From positions 1 through 64,000 of the IMG/VR virus record IMGVR_UViG_3300046459_000436: a stretch of 64,000 nucleotides of DNA; one strand, written 5' to 3'. Shown piece by piece: positions 1 through 64,000 of the stretch. Positions within the stretch are counted from its first letter, which is position 1; each line of letters starts with the position of its first letter. Origin of the DNA: a virus. The translations under genes and the position numbers were made by a program. A model generated the notes under the pieces. That model ran no database searches. It was not told the origin of the DNA and saw only the letters and a list, made by a program, of their open reading frames with translations.

Positions 1-576
1 GTCGTAGCCGACGGCCATGACGCAGTGGCCGCCCTCGATGCGGGCGCCCTTGACGACGTCCCAGACCTGGCCCGCGTTGAACTGGTCCATCGCGGAGTCG
101 GGGAAGTTCATGCCGATGTTCAGCGAGCCGAACAGGGCGATGGCCTGCTTGACCTCGGCGGTCTTGGAGACGTCCACCGCCGCGTAGGCGATGATTTTGT
201 GGCCGATGAGGCCGTTCTTCCGCCAGTAGGCGAGGACGTCCTGGATGTAGGCGCCCTGGTCCGTGGACGGCTTGGCCGGGTTGTAGCCGGTGATCGCCGA
301 GTAGAACGCGAGTACCTGCGTGGTGGTCGGCTTGACCTCGGTGCCGGATCCGTACCAGGTGAGCTGGTTGATCTGGTGGCCGACCTCGGCGCACGTACAG
401 TCTCCGACCGCGTCATTGCCGAGCATGTCCCAGGTGATCGCCGGATCGGCGAACAGGCACTGCGCCGGGGGCGCGGCGAGGATGCGTTGCCGGTGCTCGG
501 CGAGGACGGCGGAGAGCTTCAGGTGCGGTCTGGCGGGCTGGGCGGGAAGCTTCCCGCCTTGGAAGACGATGGTCAC
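1..576 (-). CDS. Papain-like (C1-type) cysteine peptidase, partial (runs off window), at the usual lysis-gene position
   Basis: Absent from ORF track; manual translation from GTG 576 (GGAG upstream): MTIVFQGGKLP...MLGNDAVGDCTCA...DQGAYIQDVLAYWRKNG...GGHCVMAVGYD, with catalytic-type Cys and His motifs. Confidence 0.75.
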   Translation of the reverse strand, partial: MTIVFQGGKLPAQPARPHLKLSAVLAEHRQRILAAPPAQCLFADPAITWDMLGNDAVGDCTCAEVGHQINQLTWYGSGTEVKPTTTQVLAFYSAITGYNPAKPSTDQGAYIQDVLAYWRKNGLIGHKIIAYAAVDVSKTAEVKQAIALFGSLNIGMNFPDSAMDQFNAGQVWDVVKGARIEGGHCVMAVGYD

Positions 577-606
577 GAGGGCTCCGGAAGGGCGTGATGG
601 GGCATA

Positions 607-640
607 CGAAAGCCCCCGGGCTGGTGACCGAGGGGCGGGC
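607..640 (-). terminator. GC hairpin followed by TTTCGT, terminator/attenuator-like
   Basis: Minus strand GCCCCTCGG-TCACCAGC-CCGGGGGC-TTTCGT. Confidence 0.45.
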
Positions 641-655
641 GAAGACGAGGTTGGA

Positions 656-910
656 TCAGGTGAACGACGGCGGGGTGCTGGCCAGGTTGGGCGCGTAGAC
701 GACCGCCGTGTCCACGACCTTCGAGACCGACACCGGGTTGGTGACACCGGTCGGCCAGTCGACGCCCTTGAGGGCCTGGAGGATTTCCAGCGCGAGGGCG
801 TCATTGCTGTCGGCGCCGGTGGACATCTGGAAACCGCCGTTGATGCTGAGCGTGCCGCTGTCGACGTTCATGGAGAACGTGTAGTTCGTGCCGGTGTTGC
901 TGCTGCTCAC
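656..910 (-). CDS. Small hypothetical tail-region protein (84 aa)
   Basis: C-terminal part of the 656..2083 ORF (VSSSNTGTNYTFSMNV...) has normal composition; GTG start just after previous stop. Confidence 0.7.
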   Translation of the reverse strand: MSSSNTGTNYTFSMNVDSGTLSINGGFQMSTGADSNDALALEILQALKGVDWPTGVTNPVSVSKVVDTAVVYAPNLASTPPSFT

Positions 911-926
911 GCGGGGGCCTTTCGGG

Positions 927-1457
927 TCAGGCGGAGATGCGGACAATGCACGCGGTGCTGCTCGTGCTGGTGCCGGTCGAGGTCGCGAGGGTTCCGCCGG
1001 AGTTCTGCCATCCGGCGAGCTCGATGTAGTCGCCGACGGCCAGTTGCACGAAGCAGGTGCAGCACACGGAGCCGTTGTTGGTGCTGGTGGCGGCGGCCTG
1101 GATGGCGCTGCCTTGGATGGCGGCACCGTTGAGGAGGAATTGCAGGGTGCGGGTGCCGGTGCCGCTGGTGGCCCAGCAGGCGCTGCCGGTTGCGAAGTAC
1201 AGGCCGGCGGTCTGGCAGGTGTAGCGGCTGGTGTTGGTGACGGTGGAGTGGCCGCCGTCGGAGTCGACGATCTCGGTGTCGAGGGTGATGGGTACCGCGG
1301 ACGTGCCGGTGGTGAAGGACTGGGCGGCCGAGGAGTAGGCCTTGAAGCGGACGGGGGCGAACAGGTAGGTGAAGCCCCCGAGGATGTTGGCGTTCCACAG
1401 GGCCGAGGTGTTGAAGTTGCCCGGGACCTCGGTGGGAACGGTAGGGATCGTGGCCAC
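927..1457 (-). CDS. Minor tail / tail-tip protein, beta-sandwich (C1q-like) head
   Basis: 176 aa, S/T-rich, motifs SRYTCQTAGLY and QLAVGDYIEL; follows the large tail protein. Confidence 0.75.
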   Translation of the reverse strand: MATIPTVPTEVPGNFNTSALWNANILGGFTYLFAPVRFKAYSSAAQSFTTGTSAVPITLDTEIVDSDGGHSTVTNTSRYTCQTAGLYFATGSACWATSGTGTRTLQFLLNGAAIQGSAIQAAATSTNNGSVCCTCFVQLAVGDYIELAGWQNSGGTLATSTGTSTSSTACIVRISA

Positions 1458-1469
1458 GGGTAACCCCTC

Positions 1470-4400
1470 TCAGTACGCGAAGGCGGTGGAGTCGAACGCC
1501 GAGGAGGCGTCGTAGGTGGTGGGGTCGGTGACGCCCGTCGGGAGGGGTTCACAGACGATGTCGCCGATGGCGTGGGTGTGAACGGTCGTACCGGTGAGGG
1601 TGATGACTGCGGTCGTCCAGCCAGGTGAGGTGGCGCCGACGCTGAGGATGGTGACGGTCTCTTGGTGCACCGAGTCGCCCATGCTGAGGACGATGGACTG
1701 TCCGGGGCCGAGTTGGGCGGCCAGCGGGTTGGTGTTGTCGGCGCTGGCGTTGACGGTGATCGTGCTGGCGCCGACGGACACGGCCGCGTTGAGCGTGGCG
1801 TGCCAGGCGGCGAAGAGCGCGTAGGGGGTGAGGTCGGCGGGCGAGCACTGGAGGGTCTGGAAGGCTTCGCCGTCGTCGCCGAAGTCCCAGGCGATGTTTT
1901 CGACGAAGCATTCGACCTGGGTGGCCGGCACGTTGGGTGCGCGGCGCATGATGCGGACGCGGGTGCCGAGCTCCAGGGCGAGACAGACGGGCCACATCGC
2001 GGGGTTCGCCGACGGGTGGAGCTTGATGGAACTGACTCGGGTGGCCGGGTTCTTGTAGCGGCTGAGCAGGTAGTTCGCTGCATCCTGACATTCCAGGGCG
2101 CTGCTGGAGTTGACCGTTCTGCTCATGGTGCGGGGGAAGAAGTTGGCGAGGGATGTCGCATCCGTGGCGTAGAACGCCTGGGACGTGGACTCCTGCGTGA
2201 CGGTGACCTGGTTCGACAGGTGGGTGCTGTCGAAGTCCAGGCTGACGTCCTCGTAGGGCCATTCGCCGGATGAGGTGTTCTCCCCGAAGGTGTAGGCGGG
2301 GGTGGTGGCGTTGTAGCGGGCGGACCGGGAGCGGAATGTGACTGTCCCGGCCCGGTTGACGAAGTGTTCGCCCGCCTCGGTGTCCACTACGGCCTGGAGG
2401 GCGCTGACGGCGTCCTGGCCGTCGATGGCCGCGGGTCCCATGGAGGTGGTGAGGCCGGTCTGTACGGAGCTCGGGCCGGTGTACCCGGAGTAGCGCAGGA
2501 TGCGGGCGTAGCGGGCCGCGCTAGAGTCCCCGGCGCAGGCGGAGCGCCAGGCCGTGTACAGGTTGGTGACGGTCGTGGAGCCGAGGAACGACGGGAATTC
2601 GGCGACGAATGAGATGTCGCCCTTGAAATTGAGGATGGTGCCGTTGCCGACGGTGGGGTCCACGTAGGTGCCGACGTTGTCGCTGATCAGCCCAGATGGG
2701 GCGGTGTTCGCCGCGCTGATGTAGGAGTAGACAACCCCGTCGAGGGCGATGAAGGTGGCCGTGGCGGTCGGGTCGAATCCGAAGATGACCAGGTGCCAGT
2801 CGCCGTCGCACACGTTGGTCGTGCCGGCTACTCGGGAGCCTCCCGCTCCCGTGGGGCCCGCCGACGCGAACTGGACGTACCCGGTGGCGCCGATAGTGAG
2901 GAGGAGGTCCGATCCCGCAGGGACGCCGAGGGCGCGCTGGTTGTCGAATCCCGACCAGAGCACAGCGCTGTTGGCCGGGACCGCTCCTCCCGTGTAGCGG
3001 AAGGCGATCATGCGCGTCCAGATGGTTGTCGCCGGGCCGAGGATGCCGGTCGAGCCGAGGCTGATGAACGTTGCTGCGCTGATCGTGTTGGTGCCCGGGT
3101 TGGCGTTGTTGAGCCTGGCGACAGTGCCGGAGCTGCCCGCGTAGGTGCCACCGGCGTCGTTCGCGGCGATCGCGTTGCCGAAGGTCAGGCTGCCCGCACC
3201 GTACTTGGAGGTGGCGAGCTGCGCGGCCAGGTAGGTGCCGGTGGTGTCCGATACGGACGTGGAGCCCGACGGGTCGTCGAGCTTGAACAGGAACCGCGGC
3301 GAGAGGGTGCTGATCTCCTGGGTGAGGGGGTCCGACAGGGTCTTCTGTGACAGCAGACTGAAGGCGTCCACGGCCGACGGGACGACCTTGCCGTAGGTGC
3401 CGGACATGTCCCAGGTCGACGGCCACCGCTCCATGAACCCTGCGTAAACCGGGTTCCACAGACCAGGGCAGGCCCACGCTGACGCGGTGGAGCCCTTCTC
3501 CAGTTGCCAGCCGTCGACCTGCAGCGAACATGTGGCCGCTGCCGACGATGCGAGGGCCACGCCCACGTCGATGCCCGCCGCGTTACTGGGGGCGGTCGCG
3601 GTGACCGTGATGGTCGTCCACGCGGCCGTCGTCGAGCCCGTCAGGGACGCCGACGAGCCGTAGGTGAACGACGTCGGTGTCGAGCCGCCGCCCGCGGTGT
3701 ACCAGCCGAGGAACGCCTGCACGCTCAGGCTCGTGGATGCGGTGACGTCCCGCACCCGCAGCTGCACCGTGTACGTCTGCCCCGGGATGACGCTGAACCG
3801 GGGCGTGTGGCAGGCGCGCGACGCCGACGCGGACCCGTTCGGCACCGCGAACTGCATGACCATGCCGCCAGCCCACGCCGTGGCGGTAGCGACGAACGAG
3901 CCGCCCGAGGTGTCGGTCGAGGAGAAGATGTCCGCGCCCGCCGAGCCAGATGGGATCGTGCCCGCCGAGTAGCCGCCCAGGTCGCCGCCCGTGGCGTGGA
4001 CCTGGTCCAGGAGGTTGCGGGTCGGCGGCCACTGTGCCCGGCGTCGGTACGGCTGGTACGGCTGAATGTGCCCGTACCAGGGCCCGGAGGCGTTGACCGG
4101 GTCGAGGGCGGCGTCCGTGTTGGCGAGCGTGAGGTTGGCCTCGCCGGAGCGCACCTGGTCCGTCTCGTACTGACGGCCGCGCGACGTCCCCATCGACCCG
4201 CGGGTTCGGTCGGAGACCTCCACGTAACGGTCGAGCGGCGAGTCGCCCGCGTTGGCGTTCCAGTACGGTGCCCACGCATCCTCGATGGTCGGCCAGTTCA
4301 GGTTGAAGGGGCCGCCGAGCATGGTGTTGACGTGCTGGATCGTGGCAGCGTTGCCTGCGGCTTCGGTCCCGCCGGCGCTGGTCTGGAACAGGAACTGCAT

Positions 4401-4892
4401 CGCGGTCGCCGACCACGAGTAGGTGCTGCTGCCGAGCGTCGTCCACGTGAAGCCGTCCGCCGATGCCTCCGCGAAGAATGTGCCGGACGCTTCCCGCAGC
4501 CGCCACCAGCCGTGGGCGTTGGGATCGTAGGTGGTCAGTGCCGTGTTGACCGTCACTCCGGCGGTGAGCACGGTCAGACGGAACACACCCGCTTCGAGGC
4601 GCATCGATACCGCGTTGCTGGCGTCGACCATCAGCTTGAAGATGGTTTTGGTGTTGCCGGAGCCGTTCGGGACCGCCCCCACCTCGGCGTACACGGCACT
4701 CGACGTTGCGTCGTACACACTGGTCGATCCGAAGGTGTTCGTTGTGCCGCTGACCGTGGGCTGCGCCAGTGACACGAGATCATTGACGCTGTCCAGGGCT
4801 GCTGCGCCGCCCGTGACGTTGTTCCACACCACGGCGTTGATGGCCGCTGCGGTGAACGGGTCGGCGAACGTGGACAGCTTGGGGTTGGGCAC
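1470..4892 (-). CDS. Large minor tail / baseplate protein with CBM-like and LamG-like domains
   Basis: 1140 aa directly after TMP; RGRQYETD..SGEANLTLAN, VDGWQLEKGSTAS, DGDWHLV motifs. Confidence 0.85.
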   Translation of the reverse strand: MPNPKLSTFADPFTAAAINAVVWNNVTGGAAALDSVNDLVSLAQPTVSGTTNTFGSTSVYDATSSAVYAEVGAVPNGSGNTKTIFKLMVDASNAVSMRLEAGVFRLTVLTAGVTVNTALTTYDPNAHGWWRLREASGTFFAEASADGFTWTTLGSSTYSWSATAMQFLFQTSAGGTEAAGNAATIQHVNTMLGGPFNLNWPTIEDAWAPYWNANAGDSPLDRYVEVSDRTRGSMGTSRGRQYETDQVRSGEANLTLANTDAALDPVNASGPWYGHIQPYQPYRRRAQWPPTRNLLDQVHATGGDLGGYSAGTIPSGSAGADIFSSTDTSGGSFVATATAWAGGMVMQFAVPNGSASASRACHTPRFSVIPGQTYTVQLRVRDVTASTSLSVQAFLGWYTAGGGSTPTSFTYGSSASLTGSTTAAWTTITVTATAPSNAAGIDVGVALASSAAATCSLQVDGWQLEKGSTASAWACPGLWNPVYAGFMERWPSTWDMSGTYGKVVPSAVDAFSLLSQKTLSDPLTQEISTLSPRFLFKLDDPSGSTSVSDTTGTYLAAQLATSKYGAGSLTFGNAIAANDAGGTYAGSSGTVARLNNANPGTNTISAATFISLGSTGILGPATTIWTRMIAFRYTGGAVPANSAVLWSGFDNQRALGVPAGSDLLLTIGATGYVQFASAGPTGAGGSRVAGTTNVCDGDWHLVIFGFDPTATATFIALDGVVYSYISAANTAPSGLISDNVGTYVDPTVGNGTILNFKGDISFVAEFPSFLGSTTVTNLYTAWRSACAGDSSAARYARILRYSGYTGPSSVQTGLTTSMGPAAIDGQDAVSALQAVVDTEAGEHFVNRAGTVTFRSRSARYNATTPAYTFGENTSSGEWPYEDVSLDFDSTHLSNQVTVTQESTSQAFYATDATSLANFFPRTMSRTVNSSSALECQDAANYLLSRYKNPATRVSSIKLHPSANPAMWPVCLALELGTRVRIMRRAPNVPATQVECFVENIAWDFGDDGEAFQTLQCSPADLTPYALFAAWHATLNAAVSVGASTITVNASADNTNPLAAQLGPGQSIVLSMGDSVHQETVTILSVGATSPGWTTAVITLTGTTVHTHAIGDIVCEPLPTGVTDPTTYDASSAFDSTAFAY

Positions 4893-4938
4893 CGAGCACC
4901 TCCTGGATGTCGGCGCCCGGTGGCGCCCCTCGTGCTGG

Positions 4939-7900
4939 TCAGCGCTTGTACGGCACGTAGGTGCCCGAGTTCCGCATGCCGAGGCGCAGCATCGACTGCT
5001 CCACGACGTCCCGGAGATTGCGTTCGGTCATGACGTGGCCCTCGACCTGGATCGTCAGATGGTTGTGGACGACCGTCCCCCCGGCGCCTCGACCGCCACC
5101 CGCTAGTGCGAGCCCAGGGTTTCCTGGGGTACCTGCGGCCGTGACGGCGCCGGCAAGGTTCGACGCGGCCGTGGTGGCGTGGTGGGCGGCGCCCTCAATG
5201 CCCTTGGCGAGGCCTTGGGGAATGAACACGCCGAGGTCGGCGAAGACCTGCGACGGGCTCCTGATCCCCAACGCCTTCTTGATCGCTCTTTGCATGGCCT
5301 TGGCGATCCGCATCATCTGCCGCTCGATCGCCTTCTCCTGCGACTGCAGTCCCTTGACCAGGCCCTGCGCAGATTTGATGCCAGCCCCGTACATCGAGTC
5401 CGCCACCGACTTGCCAGCCGCGTTCGCCGCGCTCTTCGTGGCCGTCTGCAACTGATTGATCTGCTTGATCTGTGACTTCGACGCACCCGACAGGGCGGCG
5501 GCGGTCGCCCCGCCCTGGTCCACGCCGGCGCCAGCTATCTGCTCGATCAGGTCCGCGCGCAGGCCCTTCTTCTTCAAGGCCTGCAACTGGGCTGCGAACT
5601 GGGTGGCCTTGGCCATCTGGTCGCGCATCTTGTTGACCACGTCCTGCGCGGTCAACGCGAACCCCTCCTGGGGGGCGTCCGTGACGACGGAGAAGCCCTG
5701 CATGATCCCCGAGGCGACCGACTTGGCTTCGTCGGACCATGCCTTCTTCAGGTCGGCGAGCTTCTTCTGTGCAGCCTTCAGCCGGGTGGCCACGTCATCG
5801 CGCTTGTGCGCGAGGCCCATCAGCTCCTTCGACTCCCGGGCGACGTACCGCTGCAAACCCCTGTGGTGGCTTCCGAAGTCGACGTATAGATCCTTGGCCA
5901 GTCGGGTCGTTGCGGACTTCACCCGGGCCGTGGATCCGGTCAGGCCGTCTACGAGACCGTGGACCACCCACCCGCCGAGTTCCTTGAACTTTTTCGACGG
6001 CGACGCGATACCGAGGAACTTCTTCGCCGAGTTCAGCGCACCCTCGGCCAGTCCCTTCATCGCGCTGACCAGAGATGACCCGCCGTTTCGGACGCCCTGG
6101 ATGATGCCGTCGATGATCGCCTTGCCGATCTGCAGGAACCGGGATCCGATGCCCTTGACGGCACTCCATGCGGCGTTGAGGCCGCTGGTGATCGACCTCT
6201 TGATGTTGCCGACCGCGGTGGTGATGCTGCGCCACGCGGCGAGGAGGGGGGTGACCATCGCCGTTTTGATGGCGTTCCACGCGCTGCTCGCGATCGACTT
6301 GATTGCCATCCAGTTGGCGTGGAGAAAGCCGGCGACGGTCTGCCACACCGACTGGAGTCGGTGCCAGATCGCCATGACGGGGTTGATGATGGCGATCTGG
6401 ATGCCACGCCACACAGCGCCGGCGACGGCCTTGATTCCGTTCCATGTGGCATGGAGAAGCGCTTTGATTCCGTTCCAGGCGGCCTTCGCGACGTTGGTGA
6501 TCTGGGTGTGGAAGTGGTTCCAGGTCGCGACCAGGATGCCGATCGGCAGCGCAAAGATCAGCAGGAGGAGCGGCCACCACTTCCGGAAGAACCCGGTGAT
6601 GCCATTCCATACGGTGGCGGTGGTGCGCCCCACCCAGTGCCAGGCGCCCACGATGGGGTCGGCGACCATGTGCCACGCGGACGAGAAGAAACTCGCCACC
6701 GAGCGCCAGGCGCCGACCACCCAGTTGGTGATCGAATGCCAGATGCTGGCGGTGCCGTCGGCGACCCAATGCCACGCGGCGACGACTGCGTGGGCGACTG
6801 CCAGCCCGATGGTCTTGATGAAGCCCCAGACCTGCCGCCAGTGCATGGCCAGCATCACGAGTCCCGCGATGAGCAGGGCGATACCGATGACGATCTCGGG
6901 GATGCCGGTTGCCCACAGCGCTGCGGCCATGTTCCACAGGGAGACCGTGAAGGCATAGACCGCGGCCACCAGGAGTGTCCCGATGACCGCCGCCAAGGCC
7001 GCCGCGACGTCCTTGTGCTTCTCGAAGAACGTGACGGTCGCGAGAATCACCGGGATCAGCTTCAGGCCGAGGGCGATCGCCACAGTGACGATGGCTTCCT
7101 TGAGTCGGCTCATCTGCACGTTGAAGCTGGCCTGGGTGGTCTTCCAGCCTTCGACGTCCTTGGAGGCGTGGTTGAGCGATGTGGCGACCTTGTCGACGCG
7201 GTCCTTGAAGCCGTCGGTGTTCTCGCCGGTCAACTGAAGGGTGGTGTTCAGGCCGATGGCGCCGCCGGTCATCTTCTTGATGGCCTCGGTGTACGTCTGG
7301 GCCGCCGGGCCGCCACGCTTCAACTCGGCTGAGAATCCGTTGGTCTTGTTCTGGAGCGTCGCATACTGCGTCAAAAGGTTGGCCTGCTCGGGCGGGAGGG
7401 TCTTCAGCTCCTTGCGCCAGTCCCCCAGGGAGATGGAGCCCTTCGAGTAGGACTGGGCCAGCTTCTGCAGGTTCGCCGGCATGCTCTTGACCATCGCGTC
7501 CGCGTCCTGGGCGGCTTGCTTGGTCTTGTTGAACGCCGACAGCAGCAGGGTCCCGCTGGGCCCCATCTTGCCGAGGACGGTCTGGCTGAGCAGGTCCAGG
7601 GTGCCGGTAAGACCCCGCTTCCCGATCTTGGTTGCCACATCCGTGCTGGACAGACCGAGGCGCTGCATCTCCTGCACGGCAACACCATTGGGCGCGGCGA
7701 GAGAGCGGATGGTGGAGGCGAGTTCCTGCGTGGCCTCGCGGGCACTGGTGCCGTGCTGGGACAGCGTGGCGATGGCGCCACCGACCTCGGCGAACGAGAC
7801 CTTGTTGGCAGACGCGATGGGGATGACCGTGGACAGTGCGCCCGCGAACTCCTGCATCGTCATCTTGCCCTCGCCGGCCGCGGTCTTCAACGCGTTCATG

Positions 7901-8397
7901 ACCCGCACGCTGTCGGTGGCCTTGAGGTGGTAGGAGGCCATCACCGATGTCATGGCGTTGGTGACGTCCTTGAGGTCGGCGCCCTCCTCGCGGGCACCTT
8001 GTGCTGCGGCGCGCAATACTTTCAGGCCGTCCCCGGCGCGGTATCCGGCCTTCTCGACCTGATACATGCCCTCGGAGAGCACATCGGTGGAGGTGCCGGT
8101 CTCCCGGGCCATGGACAGGACGCCATTGGAGACCATCTTGAGGTTCTTCGTGGACTCGCCGCAGGCGGTAACCAGCAGGTTCATCTTCTGCTGAAAGTCG
8201 CCCGCCGCCTTGACCCCGTAGGCGAGGAATGCGGCGCCGACCAGGACGGTGGCCCCGCCGAGCTTGGTCATGGCGGCGCGAGCCCCGCCCATACTGGCGG
8301 TGAACGACTCGCCCTCCGTGGTGGCCCGGCGCATTCCCATCGTGAACGGCGCGGTCTCGGCTCGGAGCCGCACGAACAGGTCGGCGACGTCAGCCAT
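4939..8397 (-). CDS. Tail tape measure protein
   Basis: 1152 aa, Ala-rich helical, ~11-residue Trp periodicity, LGIASPSK and LGIRSPSQ motifs. Confidence 0.95.
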   Translation of the reverse strand: MADVADLFVRLRAETAPFTMGMRRATTEGESFTASMGGARAAMTKLGGATVLVGAAFLAYGVKAAGDFQQKMNLLVTACGESTKNLKMVSNGVLSMARETGTSTDVLSEGMYQVEKAGYRAGDGLKVLRAAAQGAREEGADLKDVTNAMTSVMASYHLKATDSVRVMNALKTAAGEGKMTMQEFAGALSTVIPIASANKVSFAEVGGAIATLSQHGTSAREATQELASTIRSLAAPNGVAVQEMQRLGLSSTDVATKIGKRGLTGTLDLLSQTVLGKMGPSGTLLLSAFNKTKQAAQDADAMVKSMPANLQKLAQSYSKGSISLGDWRKELKTLPPEQANLLTQYATLQNKTNGFSAELKRGGPAAQTYTEAIKKMTGGAIGLNTTLQLTGENTDGFKDRVDKVATSLNHASKDVEGWKTTQASFNVQMSRLKEAIVTVAIALGLKLIPVILATVTFFEKHKDVAAALAAVIGTLLVAAVYAFTVSLWNMAAALWATGIPEIVIGIALLIAGLVMLAMHWRQVWGFIKTIGLAVAHAVVAAWHWVADGTASIWHSITNWVVGAWRSVASFFSSAWHMVADPIVGAWHWVGRTTATVWNGITGFFRKWWPLLLLIFALPIGILVATWNHFHTQITNVAKAAWNGIKALLHATWNGIKAVAGAVWRGIQIAIINPVMAIWHRLQSVWQTVAGFLHANWMAIKSIASSAWNAIKTAMVTPLLAAWRSITTAVGNIKRSITSGLNAAWSAVKGIGSRFLQIGKAIIDGIIQGVRNGGSSLVSAMKGLAEGALNSAKKFLGIASPSKKFKELGGWVVHGLVDGLTGSTARVKSATTRLAKDLYVDFGSHHRGLQRYVARESKELMGLAHKRDDVATRLKAAQKKLADLKKAWSDEAKSVASGIMQGFSVVTDAPQEGFALTAQDVVNKMRDQMAKATQFAAQLQALKKKGLRADLIEQIAGAGVDQGGATAAALSGASKSQIKQINQLQTATKSAANAAGKSVADSMYGAGIKSAQGLVKGLQSQEKAIERQMMRIAKAMQRAIKKALGIRSPSQVFADLGVFIPQGLAKGIEGAAHHATTAASNLAGAVTAAGTPGNPGLALAGGGRGAGGTVVHNHLTIQVEGHVMTERNLRDVVEQSMLRLGMRNSGTYVPYKR

Positions 8398-8463
8398 GGG
8401 AGCCCCCTCGGTTCTTGGAGTGGGGGCGCGGCGGGGCCACAGGCTGAGGGGTGTACTGGTGGG

Positions 8464-8922
8464 TTACCTCGCGCGCCAGCCGGGGCGGAATACCCGCTGG
8501 TACAGGGCCGGTGCGACGTGGGTGATGCCGAAGCGGTAGGCGGGCCCCAGGAATGGGTACGTCGCCCCGTTGCGGAGGCCCTCTTTCTCCAGGATCAGGC
8601 CGTAGCGGTTGGCCGGCGTGCGGCCGTAGGGCGGCGTGAACCCGACCGCGGTGCCGACCTTGGTCTCCCAGCCGCCGCCGACGAAGATGACCGGCGAGTG
8701 GGTGATGGCGCGGCGCAGCGTCCCGGAGATGACGGCCGGACCGGTGCCGGGCCGTGCTGGCGTCGGGGTGCCGCGTCGGTGCGCGCCGACGGAGGCGTTG
8801 ACCTTGGCCTGGCGTTCGATGGCGTTGGCCAGTTGGGTCAGGAAGGTCTTGGACTTGAGCTGGCCTTCGCGTTCGACCTCGGTGAAGATGCGCGTGAACT
8901 CGCCCGGCCGGAGTTCCGGCAC
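8464..8922 (-). CDS. HK97 gp10-like tail completion protein
   Basis: PAVISGTLRRAI, YGLILE..G, YPFLGPA motifs. Confidence 0.75.
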   Translation of the reverse strand: MPELRPGEFTRIFTEVEREGQLKSKTFLTQLANAIERQAKVNASVGAHRRGTPTPARPGTGPAVISGTLRRAITHSPVIFVGGGWETKVGTAVGFTPPYGRTPANRYGLILEKEGLRNGATYPFLGPAYRFGITHVAPALYQRVFRPGWRAR

Positions 8923-8926
8923 ATCC

Positions 8927-9199
8927 TCACCCCGCCCCCTGGCGCCTGGCCTTGCGTTCGGCGCGTTCGGCTTCGCGTTCCTCGTGGGTGCCGATCATGC
9001 CGAGGAAGTCGAGGGCGTAGCGGCGCACGTAGGCGGGGGTCTGCTGGAGTTCGTCCCACGACCAGTGCATGCGGCGCATGAGGATGAAGTCGGCCCACTC
9101 GGCGGGCGAACCGGTGCCGCCCCAGGTGCCCTCGATGATGGCTTCGACGGGCAGGAGGACGTCTTCGTAGTAGGGGCTGCCGGGCCCTACTGAGGGTCC
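8927..9199 (-). CDS. Tail assembly chaperone C-terminal extension (gpT-like), -1 frame
   Basis: Open -1 frame overlapping the chaperone end: GPSVGPGSPYYEDVLLPVEAIIEGTW...ADFILMRRMHWSWDELQQTPAYVRR...; no good start of its own. Confidence 0.7.
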   Translation of the reverse strand, partial: GPSVGPGSPYYEDVLLPVEAIIEGTWGGTGSPAEWADFILMRRMHWSWDELQQTPAYVRRYALDFLGMIGTHEEREAERAERKARRQGAG

Positions 9200-9591
9200 A
9201 CGACGCGCTCAAGCTCCGCCATGATGCGCTTGATGATGACCATGGGGAGGCGGCCGATGTTCTCGATGGTGATGGCGCCCAGGCGCGGCTGTTGGCCGAC
9301 GCCGAGGGACTCGAAGAGCGCGACAGGGTCGGCATCCTCGGCAACGTCCGGCGTGTCGCCGCCGCTGAATGCCTCGTAGACCTTCCAGGCGACGATGATG
9401 CGCGCGAACACCGCATACATGGCCTCGTTGGCGCCCTGCGGATCGACCGGCTGCCCCTTGTCGTCGAGGGGCACATCCTCCGGGGTGATCTCCTTGGGTG
9501 GCAGGAGCTGCGGGTTCTTCATGAGGATCGAGCAGTCGTCGCCCAGTTCGGGGAACTGGAGCAGGACATACGGCTGGCTGTAGCCCGACAT
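9187..9591 (-). CDS. Tail assembly chaperone (gpG-like)
   Basis: 134 aa acidic protein between major tail and TMP, AAGGAG RBS, ends VVDPQ*. Confidence 0.8.
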   Translation of the reverse strand: MSGYSQPYVLLQFPELGDDCSILMKNPQLLPPKEITPEDVPLDDKGQPVDPQGANEAMYAVFARIIVAWKVYEAFSGGDTPDVAEDADPVALFESLGVGQQPRLGAITIENIGRLPMVIIKRIMAELERVVDPQ

Positions 9592-9685
9592 GGATGGTTC
9601 TCCTTGCGGTGCGAGGGCGTTGAGGGCGTGAACCCTGGCCGTGCCGCGACGCCCTCACGCACGACACAGCCAGGGAGTAGGGCGG

Positions 9686-9877
9686 CTACAGGGTCGGTTC
9701 GCAGGTCAGAAGGTCATGACCCCTGACGCGATACCACTCGGCGAGGGCGACGCCGATGACATCGCCGATCTCCGCACAGACGTCGTCGGCGTACATCTGC
9801 TCGCCATCTTTGAGCGGCAGATGCTCTGACTTGTGCACGGTGAAGGCGACCGTCAACCGGTGGAACTCCCGGGCCAT
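9686..9877 (-). CDS. Hypothetical protein (63 aa)
   Basis: TGATG coupling with the major tail stop. Confidence 0.55.
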   Translation of the reverse strand: MAREFHRLTVAFTVHKSEHLPLKDGEQMYADDVCAEIGDVIGVALAEWYRVRGHDLLTCEPTL

Positions 9878-11037
9878 CAGTAGGCGGCCGAAACGAAGTT
9901 CTTCAGCACGGCCTGCACGGACCCGGAGTCGGTGGCGTTGTAGACGCCGTTGACTTCGAAGTCGGCGGTCACGTAGGTGCCGGACACGTCGGGCTTGCCC
10001 TTAGACCAGCCGCCCTGGGTAGTGGTGATGGTCAGGGAGGCGCCGCCCGCATCGACTCCCGCGCCGACGGGCTGGACCAGGGCCATGCTGGTCGGGTTGC
10101 CCTGCAAGGCCTGCAGGTACAGGTTGTAGTCAGCGTCCGACTCGTAGATCGCCTTGTACGTGATGTCCGCGTCCAGAACGCCCGTGAACACCTCGCGCGG
10201 CTGCTGGGTGCCGTTGGACGCATGGATGGCCTCGCCCGGCCGCTTGAGCGCCAGGTCGTAGGACAGGCCGCGGGTGCTGGTGGCGCCGGCGTTGGTCATG
10301 GCGAACTGCCAGCCGAGGAACGGCGGCGGCTCGGAGAACGTGGGGGTCGCGGTCTGGACGGCGCCGATCCAGCCGATGTACTTCGCGCCGACGGTGCAGA
10401 TGCCCTTCGGGTCCACCTTGATGGCGACGTCCGTCAGCATGCAGCCGGGGTAGCCCCACGCCTCGAACCCGTTGTGCTCGGTGAGGGAGTACGTGGGCTT
10501 GACGGTGGACGCGGACTGCTTGAACGTGTGCGTGGTCTGGGTGGCAACGGCGACGCCCGAGGTGTGGCCGAAGGTCAGGCCGCCCGTGGCGGGTGTCGCC
10601 ACTGGGATCGTGTATGGACCCGATCCGGTGGGAGTGCCCGAGATGAAGTACTCGATCTTCGATCCGGTGTCGATCATGACTGTGGACCCCAGGGGGATCG
10701 ACACCGGCACGGAGATCGATACGGCCCCGGGGGTGGTCGTTGTCGACAGGGTCGTGGACACGCCTGCGGTGACGGTGTCCGGTCCGATGATCCGCAGCGC
10801 GTACCCGACGGAGTCCGGGTAGGCGTTCCACTCCAGGTCGACAGTCGAGTCGCCGGCGCCCTGGTACAGGCCCTGCAGGTTGGAGTCGTTGTTGCGGTAC
10901 GACTCATCCCGCAGCGGGTCGTAGCCGATCTCGAAGTCCAGCTTCGTGCACGGCAGGTAGTACGTCGGGGTGAGCCACGTCCCCTGGGTGACTTCCTTGG
11001 CCAGGCCCACATATGCGAGCCGTCCCAGCAGGGTCAT
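9877..11037 (-). CDS. Major tail tube protein with inserted beta domain
   Basis: 386 aa, YVGLAKEVTQGT N-terminus, PTYSLTE..YPGCMLT; gene position. Confidence 0.85.
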   Translation of the reverse strand: MTLLGRLAYVGLAKEVTQGTWLTPTYYLPCTKLDFEIGYDPLRDESYRNNDSNLQGLYQGAGDSTVDLEWNAYPDSVGYALRIIGPDTVTAGVSTTLSTTTTPGAVSISVPVSIPLGSTVMIDTGSKIEYFISGTPTGSGPYTIPVATPATGGLTFGHTSGVAVATQTTHTFKQSASTVKPTYSLTEHNGFEAWGYPGCMLTDVAIKVDPKGICTVGAKYIGWIGAVQTATPTFSEPPPFLGWQFAMTNAGATSTRGLSYDLALKRPGEAIHASNGTQQPREVFTGVLDADITYKAIYESDADYNLYLQALQGNPTSMALVQPVGAGVDAGGASLTITTTQGGWSKGKPDVSGTYVTADFEVNGVYNATDSGSVQAVLKNFVSAAY

Positions 11038-11288
11038 CGCGGCTCACCTCCTTCGGTGTCCGCCGCGGTCGCCCGCCGGGTCTTGGTGATGGTCTTGGGC
11101 TGCGGCGCCTCGTCGGCGGCAGCCTCCTCGGGTTCGTCGTCGACAGCAGTCCAGCCGTCGAGGAGTACGGGGTGCTCATGAACCTCGCCGACCTCGACCC
11201 GGACGGGCGGCTCACTGGCAAAGGTCCAGGCACTACCCGTGGTGTTGCGTTGACGGACGGGCGGCTGTTCGGTGGGGTCGGGGCTCAC
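11034..11288 (-). CDS. Small hypothetical virion-region protein
   Basis: 84 aa, ATGA-coupled to major tail. Confidence 0.6.
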   Translation of the reverse strand: MSPDPTEQPPVRQRNTTGSAWTFASEPPVRVEVGEVHEHPVLLDGWTAVDDEPEEAAADEAPQPKTITKTRRATAADTEGGEPR

Positions 11289-11364
11289 GAGGACTCCTGC
11301 GACAGGAACGGAGGCATGGGAAAGGCCCCCGCGAGACGGGAGCCGGAGGAGAGGGTGGGGCAGG

Positions 11365-11886
11365 TCAGGACGTGTAGTCCTTGTCGTCCGCCACGTAGGC
11401 GATGGTTGCGCTCAGGTCTGCCTTGGCGAGCATCGACTGCTCCGGATCTGCGAAGTCGACGACGATGTCGTTGGGGTCCTGGGCGACGCTCATGAAGCGG
11501 GCGCCGTGGGTCTTGTCGAGCGGGAACGTGAGGACTGGCCCGTTGATGCGCCGAAGCACTAGTTCGACCGCGGCGTCGAAGTCCCGCTGTACCGACTCGG
11601 CTTGACCACTCGGTGACGACTGCGGCCAGTACAGACGCAGCACGAACGGATAGTGGTTGATCATCCGGTTGAACCCGAACCTCTCGGCCCGGATCTGTCC
11701 GCGAGTCACATACAGTCGGCGCTGCCGCTGCGCCGGAGTGCGGGGCACATACGCCTGCACCACATCGAACGGCCCCCCATACGCCCTCAGCAGCCCGGGC
11801 AGACCGTCCGTCGCGTCGTAGGCGGCCAGCCACGCCGCTTCGCGATCGACAGCGTCCGCGCTGCTCACCAGGTCCGGAGTGCTCAC
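11365..11886 (-). CDS. Tail terminator-like protein
   Basis: 173 aa, between neck gene and tail tube. Confidence 0.65.
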   Translation of the reverse strand: MSTPDLVSSADAVDREAAWLAAYDATDGLPGLLRAYGGPFDVVQAYVPRTPAQRQRRLYVTRGQIRAERFGFNRMINHYPFVLRLYWPQSSPSGQAESVQRDFDAAVELVLRRINGPVLTFPLDKTHGARFMSVAQDPNDIVVDFADPEQSMLAKADLSATIAYVADDKDYTS

Positions 11887-11899
11887 CAGTCGCCCCCGC

Positions 11900-12568
11900 T
11901 CACGTGCGCTGGTAGTTGCCGAGGATCTTCTCCGCCTGCTCGGCGAGCGCCCCCCGGTCGTGGGAGAACTGGGTTCCGGCCGGGTCGATCTCGCCCAGGA
12001 CCAGCGACGCGGCTTGGAGTTTGCACGCGCGCCCCAAGTCGGCCGGCACTGTGGTGTAGCCGCCGTCGTAATTCACGCGGATCAGCGAGCCGACGGGCAG
12101 GAAGGTGCCGAGGGTGAACCACACGTGGCCCGAGTCGGCTTCGGCGCCGATGAGCGACGTCGCGTTCACGACCTGGGATCCGCCATACGACCGCAGGATG
12201 GTTACCTGCAGGTTCGCGTAGGTCCACATCTCCGGATAGCGGCCGGCGAACTCGTTGAGCCACACGTGCCGGACCTGGTCGCCGGCTCCGAGCGCGTTGG
12301 AGTACGACCGGCCGAGAGTCCCCTGAAGGTCCATCGGGAGATTCGCGGCGTCGGTGTACTCGTCGGGGTCGATGCCGGTCGCCCGGTGCGTCTCGGGTAG
12401 GCCGGTGAAGGGCGCGAGTCGTCGCTCGCAGATGCCCTCGCACTGCCGGGTGGCCTCGATCATCAGCTGGCCGAGGGCTTCGGCGCTGTAGTCGCGGACC
12501 AGGTCGGCGAACTGCCCGGTCTGCATGTCCGCTGACGTTGCGAGCGGGACCGGGGAGTCCGCGGCCAT
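11900..12568 (-). CDS. Head-tail adaptor/connector
   Basis: VNYDGGYTTVPADLGRAC motif (gp6/gp15-like). Confidence 0.8.
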   Translation of the reverse strand: MAADSPVPLATSADMQTGQFADLVRDYSAEALGQLMIEATRQCEGICERRLAPFTGLPETHRATGIDPDEYTDAANLPMDLQGTLGRSYSNALGAGDQVRHVWLNEFAGRYPEMWTYANLQVTILRSYGGSQVVNATSLIGAEADSGHVWFTLGTFLPVGSLIRVNYDGGYTTVPADLGRACKLQAASLVLGEIDPAGTQFSHDRGALAEQAEKILGNYQRT

Positions 12569-12571
12569 CGG

Positions 12572-12880
12572 CTACTCCTCGACGGGTGCGGGCTTGCGGG
12601 CGGCCGTCTTGCGGGCCGCGGTCTTCTTCGCGACAGGCTTGGCGCCCGGCTCGTCGGCCGGCGCGTCCGGGTCGACCTCGGAGAACTCCGGGTCCGGCTC
12701 GGGGTCCTGTGCGACCTCCTCGTCCTCCTCGGCGTCCGGCAGCACGAGGGTGAAGCCGCCGTCTGTGATGGCGAGGAGTGCCTCGGCTTCCTCGTGCGGC
12801 ATGTCGACGACCGAGCCGTCTTCGGGCCAGGAGTGGCCGAGCGAGTCGTTGCCCGCCCGGTCCTTGCGGATGAGCGGCAT
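12572..12880 (-). CDS. Hypothetical protein with acidic then K/A-rich tail
   Basis: 102 aa after capsid, AAGGAG RBS. Confidence 0.75.
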   Translation of the reverse strand: MPLIRKDRAGNDSLGHSWPEDGSVVDMPHEEAEALLAITDGGFTLVLPDAEEDEEVAQDPEPDPEFSEVDPDAPADEPGAKPVAKKTAARKTAARKPAPVEE

Positions 12881-12903
12881 GAGCGCTCCTTTCGGCGAAG
12901 GGG

Positions 12904-12937
12904 GCGGCGGCGCACGGTGAGGGCTGTGCGCCGCCGT
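12904..12937 (-). terminator. Hairpin downstream of major capsid gene
   Basis: GCGGCGGCGCACGG ... CTGTGCGCCGCCGT inverted repeat. Confidence 0.55.
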
Positions 12938-12941
12938 TGGG

Positions 12942-14318
12942 TCAGCTGGTCAGCGACGAGGAGATGCGGTTGATCCGGCCGGTGTACTTCGGCGCCCGCA
13001 CCGCGAGCGTGGTGTCCGAGACGATGGCGTAGGGCATCTGGTCCGGGGCGGCCGTCGTCGGGTACACGTCGAGCGGCTCCAGCTCACGGACGTAGGGCCG
13101 CAGGAGGAACTGGGGGTCGCGGGCGATGAGGTAGATGTTCTCCGACCCGGACGCCTGCGGCTTCATGGCCGCGTTGGTGCCCACGTAGGCAGCCGGGACG
13201 CTGGCCGGGGCAGTGGCGCCGTTCTTCGGGGTGAGCTTCGCGCCGTCGTCCACGATCGAGGTGGTGAGGATCGGGGTGACGCCGTCGGCGGCGATACCGA
13301 CAGTGGCGTCGACGTAGCCGAGGAACGTCTCGGTGCCGGTCGCGGTGGACCGGAACACCTTGTACAGGTTGGGCTGCGCACCGTCGTAGGCCGCCGGGGT
13401 GGAGAACGACAGGGTGACCGTCGAGGTCGCGCCAGTGGTGGTCTGGGAGACCTCGGTGGACGGCAGGATCTCGCCCTGGCGGGCGATGACCGGCGCGATC
13501 TGGTAGTAGTACGTGGCCGCCGCCAGGGTGCCGCCCGTGGTCGCGGTCGCCGTGGTGACGGCGCCCATCTGGTACGACCGCGCGGACAGGAACGAGGACG
13601 TCACCATCGGGATGCCCCGGTAGGCCTGGACATTGAGTCCGGCGGCCACCTCGGTGGAGCTGAGGTAGCGCTGGTTGGCGATGGCGAGCTGCGCGATGCG
13701 GGACTCGGCGGTGGAGGACATGACGAACATCCACCCCGGCCCGTTGATCTTCATGGCGGCCTGCTGCTCCACCATGTCGATGAGCTTGTCGAGCCAGCCC
13801 AGCGACAGCGATGCGTTCGCGGCGTCCACCGCGTTCTGGGTGCCGCCGGAGAACGTCGACACGAGGCTGTCGAGACCGTCGAACTGCGGGTATCCGCCCA
13901 GCAGCGTGGAGCCGGAGTTGCCCCACAGGACGGCGTTCTCGATGTCCCAGTACAGGCCCTGGATGGAGCCCTCGATCTCCTGCGCCCGCAGGTCCCCGGC
14001 CAGGCCGCGGGTGACGGCCTGCGCGTAGCCGGTGACCGCGCCGACGGACTGCAGGTTGCGGATGGTGAAGTTGTTCTGCACGTAGGTCGAGTTGGTGACC
14101 GGGCGGGCGCCGCCGTCGGACACGAAGCCGCCGGCCGCGCGGGCGGTGCGCTGGTTGAAGTAGTAGACGTTGGAGTCCCACTTGCGGGTGGGGATGGCCC
14201 GCACGAGGGGGGCGTAGCGCCGCTGGTACTCCAGCAGCATCGGGTCGACGATGGTCGGCGTGAGGGCGGCTGCGCCTGCGGCGGTCAGCGCCTCGCGGAG
14301 TTCGGCCTGGCTGGACAT
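12942..14318 (-). CDS. Major capsid protein with inserted Ig/FN3-like domain
   Basis: Start MSSQAELREAL; DIENAVLWG, QFDGL, YRGIPMV motifs; T/A-rich insertion YYYQIAP...YKVFRS. Confidence 0.9.
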   Translation of the reverse strand: MSSQAELREALTAAGAAALTPTIVDPMLLEYQRRYAPLVRAIPTRKWDSNVYYFNQRTARAAGGFVSDGGARPVTNSTYVQNNFTIRNLQSVGAVTGYAQAVTRGLAGDLRAQEIEGSIQGLYWDIENAVLWGNSGSTLLGGYPQFDGLDSLVSTFSGGTQNAVDAANASLSLGWLDKLIDMVEQQAAMKINGPGWMFVMSSTAESRIAQLAIANQRYLSSTEVAAGLNVQAYRGIPMVTSSFLSARSYQMGAVTTATATTGGTLAAATYYYQIAPVIARQGEILPSTEVSQTTTGATSTVTLSFSTPAAYDGAQPNLYKVFRSTATGTETFLGYVDATVGIAADGVTPILTTSIVDDGAKLTPKNGATAPASVPAAYVGTNAAMKPQASGSENIYLIARDPQFLLRPYVRELEPLDVYPTTAAPDQMPYAIVSDTTLAVRAPKYTGRINRISSSLTS

Positions 14319-14446
14319 GGTGTTGCCTTCCGGCAGTGGTGGGTATGACGAAGCCCCGCGCACGGGGTGTGGGCGGGGCGGCGTGACCATCTCTGCCGAG
14401 CGGCACCAGCGATGGGCTGGCGGTCAGGGTGAAGCGGGGTTGCGCG

Positions 14447-16054
14447 TCAGGCGCGGGCGCCGAGGATGGCGTTCACGGTCGCCGGGGAGACGTGCTGCCG
14501 GAACTCCTCGTCGGTGTACTCGTGGAGCGGCTTGGCGGGCCAGCCCTCCGGGAGGCCCCCGCCGGTGACGGGCGCGGTGTGCTCGGTGACCGGGGTGACG
14601 AGACCCTTGCGGGTCGGGCCGCCGGTGGCCTCGACGTGCTCCTGCACAGCCTTCGGCAGGGCGCCGGCGATACCTTCGGCGACGAGGCGCGCGATGCGCT
14701 GCTCGTCGGTCTCGGCGACCTCTGCGTTGGCCGGGGCCGCAGCCTCGACGACGGTCTCAGTCGGCGCGGACTCCACGGGCGCGACGGGCGCCGGAGTCAT
14801 TGCCGTGACGAAGCCCGCGAGGGCATCGCTCAGCTTGTCGATCTTCGCGCCGAGGGCGTGGATGCCGTCGGCGCTACCCGGGGTCTCGGCCGCCGGGGTG
14901 GGGGTGGACTCCGCCATGGCGGGCTCCTTCTCCTGGGTGGGGGTTTCGGCGGCCGGTGTCTCCGGTGCCGGGGTCTGCGGGAGGGCGTCTGCGGGGGCGG
15001 TCTCACCCATGTCGTCGTCGGCATCCTCGGCCGGGGCGCCGGCGAGGTCGATGTCGGCGTCCATGTCCGGGTCGATCGCGACCAGCGCGGTGCAGGCGCC
15101 TGCCATCGCGGCGCGGCCGACCGCGTCAAGGTCGTGCGGGTCGAGGAGCCGCGACGACACGGTGATGGTCGTCGGCCCGTTGGTGAGGCTCAGGTACACG
15201 TCGGCCCGGTCCGGGGCCATGTCCCAGCACTCAGCGAGAGCCTCGGTGACCGGAGCGGCCGGGTCTACCAGCCAGCCCTCCTCCGTGCGCGCCACGCCGT
15301 GGCCCCTGAGGGCCTTCGCCGCCCGGTCCTTGACGCGCTTGAGCTGCGCGGCCGTGTACTGCCGAGCGGTCGTCGACTCGCACAGGGCGAGCCAGGACGC
15401 CTTCGCCTGCGTGCGGGTGCCGACCGGCAGGCGAGGCTCGCCCAAGTACCCAAGGTCGGCATACGGGCCCGTTTCGGCGGCGGCGGTCTCGGTGATGGTC
15501 ACGGTCGCCTCCGGGGCGGACTCGGTAATCGGCACCCGGGCGGTGCCGTCGGATTCGCGGGGTTCGGAGGCCACCGGATCGACACTGTCGATGACCGCAC
15601 CGGCCACGCCCGGCTTGCGCGTGTAGTCCAAACCGTCGAGTTCCACGTCGTCCCCGGCCTCAACGACCTGGCCGTCAGGCCCGTTTTCGCGCCGCACCTT
15701 GCCGAGCCAGGCACCGCGGATGCTGACGCCCTTCAAGGTCGGCTTCAGGCCGGGCGCCGAGGGGGCGGCCAGGTTGGCGATATTCCGGCCGTGGGTGGTG
15801 TCGTCGATGACGGCTTCGAAACGGGCGGCGCCGTCGGTCTCCTGCCAGATGCGGGTCAGTTGGCCAACGAGCTGTGTGGAGTCGTCGTCGGCCGCGTGGT
15901 GGGTGAGCATGGTGATCGGCATGTCGTCACTGCTGCCGATGCGAGCTTGGGCTCGCTCTACCATCCGGCCGATGGCTTCGCTGGTGTAGAGCCGGTTGTT
16001 CTTGCTGATGCCGGGCCGGATCGCGGTCCCGGTGACGGTGGCGATCGCGGCCAC
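14447..16054 (-). CDS. Prohead protease / scaffold fusion
   Basis: GTG start with GGAGG; GISKNNRLY, THH, GVSIRG, DYTRKPGV protease motifs; acidic P/A-rich scaffold tail. Confidence 0.85.
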   Translation of the reverse strand: MAAIATVTGTAIRPGISKNNRLYTSEAIGRMVERAQARIGSSDDMPITMLTHHAADDDSTQLVGQLTRIWQETDGAARFEAVIDDTTHGRNIANLAAPSAPGLKPTLKGVSIRGAWLGKVRRENGPDGQVVEAGDDVELDGLDYTRKPGVAGAVIDSVDPVASEPRESDGTARVPITESAPEATVTITETAAAETGPYADLGYLGEPRLPVGTRTQAKASWLALCESTTARQYTAAQLKRVKDRAAKALRGHGVARTEEGWLVDPAAPVTEALAECWDMAPDRADVYLSLTNGPTTITVSSRLLDPHDLDAVGRAAMAGACTALVAIDPDMDADIDLAGAPAEDADDDMGETAPADALPQTPAPETPAAETPTQEKEPAMAESTPTPAAETPGSADGIHALGAKIDKLSDALAGFVTAMTPAPVAPVESAPTETVVEAAAPANAEVAETDEQRIARLVAEGIAGALPKAVQEHVEATGGPTRKGLVTPVTEHTAPVTGGGLPEGWPAKPLHEYTDEEFRQHVSPATVNAILGARA

Positions 16055-16080
16055 GCGAACCTCCGAGGTGGTGGGGCCGG

Positions 16081-16488
16081 TCAGCGGCCGATGAGGCAGA
16101 TCGATGTCTGCGGGTAGACGGGGGTGGTGCCGCCGAGAGTCCAGGTGACGCGGCCGGTGTTCGGCAGTACGAGGGCGGCGCTGGTCGATGCCACGTTCGG
16201 CATGTGCAGGCCGGCGTAGGCCGATCCGCGTCCGGCCGTGGTGGTCAGTTGGGTGATTTTCGCGACGGCCGGGTACCAGTTGCCGTCCGGGTCCTGGATG
16301 TCCAGGCCGACGTCGAGTGTCGGCGTGGTGCCCGTCGGGGTGCCGGTGACGTTGACGGCCAGCCACACGTCGCTGATATCGGTCAGGCTGATGGCCGGAC
16401 CGTTCGTTGTCGCGGCGCCGGCCAAGGTGAGGATCGTTCCGGACGGGGTCAGGTTCCACAGGACCCGGGCCGGCTTGTAGCTGCTCAT
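16081..16488 (-). CDS. Small beta-rich virion (decoration-like) protein
   Basis: 135 aa, VNVTG..GTTPTLDV, RVTWTLGGTTP. Confidence 0.65.
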   Translation of the reverse strand: MSSYKPARVLWNLTPSGTILTLAGAATTNGPAISLTDISDVWLAVNVTGTPTGTTPTLDVGLDIQDPDGNWYPAVAKITQLTTTAGRGSAYAGLHMPNVASTSAALVLPNTGRVTWTLGGTTPVYPQTSICLIGR

Positions 16489-16501
16489 GGAATCTCCGGG
16501 A

Positions 16502-17494
16502 TCAGGTGAACCAGTTGGCGAAGTGAGCCAGCGAGACGTCAGCCGCAGGTACGCAGCGGCAAACGGGGTGGCTTGGCATTAGGGGGAAGTCGGTGATCGG
16601 CCACGGGCTGCCCGCCTCGTTGTCGATGCACGTAGGACAGACGCGGCCATCTCCCGCAGTGAGCCACGAGACGCTCTGCACGCCTTCGGATTGGTACAGC
16701 GACAGGGCGCCTTGGTCGGCGGCGGTGGTCATGGCCCAGTCGACAATGAACGCGACTGATTCCACGTCCGTGCCGGTGAGGACGTTCATCGCGTCCTCAA
16801 TCATCTGGTCGCGGCTGGCACCGTCCTCGGCCCCTTGCGCGAGTATCCGACCGAGGTCTGCCGCGGCCCGGTCGATAGTGCGGCCGAGCCAGCCGCCCGT
16901 GTCCGCCCAGATCTCGTCGAGGCGTTCCAGGGACTGGTAGGCGTCGCCGAAGGCGATGTTCCAGTCGAGGCCGATCCGGTTGGCGCGTTCGGCGGCGATG
17001 GCGACCGCGTTGACCATGCCCTCCGCCCGGCCGGCTGCGATGGCATTCCTCAGCGCGGTGCGCAGGGCATCCCATCCGGCGCCGGCTGCGTCGGCGATTG
17101 CGTGCAGCATGGCTTTGGCGGCTTCGAGTGCTTCAGTGCGGATGCTGGGCTTGCCGTGGTCGGCTTCGGTGAGTCCGGCCTGCTGCCGGAACCGGTCAAC
17201 CACGGCGGCGACCGCGTCCCGGCCGATGAGGTCGCGCCACGCATCGGCCACGAATGGTACGTGCTTGGCCTGCTGCTCCTCGCGGCGTTGGAACAGTAGC
17301 GCCCACATGCCTTCGAGCTTGCCGAGGTCGATGGTGACTTCGAGGATGCGCGGGTCGTCAGCGTGCTCGATGGCGAGCGCCACGGCTGCGGTGGAAGCGC
17401 GCCGCACGCGGTTCGTCATCGGCCCCCCGGAGACGGCCCAGCCTGCAGCGAACGCCTCGCGGGCGAAGCCCTCAATGGGGTGCGGCATGGGCAC
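16502..17494 (-). CDS. MuF-like head morphogenesis protein
   Basis: C-terminal WLTAGDGRVCPTC...HPVCRC motif. Confidence 0.9.
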   Translation of the reverse strand: MPMPHPIEGFAREAFAAGWAVSGGPMTNRVRRASTAAVALAIEHADDPRILEVTIDLGKLEGMWALLFQRREEQQAKHVPFVADAWRDLIGRDAVAAVVDRFRQQAGLTEADHGKPSIRTEALEAAKAMLHAIADAAGAGWDALRTALRNAIAAGRAEGMVNAVAIAAERANRIGLDWNIAFGDAYQSLERLDEIWADTGGWLGRTIDRAAADLGRILAQGAEDGASRDQMIEDAMNVLTGTDVESVAFIVDWAMTTAADQGALSLYQSEGVQSVSWLTAGDGRVCPTCIDNEAGSPWPITDFPLMPSHPVCRCVPAADVSLAHFANWFT

Positions 17495-17540
17495 CCCCCT
17501 TCAGCGCCAGGATTGGAGACCCAAGAGGAAAGCAACGCCC

Positions 17541-18338
17541 TCATGGCTTCTGAGGCGAAGCCTGCCTCCGGGCTCGCGCCCGCTCCCGCAGGCAGGTTCG
17601 GCACTTGCGGCTGGGAGTCTTGCCATTACCGCTTCGCTCGATCACGGTATTTGCCTCGTCATAGGGGTGACCCTGAGGGCAGTGTGTCTTCCGCCCTGGC
17701 CGCCCCTGTGCGCGCCACTCTGCCCACCACTTTCGTTTCGCCTCTGCGACCTTCGCCCGCGAGGACGCGTTGGTCATCGGCTGAAGTGCGCGCGCCTTGG
17801 CTGCTTTGCTCAGCTTGCCCCGGGTCTCGTCCGAGGTGATGCTTCCCGCCGCTCGCCAGTCTGCCCAGCGTTTCGTCGTGGCCTCCGAGACCGCCTTCCG
17901 TGTGTTCGCTGGAATCGTCTTGCCCTTGTGCACGCGACTGACGGCCTGGCGCCGGACGGGGTCTTTCATCCGTTCGAGGGCGGCCTGCCGAATCCGCTCT
18001 CGGGTTTCGGGGGATGCGATGCGCCCCAGGGTTCCAGGGCCGCCATCAGTCGCGTTGGTCAGGCGAGCGCCCTGAGCTCTGTACGTGGTGATCCATCGCC
18101 GCTCGGCTTCTCCGTGGCTCTCGATCGGAACGATCTCAATCTCCGTCATGACTGGCGAGACACCGACTTTGAGCAATGAGCGGATCCACCGGCTCTTGTA
18201 GTCCTGGCGCCCAGTATCGGAGATGTGCCCTCGAAGCCGCTCGGCGAGCGAGCGTGTTGTGACCCCGACGTAGCGAACTTCACCGTTACGAGGGTCACTC
18301 AACGTGTAGATCCAGGCCATCCGCTCATGCACGTCCAT
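17541..18338 (-). CDS. GIY-YIG endonuclease with NUMOD3-like repeats and C-terminal Zn finger
   Basis: WIYTL...RYVGVT..R..GH, E..WI, LTN..DGG; SPETRERI/SDETRGKLS repeats; THCPQGH..CRTC; start uncertain (18338 or 18320). Confidence 0.85.
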   Translation of the reverse strand: MDVHERMAWIYTLSDPRNGEVRYVGVTTRSLAERLRGHISDTGRQDYKSRWIRSLLKVGVSPVMTEIEIVPIESHGEAERRWITTYRAQGARLTNATDGGPGTLGRIASPETRERIRQAALERMKDPVRRQAVSRVHKGKTIPANTRKAVSEATTKRWADWRAAGSITSDETRGKLSKAAKARALQPMTNASSRAKVAEAKRKWWAEWRAQGRPGRKTHCPQGHPYDEANTVIERSGNGKTPSRKCRTCLRERARARRQASPQKP

Positions 18339-18375
18339 GTACATCAATGTACATGAGTGGCTCTCTCTGTACTCT
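18337..18375. promoter_or_regulatory. Tandem ATGTACAT palindromes (Phd/YefM-type operator) plus divergent -10 elements
   Basis: ATGTACAT at 18337-18344 and 18347-18354; TACTCT 18370-18375 lies 6 nt before the phd ATG. Confidence 0.65.
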
Positions 18376-18381
18376 GGCGTT

Positions 18382-18576
18382 ATGAAGGAAGAACCAGTCG
18401 AGATGAGTACCGCTGAAGTTCGCACGAACCTTGCGGACGTGGTCAACGCGGCAGTCCGAAACCGGATCACTTTCGTGACCAGTCGCGGGCGCCGCGTGGC
18501 GGCGGTTGTCCCGCTATCCATCGCCGAGGAGGCAGTGGAACGCGAAGACGGGGGCCCTAGCCGACCCGCTTCTTGA
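18382..18576 (+). CDS. Orphan Phd/YefM-family antitoxin-like DNA-binding protein
   Basis: STAEVRTNLADVVNAA..RITFVTSRGRRVAAVVP is the Phd/YefM signature. Confidence 0.85.
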   Translation: MKEEPVEMSTAEVRTNLADVVNAAVRNRITFVTSRGRRVAAVVPLSIAEEAVEREDGGPSRPAS

Positions 18577-18652
18577 TGAGCGGCAGCACATCCTTGGCGC
18601 GCAGCGGATGGTTCGGAGGATCGGGCGGCAGCGGTTCAGGCGGCACGCTCAT
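18557..18652 (-). CDS. 31-aa peptide overlapping the portal end
   Basis: MSVPPEPLPPDPPNHPLRAKDVLPLIKKRVG with AGGAGG RBS. Confidence 0.5.
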   Translation of the reverse strand: MSVPPEPLPPDPPNHPLRAKDVLPLIKKRVG

Positions 18653-20201
18653 CGACACCTCCTGGCAGCGTGGCCAGCGCCTCCCGCAGCCGAGCCCTGT
18701 ACCGGGCATGCAGCGCCTCGACGGGCGGCTCCTTCTCCGGCTCAGCTGGCTCCTCGGATTGCCCTGGGGGCGCCTTGCCCGCGAACGCGGCGAGCTGGGG
18801 CGGCACGGGGGCGGGCTCGGGCTTCTCCACCGCGATCGGCTCGCCGTGCTCTGGCGCAGCTGGCTCCAGAGCGGTGCCGCGGAGTCTGTTGGCGATGAAC
18901 GCCTTGGATGCGGCATCCATGTCGGCCCACTTCACCAGGTTGGTGCGGTCGATCAGGACCGGCTGGTCGCCGCCGTCGACAGGGGGTTCGCCGATGTCGG
19001 CTCGGGCCCGGTTGAGGGTCCATTCACCGTTGCGGATCCGCATGTCACGGATGTCCTCAACGGTCTTGGAGTCACGCATGTCGACATCACGGAACTTGAG
19101 CTTCCAGCCTTCGACGCCGAAGCCGTTCTTCGCGAGGTGGAAGTTCAGGGCCTCCAGCACCAGTTCGGCCAACGGCTGGCATGTGTTGACCATGAACGTG
19201 CGGTCCTGCGCCTCGCCGGTGCCGCCGCCGAGGTTCCCGGACTCGATGATGCCGACCTTGGATGGCGGAACCCCGTAGGCGGCGATGATCTCGTCGCGCT
19301 TCTGGTTGAGGAACTGCAGGTAGTCCATGGTGCGGGACTGCGACAGTTCGTTGACGCCGGCGCCGCCCTTGGTGTTGATCGGGTTGCCGATGTTGCGCGG
19401 GCCGATGTTGCGCTGCTGGTACTGGGCGTTCCACCGGTTGATGTCCGACGGGGAGGCGCCCGCCGGGTGGTCCACATGGAGGACCGGGGGGCAGCCCTTC
19501 CGGAAGATCTCCTTCGAGGTTGCTGCCGAGAACAGCCAGGACACGATCGGCAGCATCGCCGCCTGCGTCGGGCTGACACCGAACACCCCGGACCGCGGCG
19601 AATCCAGCGAAATGTGGATGACGTCGCGCGGCTCGAACGTCGCCCGCTGGCCGAGTTCGGTGACCTGCACGTAGCTGGTGATCGTGCCATGTTCGTCGGC
19701 GATCGGCAGCATGCTCGGGCAGTCCAGCGAGTACAGGGCGACCGGCTGCTGGCCGAGCCAGACGACCTCGATGAACGCGTCACCGAACACGAGCAGGTCG
19801 GTGATGACGCCGCGGAGGATCTGCCGGACATTCTCCCGCGGGTTGCAGTAGGCCAGCATCCGCTCCAGCAGGAGCACCTGCTGTGGCTTGTCCGGCTGCT
19901 CCTCGTCGCCCTCACCGTTGTCGTTGTCCCAGTCGGTGACGAGGCCGCCCGCAGTGATGGTGCGCGCGATGGCGTTCACGGATGCCCACGACCAGGGACA
20001 GGCGAGGTACGCCTCGTAGAGCTGGTTCAGCATCGATCGGCGGTCGGACTGGGTGGCTGCGCCGATGCCCTGATTGGACTCGGTCAGGCCACCCGGGCTG
20101 ATGCCGTACTCGAAGCCCGAACGCTCCGGGAGCTTCGCCGGGGCCGTCTCCAGCACCTCGGTCTCCGACCGCAGACTGTTCCACCAGGTGCGCAGACTCA
20201 C
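18636..20201 (-). CDS. Portal protein
   Basis: LLVFGDAFIE, VIHI..GVSP, IIAAYGVPP, TLNRAR motifs; follows TerL. Confidence 0.95.
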   Translation of the reverse strand: MSLRTWWNSLRSETEVLETAPAKLPERSGFEYGISPGGLTESNQGIGAATQSDRRSMLNQLYEAYLACPWSWASVNAIARTITAGGLVTDWDNDNGEGDEEQPDKPQQVLLLERMLAYCNPRENVRQILRGVITDLLVFGDAFIEVVWLGQQPVALYSLDCPSMLPIADEHGTITSYVQVTELGQRATFEPRDVIHISLDSPRSGVFGVSPTQAAMLPIVSWLFSAATSKEIFRKGCPPVLHVDHPAGASPSDINRWNAQYQQRNIGPRNIGNPINTKGGAGVNELSQSRTMDYLQFLNQKRDEIIAAYGVPPSKVGIIESGNLGGGTGEAQDRTFMVNTCQPLAELVLEALNFHLAKNGFGVEGWKLKFRDVDMRDSKTVEDIRDMRIRNGEWTLNRARADIGEPPVDGGDQPVLIDRTNLVKWADMDAASKAFIANRLRGTALEPAAPEHGEPIAVEKPEPAPVPPQLAAFAGKAPPGQSEEPAEPEKEPPVEALHARYRARLREALATLPGGVDERAA

Positions 20202-21711
20202 GGGACGTTCACCGTCCCCCCAGCGCGCGGCGCCTCATCGTCATCGAACCACCAGGCGTCGTCGCTCGGCGCAGACTCGGACGGGCGCACGGCCATCGTC
20301 GGCCCGAGCGGCTTCAGAACCTCCGTGGTGGCGACCGGGGCTGCGTCGTCGAGGATGACGAACTCTGGGCCGGAGCCAAGGTTGGACAGGAGGTACCTGA
20401 CCGCGTCGGCCAAGTGGTCATCTGCGGTGGTGTCGGCGTCTTCCGGGTCACCCTTGGTGGCGTGCGGCAGATCCGACAGTTCCCGGTAGAGATCGGGGCA
20501 CGTCGTGAAGATGTGCATTTTCGGGCAGGTGTCCCAGCCCTGCGCCCGGTGATGCGGGCAGGCCGGCGCCTCGGCAAGGTAGGAACGCACCCGCTGCCAG
20601 CCGATGACGCGGGAGCCCGCTCCCTTGCCGGCCTGGGCCAGGTGCACTCCGTTGTCGGCGTACACCGCGGCAATGGGCTTCGCATCGCCGCGGGTGGCCC
20701 ACATCGCGTCATCGGCGTACCGCACGGCGATGTGTTCGCCGTGCGCTTCGGCCGCGAGGATGCTCTGGGCCTGCTCCGCTTCGCCGACTCCGCGCCGGTA
20801 GATCTCGCGGTAGACCCAGACGCGACCGTCTTCGTCGACGGCAGCCCATAGGACTGCCCAGGGGGCTGCGAAGCCCCAGTCGATGCCGTTGTATCGCTTC
20901 CACGTCGCGGGCAGTGCGATCGGCTCGATGACGTGCCGGTCGCGCTTGAGTTGGAACATCTGGCCTTGGAACACGTCCCAGTCCCCGTCCAGGAATGCGG
21001 CCCGCAACTTTTCGGGCAGCGCCTTGAGGTCGGCGGCGTATTCAGGGTTGACGTGGGGGTTGTCGGACAGCTTCGACGGGATGAAGCGCACCGTGCGCCC
21101 GCGCTCATCGACGATGACCTTGCTGCCGTAGCCAGTGGGCTTGATGTAGCGGGTCTTCACCGCGCCGTGGCCCGGGCCGCCCGGGTTGGTGCCGGAGCGG
21201 ATGCCGAGAACGGGGATGTCGCGGCGTCCGGACCGCAGCCGGGATTCGAGGAAGCTGCACACGTCGGGTGGGGTGAGGGTCCGCTCGTCGAAGATAAGCA
21301 GCTGGTACTGGCCGCCCTGCCTGCGGGTGGCGTCCTGGACGGTCTCGGCGTACCGAAACATGATCAGGCTGCCGTTGGGGAACCGGAGCTCGTACTCGGT
21401 GCCGTTCCAGCGGGCCCCGAGGTCTTTGGCGAAGTTGAGGTTCACCAGTTCGGCGATCAGTGACTCTTTGAGTTCGCCGTAGGTGCGGCGGAAAGCCCCG
21501 ACGCGCAGCCCCGGGTAGCGGACGCATTCCCGGATGGCGTGCGCTGTCAGGGCCCGGCTTTTCCCCCGCCCGCAGCGCCGCCGAACAGGACGTCGAACTC
21601 TTCTGCACTGTGGAAGGTCAGCTGCTTCGGGGTGGGGGTGTAGCCGAGGGCGCCGAAGACGTCCTGTGGGGGTGCTTCCAGCATCTGGGCGGCGAGGATG
21701 AGGGCGTCCAC
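20198..21711 (-). CDS. terL: Terminase large subunit, split by a -1 frame change at 21559-21565
   Basis: 0-frame from GTG 21711 gives ...PKQ..FH..FDVLFGGAAGGGK then stops; -1 frame continues SRALT...LIFDE, GTNPGG, GIDWG, DDHLADAVRY. Confidence 0.9.
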
Positions 21712-21728
21712 GACTCACCCCTTCCTGA

Positions 21729-22442
21729 TCAGACGGCGCGGAGGTGGCGGGCGGCGACTTGCTTGGCCGCGGCAGCAGATTCGCCGGTCACGCCAGCCGC
21801 GATGAGTGCCGCGTCGATGGCCCGCAACACGGTCTCGGCCTGCTTCTCGGTGATTGCCGCAAGCCTCTCGTCGATGTTGAGGCGGGCGATGTTGGCGAGC
21901 AGCGTTCCGGCCTGGTTGACGGCCCTTTCGTACAGGGCGACTTCGGCGCGGAGTTGCTCGCCGGCGCCGCCCTTGTAGCGGATCTCTTCGAGTTCGTTGA
22001 CCTTGGCGCCGAGCGCGTTCTTGAACGCGAGCACTTCGCCGGCCAGCTCGCTGAGTGCGGTGAGCGGGTTGTCGACGGGGCTGGCGCCGATCTGGACGAG
22101 CAGCTTGTTGGCTTCCTTCATCAGCTTCACCTCCGCGATCCGCTTCCCCGCCGCTTTGAGGGCGTTGGGTGCTTTGCCGCCGTGCGCCTTGCAGACGTCC
22201 TGGCCCCTCATGGCCCAGTCGGTGCAGCGCTGTCCGGCGTTGTGGCCGTTCTTGGTGGTGCCGGTGCAGCGGCGTTCGTCGGGTGCTTTGCCGATGAGGC
22301 CTTGGCCGCTGTGGCGGTGGCAGACGTCGTAGCCGGGGAGCGTCCAGAGTTGGCAGCGTCCGCGGGGGTCGCCGCTGGGGTAGAGGCGGATGGTGACGCA
22401 TTGCCGGTCTGGGGGTGGCTTGCGGGGGCCGGGGTGTGCCAT
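21729..22442 (-). CDS. terS: Probable terminase small subunit with two HGG-type Zn knuckles
   Basis: Directly upstream of terL; C..C..C..H repeats (CHRHSG, CKAHGG) plus coiled coil. Confidence 0.7.
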   Translation of the reverse strand: MAHPGPRKPPPDRQCVTIRLYPSGDPRGRCQLWTLPGYDVCHRHSGQGLIGKAPDERRCTGTTKNGHNAGQRCTDWAMRGQDVCKAHGGKAPNALKAAGKRIAEVKLMKEANKLLVQIGASPVDNPLTALSELAGEVLAFKNALGAKVNELEEIRYKGGAGEQLRAEVALYERAVNQAGTLLANIARLNIDERLAAITEKQAETVLRAIDAALIAAGVTGESAAAAKQVAARHLRAV

Positions 22443-22867
22443 TAGCTGCTGCCGGTAGTCCAGTGCTCGGGCAGCAGTGTCGGCGCGGGTTCGTCGACCG
22501 GCTCGGGCTCGGGCAGCGGCTCGGGGGTGCAGTCGCAGCCGGGCAGGTCCGCCTCGCTGGGCGCGGTGCAGCTGCTGGCATGGACGAGTGCGGCGGCGTC
22601 CATGTCGATGGCGTGCGGTCCGCAGGCGAAGACGGGGGTGGTGCACTCGTCGGCCTGCGGGAGCGGCCCGAACTCGGGGGCCGGGAGCTGAGGGTCGGCG
22701 AGGAGGAGCCGCTCGTCGCGCTTCTCCTGTTCGAGGGTGATGTGCGCGGCGAGTTCGGCGGCGGTGAGGCGCCGCCGCCACTGCACGATCGCCCGGTCGG
22801 GGCAGGCCGTACACCGCGGGCCTGCGGGCGCCGGAGCGGCCGGGGTGGTGTCGGCAGGGCTGGTCAC
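22442..22867 (-). CDS. Cys-rich hypothetical protein
   Basis: 141 aa, CTAC, CGPH, CDC; GGAGG RBS. Confidence 0.65.
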   Translation of the reverse strand: MTSPADTTPAAPAPAGPRCTACPDRAIVQWRRRLTAAELAAHITLEQEKRDERLLLADPQLPAPEFGPLPQADECTTPVFACGPHAIDMDAAALVHASSCTAPSEADLPGCDCTPEPLPEPEPVDEPAPTLLPEHWTTGSS

Positions 22868-22877
22868 AGTGGCCTCC

Positions 22878-24290
22878 TCAGGCGGGTTCTGGGCCGATGT
22901 TTTCGAGGCGCATCCGGAACGGGTACGCGGTGTGGGCGTAGACGACTCCGGAGCCGGTGCCCTGATGCGCGAGCGCGACCGTGATGCTGCCCGCGTTGAT
23001 GTGACCGGCGCCGATGGTGAACATCTCAACCATCTCCTCGTACCCGAAGCTCAGCGAGGGGTACAGGTCCGGGTCACCCTCAGGGAGCGGGCTGCTGGTG
23101 AAAGTGCCCGCATAGATGGCGATCGCGCCCGCGTTGTCGAGGAGGGCCCAGTCGAGGAAGTGGCTGCCGGCGCGCATGAACCCGCCGTGGACCTTGATGC
23201 GGTCGCCCACGGCCGCCGCAATCGAGCACTGGAGCTTCGTCGTCGCGGACGTCTGCACGATCGTCCACGACGCGGCCGACGGCAGGCCACCCAGGTTGTC
23301 GTCGGTGATGCGAATGCTGGCCGTGCGGGTCGATGAGCCGCCGCTACCAGCCGGGAGCACTACCCCGATCGTCCCGGATGCCGACCGGACCTTGAGGACG
23401 CCACCCTCGACGTACAGCACTGCACCGGAGGCCGGGTTGCTGTCGGGGATAGTGACTGCATTGGGCAGGTGCAGCACCCCAACGCCGTCGCCGAAGTCGA
23501 CACCGCCGTCCAGCAGCGCAACATTTGGCCCGCTCACCCCGGGCTGCACGCGCAGCACGGGCACACCGTTGGCCGAGTCGACGAGGTACAGGTCTTGTGA
23601 CCCCGGACCCATCTGCCAGGCCCAGCGGTCCACGCCCGCCGTGCGCAGTCCGTAGGCGGCGTAGTTGGTGGTGGCACCGCGGTCCACGGCGTTGATGGCG
23701 GTGCCGGTGGAGTCGACGATGAGGTTGCCGTCGGCGATGGTGACGGTGCCATCGACGGTGCCGCCGCCATCAAGGGCGAGGTACTTCGCGGCGGCGTCAG
23801 CTTCGGCAGCCGCTGTTGCGGCATCGGCCTTCGTCGTGGCATCCGTGGCCGCCGCGCCGATCGCCGCCGCCTGGGCCGCGTTGGCCTTGGTGGTCGCATC
23901 GGTTGCCGCTGCGGCCTGGGCGGCTGCTGCTGCTCCGATCGTGTCGAAGTCGCCGACCGCATGGGTGGCCGCCGTGCCGAGACCGAGGTTGTTGCGGGAG
24001 GTAGTGGCGTTCTGTACGTCGGACAGATTGTTCTCGGCGAGCAGCGCCCCGACCGTGCCGGCGCCGCCGAAGGTGATGCCGCTGCCTGGCCATGCTCCGG
24101 CCACCTTGGGTCCGTACAGGACTGCAGAGGTGGGGTAGTTGGTGGTGTCCACGTAGTAGTCGCCGTCGATGCCCGTACCGCTGGACGGTGCGCCGACGCC
24201 GTTGAGAACGGCGTTGCCGCGCGGGCCTTGTGCGCCGGTTGGGGAGACGATGACGGTGGGTGGGGCGGTGACGGTGACGGGCACGGTCAC
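22878..24290 (-). CDS. Fibre-like virion protein
   Basis: GAQGPRG collagen-like start, NNLSD..RNNLGLG, Ala-rich coiled coil, beta-rich C-terminus. Confidence 0.75.
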   Translation of the reverse strand: MTVPVTVTAPPTVIVSPTGAQGPRGNAVLNGVGAPSSGTGIDGDYYVDTTNYPTSAVLYGPKVAGAWPGSGITFGGAGTVGALLAENNLSDVQNATTSRNNLGLGTAATHAVGDFDTIGAAAAAQAAAATDATTKANAAQAAAIGAAATDATTKADAATAAAEADAAAKYLALDGGGTVDGTVTIADGNLIVDSTGTAINAVDRGATTNYAAYGLRTAGVDRWAWQMGPGSQDLYLVDSANGVPVLRVQPGVSGPNVALLDGGVDFGDGVGVLHLPNAVTIPDSNPASGAVLYVEGGVLKVRSASGTIGVVLPAGSGGSSTRTASIRITDDNLGGLPSAASWTIVQTSATTKLQCSIAAAVGDRIKVHGGFMRAGSHFLDWALLDNAGAIAIYAGTFTSSPLPEGDPDLYPSLSFGYEEMVEMFTIGAGHINAGSITVALAHQGTGSGVVYAHTAYPFRMRLENIGPEPA

Positions 24291-24293
24291 CTC

Positions 24294-24665
24294 CTACTGT
24301 GCGGCGACGAGGGAGCTGTTGAAGGTGCCCTCGACCCAGCAGGTTGCCGTGGTGAGACCGGGATTGGCCCACAGCGCGTGCGGGCGGGCACCCTTGCCGA
24401 GGAGCGTGGTGGCCGCCGGGGTCAGAGTCACGGTCACGGTGGCGGTGGGGATGTCCACGGCGATCTGACCCTGTGCGGTCGCGGTGGTGGTGACCTTGAC
24501 GAGCGGGGGCACGGTGGCGTCGGTGACGTTCGACCGGATGACGAACTCCCACGTCATCCCCGTCAGGTTCACGAGGGTGCCGTCACCGTTCTTGAGGGTG
24601 AACGACTGCACCCACTGCGATCCGGCGGCCGTAAAGGTGTTCCACTGCATCGGTAGCGCGGCCAC
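24294..24665 (-). CDS. Ig-like fibre adaptor / baseplate-type protein
   Basis: VNLTGMTWEFVIR, VTLTPAAT motifs; adjacent to fibre gene. Confidence 0.65.
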   Translation of the reverse strand: MAALPMQWNTFTAAGSQWVQSFTLKNGDGTLVNLTGMTWEFVIRSNVTDATVPPLVKVTTTATAQGQIAVDIPTATVTVTLTPAATTLLGKGARPHALWANPGLTTATCWVEGTFNSSLVAAQ

Positions 24666-24677
24666 GATCCACCGCCC

Positions 24678-24839
24678 TTAGCTGAGGTGCTGTCCGGCGT
24701 GAATCACGAACGGGATCCCGAAGGCGACGAGCCCGGCGGCGACCATCCGTACCCGGTCGAGGGCCGGTGTCGCATTGGGGGCGATCGCGGCGAGGCCCCA
24801 GATGACGACGGCGATCAGGTAGCAGATCAGGTCAAGCAC
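24678..24839 (-). CDS. Small two-TM membrane protein
   Basis: 53 aa, two hydrophobic segments, GGAGG RBS. Confidence 0.6.
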   Translation of the reverse strand: MLDLICYLIAVVIWGLAAIAPNATPALDRVRMVAAGLVAFGIPFVIHAGQHLS

Positions 24840-24849
24840 GGTGGCCTCC

Positions 24850-25164
24850 TCAGCTCTTAGCGCGGCGCAGGTATGCGGACCCCGGCGAACCGTGAATGCC
24901 GAGGCTCCGCAGTTCTCGCTGCACGACGTCACGGAGGTCACGTTCGTTGAGGACGCCGCCGTGGACGTGGATGGTGATCGCGGTCGGCGGGCCGTCCGAC
25001 TCGGTAGCGGTCTGCTCGTGCGCCGCGTCGATGTGCTCGCGGATCCCGTCCGCGATCGCCCCGCAGGGGATGCGCAGGTTGCGTTCGTCGCCGCCGTCGA
25101 TGAGGACGCTCAGCGGGCAGTCGCAGACGGGGCACAGGACTCGGATCGCGCGAATGTCGGGCAC
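24850..25164 (-). CDS. Zn-ribbon protein with TMP-like C-terminus
   Basis: CPVC..C..H; C-terminal 30 aa are 15/30 identical to the TMP C-terminus. Confidence 0.7.
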   Translation of the reverse strand: MPDIRAIRVLCPVCDCPLSVLIDGGDERNLRIPCGAIADGIREHIDAAHEQTATESDGPPTAITIHVHGGVLNERDLRDVVQRELRSLGIHGSPGSAYLRRAKS

Positions 25165-25167
25165 GGG

Positions 25168-25392
25168 CTACGCCTCCTGCTCGGCGTGCGCCGTGACGAA
25201 TGCGACCGCATCCGCTTCGATATCGAGGATCGCGGCGGGGACGGTGAGCCGGGCCTCGGCCTGCCCGTTCACGTCGAGGACGAGTTCCACGCGGGACACG
25301 AAGGTCAGCGGCTCGCCGTCGAGTTCGATGGTTGCCGTGGTGGGGTCGCCGTCGCAGCGGACGACGAGGCGGTGGCGTTCGGGTTGGGGCAT
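25168..25392 (-). CDS. Hypothetical protein (74 aa)
   Basis: GGAG RBS, beta-rich. Confidence 0.6.
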   Translation of the reverse strand: MPQPERHRLVVRCDGDPTTATIELDGEPLTFVSRVELVLDVNGQAEARLTVPAAILDIEADAVAFVTAHAEQEA

Positions 25393-25624
25393 GCAGGTCT
25401 CCAGGGTGTGCGGTAGCCCCGGCGCCTGGAACGCCGGGGCCGCCTACCCGGCCGCGATCAACGGCGGGCGATGGGGGGTGTTGGGGCCCGCTGCCCGGCG
25501 GGCTCGGTGAAGTACCGGGCAGCGGGGTTCCGGCACGCTCGGGGGGGGGCGTTGAGCGCCGGTTGTGTCCTCGCGGCCGGGAGCGACCCGCAAGCGCTCA
25601 ACCGGACCGCGAGGAGCGTGGGGG

Positions 25625-25867
25625 TTACGCGGCCTGTAAGGCGACGCGACGGGCGTGCGGACCGGTGGCCGCCTGCTGCCGCTCTTCGGCGATCGCTTCT
25701 ATCTCCGGCCTGGCGTACATGGTGCCGTCACAGCGGCGTTGCCCCGGGAACCTGTGGATCTTCCCGCGAGTGGCCCACTGTCGGACCGCCGCCTCAGAGA
25801 CGCCAGCAATCTCGGCGGCCTCGCTGGCAGAGATGAGGTCCTCGGGATCAAGATGCCAGATATCCAT
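25625..25867 (-). CDS. HTH (MerR-like) protein, probable late regulator
   Basis: ISASEAAEIAGVSEAAVRQWATRGKI. Confidence 0.8.
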   Translation of the reverse strand: MDIWHLDPEDLISASEAAEIAGVSEAAVRQWATRGKIHRFPGQRRCDGTMYARPEIEAIAEERQQAATGPHARRVALQAA

Positions 25868-25996
25868 GGCACCCCCTACATGGCAGAACCCCCGCCGCTG
25901 TGCGACAGGGGTTCAAAGGCATAGATGTTGCGCTGGTGCCGATTGTGACATCCGGGGTAGATCTTTGTCTAGCGGGTCTGTCAAGGGGTGCGCCGG

Positions 25997-26695
25997 TCAA
26001 GCTGCGACCGATTCTCCAGGGGTGCCGTGGAGGGCATCGCGGAGCTTCTCCCACGCTTCACGGTCGGGCCATTCGGTGCCGCAGCCCTGACACTTGATGG
26101 CCTCCTTCCGGGTGGACGCGGTGAGTTGGCGTTTGCACGGGCCGTCAACGGTGAGGACCGGGCAGGCGCCAATGCGGATGGGCCCGATCCTCCGATCCGG
26201 CGACAGAGCAGCCGTGCACTCGGAGTGCAGCCGCCGGATCTCCTCCACGTCCTGCCCGACCTCCGCGTACCGTTCGCACGCCCACCCGAGGTTGTTGGTC
26301 AGGAACTCGATCTGCTTGGGCAGGGATTGGCCGGCGTTGCCGCGCCACGGTGTGACCGTCCAGCCGAGGGTCTGCCGCCACGCGTCCTCAATTACCTGCA
26401 GACGGGTGGCGACTCCTCCAGCCGCGGCGAGGTTGAGGACTTCGGCGTTGGCGGGGATCGGCGGCACGCGCGACCCGGTGGGCATCCCGGTTCCACGCCG
26501 GGAGCCCCGGACGAGCGCGGCGGTCGTGTTGACGCGGGCGAAGAGGGCGGGGAGTTCGGCGAGCCGCTTCCCGGTGCGGTCCTGACAGGGACGGCACGCC
26601 CAGCGGTCGGTCTCGTCGGCCCACAGGTCTTTGCTGCAGGCCACGCAGCGCGGCCACACGTAGCTGGAGTCTTCGGCGGTAGCAAGGTCGTGCAC
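25997..26695 (-). CDS. Zn-finger protein typical of the actinophage early/late boundary
   Basis: CVAC, CRPC, C..C, CQGC..W motifs. Confidence 0.7.
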   Translation of the reverse strand: MHDLATAEDSSYVWPRCVACSKDLWADETDRWACRPCQDRTGKRLAELPALFARVNTTAALVRGSRRGTGMPTGSRVPPIPANAEVLNLAAAGGVATRLQVIEDAWRQTLGWTVTPWRGNAGQSLPKQIEFLTNNLGWACERYAEVGQDVEEIRRLHSECTAALSPDRRIGPIRIGACPVLTVDGPCKRQLTASTRKEAIKCQGCGTEWPDREAWEKLRDALHGTPGESVAA

Positions 26696-26725
26696 GGCGG
26701 GTCTCCTTGCGGTGGTGCGGGCAGT

Positions 26726-27064
26726 TCAATGGCTGATGTAGATGGTCGCCTTGGTGTGGGCGGCGCAGGCATCACGGAGGCGACGCAGATAGTCGAGGGC
26801 GCCGTCGTAGTTGCCCCAGCCATTGGTGGGGTTCATGGCCTCGTACTTGGCGGGGTTGGCTTCCATATCCGCAACGGCGCGGCTGAGGTCGCCGATGCAG
26901 TCGCCAGCCGTCTTGTCCTTCAACTCGGCAAGTCGGTAGCCGAGGGCTTCGGTCCACATGCTGGAGACGTTGGCGGTGTAGTTGCCGATGTCGGCGGGGC
27001 AGAACTCGTGGGGCTCGGGGCCGCCCGTGTCGACTGTGACGTAGAGGGCGATGTCGTAGCTCAC
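26726..27064 (-). CDS. Conserved phage hypothetical protein (112 aa)
   Basis: MSYDI..NYTANVSSMW..NPTNGWGNYD; GAGGAG RBS. Confidence 0.75.
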   Translation of the reverse strand: MSYDIALYVTVDTGGPEPHEFCPADIGNYTANVSSMWTEALGYRLAELKDKTAGDCIGDLSRAVADMEANPAKYEAMNPTNGWGNYDGALDYLRRLRDACAAHTKATIYISH

Positions 27065-27132
27065 GGGCGGTGCTCCTCGGGTGCGGGCGGTACGAGGTGC
27101 TCAGTCTCTGACTGTAATCATGCACACAGCGC

Positions 27133-27381
27133 GTGACATCCAGGCCAATGGCTGCGCAGATTGCACAATCTCCCCACCGTGCGCCGGTTCCCCCCGCCAC
27201 ACTCGACCTCATGGCGGTCGCGTTGTGGGCGTTGGGTGATGACGAGGCGGAGCTGGCCGAGTGGCTGGCTGCTCACGGCATGCTGCCGGTGGGGCAGCCG
27301 GTGCACGGGATCACGGCACGGGCCCGGCTGATGCAACGCTGCGAGCCACGGGGCGGCGTACCCGAGCCCACCGACGGCTGA
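27133..27381 (+). CDS. Possible small plus-strand protein (start uncertain)
   Basis: ORF ends exactly at a strong hairpin; lower-GC promoter-like zone upstream. Confidence 0.4.
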   Translation: MTSRPMAAQIAQSPHRAPVPPATLDLMAVALWALGDDEAELAEWLAAHGMLPVGQPVHGITARARLMQRCEPRGGVPEPTDG

Positions 27382-27406
27382 GGCCCCCGCTTTCGGCGGG
27401 GGCCTC
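27380..27406. terminator. Bidirectional terminator closing the transfer module
   Basis: Perfect 11-bp stem GAGGCCCCCGC/GCGGGGGCCTC between convergent genes. Confidence 0.75.
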
Positions 27407-27435
27407 GATGTGGCGGGGCGGGCTCGGGGTGGGGC

Positions 27436-27633
27436 TCAGATGCGGGTGAGTCCGATGACGCTGGGAGCCCAGCCGCTCCACTCGCGCCACTCGGCGGGGT
27501 TGTTCAGGTCGGTCTCGGCGACGAGCATCGGCCCGCGCTCCTCGGTGAAGATCAGCGCGTAGATGTCACCCAGTCGATCACGGAAGCGGACGAGGATTTC
27601 GGGGGCCTCGGATTCGGCGCTCACGGCGGTCAC
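27436..27633 (-). CDS. Hypothetical protein (65 aa)
   Basis: GTGA-coupled operon gene. Confidence 0.6.
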   Translation of the reverse strand: MTAVSAESEAPEILVRFRDRLGDIYALIFTEERGPMLVAETDLNNPAEWREWSGWAPSVIGLTRI

Positions 27634-27839
27634 CTTCCGATCGCGTTACCGGGGGCCATGCGGATGCGCCCGTCGGGTTCGTCGAGGACCAGCCAGTCGT
27701 GGTGCGGCTGGCAGTGGAACAGGCCGCGGACCTTGGGTTCGCCGCAGTACGAGGCGCGGGAGTCCCAGCCCGATTCGCTGATCTGGTAGCCGCACGTCTG
27801 GCTGCTGCGCGGCGGCTCGCGGTCGAGGGTCTTCGCCAC
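27630..27839 (-). CDS. Cys/His-containing hypothetical protein (69 aa)
   Basis: VAKTLDRE..C..C..C..H. Confidence 0.55.
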   Translation of the reverse strand: MAKTLDREPPRSSQTCGYQISESGWDSRASYCGEPKVRGLFHCQPHHDWLVLDEPDGRIRMAPGNAIGR

Positions 27840-27841
27840 GG

Positions 27842-28063
27842 TCAGATGCCCTTGCGGAGGTGCTTGAGGTGCTTGGGCAGCTTCTTCCCGGCGTCGCGGA
27901 CGGCCTCCTGGAGGCGGTCGTCTTCCTCGTTCTCGATGAGGATCCCGGCCCGGGACTGCTTGGCGGTGTTGTCGTACAGGTCGGCCTGCGCGCGACGGAA
28001 GTCGGCGAGGGCCTCGTTGTGGTCGGCGTATTCCGCGAGTTCGTCGCGGGTGGGCTTGGACAT
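27842..28063 (-). CDS. Hypothetical protein (73 aa)
   Basis: AGGAG RBS. Confidence 0.65.
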   Translation of the reverse strand: MSKPTRDELAEYADHNEALADFRRAQADLYDNTAKQSRAGILIENEEDDRLQEAVRDAGKKLPKHLKHLRKGI

Positions 28064-28072
28064 GGTGGTCTC

Positions 28073-28273
28073 CTAGTAGCTGGGCTTGATGCGGGTCGTG
28101 CCGAGGGGCGTGACGTGGCGGTGTTCGCCGTTTCGGTCGGCGTCGCGGATGGCTCGGTCGATTTCCTGCTGGGTCCACATGCACGCGTCGCGCAGGTGGG
28201 CGCGGAGGTTGGCCTCATTGAAGGACTGCCGGGAGTCGGGCGAGCTGATGACGTCGTAGTAGGCGGTGGGCAT
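28073..28273 (-). CDS. Hypothetical protein (66 aa)
   Basis: AAGGAGG RBS. Confidence 0.65.
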   Translation of the reverse strand: MPTAYYDVISSPDSRQSFNEANLRAHLRDACMWTQQEIDRAIRDADRNGEHRHVTPLGTTRIKPSY

Positions 28274-28303
28274 TGCGTCCCCTCCTTGTGCGGTTGGCGG
28301 TGT

Positions 28304-28846
28304 TCAGATGTTGCGCGAGCCAGCGAGGTCGGCGGCCTGGTCCAGGAGGCGAAGGGGCACGGTGGGCCTGCCCCACGCGTCGTTGAATCCGGGCACGCTG
28401 TCCGCGTTGGTGAACTGCCGGCGGATGGCGTCCAGCAGAACGTCCAGCCCCTCGCTCGCCAGCCCGTAGTTGCCGCGGGCTTCCTTGTAGATCGCGGATT
28501 GCAGGCAGTCGGGGCCCGGCACGCTGGTCGTCGGGGTGTGGCCGCACCATCCGTCGCGGGTGAGCCGCTGGAGGGCCCGCTGGAGGAGGGCTGCGACGGG
28601 TGTCGGGTACAGGTCGACGGGCGTCCGGGGGGAGTCGACGGGGCCGCGGATGACGTCGGCTAAGTCGACGGGCTCGGTGGCGATGTGGGCGGTGTTGATG
28701 TCGTTGGCGAGGCTGGCTTCTTCGAGGCGGATGGTCATGGCCGCGTCCACGGCCGCCATCCGCGCTTCCAGGCTCAGTACCGGGGCGGGGGTGGTGCGGG
28801 CCGCGGGCTGAACCTGGGCGGCGAGGGTGACGGTCGTGGCGGGCAT
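28304..28846 (-). CDS. DUF6197-like protein
   Basis: LTRDGWC..CLQSAI..VPGFND motif. Confidence 0.6.
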   Translation of the reverse strand: MPATTVTLAAQVQPAARTTPAPVLSLEARMAAVDAAMTIRLEEASLANDINTAHIATEPVDLADVIRGPVDSPRTPVDLYPTPVAALLQRALQRLTRDGWCGHTPTTSVPGPDCLQSAIYKEARGNYGLASEGLDVLLDAIRRQFTNADSVPGFNDAWGRPTVPLRLLDQAADLAGSRNI

Positions 28847-28849
28847 GGA

Positions 28850-29002
28850 TCAGCCTTCCTGGGACTTCGCGCGCTCGTCGGCTTCGCGGGTGATCCGGTC
28901 GGCTTCGGCGTGGTCGGCGGGGTCGCTGGAAAGGTTGAGTTTCACGGTCTTGACCAGGTCGCGGACGTTGTCCGCGCCCCAGACGGCGGGGTTGAGTTTC
29001 AT
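28850..29002 (-). CDS. Hypothetical protein (50 aa)
   Basis: MKLNPAVWGADN..., AGGAG RBS; not in ORF track. Confidence 0.55.
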   Translation of the reverse strand: MKLNPAVWGADNVRDLVKTVKLNLSSDPADHAEADRITREADERAKSQEG

Positions 29003-29012
29003 GGCGGGTCTC

Positions 29013-29156
29013 CTATCGCTGGAAGGGGTTGTTGGCGCGCTGTCGTTCGCGGCGTTGCTGGACGGGGCAGGTGTCGGGGTGTTCGACGTCGCGCGGGCTG
29101 CAGCACCCGCAGTGGGGCCAGCGCGCGCGCTGGCCTTTGCCGCAGTGGTCGCACAT
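29013..29156 (-). CDS. Small Cys-rich Zn-binding protein (47 aa)
   Basis: MCDHC..CGCC..H..C. Confidence 0.5.
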   Translation of the reverse strand: MCDHCGKGQRARWPHCGCCSPRDVEHPDTCPVQQRRERQRANNPFQR

Positions 29157-29158
29157 GG

Positions 29159-29341
29159 TCAGTTGCCGAGGTGGTCGAGGCCGTGGCGGCGTTCCCACTC
29201 GCGGGTAAGGCCCTGGGCGACATCGCGGTTGCCGTCGAGCCCGGCGCGCTCGTAGACGTCCATGGCGTCGAGGAGTTCGGCGTCGGTGTAGTTGGGGATC
29301 GTCTTGTTCGCCCAGCTCTTGCCGGAGAAGTCGATGGCCAT
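29159..29341 (-). CDS. Hypothetical protein (60 aa)
   Basis: In-operon ORF. Confidence 0.6.
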   Translation of the reverse strand: MAIDFSGKSWANKTIPNYTDAELLDAMDVYERAGLDGNRDVAQGLTREWERRHGLDHLGN

Positions 29342-29346
29342 GGCGG

Positions 29347-29547
29347 TCAGGCCTTCGTGAGTTCTTCGGCGTAGAAGCCGATGTAGCCGCCGACGGCCTC
29401 GCGAACGCGGCCTTCGATTCCCTTGACGGCGATCAGGCCGCCGGACTTTGATCCGTCGTCAACGACCGTGCCGGTCTTGCCGTGGTGGGCGAGGTTGTCC
29501 AAGTTGGGGCGGCTGACGGTGACGCGGTCACCGGGCTGGAACTGCAT
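29347..29547 (-). CDS. Small KOW/SH3-like protein (66 aa)
   Basis: FQPGDRVTV..GKTGTVV..EEL. Confidence 0.6.
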   Translation of the reverse strand: MQFQPGDRVTVSRPNLDNLAHHGKTGTVVDDGSKSGGLIAVKGIEGRVREAVGGYIGFYAEELTKA

Positions 29548-29557
29548 GCGGGTCTCC

Positions 29558-29755
29558 TTAGCCCTGCGGAAGGAATGAGCAGGTGTTGGCGTGGTCCTGG
29601 GCCTGCTGCGTGATCTGGAAGTCGTAACCGCCACCGATGTTCGTGTCGCTGCAGCCGGTGCACCGCCAGCCGAGATAGGCGGCACCGTCCTCCTTGACGA
29701 CGTTGACGTGGGCTCCGGATTTGTTCGGGACCGTGGAGAGGATCTTTGGTTCCAT
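29558..29755 (-). CDS. Small Zn-binding protein (65 aa)
   Basis: WRCTGC..AQDHANTC; AAGGAG RBS. Confidence 0.6.
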   Translation of the reverse strand: MEPKILSTVPNKSGAHVNVVKEDGAAYLGWRCTGCSDTNIGGGYDFQITQQAQDHANTCSFLPQG

Positions 29756-29844
29756 GGTGTTTCTCCTTGGGTTACTGGGGCCGGACTGTCCGGCCGCCGA
29801 ACCCCACACCGGTCGGGGCGTGTGGAGCACGGCGGGTGGGCAGG

Positions 29845-30144
29845 TCAGTACCAGGACCAGGGCTGACCGTTGCTGGCGTGGCGTTCGGCGACGACGGCGA
29901 GTTCGCGGGCGCTGACGGCCCAGAACGCGGGCATTCGGGGACTTGCTGCCGCCGTTCGGAAGATCTGCGCCATACGGGCCGCATCACGGACTGCAATGTC
30001 GAACGGGCCGTCGCCACGGTTGGCGTTGTGGAACAGCGGCTGAATGGTCCGCCAGTCTGCGGCGGGCACGATGTGGGCGATGTGCTGGCCGAGTTCGACC
30101 ATTGCGGTTGCGGACCGGTAGGCGCCGCCGTTACTCCATCCCAT
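29845..30144 (-). CDS. Hypothetical protein (99 aa) of Streptomyces mobile elements
   Basis: GGAG RBS; MGWS...GQPWSW. Confidence 0.65.
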   Translation of the reverse strand: MGWSNGGAYRSATAMVELGQHIAHIVPAADWRTIQPLFHNANRGDGPFDIAVRDAARMAQIFRTAAASPRMPAFWAVSARELAVVAERHASNGQPWSWY

Positions 30145-30156
30145 GACGAACTCCTC

Positions 30157-30558
30157 TCAGGCGGCGCGTCGGCCGCGCTTGGGCTGGGTGGAGTAGTCGT
30201 TGAGGTTGCCGCCGCGAATGTTGGGCCCGTCGTCCTCGTTGAGCCATTCGCGGTACTGGCTCAGGGTCATGAGGCCCTTGCAGGGGGCGGCGTTGCGGTT
30301 GTCGTAGACGGGGCCGGCGCACGCCCACAGGTCGGGGGCGCCTTCGGGCAGGCCGGTGAAGGTCGAGATCTTCGTGAAGACGTGCTCGTCGAGGTACTGC
30401 CGAGCGCCCGGCCCGTTGTCCGACTTGATCGTGTAGTAGGTCTTGCCGAGCACGACCTTCTTCGCGAAGCGCTTGGCTTCGTTGCTGGCGCCGGACTTGT
30501 GGATGGCGTCGGTGAGCTTGCAGTCGAGGTAGTTGGTGGCGCGGTACCAGGTGCCCAT
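30157..30558 (-). CDS. Hypothetical protein (133 aa)
   Basis: AAGGAG RBS; first gene after the clt-like locus. Confidence 0.7.
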   Translation of the reverse strand: MGTWYRATNYLDCKLTDAIHKSGASNEAKRFAKKVVLGKTYYTIKSDNGPGARQYLDEHVFTKISTFTGLPEGAPDLWACAGPVYDNRNAAPCKGLMTLSQYREWLNEDDGPNIRGGNLNDYSTQPKRGRRAA

Positions 30559-30657
30559 GACGGGCTCCTTTCGGGTTGGTCCGGGGTGATCCCCGGTTTT
30601 TGGGTGTGCTGAGGGAAGCCCCCGGCGGGGGCTGGTGGTTTGTGATGGTTTGTGGGG

Positions 30658-30823
30658 CGTACACCCCCCGTACAGTGACCGCTATATGCCGGTATGCGGG
30701 GCGTACAGTCGGGGCGGTCAGCCGTACAGGTGGACGGCTCCAGGTGGCCGGTGAGCGGGGGGTGTACGGGTCACATACCGGCATCTACCTGGGCAAACAG
30801 CCGCCCTGTACGGGGGGTGTACG
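30658..30823. repeat. clt-like repeat locus downstream of traB
   Basis: Seven CGTACA motifs (4 forward, 3 reverse); nested inverted repeats of 18 bp (30658-30675/30806-30823) and 11 bp (30686-30696/30774-30784). Confidence 0.7.
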
Positions 30824-30828
30824 GCCTA

Positions 30829-33057
30829 TCAGGCAGCCTCCGGGGAGGCGAACTGGTCCCGCTTGAAGCCCTTCAGGCGCTTCCCGGCACCGAAGGTCAC
30901 GATGTTCGTTGTTGTGATCCCATCCCGGCGCAGACGCTCCCGCAGAGCATCCACATCAACGCCCAGCTCCTCGGCCAGCAACTCAGCCGTCAGCCCCTGC
31001 GTCTCCGGAACCCCCAGCCGATCGAACACCGCCACCGCATCCCGGCGCATCTCCGCCGCACGCGCCACCGCCTCATCGACACGACTACGCGACGCCGCCT
31101 GACCCGTCAGCGTCCCGGCCTTCACCCGCAGGTCGTAGCCGCGCTCCACGATCTCCCGGAACTCCGGCAGCTCGATCACATCGGACTTCTGCGTGATGTG
31201 ACCCGACTCCGCACCCTGGTCCAAGACCACGACACCCTTGTGGTGCTCCAGCAGCTTGTGCGGCGCCGCGCCGGCCTGCACGGCGTCGTCGCCGAGAACC
31301 ATCCGCGCGGAGGCGTCGCCCTTGACCCGAAAGCAGGCGCGCTTCACGCACACCCCGCGCAGCTTGGTCGGGACGCTGTCGGAGTCGGGGCGCTGGGTGA
31401 TGAACACGCCCATGCCGCCGACGAACCGGGCCACGCGCACGTACCGGGCGAGGGTCTCGACCAGCACGTCCTTGCCGTTGCGGTGCTTCGCGCCCTTGCC
31501 GTCCTCGTCCTCCTCGACGACCTTGACGCGGGTGTTCGCGGCGGCGTCCAGGAGTTCCTGGAGCTCGTCGACGATGAGGAGGGTGAGCCTCTTGTCGGGC
31601 TGCCGGGCAAGCGCCGGGGTGAGCTTGCCTTCGGGGCACTGCTGGGGGTCGGTCTCGGACAGGCTCTCCAGCTGCTCGCCGAGGTTCTGCATGCTGCCGA
31701 TCAGGTCGTCCAGCACCTCGTGGACTTCGACGAGGGTGTCCGGCTTGGAGCCGGAAATGTAGGCGTGGGCGATCTTCTTGAGGGCTGCCCAGTCCGGCCC
31801 GGACTTGCCGGTGATGACGATGATCCGCACGTAGGGGTCGAGGGCAGCTGCAGCAGCGATCAGCCGTGCCAGGTACGACTTGCCGTAGTCCTGCAGTCCG
31901 CCGATCAGCAGCGACGACCACAGCAGGTGCAGTGCCTGCCGGTCATGCCGGGCGTCCTGGCCGAGCGGTACGCCGTGCTGCCAGAAGTTCCACTCGGGGG
32001 CGTTGATCAGGGGGGACGGGGTCTTTCCGGCGCCGAACGGGTTGTCGGCGTCGGCGACCCAGATGGTGAATCGGCTCTCGTGCCCCTCGGCGCTGGTGTC
32101 CTTCTTCAGTTCGATGCGGGACGCCTTGACGCGCAGTGCGCCGGCGAGCGGTACGAGGCGGGCGATGGCCTGCTCTGCGGTGCGTCCGCCGGGCAGTTCG
32201 ATGGTGGCGGTCCAGCCGGGGCCGTCGGTGCGCAGGCCGAGGACGCTGGTCTCTTCGCGGTCGGCCTCCTCGATGATCTTCGCTTTGACGAGGGCGGTGA
32301 CCAGGTCGTTCGCACCCCGCACCTGCACGTCCTCGGACTTCGTGAGCACGACCGGACCCGCAGCACTCGCGGAGGCCGCGGCGGCGATGGTGGCGGGCGA
32401 CTCAGCGGCCAGCGTCACCGGAGACGACTCCTTGTCGTCGGCTTCGCGGTTCCGCCCCGCCCACCAGGCCGCACCGAACCCTCCGAGGAGGACGGCGAGG
32501 AGGCCGAGGATGGGGTGCTGCATCTTCCCCAGCAGCATCCAGCCGGCCACCACGCCCGCGGCGACCATGGCGCACCGACTGGCCTGCTGGGTGCGCTTGT
32601 GGCGCTTGATGTCCTTCTCGGTGACGTCGTCGTCGGCGTGCGGGAGGACGGGGCCGACGGTGACGCGCGTGGCGAACGCCTGGTTGAAGCGGTCCGCCTG
32701 CCCGGGGTGCCCCTGGTTGGCGGCGGTGGCGGCCTGCTTCTGCAGGTCCCGGACTTCGCTGTGGTGCTGGCGGATGGCCTTGCGGTTCTCGGCAGCCCGC
32801 TTGTGGATGACGTCCTTGGCGAGGTTCTCCTCGTCGACACCTTCAAGGAGCACCCAGGCGCGGCCCTGCTGGTAGAGGGTCTGGCAGCCGCGCTTGGTCT
32901 GCGCCCACACGGTCAGCTTGACGACCGGCGGCGGGGCATCGGCGGGCACCGGCTTGAGGAGTACGTGGGCGGGCGGGTTGGTGGGCATGGGCGGGACGTG
33001 ATTCTGGACCGGGATCTGGGGGCCCGCCGTCTCGGGCGGGGTGGCGTGCGTGGTCAT
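30829..33057 (-). CDS. traB: TraB-like FtsK/SpoIIIE conjugative DNA translocase
   Basis: Two N-terminal TM helices, Walker A GGLQDYGKS, Walker B LLIVDELQE, ITQRP, C-terminal wHTH. Confidence 0.88.
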   Translation of the reverse strand: MTTHATPPETAGPQIPVQNHVPPMPTNPPAHVLLKPVPADAPPPVVKLTVWAQTKRGCQTLYQQGRAWVLLEGVDEENLAKDVIHKRAAENRKAIRQHHSEVRDLQKQAATAANQGHPGQADRFNQAFATRVTVGPVLPHADDDVTEKDIKRHKRTQQASRCAMVAAGVVAGWMLLGKMQHPILGLLAVLLGGFGAAWWAGRNREADDKESSPVTLAAESPATIAAAASASAAGPVVLTKSEDVQVRGANDLVTALVKAKIIEEADREETSVLGLRTDGPGWTATIELPGGRTAEQAIARLVPLAGALRVKASRIELKKDTSAEGHESRFTIWVADADNPFGAGKTPSPLINAPEWNFWQHGVPLGQDARHDRQALHLLWSSLLIGGLQDYGKSYLARLIAAAAALDPYVRIIVITGKSGPDWAALKKIAHAYISGSKPDTLVEVHEVLDDLIGSMQNLGEQLESLSETDPQQCPEGKLTPALARQPDKRLTLLIVDELQELLDAAANTRVKVVEEDEDGKGAKHRNGKDVLVETLARYVRVARFVGGMGVFITQRPDSDSVPTKLRGVCVKRACFRVKGDASARMVLGDDAVQAGAAPHKLLEHHKGVVVLDQGAESGHITQKSDVIELPEFREIVERGYDLRVKAGTLTGQAASRSRVDEAVARAAEMRRDAVAVFDRLGVPETQGLTAELLAEELGVDVDALRERLRRDGITTTNIVTFGAGKRLKGFKRDQFASPEAA

Positions 33058-33080
33058 GGCGGCGGGGCTCCAGGCTTGGG

Positions 33081-33620
33081 TTAGAAGTTGGTGAGGGTGT
33101 TGGCGGCAGCGGTGACGGCGGAGTTGGTGAGCTGCTTGATCAGCGGGCCGACGAACGTCCCGTCCAGGAGCACCCCGAGCGCGACGAGCGTGATCGCCCA
33201 GCTGGCGGCGACCTTCCGGCCCTTGATGCCGATGAACACGATCACGCCGATCAGCATCAGGCCGACGATGCCAACGCCGATCGTGCCGCCGCTGACGTTC
33301 GCCGGCGTGACGTTGTTGACGGCCGGGGTGACGTTCGTGTCGACCACGGGGGCGACGGACGGCTGGACGGCGGCCACGGTGACGACCGCAGCCGAGTGGT
33401 CGGCGGTGGCCGTGTAGTGGGTGGTGGGCAGGCCCCGGACGGTCATGGCGCGGGTGCCGTCGGCGAGGCGGACGCTGGTGTCGGTGGCGGCCTGGACGGA
33501 GGTCACGGTCGCGGTGTGCTGGGTGGCTGCGGCGACCGCCGGGGTGGCGATCCCGAGCGCCGCCAGAGCAGCACCCGACAGGGCCACGGAGCGGACGATA
33601 CGGATGGACTGGCGGGACAT
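33081..33620 (-). CDS. Spd-like secreted/membrane protein
   Basis: Signal peptide plus two C-terminal TM helices, directly upstream of traB. Confidence 0.65.
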   Translation of the reverse strand: MSRQSIRIVRSVALSGAALAALGIATPAVAAATQHTATVTSVQAATDTSVRLADGTRAMTVRGLPTTHYTATADHSAAVVTVAAVQPSVAPVVDTNVTPAVNNVTPANVSGGTIGVGIVGLMLIGVIVFIGIKGRKVAASWAITLVALGVLLDGTFVGPLIKQLTNSAVTAAANTLTNF

Positions 33621-33640
33621 GATGGGGACTCCTTCGAGGG

Positions 33641-35062
33641 TCAGTTCTGGTCGGTGTTTGAGGTGTTCTCGGTGGCGAGCCGACGACGTACATCGACGGC
33701 CTGCGCGCGCTTTGCGATGGGGTGGAACGGGGCGCTGTCGCCGCGTGTCCGGCGGGGCGGAATCGGCTTCGGTCGGGGACTGGTTCGGGGCTTCGCGGGA
33801 GAGGGGGATAGATGGGAGCTACGCTGCGCGTTCGTGACCTTGCTGGGTGTGTTCCCGGGGGCTTCTGAGAGGGCCGCTGCGACGCGTCGTGCGGCGACGT
33901 TGCGGGTGCGGATGACGTCGACGCTGTCGCCCGGGTCGGTGCCCTCGATGTCTCTGTAGGCGCGGATCCAAACGGCTTCGGTCACGGTCGTCTCGCCGAG
34001 CGCGGCAGCCAGCTTCAGTGCGTGCTCCCACACCTCCTGGAACTCCTTAGCGCGGTCAGTGGCGAGCTTGTTCGCGGCTTCCTCGGCAGCCTTGAGATCC
34101 GCCGCCTTCGCGTCGTCGGCAGCCTTCTTCTCTGCGGCCTTCCCGGCCGCCGCGCGGGCCTCGGCCTTCTCCTTCGCCTTGCGCTCCCGACGGGTGAGCG
34201 CGCCGTCACGCTTACGGATCCGGCCGTGCTCGTGGAGATCCCAGACGCCCGGGCCGGCGACGGACGCGAACGCGGTACCGATGGCGGTCGCCGGGTCGAA
34301 GGCGTTCAGGCCGTGCCACAGGTTGACCCCGGCGGCGATGAACGCCAGCAGCCACGCGATGAGCCGGTAGTGCCAGTGCGGACGGTGCCCGGCGACCGCG
34401 GCGGCAGCACCCTTGAGGACGACCGCCGCACCACCTTCGAGCATGAGCGGGGCGATCACGAGCCACGGGGCGACGGGGGTCCAGAACGCGGCGATCTGCA
34501 CAGGCAGGGCGACGACGGCGCACACGATGTAGAAGCCGAGGGCGTACCGGCGCCACCGGGCGTCGGCGACGGCGATCTCCTTCGCCGCCTTGTCGGCGGC
34601 TTCCTGCTGAATCCGCTGCTCCTCAGCGGCGGACTGCGCTTCGTCGTCGGCCTCCTTGCGGGAGGCGGCGGCCTGCCGGTCGATCTCCTCCTGCTCGGCC
34701 TGGAGTTCGGCGAGCTTCCGGGCGTGCGCGGCCTGCTTCTCCTCCATGGCCATGCGGTTGCGCTCGTTGGCGAGCCGCAGACGCTCCGCCTCAGCCTCGG
34801 CCTTGGCGCGGATCGCGTCGGCCTCGGCGAGGGCCTTCACGCGGGCGGCCTCGACGGCGGCGGCGGTCTGGGCCCGGATCGCCTCGGCCTCAGCCTCGGC
34901 GCGCGGGTCGACGATGGGGACGGGAGTGGCGGCAGGCTCAAGCTCGGGGGCGGTCTGCTCGTCCTGGATGACGCCGTTGATGATCGGGAACGACTGCCAG
35001 CCCTCATACACGGGCACGGCAAGCCGCTTGGTGCCGTTCACCTGGGCCGGGTTGGCGCTCAC
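33641..35062 (-). CDS. SpdB2/DUF2637-like coiled-coil multi-TM spread protein
   Basis: Long Ala/Glu coiled coil, four TM segments, GVNLWHG and WDLHEH motifs. Confidence 0.7.
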   Translation of the reverse strand: MSANPAQVNGTKRLAVPVYEGWQSFPIINGVIQDEQTAPELEPAATPVPIVDPRAEAEAEAIRAQTAAAVEAARVKALAEADAIRAKAEAEAERLRLANERNRMAMEEKQAAHARKLAELQAEQEEIDRQAAASRKEADDEAQSAAEEQRIQQEAADKAAKEIAVADARWRRYALGFYIVCAVVALPVQIAAFWTPVAPWLVIAPLMLEGGAAVVLKGAAAAVAGHRPHWHYRLIAWLLAFIAAGVNLWHGLNAFDPATAIGTAFASVAGPGVWDLHEHGRIRKRDGALTRRERKAKEKAEARAAAGKAAEKKAADDAKAADLKAAEEAANKLATDRAKEFQEVWEHALKLAAALGETTVTEAVWIRAYRDIEGTDPGDSVDVIRTRNVAARRVAAALSEAPGNTPSKVTNAQRSSHLSPSPAKPRTSPRPKPIPPRRTRGDSAPFHPIAKRAQAVDVRRRLATENTSNTDQN

Positions 35063-35097
35063 GGGAGATCTCCTTGTCTGGTCGGGCGGTTCGGGGT

Positions 35098-35373
35098 TCA
35101 GGCGGTCGCGGTCTTGGACTGGCGCTGCTGCACCACGTACTGGCGGCCCAGCAGGGCGACCGTCAGCAGGGCCTTCGGGTTGAAGCGGGCGATGACCACG
35201 ATCAGCAGCGCGGGTACCGTGATCCACGGCTGGTGGAGCATCCACACGGGCACGGCCAGCAGGGACGGCGCGGATCCGAGGACGGCGACCAGCAGCACCC
35301 ACAGGGCGACGGTCGACGCGCTGAGCCTGCGCGGCGGCGGGGTGGGGGCGGTCGGGGCGGCTGGAGTAGACAC
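35098..35373 (-). CDS. Small membrane protein (Spd-like)
   Basis: 91 aa with 2-3 TM segments. Confidence 0.6.
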   Translation of the reverse strand: MSTPAAPTAPTPPPRRLSASTVALWVLLVAVLGSAPSLLAVPVWMLHQPWITVPALLIVVIARFNPKALLTVALLGRQYVVQQRQSKTATA

Positions 35374-35451
35374 GGGGGTTCCTTCCGGTGGTCGGGTCGG
35401 GGTTACTGCGGTCGGATCTCCTGGCGGCCCGTGCGGGACGGGCATCCAGGG

Positions 35452-35817
35452 CTACCGGCCGGCAGGGACGGTCAGGCCAAGGAGGTGGTACGGGAACGGG
35501 TCGGATTCGGTCCGGGCGCTGGCCCACTTGATCCAGTACCAGTGGAACGGGAACGACTCGACGCCCATCTCCATGAGGGCGATCGCCCGGTGGTGCCCGT
35601 CGCCGACGTACACATCGAAGTACCGGTCGTCGACGCCCAGCAGGATCGGCACCTGAAGCCCGCGCACCGCGATCGACGCCTTCAGCTCATCGACCTTCAC
35701 GCGGTCCTTCCCGGGCCGGCCGAACTGGCGTCGGGCGTGATCCCACTTCCGGAACTCCGTCGGGTGGATCTGCTGGTCGTTGAGGAACGCGGTGGGCATC
35801 TGGCCGAAGTACTTCAT
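35452..35817 (-). CDS. Stand-alone ParB/Srx N-terminal domain protein
   Basis: ELKASIAVRGLQVPI..VGDGHHR. Confidence 0.75.
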   Translation of the reverse strand: MKYFGQMPTAFLNDQQIHPTEFRKWDHARRQFGRPGKDRVKVDELKASIAVRGLQVPILLGVDDRYFDVYVGDGHHRAIALMEMGVESFPFHWYWIKWASARTESDPFPYHLLGLTVPAGR

Positions 35818-35957
35818 CGAGACGGACTCCTCTCAGGTCGGTGGTGCGGTCGGGTGGTGTACCGCCACCCCGGGCCGCGGGGGAACACCCCGGGGTGACG
35901 GCGGTTCTTGCCGGGCTTGACGGGTCGTCGGAGCGGTCCCCGCGAAACCCGGCGGTC

Positions 35958-36260
35958 TCAGGCGAGCCGAAGCTCTTCGTTGGCCTCGTACAGCAGCCGG
36001 TCGACCTGCTTGAGCAGCCGCTCCCGGGTCGTGGCGGCGTCGTCGCCGAGGTGCTGCACGGTTCGGAGCAGGTCGGCGGCCTCGGTCAGCCACTCGCGGG
36101 TCTGGCCGAGCGAGCCGAGCCGGTTGGCCGCGGTGTCGAGGAAGCCGATGAACCCGGCCTCGGTGCAGTCGTCGGCGTCGAGGGTGATACCGACGGCGTC
36201 GGCGATTGTTACGGCGTAGTCGGTGATCAGGGTGTCGATGGTGATGGGCGTGGTCTTCAC
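35958..36260 (-). CDS. Hypothetical protein (100 aa)
   Basis: GTGA-coupled. Confidence 0.6.
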   Translation of the reverse strand: MKTTPITIDTLITDYAVTIADAVGITLDADDCTEAGFIGFLDTAANRLGSLGQTREWLTEAADLLRTVQHLGDDAATTRERLLKQVDRLLYEANEELRLA

Positions 36261-37533
36261 TTCGGCTCCTCGATGACTGGCGGCGGCGGAACGGGCGTCT
36301 CCTGGTTGGCGCCGTAGTCATCAAGCGGGGTGCTCACGACCGGCCTCCCTGCTGGCGTCGGGCGGCCTCGGCTGCCTTCGCGGCGGCCATGGCGTTGGCG
36401 ATCCGCTGCTGGGCGAGCGCGTCGGCGGCCTGCTGCTCCGGGTTCTCGGCCACCGTCACTCACCCCCGCCCACGAGAGCGGCGGCGGCGGTGGGCAGGTC
36501 CCGGTTGGCGGCGCTCAGGAATGCGAGCGTCATGGCCGGTGTCAGCCGGTACGTGGTCTGCCAGAACGCGCCACGCTCGTCCCGGCTCGTCAGGGTGAGC
36601 AGGCCGCCACCATCGGGGGTCTCCTCGACCTTGAACATCGTCAGGTCGTCGATCAGCGGGGCCGGGGCCGCGGCAGTGGTGGGCTGGATCGCGTACACCG
36701 TCACCACCCCCGCACGGCGGCGGCCAGTCGACGCAGCGCCCTGGCGAACGCGAACCTCGGCGGCAGGTCCGGGATGATCGGGGGGAGGCCGCTCATCGCG
36801 CACCCGCCTCGGTCTCGGCGAGCCGGTCCGCAGACTCCCGGAGCCTGGCCGCCCGCTCAAGCAGCACGAGCAGCTGCTCCCGAAGCGCAGGCCGCTCGCC
36901 AGCCGGAACCGTGAAGTAGTTCAGCCCGTTCTGCAGCTTCCGGGCCTCGTCCTGGACGATGCGCAACTCGGCGTAGAGGTCACTCGATGTCAACTGCTCG
37001 CTCATCGGACACCCCCGGGCTGCTCGCCGTGCTTGGCGGCGTTCCCCGACGCGTCCTGGTAGGCGGCCTGGTAGTGGCCGACGCTCCCGGCCGACGGGTG
37101 ACCCGGCGTGGCCTGGATCTCCACGATCCGCGCGGCCAGACCGTTGGCACGGCTCTGCTCCTCGGCGGCGAAGGCCGGAGACGGAAGGTGGCTCACAGGT
37201 CCTCACCACCGGCGGCGAGCTCGTAGGCGACCTGCTCGGGGATCCGGGCAGCCCACGCGGAGTCCTGGAGGTCAAGCTCCTGGTACGCGGCCTCGATCTG
37301 CTCGGCCGGCGACAGGGTGGCGCCCGGGGCGCGCTTCGGCAGGCGGACGTGCGAGGCGGCGGCGTGCGCGGCGGCATCGGCCTGAGACATCGGGGCGGCG
37401 TAGGCGGTGGTCACTGCGACCACCGGTCCGTCGCGACGAGAAGCCGCTGGAGCGCCGCGAGACCCGAGGCGGAAAGGCCCGAGGCGACGACGATGGGGGA
37501 CGGTACGGGGGCGGTGCGGGGGGTCGTGCTCAT
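36257..37533 (-). other. Chain of eight translationally coupled mini-genes (26-82 aa)
   Basis: ORFs 36257-36337, 36334-36459, 36456-36704, 36701-36796, 36793-37005, 37002-37196, 37193-37414, 37411-37533, each overlapping the next by ATGA/GTGA. Confidence 0.6.
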
Positions 37534-37736
37534 GACGCGAGCTCCTCGGGGGTCGGGTCGACGCCCGTCAGGGCGGCTTCGGGGACACGGATCGCTCCGC
37601 CGCCGCGCTGGGCGGGGGCGCCTACGGCCTGCGGCTTTCCGTACCGGATCGCCTCTAGGCGACCCTCCTGGATCCACCGGTAGACGGTGGCGGGGTGCAC
37701 GTTGAGGCGCTTGGCGACCTCCTTTACGCGCAGCAT
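37530..37736 (-). CDS. Excisionase-like HTH protein
   Basis: MLRVKEVAKRLNVHPATVYRWIQEGRLEAIRYG. Confidence 0.85.
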   Translation of the reverse strand: MLRVKEVAKRLNVHPATVYRWIQEGRLEAIRYGKPQAVGAPAQRGGGAIRVPEAALTGVDPTPEELAS

Positions 37737-37756
37737 GCGGGCTCCAATCGTTGGTT

Positions 37757-37800
37757 TCGCAACTGCCGCAACCATAACTGTTTAATCGGAGATGTAGCAA
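37757..37800 (-). promoter_or_regulatory. Promoter of transfer operon with GTTGCG direct repeats
   Basis: TTGCTA-N18-TATGGT on minus strand; GTTGCG repeats at the predicted start site. Confidence 0.55.
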
Positions 37801-37902
37801 GCTTCTGAGTCCATGAATGTCCGCCTCAGAGTCGCTGCGCGTAATCATCAAGGGCTTAAGGTTGAGGTCAGCGCCGCAACGACCTTCGAGAGGGGCCCGC
37901 CA

Positions 37903-38430
37903 GTGACTGCGAAGTGGACCAGTACGTCTACGCCATACCTGCTACCACGCAGGCCCGGACAGGTAGACGCCTGGACGCAGGAGGCCGGAGCGCGCGGGGG
38001 TCAGCGCCTCATCGAGGTGGCCATCAAGGTGCCGCCGGCCGAGGTTGCGGAATCCCTCGGTCTCGCCGTTGGAGAGAGTGCGGTAGCGCGTCGGCGGGTG
38101 ATGACCCTCGACGGGCAGCCCGTTGAACTCACCGACTCGTACTACCCGCAGAGCGTTGCGGTGGGGACGCAACTCGCTGAGCACGCCAAGATCCGGGGTG
38201 GCGCTCCAACACTCCTCCGCAGCCTCGGCTACGAGGTGCACCGAGTAGCCGAAGAGGTAGAGGCGCGGGCGACAACGCCTGACGAGGCCGAAGCTCTCGG
38301 CCTTGAACCGGGAACTCCCGTACTCACGCTGCTGCGAGTGACCTACTCCTGCAGTGAACAACCCATCGAGGCATCACTGATGGTCATGAAGGGCCCTCAC
38401 CGCCTCCGGTACGAAATGGAGATCGGCTGA
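37903..38430 (+). CDS. UTRA-domain-only protein
   Basis: RRRVM..DGQPVELTDSYYP, PVLTLLRVTY, PIE; no wHTH. Confidence 0.85.
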   Translation: MTAKWTSTSTPYLLPRRPGQVDAWTQEAGARGGQRLIEVAIKVPPAEVAESLGLAVGESAVARRRVMTLDGQPVELTDSYYPQSVAVGTQLAEHAKIRGGAPTLLRSLGYEVHRVAEEVEARATTPDEAEALGLEPGTPVLTLLRVTYSCSEQPIEASLMVMKGPHRLRYEMEIG

Positions 38431-38431
38431 C

Positions 38432-39193
38432 GTGGTCAAGCACAAGGACAAGCGCGCCGTGGCTGAGCGCATCGCCGCGAACATCAGATTCCTGATCATG
38501 TCCGGCGAGTGGGAGCCCGGAAAGAAGCTCCCGACCAACAGCGAACTCATGGCGGACTACGGCACATCCAACGTCACCGTGCAGCGCGCCCTCGGAATCC
38601 TCAAGGACGAACTCCTCCTCGAAGGCCGGGCAGGCAGCGGCGTCTACGTCCGCGCGCGGGCACCTCAGACCATCATCCCAGCGTCCTACATGGCACCCTC
38701 GGACCCCGGACATCCATACCGGTGGGTCACCGAAGCCAGCAACCGCGACCAGCACGGAAGTAACAGGATCCTCCAGGTCGCCGAGGTCGAACCGCCCAAG
38801 CGCGTCGCAAAGATCCTGGGCCTGGAGCCCGGCGACACGGCGGTTCTCCGGACGCGGGTCGGCCTCCTGGACGACGAGCCGGCGGAGATGACGTACTCGT
38901 ACTACCCGGCCAACCTTGCGCGGGGTACGCGCCTCGCTGACCGTCGGAAGATCCCTGGCGGATCGCCGACGCTGCTCGCAGAGATGGGCTACCCGCCCCG
39001 CGAGCAGGAGGACGAGGTGGCCGCCCGGATGGCGACGACCGAGGAGTACGAGCTGCTGGAGATCCCCGGCGATACGCCAGTGATCGAGGTCTTCCGGGTG
39101 GTCTACAGCGACGGCCGGCGCCCGATCGAGGTGACCGTGATGGTGAAGCCCGGCCACCTGTACAAGATGGGCTATCACCTGCCGGTTTCCTGA
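38432..39193 (+). CDS. GntR/HutC-family repressor (KorSA/TraR-like)
   Basis: wHTH PGKKLPTNSELMADYGTSNVTVQRAL..GSGVYV plus UTRA; divergent from transfer genes. Confidence 0.9.
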   Translation: MVKHKDKRAVAERIAANIRFLIMSGEWEPGKKLPTNSELMADYGTSNVTVQRALGILKDELLLEGRAGSGVYVRARAPQTIIPASYMAPSDPGHPYRWVTEASNRDQHGSNRILQVAEVEPPKRVAKILGLEPGDTAVLRTRVGLLDDEPAEMTYSYYPANLARGTRLADRRKIPGGSPTLLAEMGYPPREQEDEVAARMATTEEYELLEIPGDTPVIEVFRVVYSDGRRPIEVTVMVKPGHLYKMGYHLPVS

Positions 39194-39255
39194 CTCGGCA
39201 AGCCTCAGCCCCCGTCCGATGCGGCGGGGGCTCTGTGATGCATGGATGCGAAAGC

Positions 39256-39284
39256 TTGATACAAAAGCGAATACGCCCTACTGT
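39256..39284 (+). promoter_or_regulatory. Sigma70/HrdB-like promoter
   Basis: TTGATA-N17-TACTGT. Confidence 0.55.
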
Positions 39285-39413
39285 CGTTCCCGTGAAGGTG
39301 GCGCACGCCACAACACAAAGGCCGGACGGTTGCCACCGTCCGGCCTGGGATCAAAGCGGGGTGCAACCCGCCGATCAGCTGAGGCCCCATCCGCCTGGAA
39401 GGAACTCTCGCCT

Positions 39414-39746
39414 GTGAGCGTACAACAGAGCACATCCGTTCGACCCATCGAGACCCCTGAGGCATCCGTCACGCCGCCCGCCCTCACCCTGCTGGCGAAG
39501 CTGTGGCAGTCGACGCCGCTCCCCCTGCTCCTGGAGGCCGCGAACGCCCGCGTCCTCGACTCGGAAGAGATCGACGACGAATGGTTCATGGGCGCTGCGG
39601 TACAGCGCAAGGACGGCCGAATGTTCTTCGTGATGCCGCCCAACCGACCCGAGGTAGAGCGCGACACGATCGTTCGGGACCTGATGGCGCGGATGCTCCG
39701 CGTGCCACTGCCCGGGATGACACCCACCGGACGAGTAGCCGCATGA
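39414..39746 (+). CDS. Hypothetical protein (110 aa)
   Basis: GTG start with AAGGA RBS; ATGA-coupled to next gene. Confidence 0.65.
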   Translation: MSVQQSTSVRPIETPEASVTPPALTLLAKLWQSTPLPLLLEAANARVLDSEEIDDEWFMGAAVQRKDGRMFFVMPPNRPEVERDTIVRDLMARMLRVPLPGMTPTGRVAA

Positions 39747-40078
39747 CCGACGGCGGCATCCCCGACTACTACATGGAGCGCGCGCGCTTCCTCGCCACCG
39801 TCAAGGACATCGGCGAGGGGACCGAGGTGGCCGACGCGGCGCTCGACCTGATGATCAGGCTGGAGAGTTCCATCCAGTCACCCTGGGCCGTCACGGACCC
39901 GTTCGCCGCCGAGCGCTACCTCGTGGCACGCGGAGCCGACCCGGACGTCGCATCCGAGGAGGGTGTCGTCTTCGAGATCCAGATGCGCGCCCTCGTCGGC
40001 ATCGGCCTCGGACGCCCCGTCCAGTCGTTCGACGAGATCGCTGACTGGATCGCCGAACACGTCGACACCACCCCGTAG
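39743..40078 (+). CDS. Hypothetical protein (111 aa)
   Basis: MTDGGIPDYY..., normal codon bias. Confidence 0.65.
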   Translation: MTDGGIPDYYMERARFLATVKDIGEGTEVADAALDLMIRLESSIQSPWAVTDPFAAERYLVARGADPDVASEEGVVFEIQMRALVGIGLGRPVQSFDEIADWIAEHVDTTP

Positions 40079-40101
40079 TTGTCAGTCCCTGCCCGTATCG
40101 T
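40079..40101 (+). promoter_or_regulatory. RecA-NDp-like (LexA-independent, DNA-damage-inducible) promoter
   Basis: TTGTCAGTC-N8-TATCGT versus consensus tTGTCRgtg-N8-TAnnnT. Confidence 0.65.
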
Positions 40102-40130
40102 CCACCGTGCCGCACCCGAGAGGAGGCCCC

Positions 40131-41648
40131 GTGCAGACCGAGATCCTGAAGGCGTTCAAGTTCGCGCTCGACCCGACCAGCGCTCAGATCGAGGCCCTGT
40201 CGAGGCATGCGGGTGCGGCGCGGTGGGCGTTCAACCACGCACTCGCGGCGAAAGTCGCGGCGCACGAGCAATGGCGTAGCGAGGTTGCCGCGCTGGTCGA
40301 GGCTGGCACTCCCGAGACGGAAGCGCGCAAGAAAGTGCGCGTGCCGATCCCGATGAAGCCGTCGATCCAGAAGGCCTTGAACCAAGTCAAGGGCGACTCG
40401 CGCACGGGAATTGACGGTGTGTGCCCCTGGTGGCATGAGGTCAACACCTACGCCTTCCAGTCCGCATTCATCAACGCGGACCGCGCGTGGAAAAACTGGC
40501 TCGACTCCCTGTCCGGAAAGCGCGCTGGCCATCGAGTCGGCTATCCCCGATTCAAGAAGAAAGGGCGGACCCAGGACTCATTCCGTCTGCACCACGACGT
40601 AGACAAGCCAAGAATCCGGCTTGCTGGTTACCGTCGGCTGCGCCTGCCAACAATCGGCGAGATTCGGCTGCATGACTCGGCGAAGCGTCTGTCACGATTG
40701 ATCGACCGTGACAATGCGGTGGTGCAGTCGGTGACGGTGTCTCGTGGCGGTCATCGCTGGTACGCCTCCGTCCTGTGCAAGGTCGTCGTGGATGTCCCAG
40801 CGAAGCCGACTCGGCGACAGGCCGGGCGGGGCACCGTGGGAGTAGACCTCGGGGTGAAGTACCTCGCAGCACTGTCGCAACCGCTCACGGAAGGCAACGA
40901 GTCAACCCAACTAGTCCAGAATCCCCGTCATCTACGCCGCACGGAGAAGCGCCTGACGAAGGCGCAGCGCTCTCTATCTCGAACAGTCAAGGGTTCTGCG
41001 CGGCGAGAGAAGGCCAAGCGCCGCGTCGGCCGGCTGCACCACGAGGTGGCGGCACGCCGCGCAAGCGCCCTACATCAGGTGACCAAGCGACTCGCCACTG
41101 AATTCGCCGTGGTGGCCCTTGAGGACTTGAACGTCGCCGGGATGACGCGATCCTCTCGGGGCACCGTGGCGGCGCCGGGGAAACGGGTGCGACAGAAGGC
41201 CGGGCTGAACCGAAGCGTTTCGGATGCAGCTCTAGGTGAGTTCCGGCGGCAGGTCACCTACAAGACTTTCTGGTACGGGTCGAAGCTGGCGGTCTTGGAT
41301 CGCTGGTTCCCGTCGAGTAAGACCTGTTCGATGTGTGGGTGGCGAAACCCAAACCTCACGCTCAAGAACAGGGTGTTCCACTGCGACAACTGCGAGACGG
41401 CCATGGACCGGGACCTGAATGCAGCCCGGAACATCGCGCGCCATGCGGTGCCGATTGATCAACACGTCGCCTGCGATACGCGGGAGACGAAAAACGCCCG
41501 TGGAGCCCCTACAAGACCGACCATCCCTCGGGATGGCTGGCAAGGAGCGTCGAAGCGGGAAGACGCGGCTCGCAAGGCCGCGCCACCCCAGCGGAGTAAT
41601 CCGCTGGCACTCCCACCCGTGGGCCACGGACAGATCACGCTGTTCTAA
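40131..41648 (+). CDS. tnpB: Solo TnpB RNA-guided endonuclease (IS200/IS605/IS607 type), no tnpA
   Basis: KAFKFALDPT N-terminus, RuvC VGVDLG / ALEDL / DRDLNAARN, Zn finger CSMC..CDNC; AGGAGG RBS. Confidence 0.93.
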   Translation: MQTEILKAFKFALDPTSAQIEALSRHAGAARWAFNHALAAKVAAHEQWRSEVAALVEAGTPETEARKKVRVPIPMKPSIQKALNQVKGDSRTGIDGVCPWWHEVNTYAFQSAFINADRAWKNWLDSLSGKRAGHRVGYPRFKKKGRTQDSFRLHHDVDKPRIRLAGYRRLRLPTIGEIRLHDSAKRLSRLIDRDNAVVQSVTVSRGGHRWYASVLCKVVVDVPAKPTRRQAGRGTVGVDLGVKYLAALSQPLTEGNESTQLVQNPRHLRRTEKRLTKAQRSLSRTVKGSARREKAKRRVGRLHHEVAARRASALHQVTKRLATEFAVVALEDLNVAGMTRSSRGTVAAPGKRVRQKAGLNRSVSDAALGEFRRQVTYKTFWYGSKLAVLDRWFPSSKTCSMCGWRNPNLTLKNRVFHCDNCETAMDRDLNAARNIARHAVPIDQHVACDTRETKNARGAPTRPTIPRDGWQGASKREDAARKAAPPQRSNPLALPPVGHGQITLF

Positions 41649-41982
41649 CAGCATGATCGGCGAGTGCCCGACCTGGGTGTACAGGGAGCGATCATCCGAG
41701 CATTGCGAGATGTGCCGCCGCCACTTGGACCTAACCCGGGCACGCACGGAGTGATCGGAGACCTCTGTGTCTCGTCGATGCACCTGGTGCTGTCCAGTCC
41801 AAGGGTGCAGGGAGCGATTGAACTTCTCGCAGCCGCTGAGCCAAGAGGTGCCACCGTGTCCCCTGCGCCCCGTGTTGCCGCCCCGTCGGTGACGCCCGCC
41901 ACACTCTCCGCCCGCCCCGTTGCCACCCCCGCAACGCCCGGCCACCCTGGCGTCCTCACCGTGGCGACAAGGGGGCCGGGTC

Positions 41983-42306
41983 ATGATCTGTCCGTCAGGC
42001 AAATGCGGATCGTCGAACGTCGAGTCCCTGCCGCACTACTGGCAGAGTCTCCCCTCGGACAGCCCTCTGAAAGCGCAGTACGCGGAGCCGCCGGTCGTCG
42101 CGGCCCAGTACCTGTGGGCGGTCGGGGGCATCGTTCTGGGTGTGATGACGCTGGCTCGGAGCGTGGTGGCCGGCCTGCTGTTCGTGGCCCTGGGCGTGGC
42201 GTGGTGCGTCGCCACGCATCGGCAGGCGGAGGCTGCGGATTCTGCGCGCGCGGAGTGGGGCAGCTCGCTGATATGCCTGGCGTGCACCGGGCAGTTCCTG
42301 CCCTGA
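41983..42306 (+). CDS. Two-TM membrane protein with split Zn-binding Cys pairs
   Basis: N-terminal CPSGKC, two TM helices, C-terminal CLAC. Confidence 0.7.
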   Translation: MICPSGKCGSSNVESLPHYWQSLPSDSPLKAQYAEPPVVAAQYLWAVGGIVLGVMTLARSVVAGLLFVALGVAWCVATHRQAEAADSARAEWGSSLICLACTGQFLP

Positions 42307-42327
42307 GCTACCCCCGAGCGCAGCAAA

Positions 42328-42362
42328 GAGCCCCCGGGCCCGTTGTGGGCGCCGGGGGCTTC
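42328..42362 (+). terminator. Terminator hairpin
   Basis: GAGCCCCCGG...CCGGGGGCTTC. Confidence 0.6.
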
Positions 42363-42566
42363 GTCGGTTCTGCTGACCGTGGGGTTCGTAAGTAAATCGC
42401 GCACACTTTCGATTTGCTTACGATGCCGTCCCGGGTCTCCCTACTCACAGGTAGGGCCGTTAGTGTGGACTCGATTGGATGGTTCTCCGCACACCATGGG
42501 TCCGCCGAGTCGCATGTGGGGGCGACTCGACTACGGTGGAAGCGAGGAACGCAGAGGGGACCGATC

Positions 42567-43019
42567 ATGGCCAACGTCAACGACGTAGCCGCATACATTC
42601 TGGCCAAAGCCGCACCGATGACCGCCATGAAGCTGCAGAAGCTCTGCTACTTCGCCTACGGCTATCACCTGGCATGGGAAGACCGGCAGCTCTTCCCCGA
42701 ACGGTTCCAGGCCTGGGCGAACGGCCCCGTGTCCCCCACCCTGTACGACAGGCACCGCGGGCGGTTCCAGCTGAACCGCGGCGACATCGCCGGCGACCCG
42801 TCCGTACTGGACGAGGGCGAGTGCGAGACGGTCGACCTGGTCCTTGACGCGATGGGCGGCTTCTCCGCGCACGAGCTGTCGGGCATGACTCATCGGGCGG
42901 GCCCGTGGCTGGCCGCCCGCGAGAGGGCCGGTGCCGCCGATCTGGAGCGGTCCACCGAGGAACTCCGCGACGAGGACATAGAAGATTTCTTTGGGGCGCT
43001 GGCGGGCAGCGACGACTGA
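42567..43019 (+). CDS. Panacea / SocA-like (DUF4065) antitoxin
   Basis: DVAAYIL, MKLQKLCYFA, FQAWANGPV, LSGMTH..PW. Confidence 0.92.
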   Translation: MANVNDVAAYILAKAAPMTAMKLQKLCYFAYGYHLAWEDRQLFPERFQAWANGPVSPTLYDRHRGRFQLNRGDIAGDPSVLDEGECETVDLVLDAMGGFSAHELSGMTHRAGPWLAARERAGAADLERSTEELRDEDIEDFFGALAGSDD

Positions 43020-43489
43020 TGGTCAAGGGGGGAAAGCCGAAGAAGCGGCTCGCTGTGCCCCCGATGGGGCCTGCGAGCGGCAAGCAGATCGGCAACGCCA
43101 AGGGCCTGCTCCCCGGAGCGGGCAACTCGTCCGAGCGGTTGTGCTGGCGCTTCACCTATGTCGATCACGAGAGCCGCTGGGACTTCTGCGCCATCACGCC
43201 AGAGCTGATGTGCGAGATCTTGGGCAAGATGGCCGACTGCGAGTCCATGACCATCGACGAGCTGCGGAAGACCTGGCGGCTGTTCAAGGATTACGAGTTG
43301 CCGGGCGGCCTGTGCAAGGAAGCTCTCGACCGTTTGACGGCGACGGGCCGCGATGACCAGACGAAGATCCAGCGTCTGGAGTTCAAGGGCACGCAGCGGC
43401 TGTACGGCTTCCTCGAAGACAACGTCTTTCACGTCATCTGGTGGGACCCGGACCACGAGGTCTACCCGTCCACGCTGAAGCACACCTGA
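43019..43489 (+). CDS. Putative cognate toxin, RelE-like fold
   Basis: TGATG-coupled to the antitoxin; RLYGF..NVFHVIWWDPDHEVYP. Confidence 0.75.
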   Translation: MVKGGKPKKRLAVPPMGPASGKQIGNAKGLLPGAGNSSERLCWRFTYVDHESRWDFCAITPELMCEILGKMADCESMTIDELRKTWRLFKDYELPGGLCKEALDRLTATGRDDQTKIQRLEFKGTQRLYGFLEDNVFHVIWWDPDHEVYPSTLKHT

Positions 43490-43501
43490 CACCGACGGTT
43501 G

Positions 43502-43705
43502 TCACCCGAACAGCCCGTCCTGCGGCACGTCGAACCGCCCGACGCCCGGCCCGATCCGGATGCCGAGCTTCTGCCGACACCGCGGCCCGAGCCGGTACAA
43601 ACGCGAGATACGGTCGTGCAACTCCTCATCGCACTCGTCGCACGGAACGACGACGCGCCCCGTCGCCAGCTCGTGGGAGCGGGCGAGGAGCGCGTCAGGA
43701 GTCAT
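43502..43705 (-). CDS. DUF6011-like Zn-binding protein
   Basis: CDEC..L.D..S..LGPRC; ends QDGLFG. Confidence 0.7.
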   Translation of the reverse strand: MTPDALLARSHELATGRVVVPCDECDEELHDRISRLYRLGPRCRQKLGIRIGPGVGRFDVPQDGLFG

Positions 43706-43720
43706 GCGTCCAGTGTGCGG

Positions 43721-45070
43721 CTACGCGGCGCTCTCGCGGCCGGGGAGGCGCATCTCCAGCGTATGGCCGCCGTCGACGTCCAGGAGCTTCGCCAGCGGGG
43801 CCGTGACGGCCTCGTGGCGCGGGATGGCCAGGGTCTGCGCCTGCTGCGGGATGCGCCCGGTAGCGGCCTGCCGCGTCCCCCACCCGTTGCGCCGCAGCGT
43901 CGCCAGCGCGTAGAGCCGGAGCGGGATGAGGAGTGTCAGGTTCATCAGCGCGTACAGCGGCGCCGCGGCGAACGTGAGCAGCCGGTCGGTACGCGGAACC
44001 TGGCCGGCTGAGCGGAGGTAGTGCAGCGACCGGAACCACGCGGCGGCCGAGACGTACACGGCGTACCAGGCGAACACCGTCCAGGCGTGCGGGTTGGACG
44101 CGAATACGGCGAGGGCGACCAGCAGGGCCGAGGTGAACGCGATCCACGTGGCGAGCTCGACGAGGTTGAGCCACCAGTAGGCGCGGCCCATCGAACTGAC
44201 CTTCAAGGCCAGGAGGACGCCCTCGCGGATGAAGCTCTTCGTCCACCTGCATTGTTGAACGAGATACTTCCGAAGATTCTCCGGCACGTCGGTCCAGGCG
44301 ACCGCGGTGGGCACGATCAGCGACTGGCCCTCCAGCAGGCAGTAGTACGTGAGCCTGCGGTCGTCGCCGAAGGTGCACTCCTTGCCGAGGAAGCGCTGCT
44401 GCAGGAAGTCATCGAGGTACTTCCGGACCGTCGAGCCGCGATAAAGGGCGAGGCTTCCGCAGGCGCACAGGACGGAGCCGAGGCGGGAGTAGGCCACCCG
44501 CTCGCCGAGGAACGCATTCTGATACCGCATGTCGATCAGCCGGGTGAGCAGGTTCTTCGAGCGATTCGCAGCCAGGACCAGCCCGGTAACCGCGTGGACG
44601 CGGCGGCGGGCGAACGGCCGGGCGGCCTCCTCGACGGCGTGCTCGTCCAGGACGGTGTCGGAGTCGATGCACAGGTAGATGTCCGCGTCCTGGCGGGCGT
44701 TGAACCCGGCCGCCAACCCGTGGCGTTTGCCTCTGTTGACGGGGAAGCGGATGAAGTCCAGGCGGATCCCGGCGGCGGCGAACGCCGGGCGCAGCAGGTC
44801 GATGACGCCGGCGGCCGAGCGGTCCTTCGAGCAGTCGTCGATGACGGTGAGACTGTCGGGCCGGCGGGTCTGGTCGAGGATCGATTCCAGGCAGCGGCGG
44901 AGGGCGGCAGGCGATTCGTTGAAGGTCGTGACAACTCCGTGAATGACATGGCCGGTCGGCCCTGCCGGCTGCTGTGCGGTGGGTCTGCGGCGCCGCTTCA
45001 TGGACGCGAGGAGCTTGATGGCGAGCAGGCTGCCCACGGCTATGCCGTACCAGCCCAGGTGGTTGTGCAC
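43721..45070 (-). CDS. Processive GT2, hyaluronan-synthase/NodC-like
   Basis: N-terminal TM, DDCS, GKR, DSDT, CACGSLALYR, GDDRRLT, QQCRW, C-terminal TMs, WGTR. Confidence 0.88.
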   Translation of the reverse strand: MHNHLGWYGIAVGSLLAIKLLASMKRRRRPTAQQPAGPTGHVIHGVVTTFNESPAALRRCLESILDQTRRPDSLTVIDDCSKDRSAAGVIDLLRPAFAAAGIRLDFIRFPVNRGKRHGLAAGFNARQDADIYLCIDSDTVLDEHAVEEAARPFARRRVHAVTGLVLAANRSKNLLTRLIDMRYQNAFLGERVAYSRLGSVLCACGSLALYRGSTVRKYLDDFLQQRFLGKECTFGDDRRLTYYCLLEGQSLIVPTAVAWTDVPENLRKYLVQQCRWTKSFIREGVLLALKVSSMGRAYWWLNLVELATWIAFTSALLVALAVFASNPHAWTVFAWYAVYVSAAAWFRSLHYLRSAGQVPRTDRLLTFAAAPLYALMNLTLLIPLRLYALATLRRNGWGTRQAATGRIPQQAQTLAIPRHEAVTAPLAKLLDVDGGHTLEMRLPGRESAA

Positions 45071-45107
45071 AGGGGTCCCCCGTGTAGGTGGTTCGAGTGG
45101 TGGTTGG

Positions 45108-46503
45108 TCAGGTGCGGCGGGTCTTGGCCACGACAACGTCTACGCACGCCGCGGGCAGGTCCACGACGCGATCAAAGTCCCCGAGCCCCACGCCGTGTTG
45201 GGCTGCAGCGGCAAGCAGATCCCGGAGCAGCTCCAATGCAGCGGCGCGGGTCTCCGGGCTGATCGCCGGCCCGTGGCGGTGGACGGCGGCGATGGCCTCG
45301 GCCGGGGTGCGGGCGGTCACGGTTTCTCCCCGTATTCGGCGACGGTGTCGACGCTGACGGTGGCCTTGTATCCGGCGCCGCCGAGCGCCGACTCGATGAC
45401 GGCGGTGACATCCTCGGCCTCATCCTCGGAGTCGAGGTTGCTAACCCAGATGCTCAGGTTGGCGTAGTGGCTGCTCACTGCTGGGCTCCTCAGGTGCGGT
45501 TGGATTCGAGGGAGAAGAACAGGACGACCGGATCCGTGGCACGGACTCGCTCCGAGGCGTCACCGAGGATTGCCTCGTACACGTCCTGCCGTGTGGTGCC
45601 AGGCGCGCGGTCGACGGTGCCGGATACGGTCCGCACCTCCTTTCCGGCTCGGCCTTCCCATTGGATGGTCAGGACCCAGAAGAGCCTTGCCGACGCGTGG
45701 CTGCTCATCGCTGCTCCTCGTTGTCGCTCCACCGCGCGTCGGCGCTGGGGTCGTAGTGCTCGCGGTTCTCGGCGCTGCGGCTGTTGATGTGGCCCGGGGA
45801 CTTCCGGCAGATGAGGGTGCGGCCGTCCTCGGTGCGGGTGGCGAGGCAGAGGTCGCGGGTGCCAGTCACGCCGGGTCCCGTTCGGTGACGGGCTCGACCC
45901 GGAGGTCGCGCAGGCCGTGGTCGCGCATCAGGTCGGCAGCCGTCTCGACCAGGGCGCCGCTCAGTTCCACCTCAAGGGCGGCCAGCAACTCCGGATGCAC
46001 GGCGGGGTCGTGGCCCCACTCGGCGACCAGCGCGGCTCCGAGATCGCGCATCCCGCTGAGGGGTGAGAGGTAGCAGGCCTTCAGGTGTTCGTAGTCCCGA
46101 CGGCCGAGGGTGACGTACTCGCGGGAATCCAGGCCGTATCGGCTCACGTCGTCCTCCTAGCGTTCGGATGACAGTCGGCCGTCGGACCGTGCCCGCAGTC
46201 GCACGGGCTGCCGGTCGGGGAGTGGAACTGGCAGGCGTCGGCGGGGGCGTCGAGGCCCTCGGTGGGGCCGAACCGGGCGCGGGACCCGGTGGGCCATCCG
46301 GCGACCACGTCGGCGAAGAAGTGGCCGGCCTGGCTGGCGCGGTCGTCCACGTCGGGGAAGTTCGCGGCCTCCCGAAGGCGGGCGTCGTAGCGGGTCTCCA
46401 CGGCGCGGATGAGGAGGTCGAGGTTGGGGAGGCAGTGCTCACGGAATGCGGCCTCGCGTGCGTCCTCCACGGCCTGCTCGGCGCGCTCCAGCGGGGTGGT
46501 CAC
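45108..46503 (-). other. Run of small coupled hypothetical genes
   Basis: ORFs 45108-45320, 45317-45478, 45490-45708, 45705-45869, 45866-46147, 46144-46503, mostly stop/start overlapping. Confidence 0.6.
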
Positions 46504-46682
46504 GACGTGCTCCGACCGGCGGGCGTGGCCCACTCCAGCAGCCGGTGCAGGGTGTCGCCAGCCACGCTGATGTCGCTGCCCCAAATGCCGCCCAAGTTCT
46601 CGCGGACATCGGCGGCTTCGGCGGCGGTCATGCGGATGGTGATCGCGCCGTCCGGTTCGATGCGGATGGATTCCACGTGCAT
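46500..46682 (-). CDS. Hypothetical protein (60 aa)
   Basis: Preceded by repeated RBS cassette. Confidence 0.65.
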   Translation of the reverse strand: MHVESIRIEPDGAITIRMTAAEAADVRENLGGIWGSDISVAGDTLHRLLEWATPAGRSTS

Positions 46683-46705
46683 GCCCTCCTCGGGCTGTCG
46701 GTCGG

Positions 46706-46963
46706 TTAGCGCGTGGTGTCTTCTGTGCACCAGGGCGCATCGGCGTCGTCGTAGATGACAGGGGGGTGGGTGTCGGCGCGGTGGCCTGTCGGGGCGAATG
46801 TGATGCGCGTCCTGGCTGTGGCGTCATCCGTCTCGGTGCTGGTGACGGTGCGGTCGTAGCCGGTGCCGTCAGAGATCCGCATGCCGGGTTTCAGGTCACG
46901 GGCCTTGTGCCAGGTGGTGTGGGGGAAGGGGCCGGGCTTTCCGGCGAGGTTGGCGCTTCTCAC
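46706..46963 (-). CDS. Hypothetical SH3-like protein (85 aa)
   Basis: ARDLKPGMRI; repeat RBS. Confidence 0.6.
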   Translation of the reverse strand: MRSANLAGKPGPFPHTTWHKARDLKPGMRISDGTGYDRTVTSTETDDATARTRITFAPTGHRADTHPPVIYDDADAPWCTEDTTR

Positions 46964-46986
46964 GGTGGCCCTCCTCGGGCTGTCGG

Positions 46987-47220
46987 TCAGGCGTCGGTGT
47001 CGTTGGCGGGCGGCATGTAGTGGACGATGTCGCCGGGCTGGAGCCAGGCGGGCGGCTCCCACAGGTGGGAGTCGATGTCGAGGAGGTCCAGGCGTAGGCG
47101 GGCGGGCTGACCCGGGCACGGGTCCGGAGTGACCTGGTCGACGATGGCGCAGCGGTCGCCGAGGTCGGCGATCGCGCCGACGGGGAGGCGGTCGGCGGTG
47201 TCGAGCGTCATGCGGGACAT
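46987..47220 (-). CDS. Hypothetical SH3-like protein (77 aa)
   Basis: ADRLPVGAI; repeat RBS. Confidence 0.6.
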   Translation of the reverse strand: MSRMTLDTADRLPVGAIADLGDRCAIVDQVTPDPCPGQPARLRLDLLDIDSHLWEPPAWLQPGDIVHYMPPANDTDA

Positions 47221-47278
47221 GTGGCCCTCCTCGGGCTGTCGTCGGCACCCGGCCGCGAAGGACGGGCAGGGGCGGGGG

Positions 47279-47602
47279 TCAGGCGTCGAGCAGCGGGTCG
47301 CCGTGGTCGTCCAGGTACTGACGCTGGGCGGGCAGTTCCTCGCGGACGGTGAGCGGGTGCGGCTCCAGTGCCAACCAGTCGCATCCGGCGTCCAGGTGAA
47401 TGGATCCGTCGTCCTCCTGGCGGGCGTCGTCGATCGCGAAGGCCATGTTCTGCGCCTCGATGACGAACTGGCCGCGTGCAAGGTCGCGCTCGGCGAAGAC
47501 GCCGAGGACGCTGCCGCCCTCGTGGTGCTCGCCCTTGCTGAGGATCCACACGACCGGACCGGTCGGAGCCTGCTGCGGCTGGTGGCGGTCGAGTTCCTGC
47601 AT
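47279..47602 (-). CDS. Hypothetical protein (107 aa)
   Basis: GAGGAG RBS; VWIL..GE..VLGVF. Confidence 0.7.
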   Translation of the reverse strand: MQELDRHQPQQAPTGPVVWILSKGEHHEGGSVLGVFAERDLARGQFVIEAQNMAFAIDDARQEDDGSIHLDAGCDWLALEPHPLTVREELPAQRQYLDDHGDPLLDA

Positions 47603-47643
47603 TGCGGGCTCCTCTGCGGTTGGCGTTTGCCTACTGACTCCAT

Positions 47644-47710
47644 AATTGCCAACTCACTTGCTATTGTCAACTCAGTTGGCATTCACAGTTACAACCCGGT
47701 GTGGCACTAT
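47644..47710. promoter_or_regulatory. Divergent promoters with three imperfect palindromic operators
   Basis: TGCCAACTCACTTGCTA, TGTCAACTCAGTTGGCA, TTACAACCCGGTGTGGCA; minus TTGACA-N17-AATTAT; plus CACTAT 6 nt before ATG. Confidence 0.65.
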
Positions 47711-47716
47711 GACCGC

Positions 47717-47989
47717 ATGGACACCTCTGCGCTCGAAACCGCAGCCCACCGCTACAAGCGGGCTGACGACACCCTCAAGGCAGCCCGCGACACCCTCCAG
47801 GCCGAGGCGGTTGCCGCGCTGCGAGCCGGAGCGCGGCCCACCGACGTTGCCCGCATCACCGAATGGAGCCGTGAGTACCTGCGCCGCCTCCGCGACGATG
47901 CCGACAAGCGCGACGCCGAGGCGGAAGTTGCAACGCTGCGGCAGCAAGTCGCCGAACTCCGGGCCGCTGCCGACCAGCCCGACGCCTGA
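47717..47989 (+). CDS. Small HTH repressor-like protein (leaderless)
   Basis: ALRAGARPTDVARITEWSREYLRRL HTH. Confidence 0.8.
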   Translation: MDTSALETAAHRYKRADDTLKAARDTLQAEAVAALRAGARPTDVARITEWSREYLRRLRDDADKRDAEAEVATLRQQVAELRAAADQPDA

Positions 47990-48152
47990 CCCACCACCGC
48001 CCGCCGACCTCGACCGCCGCGAACACGGCGAGGCCGACGGCGAGGATCAGCCACCACGGCGGGAGCGCGTGGCCGGTGACCACCCACGCCACGGCGGGTG
48101 ACATCCCGACGGCGAACCACGCGGTGAAGGTGACGGCGTGGCGGGCGGTCAC
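47856..48152 (-). CDS. Small membrane protein
   Basis: Two TM segments; GTGA-coupled; 3' end overlaps the convergent HTH gene. Confidence 0.5.
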   Translation of the reverse strand: MTARHAVTFTAWFAVGMSPAVAWVVTGHALPPWWLILAVGLAVFAAVEVGGRWWVRRRAGRQRPGVRRLAAAALQLPPRRRACRHRRGGGAGTHGSIR

Positions 48153-49225
48153 GGGACGGCCGGCGGGGTGGTGTCGGCCGGGCCGTCGAGGGCGGTACGG
48201 ATGCAGTCGGCAGCCTTGCTGAAGCCGAGGACGGCGCCGAGCTGGTCCAGGTCGGCGAACTTGTCGGCGACAACGCGGACGGCGGCGAGCGTGGCCTCGG
48301 CGGTCTCGGCGCGGCGGACGGCAGCAACCCGGTCGGTCTCGTTGTCGGCGAGTTCGTCATGCCACCGGTCGCGGTCTCCCTCGGCGTCCAGGGCGCGGGC
48401 GCTGACGGTACGGCACCAGTCGCCGAGGCGCTCCACCTCGGCGGCGAGTTGCTTCATGCGGCGGTCGCGGACTGCGAGGACCGCCTCGGCGAGGTGGTGG
48501 TCCCAGTCGTACTCATCAGCGTCGCCGCCCTCGCGCCAGTCTCCGCATCGGCAGGGCATGTTGCCGTCGGCGTCGGCCTCGTCCCGGTTGGTGATGAGGT
48601 AGTGCTCGCGCATCGCCGCCGCGTACCGCTCGCGCAGCCCGTTGTCCGTCTCGTTGTTGCTGGCCGCCGGGTTGTCCGGGGCCGTCCGGGCGGTCGCCGC
48701 ACGCAGCAGCGCACCCGGTTCCCGTGCGCATGCCGTGCCGGGTTCCGGTGTCGGGCAGGTGACGCAGATGGTCAGTCCGGCCCATGTGGCGGCGGGGCAG
48801 GTGGACGTCGGCTTGTCCCGGCATCCGCACACCTGCCGCTGGTCGGGCATGGGCGTGGTGGGCTCCCCGAACTCGGTAGCGCGGACCTGTTCGGCGAGTT
48901 CCGCCTGCTGGCCGTCGGTGAGGCAGTCGGGCCAGACGCAGGCCGTCGGGTCGTACAGGGCGCACCGTCCGGCGTAGGCGTGGCCCTCGGCGCACTCCCC
49001 ACCGCAGGCCGTGGCGGGTAGGGCGGTGGCCTTGTGCGACTCGGCCAGGGCGGGACTGAAGACAGCCAGCGATTCCATCAGCAGCCGGTGAAACTCCTTC
49101 GTGGAAGCGAATGCGTCGGGGCTCGGGGTGAAGTCGTCGAGGATGTCGCAGATCTCGGCGGCGTTGATCTCGACGTGGATGCGTTGCTCGCCGTCGATGC
49201 GGTTCGTGTAGATGCGGGTTGGCAT
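48149..49225 (-). CDS. Mosaic hypothetical protein with Cys-rich modules
   Basis: 358 aa, several C/H clusters and a coiled coil. Confidence 0.7.
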   Translation of the reverse strand: MPTRIYTNRIDGEQRIHVEINAAEICDILDDFTPSPDAFASTKEFHRLLMESLAVFSPALAESHKATALPATACGGECAEGHAYAGRCALYDPTACVWPDCLTDGQQAELAEQVRATEFGEPTTPMPDQRQVCGCRDKPTSTCPAATWAGLTICVTCPTPEPGTACAREPGALLRAATARTAPDNPAASNNETDNGLRERYAAAMREHYLITNRDEADADGNMPCRCGDWREGGDADEYDWDHHLAEAVLAVRDRRMKQLAAEVERLGDWCRTVSARALDAEGDRDRWHDELADNETDRVAAVRRAETAEATLAAVRVVADKFADLDQLGAVLGFSKAADCIRTALDGPADTTPPAVP

Positions 49226-49283
49226 GGCGCACGTCTTTCGGTTGGGCCCGGCCGGTCGTCCCGGCCGGGCAACAGGTGGGCGG

Positions 49284-49673
49284 TCAGGCGGCGGGGTCGA
49301 CCTCGGGGTGCACGAACTCGACGGGCAGGCCGAGGCCTCGGGCGTAGGCGATCTCGGAGCGGGTCGAGTCGCCGATGCGCGTGCCGACGACGAGCACCCG
49401 GTCAGCGAGCCGGATCTTCGCCTTGTGCAGGCCGTCGAGGCGGAGCTTGAGGGCCTCGGCGTCGACCGGGTCGGCCCACAGCGGGTGCGGGAGCTTCATG
49501 TTGCAGCCGACGGACAGCACGATCCGGCCGAGCGCGGTCTGCTGGACGTTGGCCTCCGTGAACTCGTCCATGAACGCGGTGCTGCCGCAGAGGACGACGA
49601 TCTCCGGGATGTTGAGGCGCTCCTTGGCGTGGGCGAGCTTCTCTTCGGGGCTGAGCAGTTCGGGGTACGACAT
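49284..49673 (-). CDS. Nucleoside deoxyribosyltransferase-like (DUF4406-like) protein
   Basis: VVLCGS..KIRLADRVLVV..IGDSTRSEIAYA. Confidence 0.7.
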   Translation of the reverse strand: MSYPELLSPEEKLAHAKERLNIPEIVVLCGSTAFMDEFTEANVQQTALGRIVLSVGCNMKLPHPLWADPVDAEALKLRLDGLHKAKIRLADRVLVVGTRIGDSTRSEIAYARGLGLPVEFVHPEVDPAA

Positions 49674-49785
49674 GGTCGGGTCCTTCCGGGTGGGTTGGGT
49701 CGTGCGGGTCACAGGCGTTCCCCCCGCCGCCAGCCGGCGATGGCGCAGGCGGCGGCGAGGACGGACAGGGCGATGTGGGGCCAGG

Positions 49786-50466
49786 TCACGGCTGGTCCGG
49801 CTGCGGGTCGTTGCGGCGGAAGATGGCGCGGGCCGCTTCGAGGGCCAGGGCGCGCCCGTAGTCCTCGTCGTAGGGCAGCGCGAACCCCTCCTCGGGCGTG
49901 ATCAGCGCGGGGGCGATGAGGTCGGCGAGCTCCTGGGCGGTGTACGTGTCGAACCCGATCGCCGGGTGGCCGTCGGTGTCGGCGTAGACCCGGCTGATGC
50001 TGAGCGTGGGCTCGGACTCTCGGGCGTGGGCGCACTCGCCCCACACGAGGGTGTGCACTCCGGGCTTGCGGCAGGCGCGGGCGCAGCCGTCCCAGTCGCC
50101 AAGCCCCAGGCTGCGCTCGTAGCGGGGTTGGTAGTCCAGGCAGCCCGCGCAGGTCGCCTGCGTCCCAACGGGCAGCGCTCCCTGGGTCGTCGAATAGCCG
50201 CACAGCGCGGGCCCGGTGGCCCACTCCTGGAAGCCCGGCAGCCACTCGTACACCGACAGGTGGATCACGTCGGGCTGGTCCGGCAGGTCGAGGCGGGCGA
50301 CGGGTGCGAGGTAGCGACGGGACCGGTCGAGGCTCTGTGCGCCCGTCTGCGGCCCGTTCAGGCCCCCCGGTCGCCGCTCGGTGCCAACTGAGGGGGTTTC
50401 GTGGCTCTCAGCGGCGTACAGCGGGCTTCCTGGCGCCTCGGAAGCCCTGTCGCTAGATGCTGTCAT
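49786..50466 (-). CDS. Hypothetical protein (226 aa)
   Basis: ALCG..CAGC Zn-binding patterns. Confidence 0.6.
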   Translation of the reverse strand: MTASSDRASEAPGSPLYAAESHETPSVGTERRPGGLNGPQTGAQSLDRSRRYLAPVARLDLPDQPDVIHLSVYEWLPGFQEWATGPALCGYSTTQGALPVGTQATCAGCLDYQPRYERSLGLGDWDGCARACRKPGVHTLVWGECAHARESEPTLSISRVYADTDGHPAIGFDTYTAQELADLIAPALITPEEGFALPYDEDYGRALALEAARAIFRRNDPQPDQP

Positions 50467-50950
50467 CAGTCGGCCGTCCGTTCTGTAGTGGTTCGCGGCT
50501 TATCGAGGCCCAGTTGGATAGCGGCGAGTTCCACGGCCTCCCGGATCGACAGCCCGTCCTCCGAAGCGGCCCGGATCGCGAGCGCCCGGATGTGCAAGTC
50601 GTCGGCGATCACCTGCTGTTCGTCGGTCAGTTGCGGGCGGCCCTGGCGGTTGCGGTCCTTCGCCATCAGCTCTCGCCGCCCTTCGCGGCCACAGGAGCGC
50701 CGCTGAGCGCATCCGGGGCCGCTCGCTGGGGCTCAGGCACTCCCGACGCCTCCACGGCGCTCACAGCCCCGTCCTGCCCCCGCAGTCGCCGTACCTCCGC
50801 CGTCAGCCCGCCCACCGTCCGCCGCGCCTGCTCCAGACCCGCCACCAACTCCCGCACCCCAGCCCGCAGGCGGACCGCCTCATCCGGCAGCAGCGAACCG
50901 GCCTCCGCGCGGTCGATCAGGTGCATGAGATCCGACACGGCGGCGGTCAC
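50466..50950 (-). other. Two small coupled hypothetical genes (50466-50666, 50666-50950)
   Basis: TGATG coupling. Confidence 0.6.
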
Positions 50951-51378
50951 TGGGCGTCCTGCCGTGGCTCAACGTCCGACGGGGCGGCGAACGCGGCCTC
51001 CTTGGGCGTGGTGTCGACGAACGACTGCAGCGGCAGCGGCGAGTTTGCGACGAGCAGCAGCCAGTCGCCATGGCACGGGTCGCCGACCTTGCACCAGCAC
51101 ATGAGCGTCTTGCCGGCCAGTTGCTCCCGGATTCGGCGCAGGTACTCGATGTCGTGGGTTCGGGCGTTGCGGTAGCTGTCGACGGCCTGCTGCTGGGTGA
51201 GCGGCTCGTGCGGTCGGCGGTCGATCCAGCCGCCGGGGAGGACGGTGTGTCCGGTGTCGCCGACCCTCCATGAGTTCGACCAGACCGACGGGCGGCCCAC
51301 GTACAGGGCGCCATCAGGGGCGGACCATCCGGCCGTGCGGCGGCGTTGGATGCGGGTGGGCTTGCTGGGTTCGGACAT
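50947..51378 (-). CDS. DUF4326 protein
   Basis: YVGRPSVWSN, LAGKTLMCWC..CHGDWL. Confidence 0.85.
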   Translation of the reverse strand: MSEPSKPTRIQRRRTAGWSAPDGALYVGRPSVWSNSWRVGDTGHTVLPGGWIDRRPHEPLTQQQAVDSYRNARTHDIEYLRRIREQLAGKTLMCWCKVGDPCHGDWLLLVANSPLPLQSFVDTTPKEAAFAAPSDVEPRQDAQ

Positions 51379-51483
51379 CAGGTCACTCCGGTCTGGGTGG
51401 GCGGGGGTCAGGCGGCGGGTCGGTACGGCGGGGTGGTGTGCTGGGGATGCGCCGCCCGGCTAGGCCCCGGGCGGCGTGCTGCG

Positions 51484-53211
51484 TCATGCGGCGGCGTCGA
51501 GGGCGCTGTGGATGACGGCTCGCAGCCGGGACCCGATCCATGCCCCGACCTGTGGGGATACGGCGTTGCCGAACCCGTCCACCTGGTTCCGGGCGGACCC
51601 CCAGACGGTGAAGCTGCCGCGGTAGTCGTTGAAGTCGACGTCGAAGCCGCAGCCGCGGCCGATCTCGTGCGCCGCCATCATTCGGTAGAAGCAGTCCTCA
51701 AGCGGAAGCTCGGCGAGCGACGCCTGCCACTGGGCCATGAGCAGCGCAGTCGTGTCATGGGAGGTGAGGGTGCCGAGCGGGTCCGTAACCGGGTGAGGCG
51801 CGGTCTCGTTCCCGGTGGGGCCGTTCTGCTTGTACCAGCCGGCGGCCGTCAGCACCGCCGGGATCTGCTCCGAGGTGAAGGTGGGCATCGCCTCGCTGTA
51901 CAGCGTGGGCAGCGTGTTCTTCCGGTACGGGATGACACCGGAGGACAGCAGGGCGAAGGTCTCCGACCCGACCTGGGTGGGCAGCGGCTCCCCGGCGCCA
52001 CGGGGGGCGCCCTGGTAGTTGTCCACCGCGAGGGCCATCGCCGGTGCGGCCAGTCCGTCAGCGGCGGCCTGTGCCCACAGCGGCTGGACGACCGGTCCGG
52101 TCGACAGGATCGCGGTCTCCTGCTGGCTGGTCTGCGTTGCCATCGGCTGCAGCAGGAGCCGCTCCGAGCCGTGCACGCCCTTCGCCGGCATGAGGATCGC
52201 CGGGAACTCGGCGAAGCGCTGGCGGCACCGTTCCGCGCGCGTCATCGAGGAGCGCGCGAGCGGTCCGACGAAGCCGTCCTTGAACGTCTTGGCCGGCTTG
52301 TCGCCGATGCGCGTGCCGAGATTGGTGAGGTCGAGCGCGGTCAGCGACGGCGTCATCGGCGGGACGACGGGGCGGCGGCAGGACGGGCACCGGTACTCGT
52401 ACTGCTTGCCGTACATCACCGTGCCGGTCGCCGGGATGCCGGTCTTCCACGTCCACACCGCCTCGACGTCCTTGTCGCAGTGCCCGCAGCGCGACACCGG
52501 CCGGTGCTCCAGGTCGGGTTCGGGCAGGGACCTGTCCCAGAACACCCAGTAGCCGCGGTCCCGGGACTGCGGGACCCCGAAGAACTGCGAGTTCAAGAAC
52601 CGGACCTTGTGGTCGTAGTTCAGGAGGTCGAACTGCTTGAGCCACCACCGATAGGCGGAGCCGTCACCGACCTTCGGGCGGTTCGGCAGCGCGGGCCCCC
52701 ACGAGATGAGCTGGGTGGTGCACTCGACCAGGATCAGCCGCGGGCGGTGCTGCTGCGCGTAGTGCAGCACGCAATTCGCAGTCGCCCGGTCCCGCTCCGA
52801 CTTCGTGACCCGCGCATCGAAGTCAGGATCGTCCAGCTCGAACAGCGTCATGCCCTGCTCGTAGGCCTTGACCGTGTTGGCGAGCGAGTGGTTGACGCAA
52901 CTCACTCCAGCGACCAAGAGGTCAGCCGGGGGAAGGTCGCGGGCGGAGTGGTAGTCCGCCGCTTCGGGGTCGACCAGGTCGGCGATCCAGTGTTCGGCGT
53001 TCGGGTGGTTCGCCTCGTGGACCTCGACCTTGTAGGCGTTGTGGTTCGCGGCCATGATCGTGGTGAACCCGGCGATCTCGATGCCCTTGGTGAGGCCCCC
53101 GAAGCCGCTGAAGAGGTCGACCGCGATGAGGTCGTCGTGGCGGAACCGACGCCGTCTGGTGGCCGGCCGGTGTGTGGCGGTGCGGATCTTCTGCGTGGAT
53201 GCGCGGGTCAT
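51484..53211 (-). CDS. Orphan C5 cytosine DNA methyltransferase
   Basis: DLFSGFGG, AGVSC (motif IV variant), VPQSRDR, FGNAV. Confidence 0.9.
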   Translation of the reverse strand: MTRASTQKIRTATHRPATRRRRFRHDDLIAVDLFSGFGGLTKGIEIAGFTTIMAANHNAYKVEVHEANHPNAEHWIADLVDPEAADYHSARDLPPADLLVAGVSCVNHSLANTVKAYEQGMTLFELDDPDFDARVTKSERDRATANCVLHYAQQHRPRLILVECTTQLISWGPALPNRPKVGDGSAYRWWLKQFDLLNYDHKVRFLNSQFFGVPQSRDRGYWVFWDRSLPEPDLEHRPVSRCGHCDKDVEAVWTWKTGIPATGTVMYGKQYEYRCPSCRRPVVPPMTPSLTALDLTNLGTRIGDKPAKTFKDGFVGPLARSSMTRAERCRQRFAEFPAILMPAKGVHGSERLLLQPMATQTSQQETAILSTGPVVQPLWAQAAADGLAAPAMALAVDNYQGAPRGAGEPLPTQVGSETFALLSSGVIPYRKNTLPTLYSEAMPTFTSEQIPAVLTAAGWYKQNGPTGNETAPHPVTDPLGTLTSHDTTALLMAQWQASLAELPLEDCFYRMMAAHEIGRGCGFDVDFNDYRGSFTVWGSARNQVDGFGNAVSPQVGAWIGSRLRAVIHSALDAAA

Positions 53212-54159
53212 CAGCTGGCCTTCCTGGCGTCGCGTGCGTCACAAACGCCCTGGTCGGGGGCCCGTCGCACGGTGAGGTGCGGGGGGTGGGGCGGGGTCAT
53301 GAGGTCGGCCAGTTCGGCGGCCAACCGGTGGATGCCGCCGGCGTGCGGGCTACCGAGCGACGTGGCTTCAAGGACCCAGCCGACCAAGATGTAGGCCTCG
53401 GTCGGGCTGAACCCGGGCGGACTCTGCGTGCACGGCCGGTGCGTGCCCCGGTCGATCTGCCCGAGCTCACGCCGGACCCGTTCCAGCCGCGGCACGTCGG
53501 CCACCGGGCGGTCCGTACCGCGGTTGGCGCGGATGACGCGGATGAGGATTTCCCGCATCGCCGGGTACGTGGCGTTCCACAGGTCGGCGAGGTGGTCGGC
53601 CTGGTCGGCGGTGAGGTGGCGGTAGGTGCGGAGGGTGGTGGGAGTGATGGTCATGACGTCCTCCAGTGCCGGGTGTTGGGGGTGCAGCCGCATTCGCAGA
53701 CCGCGCGGGCTCGGCGCTCTTCATCAGTCATGGCCCGGAATTCGTCGACCGCGGCCTGCCACGCTTCGGGCGGCTGGGGCCGGACGGGGGTGGGGCGTCC
53801 GCACCCTGCGGGCCAGGCGCCGGGGCGGCGCGGCGGTTCTTCCGTGGCTTCCGTCTCGGCGGCGCTCACCGGTCGGGGTCCTTCCGGGCGAGGTGCTTGC
53901 GGGCCCGGTTGATCGCGGCCTGCTCGTAGACCTCGCCGGTCAGGTGGCGGTCGAACAGCGGGGCGTCGTTGGCCGGTTCGGGCGCGAGGATGCGGCCGGG
54001 GACGGCACCCCAGGAGCAGGTCCAGGTGTGGCGGCAGGCCGGGCAGCGGTAGCCGGCCACGATCCCGTCGGCGCCGTCGGCTATCGACGACTCGGGGATG
54101 ACGTCGTACTGGCCGCAGTTCTCGCAGGCGTCGGCGTACAGCGGGTTGAGGTCGGTCAC
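53211..54159 (-). other. Three small coupled hypothetical genes (53211-53654, 53651-53869, 53866-54159)
   Basis: Start/stop overlaps; last gene has a CENC..CPAC Zn ribbon. Confidence 0.6.
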
Positions 54160-55472
54160 CAGATCGCTCCCGTCGGGGAGAAACCGCTGTACGGGTCGGC
54201 GTCGACGGGCTGGTAGGACTCCCACGGCCAGCGGGTGCCCTGCTTGACGAACTGGGGCCAGTCGCGCTCGTCGCGCATGCCGCGCCACGGGACGACGCGG
54301 CGTCCTCGGCAGCCGTCGGTGTTGGCGGACGACTTGTCGTCCTCGACGGGGCGCAGGCCGAATCCGAACTCCGGCCAGCGCATCCACAGCGACGAGCCGA
54401 GGGGGCGCAGGGCTCGGGGTCCCATGCCGTTGCCGTGGGGGGCGTGGGCTTCCATGAGGACGGCGCAGCCGGAGGTGGCGCGGGCTTCGTCGATGACGAC
54501 GGATACCTTGCGGGCGAGCTCTTCGTCGTTGGGGTTGCCGGCGTGGAGCCGGTACACCGGACCGATGATCAGCACGTCGGGCTTGAGGCGTTCAACGCGG
54601 CGCATCATCCAGGCCCGGTCGACGGGCCGGCTCAGGTCGAGGCCCTCGGGGCGGCATTCGATGTGGAACATGCCTCGGCGGACGGACCGCTTGGTGTTGT
54701 CGGCCGATGCGAGCAGCGGGCGGAATGCGCGGCGGGAGGCGGGTGCTCCGTTTTCGCAGTCGAGGGCGAGGACGCGCCGGGGGTCGATGAGCTCGGTGGG
54801 CTTGAACGGGTGGATGCCCGCGGCGAGGGTCACGGCCAGTTGCCGCATCATGACGCTCTTTCCGCCGCCTTCGCTGGCGGTGAGGATGAGCCGGTCGCGG
54901 CGCTCCAGGAGGTTCGGGACGAGCCAGTCGTAGGTGTCCTGGTGGGCGACGAAGTCGTGGATATCTTCGGTGGGTACCTCTTCGGTGGCGCGGCCGCGGT
55001 CACGGAGTTCGCGGGCCATGGAGACGGCCTGCTCGACGAGCTCGAAGGTGTCCTGGTCCTGGCCGTAACCCATCCGAACCAGCTCGGTGCCGAGTTCGAC
55101 CAACGCACGACGCAGGGCCCGGTCCTGGACGATCTCGGCGTAGTACTCGGCGTTGGCGGCGGTGACTGTTTCGTTGGCCAGGGTGAAAAGTTGGGTCGTG
55201 CCGCCGACGCGGACGAGGTCGCCGGAGTCGGCGAGGTGCTTGCCGAGGGTGATCGGGTCGACGGGGTCGCCCTTTGCGTGCATGCGGCCGATGGCGTTGA
55301 AGATCGCGGTGTGAGCGGGCCGGTAGAAGTCGGCGGGGTCAAGGACGTCGAGGACTGCGCGGCATGCGTCGCGGCTGAGCATGCAGGCGCCGAGGACGGA
55401 CACTTCCGCGCCGAGATCCTGGGGCGGCGTGCGCTCGATGGCGTGAGGGTCGTGGTCGTACTGGTCGGTCAT
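54156..55472 (-). CDS. Replicative helicase: DnaB N-terminal domain plus RecA/AAA ATPase
   Basis: PPQDLGAEVSVLG, DFYRPAH, Walker A ASEGGGKS. Confidence 0.88.
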   Translation of the reverse strand: MTDQYDHDPHAIERTPPQDLGAEVSVLGACMLSRDACRAVLDVLDPADFYRPAHTAIFNAIGRMHAKGDPVDPITLGKHLADSGDLVRVGGTTQLFTLANETVTAANAEYYAEIVQDRALRRALVELGTELVRMGYGQDQDTFELVEQAVSMARELRDRGRATEEVPTEDIHDFVAHQDTYDWLVPNLLERRDRLILTASEGGGKSVMMRQLAVTLAAGIHPFKPTELIDPRRVLALDCENGAPASRRAFRPLLASADNTKRSVRRGMFHIECRPEGLDLSRPVDRAWMMRRVERLKPDVLIIGPVYRLHAGNPNDEELARKVSVVIDEARATSGCAVLMEAHAPHGNGMGPRALRPLGSSLWMRWPEFGFGLRPVEDDKSSANTDGCRGRRVVPWRGMRDERDWPQFVKQGTRWPWESYQPVDADPYSGFSPTGAIW

Positions 55473-56398
55473 CAGAAAACTCCGCGTTCTTCGGGTGAGG
55501 GTTGGTAGGCGCGGCCGTTGCCGCGTTGCGCTCGTTCGGACTTGTGGTTGGCGGAGTCGCGCATCCACTTCTGCCAGGCGTCGTGCCAGTTGCGCTTTCG
55601 CCGGCCTTCGGAACGCCAGTAGGAGATGAACTGTTCGGTCTCGAACTGGGGGTCGAGGGCCTGGCCGAAGGTCGAGACGGACCAGCGGCGCATCTGATCG
55701 TTGAGGTGGAAGTCGTCTGGAATGAGGTGAAGACCGGTGGTCCCAGGGCCCTCGCTGTGGCTAGGGCGCCCGCCCTCTCTTTCTTGTACTGGTGGTTGAT
55801 TGGTGGTTGGGCGCCAAGATTTTGGGTGTGTTTCCGCAGGTGGGGGCCCTGTGTCACAGGCTTTGCGCCTGTGAGTCACAGGCTTTGCGCCTGTGACGGC
55901 CAGGCTTTGCGCCTGTGACATCGCAGATTCGCTGTCCGGTATGTCGCCTGTCACAGACTCTGAGTGCGTGACCGTCACGGACTCTGCGCCCGTGACGGTC
56001 ACAGGCTTTGCGCCTGTGACGCGCTTCGCACGGGACCGCCGCTTGCGCTCGGCAGCCGCGGTGCGGAGTGCGTCCTCCTCGGCCTCCAACTCCTTCCAGT
56101 CCGAAGCCGGCCGACGCAGATCGACTGCAAGCCGCCAGCACGTCCGGCCGCCTACGACTCCGTCCCGCTTGATCAGCCCTGCCTGCTCCAGGCGGCGCAT
56201 CGCGCGTTCGGTTGTCGTCTTGTCGTAGCCGGTGCGGTACCTGATGCGGAGCATCGAGGGGTGCGCGTTCGAGCCGTCCTTGCGGGCATGCTCGGCGAGC
56301 GCTTGGAGGACGTGCCGGGCTGTGGTGTCCGGCTTACCTCCCACGGTGCGCAGCATGGGGGCGTCATCCATGGCCCACTGCACTGCCTCGTTGCTCAC
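55472..56398 (-). CDS. Replication initiator (lambda O-like, N-terminal wHTH)
   Basis: MSNEAVQWA..VLQALAEHA..AHPS; internal iterons; C-terminal F..YW..NW..AW..W. Confidence 0.85.
   Translation of the reverse strand: MSNEAVQWAMDDAPMLRTVGGKPDTTARHVLQALAEHARKDGSNAHPSMLRIRYRTGYDKTTTERAMRRLEQAGLIKRDGVVGGRTCWRLAVDLRRPASDWKELEAEEDALRTAAAERKRRSRAKRVTGAKPVTVTGAESVTVTHSESVTGDIPDSESAMSQAQSLAVTGAKPVTHRRKACDTGPPPAETHPKSWRPTTNQPPVQEREGGRPSHSEGPGTTGLHLIPDDFHLNDQMRRWSVSTFGQALDPQFETEQFISYWRSEGRRKRNWHDAWQKWMRDSANHKSERAQRGNGRAYQPSPEERGVF
55853..56020. repeat. Iterons / probable replication origin
   Basis: Four exact AGGCTTTGCGCCTGTGA copies (first three at 22-bp period) plus degenerate copies; T-rich flank at ~55780-55835. 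Confidence 0.85.
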
Positions 56399-56596
56399 GT
56401 ATCTCTTCTCTCGGGGTCATCCGTGCTGGTCAGGGCCGCTTTACGGCAGCACTCATGGGGGCTTCGAGAGGGAGGTCCCCACCCCTTTGGCACATCGCCA
56501 GCTTACCCCAGGGTGACCGGTCAGGTGATAGCCACGTGCAATCATTTTGCGGGCCAGGGGGTGATAGGTCACCGACCAGTCAGTTACAGTGGCGTC

Positions 56597-56809
56597 ATGA
56601 CTACGAAAGGCACCCCGGGAAGAGTCGTCCGCATCGAGGACGATCTTTGGGATGACTTCGAACAGGTCTGCAAGGCGAAGGGTCTCGCCCGCGCCACGGA
56701 CATCCGCATGTACGTCGTGCGTGAGGTCACCGCCTGGCGCGAGAAGCAGGACCGCCAGGCCGCCATCAAGCGCCGGCTCGCGAAGACCGCCGAAGCCCCC
56801 GACGCCTGA
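56597..56809 (+). CDS. Ribbon-helix-helix regulator (leaderless)
   Basis: RVVRIEDDLWDDF..RATDIRMYV; TACAGT 6 nt before ATG; GGTGA repeats upstream. Confidence 0.8.
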   Translation: MTTKGTPGRVVRIEDDLWDDFEQVCKAKGLARATDIRMYVVREVTAWREKQDRQAAIKRRLAKTAEAPDA

Positions 56810-56862
56810 CCCCCGCTCCCCCTTCGCCCCGCCCCCGCGGCGGGGCGTCCCCATGCCCGCGT

Positions 56863-57141
56863 TCACCGCGCACCGTCCTCGTCGCCCGAGGCCCCGGCTA
56901 TGGCGGCCCGTTCGGCCGCGCTCTTCCCGCCGAGGACTCCGGCTCTCCCGTTGGCGCCGGCGGTGCCTTCCTGCTCCAGTGCCCAGGTGAGGCAGCGCGC
57001 TTCGATCGGGCACCGGCCGCAGACGGTCTTCGCTGCGACAGCACGGGTGGCCCACGACATGCCCGGTACGCGCTTGTCGCCGAACAGCGGCATGTTGTCG
57101 GGGATGAGGCACAGGCCGGCGGCCTGCCAGTCGGCGGTCAT
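56863..57141 (-). CDS. WhiB-family protein
   Basis: W..AGLC..AKTVCGRCPIEARCL..GVLGG. Confidence 0.85.
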   Translation of the reverse strand: MTADWQAAGLCLIPDNMPLFGDKRVPGMSWATRAVAAKTVCGRCPIEARCLTWALEQEGTAGANGRAGVLGGKSAAERAAIAGASGDEDGAR

Positions 57142-57413
57142 GCGGCACCTGCTGTCTGCTGCCGACGTTCGCGGCCGATGCGGTACCGCTGGTGTCGGTC
57201 GAGTCCGCCGTATACGCCGGCGCGGTATGCGGGGGTGCTGTCGCCTTCGCGTTCGAGGGCGTAGGCCAGGCATTCGGGCCGGACCCTGCAGTGCGCGCAG
57301 ACGGCCTTCGCCTCGCGGGTCTGGGTCAGGGCGACGTAGCCGACACCGTCGGGAAACATGACTTCCGGCCCGACGGTGACGCAGCGGGCGTCGAGCGTCC
57401 AGGCGGGGATCAT
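57138..57413 (-). CDS. WhiB-family protein
   Basis: W..DARC..FP..AKAVCAHCRVRPECL..GVYGG. Confidence 0.9.
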   Translation of the reverse strand: MIPAWTLDARCVTVGPEVMFPDGVGYVALTQTREAKAVCAHCRVRPECLAYALEREGDSTPAYRAGVYGGLDRHQRYRIGRERRQQTAGAA

Positions 57414-58045
57414 GACGCCACCGCCTGCTTCTGGAGTTCTTTCTGCCGTGCACTGGTGGTGATGTCTTCGATGTGGGCGGGTTGGACGCACAGGTCATGG
57501 CCGCAGTGGGGGCGGGCTGATCCATGGGGGTCGTTGCCGGTGTGGAGTTGGTAGGCGATGCGGGCGGCGAGGTAGTTGCGGTTCCGGTAGCGGAACCGGG
57601 GGACGCCGCCAGTGGTGACGGAGCCGGTCCAGAGGAGGTGTCCGTCGTCGGCGGGCTGGGTGTAACTGGCCCACCGTTCTTCGATGAATTCCTGGGCTTT
57701 GGCGGGCTTGGCGTCGATGCGGCTGCCGTCGGGGTTGAAGTCGCGGTCGGGCCAGCCGTCCTTGTTCCAACGGAGGATGGTGCGGGCGTTGGCGCCGACG
57801 CGCTCGGCGACCAGCTTGTTGCGGCGGGCTATGTCGTCCTCGTAGGACAGGAGGGCGTAGAGGCGCCGCGCGGTCTCGTACTTCTCGGCCTCGTTGAGTT
57901 CGGCCGGCTCGCCGTTGAGGGCGCGTTCCATGGCCATGACGTCGTAGGGGCCGTCGTTGAGGGTTTCGGTGTCCCAGATGTAGAAGCGGGACCGGTGGCC
58001 CATCGGGTTGGAGCCGGCGAGGGGCTCCCAGTGGGCGGTGCTCAC
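57410..58045 (-). CDS. HTH plus degenerate HNH-like domain protein
   Basis: VAERVGANARTILRW; HLLWTG..ARIAY..CGHDLCVQPAH. Confidence 0.7.
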   Translation of the reverse strand: MSTAHWEPLAGSNPMGHRSRFYIWDTETLNDGPYDVMAMERALNGEPAELNEAEKYETARRLYALLSYEDDIARRNKLVAERVGANARTILRWNKDGWPDRDFNPDGSRIDAKPAKAQEFIEERWASYTQPADDGHLLWTGSVTTGGVPRFRYRNRNYLAARIAYQLHTGNDPHGSARPHCGHDLCVQPAHIEDITTSARQKELQKQAVAS

Positions 58046-59053
58046 CGCGGGTCCTCCTCGCCGATGTAGTCGTAGGCGGGCATCGCCCACAGCCGCTCGC
58101 ACAGGTCGAGCGCCTCGGCTGCGTCGATGTGCGCGTAGAGGTCGGCCTGTGCCTCGAGGTCGACCGGCCATCCGTCCCCGCCGCCGGCGTTGTCTGCCCA
58201 CGGCGCCCCGTTCTCCTCGGCGTCGCTCGCGGTGGCTTCGGTCCGCATGTCGCGCGGGTCACTGGTTCCGAGCCACACGCCGACCGCGAGACAGGCGGCG
58301 ACCAGGGCGGTGAGGTGCCAGGGGCTGGAGCAGAACCAGGCGAGGAAGCAGACGGCGGCCCAGACGTAGTCGCTCATGCCGCCCTCCGCTCGGCCGCGCG
58401 GCCCGCACGCCGGTCAGTAAGGAACTTGCGTCCGGCGCCGGTCAGCCGGTAGATGCCGACCTTCTTGCCGTGGGCCTTCGGGTTGACGGAGGGGACTTCG
58501 CCGACGGGGCGGAGGATGAGCGGGCTTTCAAGCTCGATGAGACTGCGGAAGTACAGGCCGGCCCGCTTGCAGGCGTCCTCGGGGAGGACGGTCCGCAGGT
58601 CGTTCATGCCGAAGGGCTGGCCGTCGGAGGCGATGGCGAGGACGGCCTGGTCGAGGAGCGCGGTGTCCCAGTCGGTGACGGTCTTGTAGAGGGAGGCGAG
58701 GGTGGCGTTGGCTTCGGCGCGGGCCTGCTCGGGCGTGATGGTCATGACGTGGCCCCCTCGTCGACAAGCTCGGCGTCCTGACCGACTGCGATCTCGGCGA
58801 TCTCGTCATCGGTCATCAGGTAGGCGGGGATGCGGCCGTTGATGAGGGCGTGTCGGATGTCGTTGCCGGCCTGCCGGGTCTGCATGGCCCGGGCTCGGCC
58901 GACGTCGGTGGTGGCCTGGTCGGCGATCTGCAGGTAGCGGTCGGAGAGGAGGCCGAGGGCGGTCTGCATCCGGACGGCCTCGTCGTGGATCGGGTCGTGG
59001 CTGGGTCCGTCGTGGGCGAGGGCTACGAGCAGTCGGCGGAGGAAGGTGCGCAT
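58042..59053 (-). other. Three coupled hypothetical genes (58042-58377 membrane, 58374-58745, 58742-59053)
   Basis: ATGA/GTGA overlaps. Confidence 0.65.
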
Positions 59054-59119
59054 GGGAGACTCCTGGTGGTCTGCCGTGGCCGCGCTGTTTCGGGCAGCGC
59101 GGCCACGGCGAAGCGGGGG

Positions 59120-59881
59120 TTACGGGGTGGGCGGTTCGGCGTCAGCCGGGACCGTGGCGGGGATCAGCGGCCAGAACTGGTTGACGTTCACGTCGGGGTT
59201 CAGCCGGCGCAGGTGCTCCTGGAACGGGCCAGCCCAGCGGGTGTGCCACTTGATCTGCCAGGCGTGCAGCTGGTGGGCGTCGACCTGCAGCTCGGGGTAC
59301 TTCTCGCCGATGCGCACGGCGACCTCGAGCGCAGCCTGCGCATCGGCGGCAGCGGTGTGGGCGTCGGTCAGTTCGACGCCGTAGTGGGCGCAGAGCGCCT
59401 CGAGCCGCCGCTTGCCCTTGCGGTACTTGTCGGCCGCGCGGTCCAGAACGAGCGGGTCAACGATCGGCGCGACCGGTCCCCCGTTCCGGTCGGCCAGTGT
59501 CGGCAGACCGTGACGGGTGCATTCGCGGTCGAGGATGCTCAAATCGAACGGCGCATTCATGATCACGATCGAGGCGCGGGAGGCGAGTTCGTCGGCCAGG
59601 GCCTCGGCGATCTCGTCGATGACCAGCGCGGCGGGCTGCCCGTGCGCCCTGGCGTGCTCTGTCGTGATGCCGTGCACGTTGCTCGCCTCGACGGGGATGT
59701 CGACCTGCGGGTCGGCCAGCCACAGGCGCGGCTCCCGACCGGGCACCACCAGGGCGGCGCTGACGATGCGCGCCTCGTCGACATCCGTCCCCGTGGTCTC
59801 CGTGTCGAAGCCAGCGAGGTAGCCGAGGTGCCACGGGGCGCCGAGTACGCCGCCCTGCTCGGGCTGCACGAAGGCGGTCAT
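59120..59881 (-). CDS. DnaQ-like DEDDh 3'-5' exonuclease
   Basis: FDTETTG, NAPFD, AHTAAADA. Confidence 0.92.
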   Translation of the reverse strand: MTAFVQPEQGGVLGAPWHLGYLAGFDTETTGTDVDEARIVSAALVVPGREPRLWLADPQVDIPVEASNVHGITTEHARAHGQPAALVIDEIAEALADELASRASIVIMNAPFDLSILDRECTRHGLPTLADRNGGPVAPIVDPLVLDRAADKYRKGKRRLEALCAHYGVELTDAHTAAADAQAALEVAVRIGEKYPELQVDAHQLHAWQIKWHTRWAGPFQEHLRRLNPDVNVNQFWPLIPATVPADAEPPTP

Positions 59882-60408
59882 GATGCGGCCTCCGTGACGG
59901 GCGCCGGTGCGATCTGCGGCAACTCGAGGTGGGCGAGCTTCCCGTCACGCCAGGCGGCGGCGATGGCCTCGCGGCCGTCCTTCGTGGGCCGCACCGAGTG
60001 GGTGAGGCTGCGGGTCGCGCGGACCTCGACGCCGGGCACGTCCTCGACGACGCCCGTCTCCTTGTCGGCCACGACGGCGACGCCGGCCGCGGTCATCTCC
60101 GCCAGCAGCGCGGTGGTGTAGGCGGGGCGGACTTCGGTGACGACGCGGGAGGTGACGTTGTGCGGCGAGTAGGTGCGGACGAACTCGAGGAACGCCTTGT
60201 CGTCGGTGACGACCGCGGCGGGCTTCGGGTCGGAGCGGGAGATCGTAGCGACCTTCGTGCCGTCGGGAAGGGCGGCTTCCACGCTCTTGGCGCCGGTGGT
60301 GATGAGGGCTTCCTGCATGCTGGCCTTCACCTCCTTCAGGCGATCGAGTACGGCGTCGGCGAGGGTCTTGAGGGCGGCCTCTTCGAGGGCGAGCTGGCTC
60401 AGGTCCAT
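59878..60408 (-). CDS. Conserved actinophage hypothetical protein (recombination module)
   Basis: N-terminal coiled coil; ETGVVEDVPGV. Confidence 0.7.
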   Translation of the reverse strand: MDLSQLALEEAALKTLADAVLDRLKEVKASMQEALITTGAKSVEAALPDGTKVATISRSDPKPAAVVTDDKAFLEFVRTYSPHNVTSRVVTEVRPAYTTALLAEMTAAGVAVVADKETGVVEDVPGVEVRATRSLTHSVRPTKDGREAIAAAWRDGKLAHLELPQIAPAPVTEAAS

Positions 60409-60476
60409 GGGCTGTGTTCTCCTGTTGGGTGGCCGCCCCCGATATCCGCGGGGGCGGCCGTTGTGCGTGCGGGGGG

Positions 60477-61565
60477 TTAGGCAGCGGTGCCGCGGAGTTC
60501 GGTGAGGAAGCCGCGGATCTGGGCGGCGGTGGCCTCGGACAGGGGCAGGCCCTTGGCGCCCTCGAAGTCGGCGGCGATGCCCGGCAGTCCGGAGGCGTCG
60601 GCCCAGGCGCGCAGTTCGCGCTCGGCGGCCTGCGCGTCCGACTCGGGGTTGTCCGTCACAATCTCGGCGTCCACCGCGTCATCGCTCTGCTCGGCGGCGG
60701 CCTTCTGCTTGCCGACGTCGGCGATCTGCGCCAGGTACTCCGGCACCGCGCCCTCACCCTTGGCGTCCTGCCAGATGAGCCGCACCGTGGCGGCGTCCGG
60801 CGCGGCGAGCGCCTCGTGCAGGTAGTCGCGGCCTGCGGGGGTCAGCGATTCCGGCGGTACGTCCGCCGTGCCCGCCTGCACGGTCGCCGCGGGCGTGGCC
60901 CACTGGTCCGCCTGTCCGGCCGGGACCGAGCGGAGCTGCTGGACTTCCGCTTCCATCGGCAGACCCTCGGCGTCCACCCGGGCGCCCAACTCCTCGGGCG
61001 TGTAGATCGCGCCGTGCAGCACCTCGGGGCAGGCGGAGCGCACGCACTCGGAGATTGCGCGCGCCCGCAGCATCGCCCGCGGGTACTTCTCCCAACTCTG
61101 CTTCTCGCCCTTGCTGCTACGGGAGTAGGGACGGTTGTCGCGGATCTCGCACAGCCCGGCGGTGACGGCGTCGTCGAGGGTCCACTCGATGCGGTTCTCG
61201 AAGTCGGGGTCGTCGTTCCGCCAGATGCTTACCGCGCAGGACCCGTTGCCGGGGACGATGCGCACCTTGTGGCCGGCGGAGCGCGCCCGGGACAGCATCA
61301 GGTCGGCGGACTGCGAGGGCTTGCCCTTGATGACGTGGATGGTGGTGATGGTGGTGACGACGTCCAGGTTGAGGGCGCGGCCGTACTCGAGGGCCCACAG
61401 CACGGAGGCGGGCTGGCGGCGGTAGGCGTCGGGCAGGAGCGGCGTGTCGGCGAGGGCCTCGCAGAACAGCCACGCGTCGTGCGGGGTCATGTTGGCGAGG
61501 GAGAGGGCGCCTGCGCCACGGGGGGCGGGGGCTGTCGGCTGGCGGGTGGCGATTTCGGTGCTCAC
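60477..61565 (-). CDS. RecT-like single-strand annealing protein
   Basis: LLPDAYR.QP, IHVIKGKP, WEKYPRAMLRARA..CPEVLHG. Confidence 0.8.
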   Translation of the reverse strand: MSTEIATRQPTAPAPRGAGALSLANMTPHDAWLFCEALADTPLLPDAYRRQPASVLWALEYGRALNLDVVTTITTIHVIKGKPSQSADLMLSRARSAGHKVRIVPGNGSCAVSIWRNDDPDFENRIEWTLDDAVTAGLCEIRDNRPYSRSSKGEKQSWEKYPRAMLRARAISECVRSACPEVLHGAIYTPEELGARVDAEGLPMEAEVQQLRSVPAGQADQWATPAATVQAGTADVPPESLTPAGRDYLHEALAAPDAATVRLIWQDAKGEGAVPEYLAQIADVGKQKAAAEQSDDAVDAEIVTDNPESDAQAAERELRAWADASGLPGIAADFEGAKGLPLSEATAAQIRGFLTELRGTAA

Positions 61566-61756
61566 GGTGTCTCCGGTGGTTGATGTTCGGGTGATGCGGG
61601 TGGTGCGGTGGATGTGGCGTTGGCGATTGGGGCGGCCCACGCCCGTCAGGGGGTTGGGCGTGGGCCGCCTGTGGCCCGGAACCGTTGGGGGGAGGTCGGT
61701 CCGGGCCGTTGGCGCCGTCTACTGGCGGGGGAGCCAGGAGGCGCCGGTCGGGGTGG

Positions 61757-61930
61757 TCAGAGGTGGTCGTCGATCACGTCGGCGGCGAACTCGATGGCGG
61801 GCGGTCCGACCCACACGACGAGGGCTCCGGCGATCCCTGCGACGGCCGTCCACAGTCCGCTGTGGCTGAGGCCCCAGGTGATCCCCGATGCGGCGGCGGC
61901 GAGCCCGAGACCGGCGAGGAAGCGGGTCAC
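61757..61930 (-). CDS. Small two-TM protein coupled to the vWA gene
   Basis: VTRFLAGLGLAAA..; GTGA overlap; not in ORF track. Confidence 0.6.
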   Translation of the reverse strand: MTRFLAGLGLAAAASGITWGLSHSGLWTAVAGIAGALVVWVGPPAIEFAADVIDDHL

Positions 61931-62673
61931 CGGACGATCCCGGCGGCGGTGGCAGCTGCCAGCCAGCCGGCGTACTCGTGGGTAAGCCCGTCGTACAGGT
62001 CGGCGTCGCGGATACCGCGCGGGTTCGTACCGGCACCGAAGAACGAGGCGTTGTCGACGGCCCGGCCGCGCAGGTCGTCGAGCTTCTCCAGGAAGCTGAC
62101 CCGCCCGCCGAAGCCGACGAACGCCCAGTGGATCGGCAGGTTGGATGCCTCGCGGAGGAGACGCTCGACGGCGCCCCGGTCGTCGGGTTCGCCGTCGGTC
62201 TGGAAGATGACGAACGCCGGGGCGGTGGCGCCGGAGGCCTGGTGCTCGTCGATGACGTTGCGCATCGCGGCGACGTAGTTGGTGGTGCCCCAGCGGACCG
62301 CGCTGTGGGTGCGGTCGATGACGCCCTGGTAGTTGTCGAGGCGCACGTCGAGCATGGCTTCGGCGGTGGAGTGGAAGTAGCCGACGGGCACCACGCCGTC
62401 GTCGTCGAGGTTGACGGACAGTCCGAGGGCCTGCTCGGCGAGGTGCTGGACGGAGCCGTCGCGGTAGTACGGGCGCATGCTGCCGGAGTGGTCGAGGACC
62501 AGGTACACGGCGGCGCGCTGCCCGGTGAGGCCCTTCTTCTCCAGTGAGATGGCGGCGGTCTTGGCGAGCGACACGAGGCCGGGTGCGGTCTGCTGGACCT
62601 TCTCCAGGCTGATCGCGGGGCCGGTGCCGGTCGGGGCCGACGGGGTGGCGGTGGGGCGGCGGAACAGACTCAC
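61927..62673 (-). CDS. vWA domain protein (TerF-associated type)
   Basis: MIDAS motif LVLDHSGSM, NLDDDG, WGTTNY, FQTDG, FLEKLD, VDNASF. Confidence 0.88.
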   Translation of the reverse strand: MSLFRRPTATPSAPTGTGPAISLEKVQQTAPGLVSLAKTAAISLEKKGLTGQRAAVYLVLDHSGSMRPYYRDGSVQHLAEQALGLSVNLDDDGVVPVGYFHSTAEAMLDVRLDNYQGVIDRTHSAVRWGTTNYVAAMRNVIDEHQASGATAPAFVIFQTDGEPDDRGAVERLLREASNLPIHWAFVGFGGRVSFLEKLDDLRGRAVDNASFFGAGTNPRGIRDADLYDGLTHEYAGWLAAATAAGIVR

Positions 62674-62744
62674 GGGGAACTCCTGTTTGATGTCAGTGGT
62701 GTCGCGCCCGGATTCCGCCCGGGCGCGGCGCTTCGGGTGGTGGG

Positions 62745-63263
62745 TCAGGTGGCGGCGGCCCGTGGTCCGCCGGAGACGGTGACCTTGTTGGCCTCGTCGA
62801 GCAGCCGCGACAGGACTCGCGCGGTGGCGGGGAAGCGCTGCTCGGGCGTCGGGTCGCCGAGTTCGACGGCCAGGACCGCCGGCCCGACGGGGGCCTTGGC
62901 GAGCGGCGAGTCCTGCAGTGGCGTGGGTTGCCACTTCTCGCGCCGCTGGTCGAGGTAGTCGTCGGGGAATTCGTCGCCGACGTGCTGCACCCCTCGCGGC
63001 ACCGTTGCCTGGTCCTCGATGGCGCTGGTATCGCGGACGCCGATCTGCGTGGACACGGCGGTGGCGTACTTCTCGTTCGCGTCAAGCGCCCGTGCAAGCT
63101 GGGTCTGCAGCTCGTTGACTTCGACGACGGCGTTCCCGAGTTCGCTGGCGGTGTGTCGCAGCCGGTTCCGGAGGCGCCGGCACTCTTCGCGGGCGGCGTC
63201 CCGGTCGTGGCGGAGGTGTCGTTTGGTGTAGCGGTGTGCGCCCGCTCCGGTGAAGGGCCTCAT
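62745..63263 (-). CDS. Coiled-coil hypothetical protein
   Basis: ATGA-coupled. Confidence 0.6.
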   Translation of the reverse strand: MRPFTGAGAHRYTKRHLRHDRDAAREECRRLRNRLRHTASELGNAVVEVNELQTQLARALDANEKYATAVSTQIGVRDTSAIEDQATVPRGVQHVGDEFPDDYLDQRREKWQPTPLQDSPLAKAPVGPAVLAVELGDPTPEQRFPATARVLSRLLDEANKVTVSGGPRAAAT

Positions 63264-63640
63264 ACCGCCACCTCCGGCGCCTCGACGCTGGCCGGGCGGA
63301 GGCTCGCGGCGGTCTCCCGCATCGCCGCGATGACCTCCTCGACCGTGCGTCCGTCGGCGTCGTTGAAGGCAAAGGCGTTCCACCCGAGGTGCTCGTGGAG
63401 GGCCACCAGCGCGAAGTCGACGACGGCGAGATCGTCGGCGTCCCCGCCGAAGCGCGGCTCGCCGAGTACGACCGCCTTGAGCGCGCCGTAGATGTCGGTG
63501 CGGCACTCGGCCAGCAGTGCGCCTGCGGCGAGTTGCTTGCCGTCGTACATGGCGCCCTGAATCCACCCCCACTCGGCGAGGTGGTCGGCGGCCTTGTCGA
63601 GGACATCGGCCTGCGCGGCGGGGGTGGGGAAGGTGGTCAC
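63260..63640 (-). CDS. DUF6197-like protein
   Basis: VLDKAAD..GWIQG..FND..GRT.EEV. Confidence 0.7.
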   Translation of the reverse strand: MTTFPTPAAQADVLDKAADHLAEWGWIQGAMYDGKQLAAGALLAECRTDIYGALKAVVLGEPRFGGDADDLAVVDFALVALHEHLGWNAFAFNDADGRTVEEVIAAMRETAASLRPASVEAPEVAV

Positions 63641-63897
63641 AGCGATCGACCTCGGTTCGTCTGGTGCGGGATCTGGGAGACGTGGCGGGCGATGCGCGCC
63701 CCGCCGGCCTTCGGGTTGTCGACGGCGGGGAGCGCGTTGTACGGCTCGGGCTCCGGCGGCGCCATCCCGGCGGGCCCGGTGGGCTTCGCGCCGGTGATGA
63801 CGTTCAGGCCGGGGACGCGGGAGGCGCAGATGAGGACTGCGCAGCCGACCACGATCACGACCAGGGCGGAGAGGAAGAGGATCGTGGAGGTGCTCAC
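63637..63897 (-). CDS. Small membrane-anchored protein
   Basis: N-terminal TM helix. Confidence 0.55.
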   Translation of the reverse strand: MSTSTILFLSALVVIVVGCAVLICASRVPGLNVITGAKPTGPAGMAPPEPEPYNALPAVDNPKAGGARIARHVSQIPHQTNRGRSL

Positions 63898-64000
63898 GCG
63901 GCACTCCCCGTCTCGGCGTCGAGCGTTGCCTGAGTCGTGTCGCCCTTGATGTGCGGGCATCGCTTCGCGAGGTCGATGTCGGCCCGGTAGCGGTCCCAGC
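63894..64000 (-). CDS. 3' end of a gene entering from outside the window
   Basis: ...WDRYRADIDLAKRCPHIKG..GSAA*, GTGA-coupled to next gene. Confidence 0.5.
   Translation of the reverse strand, partial: WDRYRADIDLAKRCPHIKGDTTQATLDAETGSAA

Follow-up and report, generated by a model that had tools for sequence, protein, structure and literature searches.

How does a phage make its genome packaging enzyme when the gene for that enzyme is out of frame in the middle of its catalytic P-loop? The question is raised by the gene for the terminase large subunit (terL) in the 64,000-nucleotide stretch of DNA analysed here (positions 1 to 64,000 of the IMG/VR record IMGVR_UViG_3300046459_000436; hereinafter, the window). 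The record is a complete genome of a soil Streptomyces-type phage, 80,673 bp in size, with direct terminal repeats and rated 100% complete. As argued below from sequence comparison, the answer is that TerL is most likely made via -1 ribosomal frameshifting, which would be required for the enzyme. Programmed -1 frameshifting in tailed phages is textbook knowledge for the tail chaperones; to our knowledge, there is no description of it for the packaging motor, or for a site within a catalytic loop where only the shifted product works.

The elements of the locus, in the order of transcription, are as follows:

21718..21726, minus strand: Shine-Dalgarno-like AGGAAGGGG, 6 nt 5' of the terL start, read from the sequence
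21559..21711, minus strand: N-part of terL in the 0 frame, from the GTG start to Lys51 (...FGGAAGGGK), by translation
21559..21565, minus strand: slippery heptamer G GGA AAA in X XXY YYZ phase
21547..21549, minus strand: 0-frame stop TGA, 3 codons past the heptamer and within the 5' arm of the hairpin
21488..21558, minus strand: downstream RNA hairpin predicted by fold computation, with an interrupted stem of ~23 bp
20198..21562, minus strand: C-part of terL in the -1 frame (K-S-RALT... to TGA), 454 codons, with the remaining ATPase domain and the nuclease domain
20198..20201, minus strand: GTGA, in which the stop of terL overlaps the start of the portal gene
18636..20201, minus strand: portal gene, PF04860 (4e-30), starting at 20201 and adjoining terL

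The 54-codon frame that opens with GTG 21711 runs through 51 sense codons to ...FDVLFGGAAGGGK, continues with A-G-P and ends, as ...FDVLFGGAAGGGKAGP, at the TGA at 21549-21547 of the minus strand. Because the codons at the break are GGC GGG GGA AAA GCC GGG CCC TGA, the heptamer G GGA AAA at 21565-21559 is in phase. A -1 slip changes the reading to GGG AAA AGC, that is, G-K-S, and gives GGAAGGGK-S-RALTAH; the Walker A motif GxxxxGK[ST] is intact only after this shift (GGAAGGGKS) and is absent from either single frame. The open part of the -1 frame extends from 21718 to 20198; its residues 1-52 are Arg/Pro-rich and without homologues, and terminase homology begins at residue 53, the K of GKS. 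The N-part, in turn, shares 71-81% identity with the N-termini of in-frame relatives, and the junction is collinear with these relatives residue for residue, none gained or lost, the alignment gap being 1 nt only. In the 64-kb window, GGGAAAA occurs once, against 2.2 occurrences expected by chance, so the heptamer by itself is no statistical outlier, and it is the phase and the position that matter. The earlier note on this DNA had described the 54-codon frame with its stop inside Walker A and the in-phase heptamer, both of which were reproduced from the codons, and had proposed that a -1 slip restores GGAAGGGKS and the rest of TerL, a claim that the collinearity with the in-frame relatives bears out. 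A start at GTG 21718 followed by a straight reading of the -1 frame was rejected because the product would carry the 52-residue Arg/Pro-rich, non-homologous lead and would have no GxxxxGK[ST]; this start is also contradicted by the homology of the 0-frame N-part to that of the relatives and by the synonymous character of its changes.

In a tblastn search of the -1-frame protein against annotated phage terminases, every match began at residue 53 (best 1e-58), and the same protein matched phrog_2 'terminase large subunit' at 1.5e-29. Two Pfam families, Terminase_6N and Terminase_6C, scored marginally under the cut-off (PF03237, 19.9 bits, and PF17289, 17.2 bits, both slightly below the gathering scores). 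The complete 80,673-bp genome yielded a single TerL match and no second copy, and a Pfam profile search of this genome found none of the terminases PF03354, PF04466 and PF05876. When the TerL proteins of the window and of a second break-carrying group (the L159 clade, see below) were compared by tblastn with 50,697 phage records, the best cultured relatives were only 36-44% identical, and no plaque-forming phage with the Walker A break was found among these records. The neighbourhood of terL also includes a free-standing HNH/homing endonuclease gene (17541-18521, minus strand; phrog_314, phrog_1492 and phrog_826), which sits between the portal gene and a head-morphogenesis-like gene (16502-17494).

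Approximately 150 members of this TerL family were gathered from IMG/VR, GTDB genomes and JGI metagenomes, with hosts that include Streptomyces, Kitasatospora, Peterkaempfera, Streptacidiphilus, Catenulispora and other actinomycetes. Most of the members have a continuous ORF that reads GGN GGN AAG TCN/ACN, with no slippery run, and the relatives found in a scan of metagenome contigs are almost all in frame. The nearest relatives (L270, with 98% protein identity over 120 residues, and L005-L012, with 82-89%) are in frame, and those with 89-98% identical proteins have neither the heptamer nor a strong hairpin; the break in the window clade is thus recent, derived and lineage-specific rather than ancient. 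Nor is the window clade the sole carrier of the break. In a maximum-likelihood tree of 66 TerL sequences, the break appears in five separate lineages (the window clade, L082, L160, L041 and L126), four of which have in-frame sisters at high support, with L126 standing alone on a long branch, and a sixth lineage (L147/L285) is represented by prophages of two isolate genomes. All six share G GGA AAA followed by G or C. One of them, L082, is a prophage on NZ_JAAFYZ010000010.1 of the isolate Catenulispora pinistramenti NL8, a strain with two related prophages, of which L082 (NODE_10) is broken and has a 15-bp stem, whereas L076 (NODE_47) is in frame. The terminal branches of L041 and L126 are 3-8 times longer than those of their sisters, with relaxed constraint or poor sequence as possible reasons; because of these long branches, the two copies may be decaying, and in some instances the break may be without function. 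Frame breaks at other places in terL were found in L097, L098, L251, L263 and L268, all short, poor contigs or MAGs, with a different position in every case. Another family member, 79% identical and in frame, is encoded on the 97,860-bp plasmid pCMC57_01 of Kitasatospora sp. CMC57 (L070), which suggests a phage-plasmid lifestyle for some members of the family.

A Walker A pattern ending in GGGGGAAAA matches almost exclusively TerL genes, which come from phages of 26-72% GC, and most of the matches are in frame, reading GGA AAA TCN, or AAA AGY / AAA ACN (G5A5). About 60 distinct in-frame TerL genes (pattern matches L101-L218) carry an in-phase G GGA AAA, many of them as G5A5; a single deletion separates these genes from the broken state, and some of their ribosomes would be lost to the -1 frame. 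A break-specific version of the pattern, in which the next base is C or G, retrieved 33 contigs in a full scan of IMG/VR: 22 of these encode a TerL broken in the same way and fall into about 10 lineages of 47-72% GC; 8 are intein-bearing, and 5 are unrelated. Among the break carriers is a distant clade of eight contigs from unrelated phages (L159, L174, L188, L201, L203, L284, L286 and L288; 51-56% GC) that has kept the break although its TerL genes are synonymously saturated (dS 0.9-2, dN/dS 0.08-0.10). In the 1302-nt alignment of this clade, in which 59% of the columns are invariant, the longest invariant run spans 31 nt and lies at the heptamer, GGCGGGGGAAAACGAAGGCGCTCATCATGGA, the second longest being 17 nt. 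An invariant block of this length that persists despite saturation bears the mark of a recoding signal under selection. The 31-nt block of the L159 clade forms no convincing hairpin, and its stimulator may be of another kind.

Substitutions within the window clade were counted separately for the two parts of the gene. Among the break-carrying genomes L002, L003 and L004, all 11 changes in the N-part are synonymous when read in the 0 frame (0 nonsynonymous), and pairs of C-parts differ by 46-78 synonymous versus 6-18 nonsynonymous changes (dN/dS 0.03-0.08, dS 0.15-0.28). For the C-part of the window compared with those of L002-L004, dN/dS is 0.04-0.06 at dS 0.23-0.32, as computed over the 406 codons that precede a C-terminal indel; wrong-frame controls give ratios of 2.5-3.5 for either part. 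The break, the heptamer and the stem persist throughout the clade, in each of its five contigs (the window, L002/L184, L003 and L004), at dS of up to 0.35. Thus, both halves have been under strong selection at the protein level, each in its own frame, throughout the existence of the break, which is unlike the behaviour of a pseudogene, and to judge from these patterns of substitution the break is not decay.

Downstream of the heptamer, the minimum free energy (MFE) fold of 74 nt has -43.3 kcal/mol (z -2.45, with 3 of 200 shuffles as good) and is the strongest computed fold among 31 lineages. It pairs 21555-21540 with 21506-21492, with an additional inner CCGGG/CCCGG stem, and is the hairpin that the earlier note had drawn. 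Folds within the window clade have -43.3 or -38.1 kcal/mol (z -1.5 to -3), in contrast to the in-frame sisters L005-L009 and L270, with -25 to -34 kcal/mol and z above 0 (for L270, -29.7 and +0.39). The earlier note's expectation that relatives would retain the break, the heptamer and the stem accordingly holds within the clade, whose continuous-ORF sisters have no heptamer and weaker folds. The usual spacer between heptamer and stem in bacteria is 5-6 nt. In the window, the hairpin is stronger than those of the sisters, yet the spacer of the main stem is 3 nt, and part of the stem is ancestral. A compensatory change is seen in L004, where a G.U pair became C-G through two synonymous changes, and another pair is swapped from C-G to G-C between the break clade and its in-frame sisters. 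Given that 86% of cells are paired across both the break-carrying and the in-frame groups, the topology of the stem partly predates the break, and the stem was strengthened rather than invented. A comparable gain is found in L082, which has a perfect 15-bp stem (-22.9, z -3.4, 0 of 200 shuffles as good), built partly through amino-acid changes, where its in-frame sisters have only a 7-bp core; in L126 and L041, a hairpin of 7 bp follows after a 5-nt spacer. Fold computation found no strengthened downstream structure in L160, L285 and L041, and in the pooled comparison the break lineages as a whole did not fold significantly more strongly than the in-frame heptamer carriers (Mann-Whitney p = 0.07).

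The junction between the K and the S of Walker A is also a site of inteins. In-frame inserts of 395-473 aa are located between the K and the S/T of the TerL Walker A in L014, L027, L028, L030 and L037, and further inserts at the same place, ending in ...THN directly before the S, are present in L230, L246 and L247. The LAGLIDADG_3 and Hom_end domains in the inserts score above the Pfam cut-offs, and in the TerL tree the inteins were gained at least three times. The inteins carry LAGLIDADG homing-endonuclease domains and, in some, an HTH domain as well. Three of them have the following positions:

L014, 1819-3003: intein in the TerL Walker A
L027, 1585-3003: intein in the TerL Walker A
L030, 1358-2770: intein in the TerL Walker A

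The window terL has no in-frame insert at the break and so is not intein-interrupted.

Several explanations other than ribosomal frameshifting have to be weighed against these observations. The missing base could be an error of sequencing or assembly, the true run being five A's or six G's, as might be thought from the homopolymer context and from the origin of the window in a metagenome assembly. We aligned to positions 20600-22400 the contigs of four public runs, assembled independently and with a different assembler, and compared them at the level of the contig consensus, at which a minority five-A variant is invisible. The contig from the probable source sample (X1; 1357 nt, depth 186) has 0 differences from the window, a 243-nt contig from a second study (X2) spans the break and is identical to the window, and a 959-nt contig from a third study (X3; depth 27) represents a strain with 23 substitutions and 0 gaps; in the contigs from all three studies, the runs at the break are five G's and four A's. 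The Nextera adapter on loose contig ends identifies the libraries as Illumina, for which no consensus homopolymer errors are expected at G5A4. Agreement also comes from the IMG/VR contigs of other samples, L002, L003 and L004 (L184 duplicating L002), all three of which carry GGCGGGGGAAAAGCC. No RNA run containing the stretch was found. At the contig-consensus level, then, the missing base is real DNA and not a sequencing error; the check for a fifth A that the earlier note had put forward returned four, and we regard an error as practically out of the question. A real deletion might still be an inactivating one, with terL a young pseudogene of a defective element (a plasmid-like or satellite prophage) that has lost the ability to package its own DNA. 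This explanation, which we consider improbable, is at odds with the dN/dS of 0.03-0.08 past the break across dS 0.15-0.35, with the 454 codons that show no second lesion in any of the five contigs, with the complete genome and its terminal repeats at a depth of 186, and with the occurrence of the same break in about 10 lineages when breaks elsewhere in terL are confined to short contigs and MAGs. What can be said for it is that losses of one base from homopolymers are the commonest inactivating mutation, that the nearest relatives have continuous ORFs, that the branches of L041 and L126 are long, and that plasmid-like persistence is conceivable, given the terL of a relative on the 97.9-kb Kitasatospora plasmid.

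The frame could alternatively be restored in the transcript, if RNA polymerase added one G or A within G5A4 such that some mRNAs were in frame. Productive transcriptional slippage needs about 7-9 or more identical bases, and the runs here are only 5 and 4 long. Although a pair of homopolymers is present at the break and realignment of this kind restores the frames of some bacterial genes (reviewed in PMC5009743), transcriptional slippage would leave unexplained the in-phase heptamer and the stems gained in two lineages, and we deem it very improbable. A different reason for the retention of the break, with ribosomal slippage still the mechanism, is conceivable in outline, if rather unlikely: the break could be a 'savior' indel, the missing base destroying the target of a LAGLIDADG intein at the K/S junction while slippage still supplies TerL. 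The altered spacing would make the gene uncuttable and the P-loop protein would remain unchanged, with slippage paying the cost. Inteins of the same TerL family occupy the exact K/S junction where the base was lost, eight more intein contigs emerged in the pattern census, and there is conceptual precedent in the 'savior indel' concept of Atkins et al. (PMC5009743), who also link the gap in T4 gene 60 with protection from a homing nuclease. This co-location may, however, simply follow from terL being most conserved, and rich in G and A, at Walker A, and the strengthened stem would be left unexplained.

Because the break is real DNA, is strongly selected and recurs in about ten lineages, a backward slip of the ribosome most likely makes TerL; the shift itself, its efficiency and its reason are what we infer from the layout of the locus, the presence of the deletion in real DNA, its conservation under selection and its recurrence. 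In the mechanism that we propose, ribosomes would initiate at GTG 21711 and read 50 codons to G GGA AAA, where tRNA-Gly would be paired with GGA in the P site, and tRNA-Lys with AAA in the A site. With the stable hairpin 3 nt downstream resisting unwinding, the two tRNAs would move back by one base and pair with GGG AAA. AGC (Ser), the codon read next, would complete the Walker A motif GGAAGGGKS, and 453 further codons would then be read up to the TGA at 20200-20198, which overlaps the portal start. Non-shifting ribosomes would stop three codons on and release a 54-residue peptide with an incomplete P-loop. Bacterial IS elements make use of the sequence G_GG.A_AA.A, which is a member of the V_VV.A_AA.R class, efficient in E. 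coli (PMC4066793), although earlier work in E. coli, as cited in that paper, had rated it inefficient. Full-length TerL, and perhaps the coupled portal protein too, would likely be limited to a set fraction of initiations, much as the transposases of the IS3 family are, and the role of the shift may be either regulation of terminase supply or rescue, by slippage, of a tolerated indel. The earlier note had gone further on this point. Its suggestion that recoding limits TerL relative to TerS finds no support, given that the ORF upstream of terL has as its sole match phrog_3678, a family with no assigned function, and is not identifiable as TerS; the suggested throttling of the portal gene is likewise unsupported beyond the GTGA stop/start overlap.

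Among known cases of recoding, the closest functional analogy would appear to be with the IS3-type transposases, the active enzyme being a rare fusion product. In the orfAB genes of the IS3 and IS1 families, the active transposase arises only as a -1 fusion, at an X XXA AAN heptamer, G_GG.A_AA.A being one of those in use (PMC4066793), with a stem or pseudoknot downstream and with the amount of the catalytic protein limited. The IS product OrfA is a functional regulator, whereas the 54-aa 0-frame fragment has no evident role, and the gene here encodes a phage packaging ATPase rather than a transposase. The tail chaperones G/GT of lambda, as outlined by Levin 1993 and by Xu, Hendrix and Duda 2004, share with the window terL a -1 slip of the G GGA AAR type, the location in a late structural operon of a tailed phage and the conservation of the site by position; in that outline, however, both G and GT are needed in a fixed ratio and the shift is near the end of G, whereas the shift proposed here would be 51 codons into an enzyme, inside the catalytic motif, and with one workable product. 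The break studied here, then, is not a chaperone site of the G/GT type, as it lies in terL and its 0-frame product is 54 aa long. The window additionally contains a candidate tail-chaperone pair (9209-9667 / 8838-9476, minus strand) upstream of a 1152-aa tape-measure-like ORF (4939-8397), the second ORF of the pair being in the -1 frame of the first; the 3' end of the first ORF shows no obvious heptamer and does not contain GGGAAAA. The parallel that the earlier note had drawn with the GGGAAAA site of actinophage tail chaperones thus finds no support in the window, where that sequence occurs only in terL. E. coli dnaX (tau/gamma) likewise combines a heptamer and a 3' hairpin within an ATPase gene; in dnaX, however, the shift ends the protein and produces a second functional subunit, whereas here it would make the only functional protein, and a spaced upstream Shine-Dalgarno-like element, as in dnaX, was not identified in the window terL.

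Two further comparisons involve TerL itself. For the large terminases of Streptomyces phage phiHau3 and prophage StrepC.1, bypassing triggered by UUA has been proposed and suggested to regulate terminase supply (Smith 2013; PMC10732093), so that recoding would serve the sole large terminase in those phages as well; as set out in these sources, they belong to another TerL family, and 7-10-nt non-coding blocks are hopped after a rare UUA, in the +1 direction and with no heptamer given. The P-loop inteins (L014, L027, L028, L030 and L037) share with the break the same K/S junction and a repair that comes after transcription, but they consist of an insert of 395-473 aa that is removed by protein splicing, whereas the window gene is only short of one base. 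A full-text search of the literature returned no account of a frameshift at the Walker A motif of terL. Two reported cases were considered and set aside: the split terL of Gordonia phage Nyceirae (PMC9030533) is divided between the ATPase and nuclease domains and not at Walker A, and the putative terL frameshift in Microbacterium prophage R1 (PMC9030533) is in a different sequence and is speculative.

If confirmed, the frameshift in Walker A would represent a new recurrent recoding site with many independent origins, and would point to a selective force, be it regulation of the amount of terminase or protection against the homing of inteins. There would also be a practical consequence, in that gene callers and phage annotation pipelines would split or discard terL, the main marker gene of phages, at the break. 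The lysogen Catenulispora pinistramenti NL8 is culturable, making the frameshift directly testable, and its prophages L082 and L076 form a natural paired system. Protection from homing, if true, would explain about ten origins of the same break, and the Walker A motif of TerL would then be a battleground, with a single conflict ending variously in an intein, a frameshift or a bypass gap.

What the first reader, a model, noticed from the sequence alone, without database searches (positions are those of the whole stretch)
24850..25164. Small Zn-ribbon protein that copies the tape measure C-terminus (possible TMP decoy)
Seen: its C-terminus TIHVHGGVLNERDLRDVVQRELRSLGIHGS aligns without gaps to the TMP C-terminus TIQVEGHVMTERNLRDVVEQSMLRLGMRNS (within ~4939-5065), 15/30 identical, while synonymous positions differ. 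It is the second gene of the apparent late operon. Known: the TMP C-terminus engages the tail-tip complex to start tail assembly, and some prophage defences act on tail assembly. Inference: a mimic that times own tail assembly, blocks tail tips of related phages, or decoys a TMP-sensing defence.
Basis: partly seen in the sequence, partly recalled or inferred. Interest (0 to 1): 0.75.

Follow-up and report, generated by a model that had tools for sequence, protein, structure and literature searches.

The report
Small protein copying the tape-measure tip
An uncultured Streptomyces-type phage carries a small, swappable accessory gene whose tail end is a real, selectively kept copy of the last ~40 residues of the phage's own tail tape measure protein (the piece that plugs into the tail tip in related phages), so it probably imitates that plug, but what it does is untested.

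Summary
ORF 24850-25164 (minus strand, 104 aa) ends in a ~40-residue module homologous to the extreme C-terminus of the phage's own tape measure protein (TMP, 4939-8397). BLASTP gives 15/31 identical, E=3e-7. Reciprocal profiles that leave out the tested sequence give E=4e-12 and 1e-8 against all 1274 six-frame ORFs of the 80.5-kb circular genome; the next-best hits are E>0.2.

The module is the near-invariant C-terminal end of at least 30 Streptomyces, Kitasatospora and Frankiales phage TMPs. Outside TMPs, 5.8 billion proteins yielded only five carriers. Four share the CxxC/HxxxxH N-domain; one has an unrelated N-terminus. All show an acidic linker, a strand-helix and a terminal Y-x-R(R).

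The gene sits in a variable cassette slot with four alleles, one of which lacks the gene altogether. A near-complete relative with the same TMP end has no small carrier. So it is an accessory gene, not a core assembly part.

It is not a classical Zn-ribbon, and its module is not specially matched to its own TMP. The most likely role is a soluble competitive mimic of the TMP plug, but the target is unknown. The complex prediction gave no answer.

This scan has already noted stand-alone TMP-tip copies in several unrelated phages. Two literature searches found no published description.

The parts
24850..25164 (-). P0001, the 104-aa accessory protein. It has a CxxC/HxxxxH N-domain, an acidic linker and a TMP-end module.
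   Evidence: ORF, translation and SD AGGAGG before GTG. Homologues are P0003/P0027, P0004 and P0005.
25018..25164 (-). N-terminal domain, residues 1-49. Predicted strand-strand-helix with conserved C11, C14, H44 and H49.
   Evidence: Alignments. AF2 model with strands 3-10 and 17-24 and helix 36-49, but mean pLDDT is only 57.7. No Pfam, PHROG, NCBIfam or PADLOC hit.
24979..25017 (-). Acidic, proline-containing linker, residues 50-62 (EQTATESDGPPTA). An 'E/D-P/S-D' linker of this kind is present in all small carriers.
   Evidence: Alignments. pLDDT is below 50 for residues 52-59.
24862..24978 (-). TMP-end module, residues 63-101. It comprises a strand (ITIHV), G69, the helix ERDLRDVVQRELRSLG and the terminal Y98-L-R-R101, followed by three extra residues, AKS.
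   Evidence: BLASTP, profiles, alignment, secondary structure.
4939..8397 (-). Tape measure protein, 1152 aa.
   Evidence: PF10145 E=7e-24. TIGR01760. Related to the phage 80alpha TMP, PDB 6v8i.
4942..5058 (-). C-terminal module of the TMP, residues 1114-1152 (LTIQVEGHVMTERNLRDVVEQSMLRLGMRNSGTYVPYKR). This is the template of the copy.
   Evidence: The same module ends at least 30 TMPs or TMP fragments.
1470..4892 (-). 1140-aa tail protein (phrog_5313) encoded directly after the TMP. It is the candidate docking partner of the TMP end.
   Evidence: PHROG E=9e-127. A homologue follows the module-bearing TMP in all four related viral contigs. Its fold could not be predicted; pLDDT was 40.
25168..25392 (-). 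74-aa ORF sharing the cassette with P0001. It is an insertion relative to locus L001.
   Evidence: No family was found.
24678..24839 (-). 53-aa two-helix membrane protein. It forms the conserved downstream flank of the cassette slot.
   Evidence: SD GAGGAGG before GTG 24839. Conserved in L001. Flank of the replacements seen in runs X3 and X5.
25393..25624 (-). Conserved, structured intergenic leader. It forms the upstream flank of the cassette slot.
   Evidence: 92% identical to L001 right up to the start codon. Stable hairpins, folding z-score -2.97.

Best explanation
P0001 is a non-essential, fast-swapping accessory protein. It displays a diverged copy of the tape measure protein's C-terminal plug on a flexible acidic linker. 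The copied parts are the strand, the first helix turns and the terminal Y-x-R-R.

I think it acts as a soluble competitive mimic. It would occupy whatever normally grips the TMP end. That could be a factor that attacks or senses the TMP end, making P0001 a decoy made together with the late proteins. Or it could be the hub pocket of a tail tip, making it an interference protein. I lean slightly toward the decoy, because it is co-oriented with and lies just upstream of the structural genes, so it would be made when the phage's own TMP is made, and poisoning hub pockets then would harm the phage's own tails.

Shown here: the homology, its conservation, the accessory and variable status of the locus, and the signals of a translated gene. 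Inferred: that the TMP module is the hub-embedded end, by analogy with phage Douge and lambda; that the copy binds a partner of the TMP end; and the identity of that partner.
For: - Homology is robust in both directions.
- The module is the near-invariant extreme C-terminus of at least 30 actinobacterial phage TMPs, with 72-74% identity within each class.
- The TMP is always followed by the same tail protein.
- In Douge the last 42 TMP residues form a trimer buried in the lumen between the distal tail protein and the baseplate hub (PMC13033339). In lambda, gpH residues 818-842 sit in the tip lumen (PMC10721106).
- The copy is under constraint. pN/pS is 0.35 for the module between P0001 and P0004. 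The first 27 columns are 55% identical within the family. The terminal aromatic-x-R(R) is kept in 4 of 5 carriers even where the 10-15 residues before it are unalignable, against 1 of 126 genome proteins, and that one is the TMP itself.
- Two unrelated N-domains and one 150-aa insert variant carry the same linker and module.
- The locus is a cassette slot between conserved flanks. L001 has a 258-aa variant without the 74-aa ORF. Run X3 replaces the last ~20 codons. Run X5 replaces the whole 631 bp with 664 other letters.
- Records with the same TMP end, including one 89% complete, have no small carrier.
- Strong SDs and tight gene spacing.
- Factors that engage TMPs do exist: SNIPE (bioRxiv 10.1101/2025.11.03.685801) and Avs18 (bioRxiv 10.64898/2026.01.04.697583). 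In the Tai/Ati system the protective Ati is a late-operon gene (PMC11364771).
Against: - There is no binding or expression evidence of any kind.
- Only the first half of the module is conserved among the small proteins. The second half is 20% identical, whereas it is conserved in TMPs, so the copy cannot reproduce the full TMP-hub interface.
- The module is no closer to its own TMP class than to the other class, 0.42 against 0.41.
- The family is very rare, with five proteins in 5.8 billion.
- That the TMP module docks in the hub is an analogy. It shows no sequence similarity to any solved TMP end.
- A decoy of an activating sensor might trigger that sensor rather than block it.
Confidence: 0.42

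Rival explanations
1. Borrowed oligomerisation unit. In TMPs the strand-helix module is mainly a trimerisation element. The small proteins use it only to oligomerise their own N-domain, for example a Zn-finger-like nucleic-acid or protein binder acting at the switch to late genes. Resemblance to the TMP is then ancestry, not function.
For: Only the strand and the first helix turns are conserved in the small family. The helix is amphipathic with i/i+4 E-R and R-D pairs. TMP ends are trimeric in solved tails. The N-domain has a CxxC/HxxxxH layout. The gene lies beside an HTH protein at the early/late junction.
Against: The terminal aromatic-x-R(R), which lies outside the helix, is retained in 4 of 5 carriers. 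The locus behaves as a swappable accessory slot, not a regulator slot. No DNA-binding family matched.
Confidence: 0.2
2. Virion passenger. The module is an address tag that loads the small protein into the tail-tip lumen beside the TMP ends, so that it is expelled into the host envelope or cell ahead of the DNA.
For: It is co-oriented with and lies just upstream of tail-fibre and packaging genes. Different N-domains and an insert variant share the same tag. In Douge, three TMP ends sit against a six-fold distal-tail ring, which leaves unused equivalent sites (PMC13033339).
Against: No proteomic data exist. The second half of the module is degenerate. Lumen space is tight. The gene is absent from relatives with the same TMP end and tail protein.
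Confidence: 0.12
3. Evolutionary relic. This is a chimeric ORF made by illegitimate recombination with a TMP 3' end, drifting without function.
For: The family is rare. The second half of the module is degenerate. The locus is mosaic.
Against: Four diverged family members and one unrelated carrier keep the frame, the start, the SD, the first half of the module and the terminal signature. pN/pS is below 0.5 in both halves of the gene. An identical copy occurs in contigs of two other metagenome runs, X2 and X4.
Confidence: 0.1

Closest known systems
Hub-embedded C-terminal segment of siphophage tape measure proteins (mycobacteriophage Douge TMP residues 1658-1699; lambda gpH residues 818-842)
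   Same: It has the same position, the last ~40 residues of a TMP. It has the same size and the same kind of host phage, an actinobacterial siphophage. The P0001 module is homologous to this phage's own TMP end.
   Different: There is no detectable sequence similarity between this module and any solved TMP end. P0001 is a free 104-aa protein, not a TMP, and keeps only the first half of the module well.
Tai/Ati tail-assembly interference systems of prophages and PICIs (PMC11364771)
   Same: Both are accessory, mobile-element-encoded proteins acting on tail-tip assembly. The protective partner, Ati, is expressed from the late operon.
   Different: Tai targets the central tail fibre, not the TMP. 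It is not described as a mimic of a structural protein. P0001 has no PADLOC hit. No sequence relation could be tested, because no Tai/Ati sequences or models were on hand.
TMP-directed exclusion or defence: HK97 gp15, TP-J34 Ltp (both from general knowledge), SNIPE (bioRxiv 10.1101/2025.11.03.685801), Avs18 (bioRxiv 10.64898/2026.01.04.697583)
   Same: They show that the TMP is a recognised target in phage-phage and phage-host conflict, which is the premise of a decoy or blocker.
   Different: These proteins bind or sense TMPs and do not resemble them. P0001 resembles a TMP end. No such system was identified for this phage's host.
Stand-alone TMP-tip copies noted earlier by this scan in other phages (e1-5867390, e1-6010184, e1-5958614, e1-6027985)
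   Same: The architecture is the same: a small accessory protein whose C-terminus copies the last 30-40 residues of a TMP.
   Different: These are different phages with no sequence relation to P0001. Here the N-domain has a CxxC/HxxxxH layout, and the locus is shown to be a swappable slot.

Membership tests
Tape measure protein (Pfam PF10145 PhageMin_Tail / TIGR01760) | Match to the conserved N-terminal TMP core domain, and a length of several hundred residues or more | tested here: not met
   P0001 has no Pfam or NCBIfam hit and is 104 aa. Only the last ~40 residues relate to a TMP.
TMP C-terminal end module of Streptomyces/Kitasatospora phage TMPs (defined here) | Significant profile match to the strand-G-x-V-x-x-E-R-x-L-R-D-V helix | tested here: met
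   An HMM of 18 foreign TMP ends hits P0001 at E=1.3e-8; the next ORF is at E=1.6.
TMP C-terminal end module of Streptomyces/Kitasatospora phage TMPs (defined here) | Conserved second half, M-L-R-L-G-M-R-N-S-x-T-Y, and a protein ending in [YF]-x-R(R) | tested here: inconclusive
   P0001 keeps L-R-S-L-G-I-H-G-S and Y-L-R-R but adds AKS. Within its family this half is only 20% identical.
Zinc ribbon | Two conserved CxxC (or CxxH) knuckles on two beta hairpins | tested here: not met
   Only C11-x2-C14 is conserved. C16 and C34 are replaced in P0004 and P0005. The other conserved ligand candidates are H44 and H49 on a predicted helix.
C2H2-like beta-beta-alpha zinc finger | CxxC at a hairpin plus HxxxH on the following helix, with a match to a family model | tested here: inconclusive
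   The layout fits: strands 3-10 and 17-24 and helix 36-49. But the Cys-His spacing is 29 residues, the model has low confidence (pLDDT 57.7) and no Pfam model matches.
Known anti-phage defence proteins (PADLOC-DB) | Match to a PADLOC model | tested here: not met
   No hit at E<=0.1 for P0001, P0004, P0007 or the neighbouring small genes.
Tai/Ati tail assembly interference | Sequence or structural relation to TaiA or AtiA, plus tail-assembly inhibition or protection | not testable with these tools
   No models or sequences of Tai/Ati were available. There is only a conceptual parallel.

The most novel reading that the evidence does not exclude
Free-standing copies of the tape measure protein's tip-docking end are a general, so far undescribed class of phage conflict proteins. 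They would be decoys that soak up TMP-directed immunity or exclusion factors, or plugs that jam rival tail tips. This family would be one lineage among several that arose independently in unrelated phages.
Probability: 0.3. Interest if true: 0.8.

Novelty: new variant of a known kind. Interest (0 to 1): 0.58.

Why it matters
The TMP end seals the tail tip and is the first phage part to leave the virion at infection. A phage-encoded soluble imitation of it would be a new kind of handle on tail assembly, genome ejection, or the defences that watch them. The same design turns up in several unrelated phages in this scan. Here it sits in a swappable slot with natural alleles, including one with a 150-aa insert, one with a replaced tail, and one in which the whole cassette is replaced. 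That makes the idea directly testable by binding, virion proteomics and plating experiments. If it is a decoy, it also points to an unknown factor in Streptomyces that recognises TMP ends.

Tried and rejected
**Tools and searches that gave nothing**
The 42.8-kb contig of P0003 and the contigs of P0005 and P0007 could not be fetched, so no second cognate pair of small protein and TMP could be compared.
- The TMP in L001 is cut at residue 769.
- Scans with P0001, P0003, P0005, P0007 or the TMP end found no further small-carrier locus beyond L001: genome contigs, metagenome contigs, viral contigs.
- INPHARED phages hold no match to P0001, the 43-aa TMP end or the 1140-aa tail protein.
- The PDB holds no sequence match to the module.
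- The ESM Atlas gave no usable hit.

**Spurious or negative comparisons**
- P0006 and P0008 from the representative search are spurious repeat proteins.
- P0028-P0036 are TMP fragments on short contigs, not new carriers.
- The N-terminus of P0007 is not detectably related to the P0001 N-domain.
- The 74-aa ORF and the P0004 insert match nothing in the genome or the family.
- The 123-aa flank gene has no homologue in G002 or G003, so the slot could not be located there.

**Structure and complex predictions**
- The AF2 model of the 1140-aa tail protein, built from five sequences, failed (pLDDT 40). Its Dit/hub nature is unresolved, no fold search was run, and a complex with it was not attempted.
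- Complex prediction with two TMP ends plus P0001 gave 'no answer' (score 0.01, controls not run). This is not evidence either way.

**Expression**
- No RNA holder was listed among public runs.

**Ideas considered and dropped**
- A recent DNA duplication of the TMP 3' end: nucleotide identity is only 68%.
- A role as tail assembly chaperone, or a lambda gpI-like plug: there is no similarity, and the gene is dispensable in relatives.

Full report
**Setting.** The window is bases 1-64000 of an 80,673-bp IMG/VR virus record. Its first 128 bases recur at its end, so it is a closed circle of about 80.5 kb. G+C is 69%, and almost all genes lie on the minus strand.

The gene order, reading the minus strand, is:
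- early and replication genes;
- a phrog_1467 protein (25997-26695);
- an Xis/MerR/TerS-like HTH protein (25625-25867);
- a structured 232-bp leader;
- a 74-aa ORF (25168-25392);
- the finding (24850-25164);
- a 53-aa two-helix membrane protein (24678-24839);
- a phrog_1084 protein, then a collagen-like tail-fibre protein (22878-24290);
- large terminase, portal and major capsid;
- the TMP (4939-8397);
- a 1140-aa phrog_5313 tail protein (1470-4892);
- a small virion protein;
- across the origin, an amidase and a holin-like lysis cassette.

**The observation.** The 104-aa ORF (P0001) is preceded by AGGAGG 7 nt before its GTG start. It is tightly packed against its neighbours, which have equally good Shine-Dalgarno sites. 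Its GC3 is 0.87.

Residues 63-93 align without gaps to TMP residues 1114-1144. That is 15/31 identical, E=3e-7 for the pair. A profile of the four other small carriers, without P0001, finds the TMP at E=3.8e-12 among all 1274 six-frame ORFs; the runner-up is E=0.26. A profile of 18 TMP ends from other phages, without this TMP or its identical copies, finds P0001 at E=1.3e-8; the runner-up is E=1.6. So the similarity is real homology.

12 of the 15 identical residues use the same codon, and nucleotide identity is 63/93. In a genome with ~90% GC3 this is uninformative.

**What the module is.** A profile search of 5.8 billion proteins restricted to long proteins returned only TMPs (PF10145) of Streptomyces, Kitasatospora and uncultured sources. 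In every one the match is the extreme C-terminus. The same search among short and mid-size proteins added nine more, all recognisable TMP fragments on short contigs. Four viral contigs add further examples.

The module follows a glycine-rich linker. It reads V-x-V-x-V-[EQ]-G-x-V-[LM]-[ST]-E-R-[ND]-L-R-D-V-V-E-Q-x-M-L-R-L-G-M-R-N-S-x-T-Y-x-x-Y-[AK]-R(R)-COOH. It falls into two classes that are 72-74% identical within a class and 54% identical between classes. In all four contigs, as in the window, the next gene is a homologue of the 1140-aa tail protein.

No solved structure matches the module by sequence. By position and size it corresponds to known tip-embedded TMP ends. In mycobacteriophage Douge, TMP residues 1658-1699 form a trimer buried in the lumen between the distal tail protein and the baseplate hub, with ~3,564 Å² against the hub (PMC13033339). 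In lambda, gpH residues 818-842 form a three-helix coil in the tip lumen (PMC10721106). That the module plays this part here is an inference.

**Who else carries it.** An exhaustive phmmer search of 1.84 billion representatives found four real relatives:
- P0003, 92 aa. Its cluster-mate P0027 is 101 aa.
- P0005, 106 aa.
- P0004, 258 aa. This is the same N-domain and the same module separated by a ~150-residue insert. It is encoded at L001 3063-3839.
- P0007, 121 aa. Its N-terminus is not detectably related, but its linker and module are clearly homologous and lean toward the second TMP class, 0.51 against 0.42.

P0006 and P0008 are repeat-protein artefacts.

All carriers have an acidic, proline-containing linker, the strand, the invariant V67, G69, E74, L77 and D79, and the module at the very C-terminus. 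Within the P0001 family the first 27 module columns are 55% identical, but the rest only 20%. Even so, four of five carriers still end in aromatic-x(1-3)-R(R). Among 126 predicted proteins of this genome, only the TMP itself shows that ending. Between P0001 and P0004, pN/pS is 0.35 for the module and 0.47 for the N-domain, on small counts. So the copy is maintained by selection, but it is a partial copy.

**The N-domain.** Only C11, C14, H44 and H49 are conserved; C16 and C34 are not. AF2 on a 10-row alignment gives strands 3-10 and 17-24 and helix 36-49, then a disordered linker, strand 61-65 and helix 74-87. Mean pLDDT is only 57.7. The layout is beta-beta-alpha with CxxC...HxxxxH, not a two-knuckle zinc ribbon. 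No Pfam, PHROG, NCBIfam or PADLOC model matches.

**The locus is a swappable slot.** L001 is a relative whose TMP is 93% identical. Against it, the leader is 92% identical right up to the first start codon and the downstream membrane gene is 84% identical. Between those flanks, the window has the 74-aa ORF plus P0001, whereas L001 has the 258-aa P0004 alone.

Contigs of four other soil, rhizosphere and root metagenomes were laid on the locus:
- X2 and X4 hold the identical sequence.
- X3 has a 19.8-kb contig, the length recorded for P0027's contig. It replaces 24841-24916, the last ~20 codons, with 73 other letters.
- X5 joins 24849 to 25481 through 664 unrelated letters. The whole cassette is exchanged there.

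Records G002 (51% complete) and G003 (89% complete) have the TMP module but no second copy at E<=1. A gene that is exchanged, remodelled or absent among close relatives with the same TMP end and tail protein is an accessory gene. It is not a component needed to build the tail.

**Interpretation.** The data support a protein that presents a TMP-end look-alike on a flexible tether. The most economical mechanism is competition for a partner of the TMP end.

Two targets are possible. If the target is the hub pocket, the protein would interfere with tail-tip assembly or sealing. Made together with the phage's own late proteins, that would hurt the phage itself unless the diverged module prefers foreign hubs. 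If the target is a factor that binds TMP ends, a late-made decoy makes sense. That reading also fits the arms-race-like variability and the dispensability. Such factors exist in other hosts: SNIPE associates with TMPs, Avs18 senses TMPs, and in Tai/Ati the protective Ati is a late-operon gene. I therefore lean to the decoy version, but the split is close and nothing was measured.

The main rival is that the conserved half is simply a trimerisation element reused by a small Zn-finger-like protein. The degenerate second half favours this. The retained terminal signature and the cassette behaviour count against it. A virion-passenger role and a relic are less likely.

There is no sign that the P0001 module tracks its own TMP class, 0.42 against 0.41. 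With only one complete pair available, co-variation could not really be tested.

**What failed.** The 1140-aa tail protein could not be modelled (pLDDT 40), so I could not show that it is the hub, nor dock anything to it. One complex job, with two TMP ends plus P0001, returned 'no answer'.

**Novelty.** Two literature searches found TMP-directed defences and tail-assembly interference. They found no description of phage proteins that copy the TMP end.

This scan has already recorded the same design in several unrelated phages: e1-5867390, e1-6010184, e1-5958614 and e1-6027985. None is related to P0001 in sequence. This instance is therefore one more independent lineage of a recurring but unpublished pattern. 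It adds natural allelic variation in a defined cassette slot and a second, unrelated N-domain on the same module.

Noticed in passing
window 1-128 and G000 80546-80673: The first 128 bases of the record recur at its end. The contig is therefore a closed circular assembly of about 80,545 bp. The lysis cassette, an amidase at 79386-80192 and a holin-like gene at 79046-79360, follows the tail genes across the origin.
   Followed up: partly
window 24850-25480: This is a cassette slot between a conserved leader and a conserved membrane-protein gene. Four alleles were seen: the 74-aa ORF plus P0001; P0004 alone (L001); a P0027-type allele with the 3' end replaced (run X3); and a wholly different 664-bp insert of unknown content (run X5).
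   Followed up: partly
window 25393-25624 (minus strand): The conserved intergenic leader folds into very stable hairpins (MFE -126 kcal/mol, z-score -2.97). These include a 12-bp GC stem ending about 25 nt before the RBS of the first cassette gene. It may be a terminator, an attenuator or a packaging-related site.
   Followed up: no
L005 10207-14190; window 1470-4892: The N-terminal ~220 residues of the 1140-aa tail protein are tandemly duplicated in a relative, whose protein is 1327 aa. Residues ~330-470 were the only part AF2 modelled with confidence, as a beta sandwich. A segment around residue 238 (RGRQYE.DQVRSGEA.LTL.N) is conserved across the five homologues aligned; from memory alone it recalls distal-tail proteins, which was not tested.
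   Followed up: partly
window 22878-24290; L001 4637-7108: The collagen-like tail-fibre protein encoded upstream of the terminase is 470 aa here but 823 aa in L001. The two share the N-terminal ~300 residues, and L001 adds a long C-terminal domain. This looks like a receptor-binding domain swap.
   Followed up: no
window 21719-22877 and 17495-18635: Two stretches of ~1.1 kb have no confident high-GC3 ORF in my gene map. The first is 94% conserved with L001. Other first-reader notes on this genome propose a terminase frameshift in the first stretch and a GIY-YIG/Phd pair in the second.
   Followed up: no
window 4939-5400: The TMP segment just upstream of the end module, containing ALGIRSPSQVF...GLAKGI, matches TMPs of more than 700 cultured phages of many Gram-positive hosts. 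The last ~40 residues match none of them. The end module is thus a lineage-specific addition to a widespread TMP core.
   Followed up: partly
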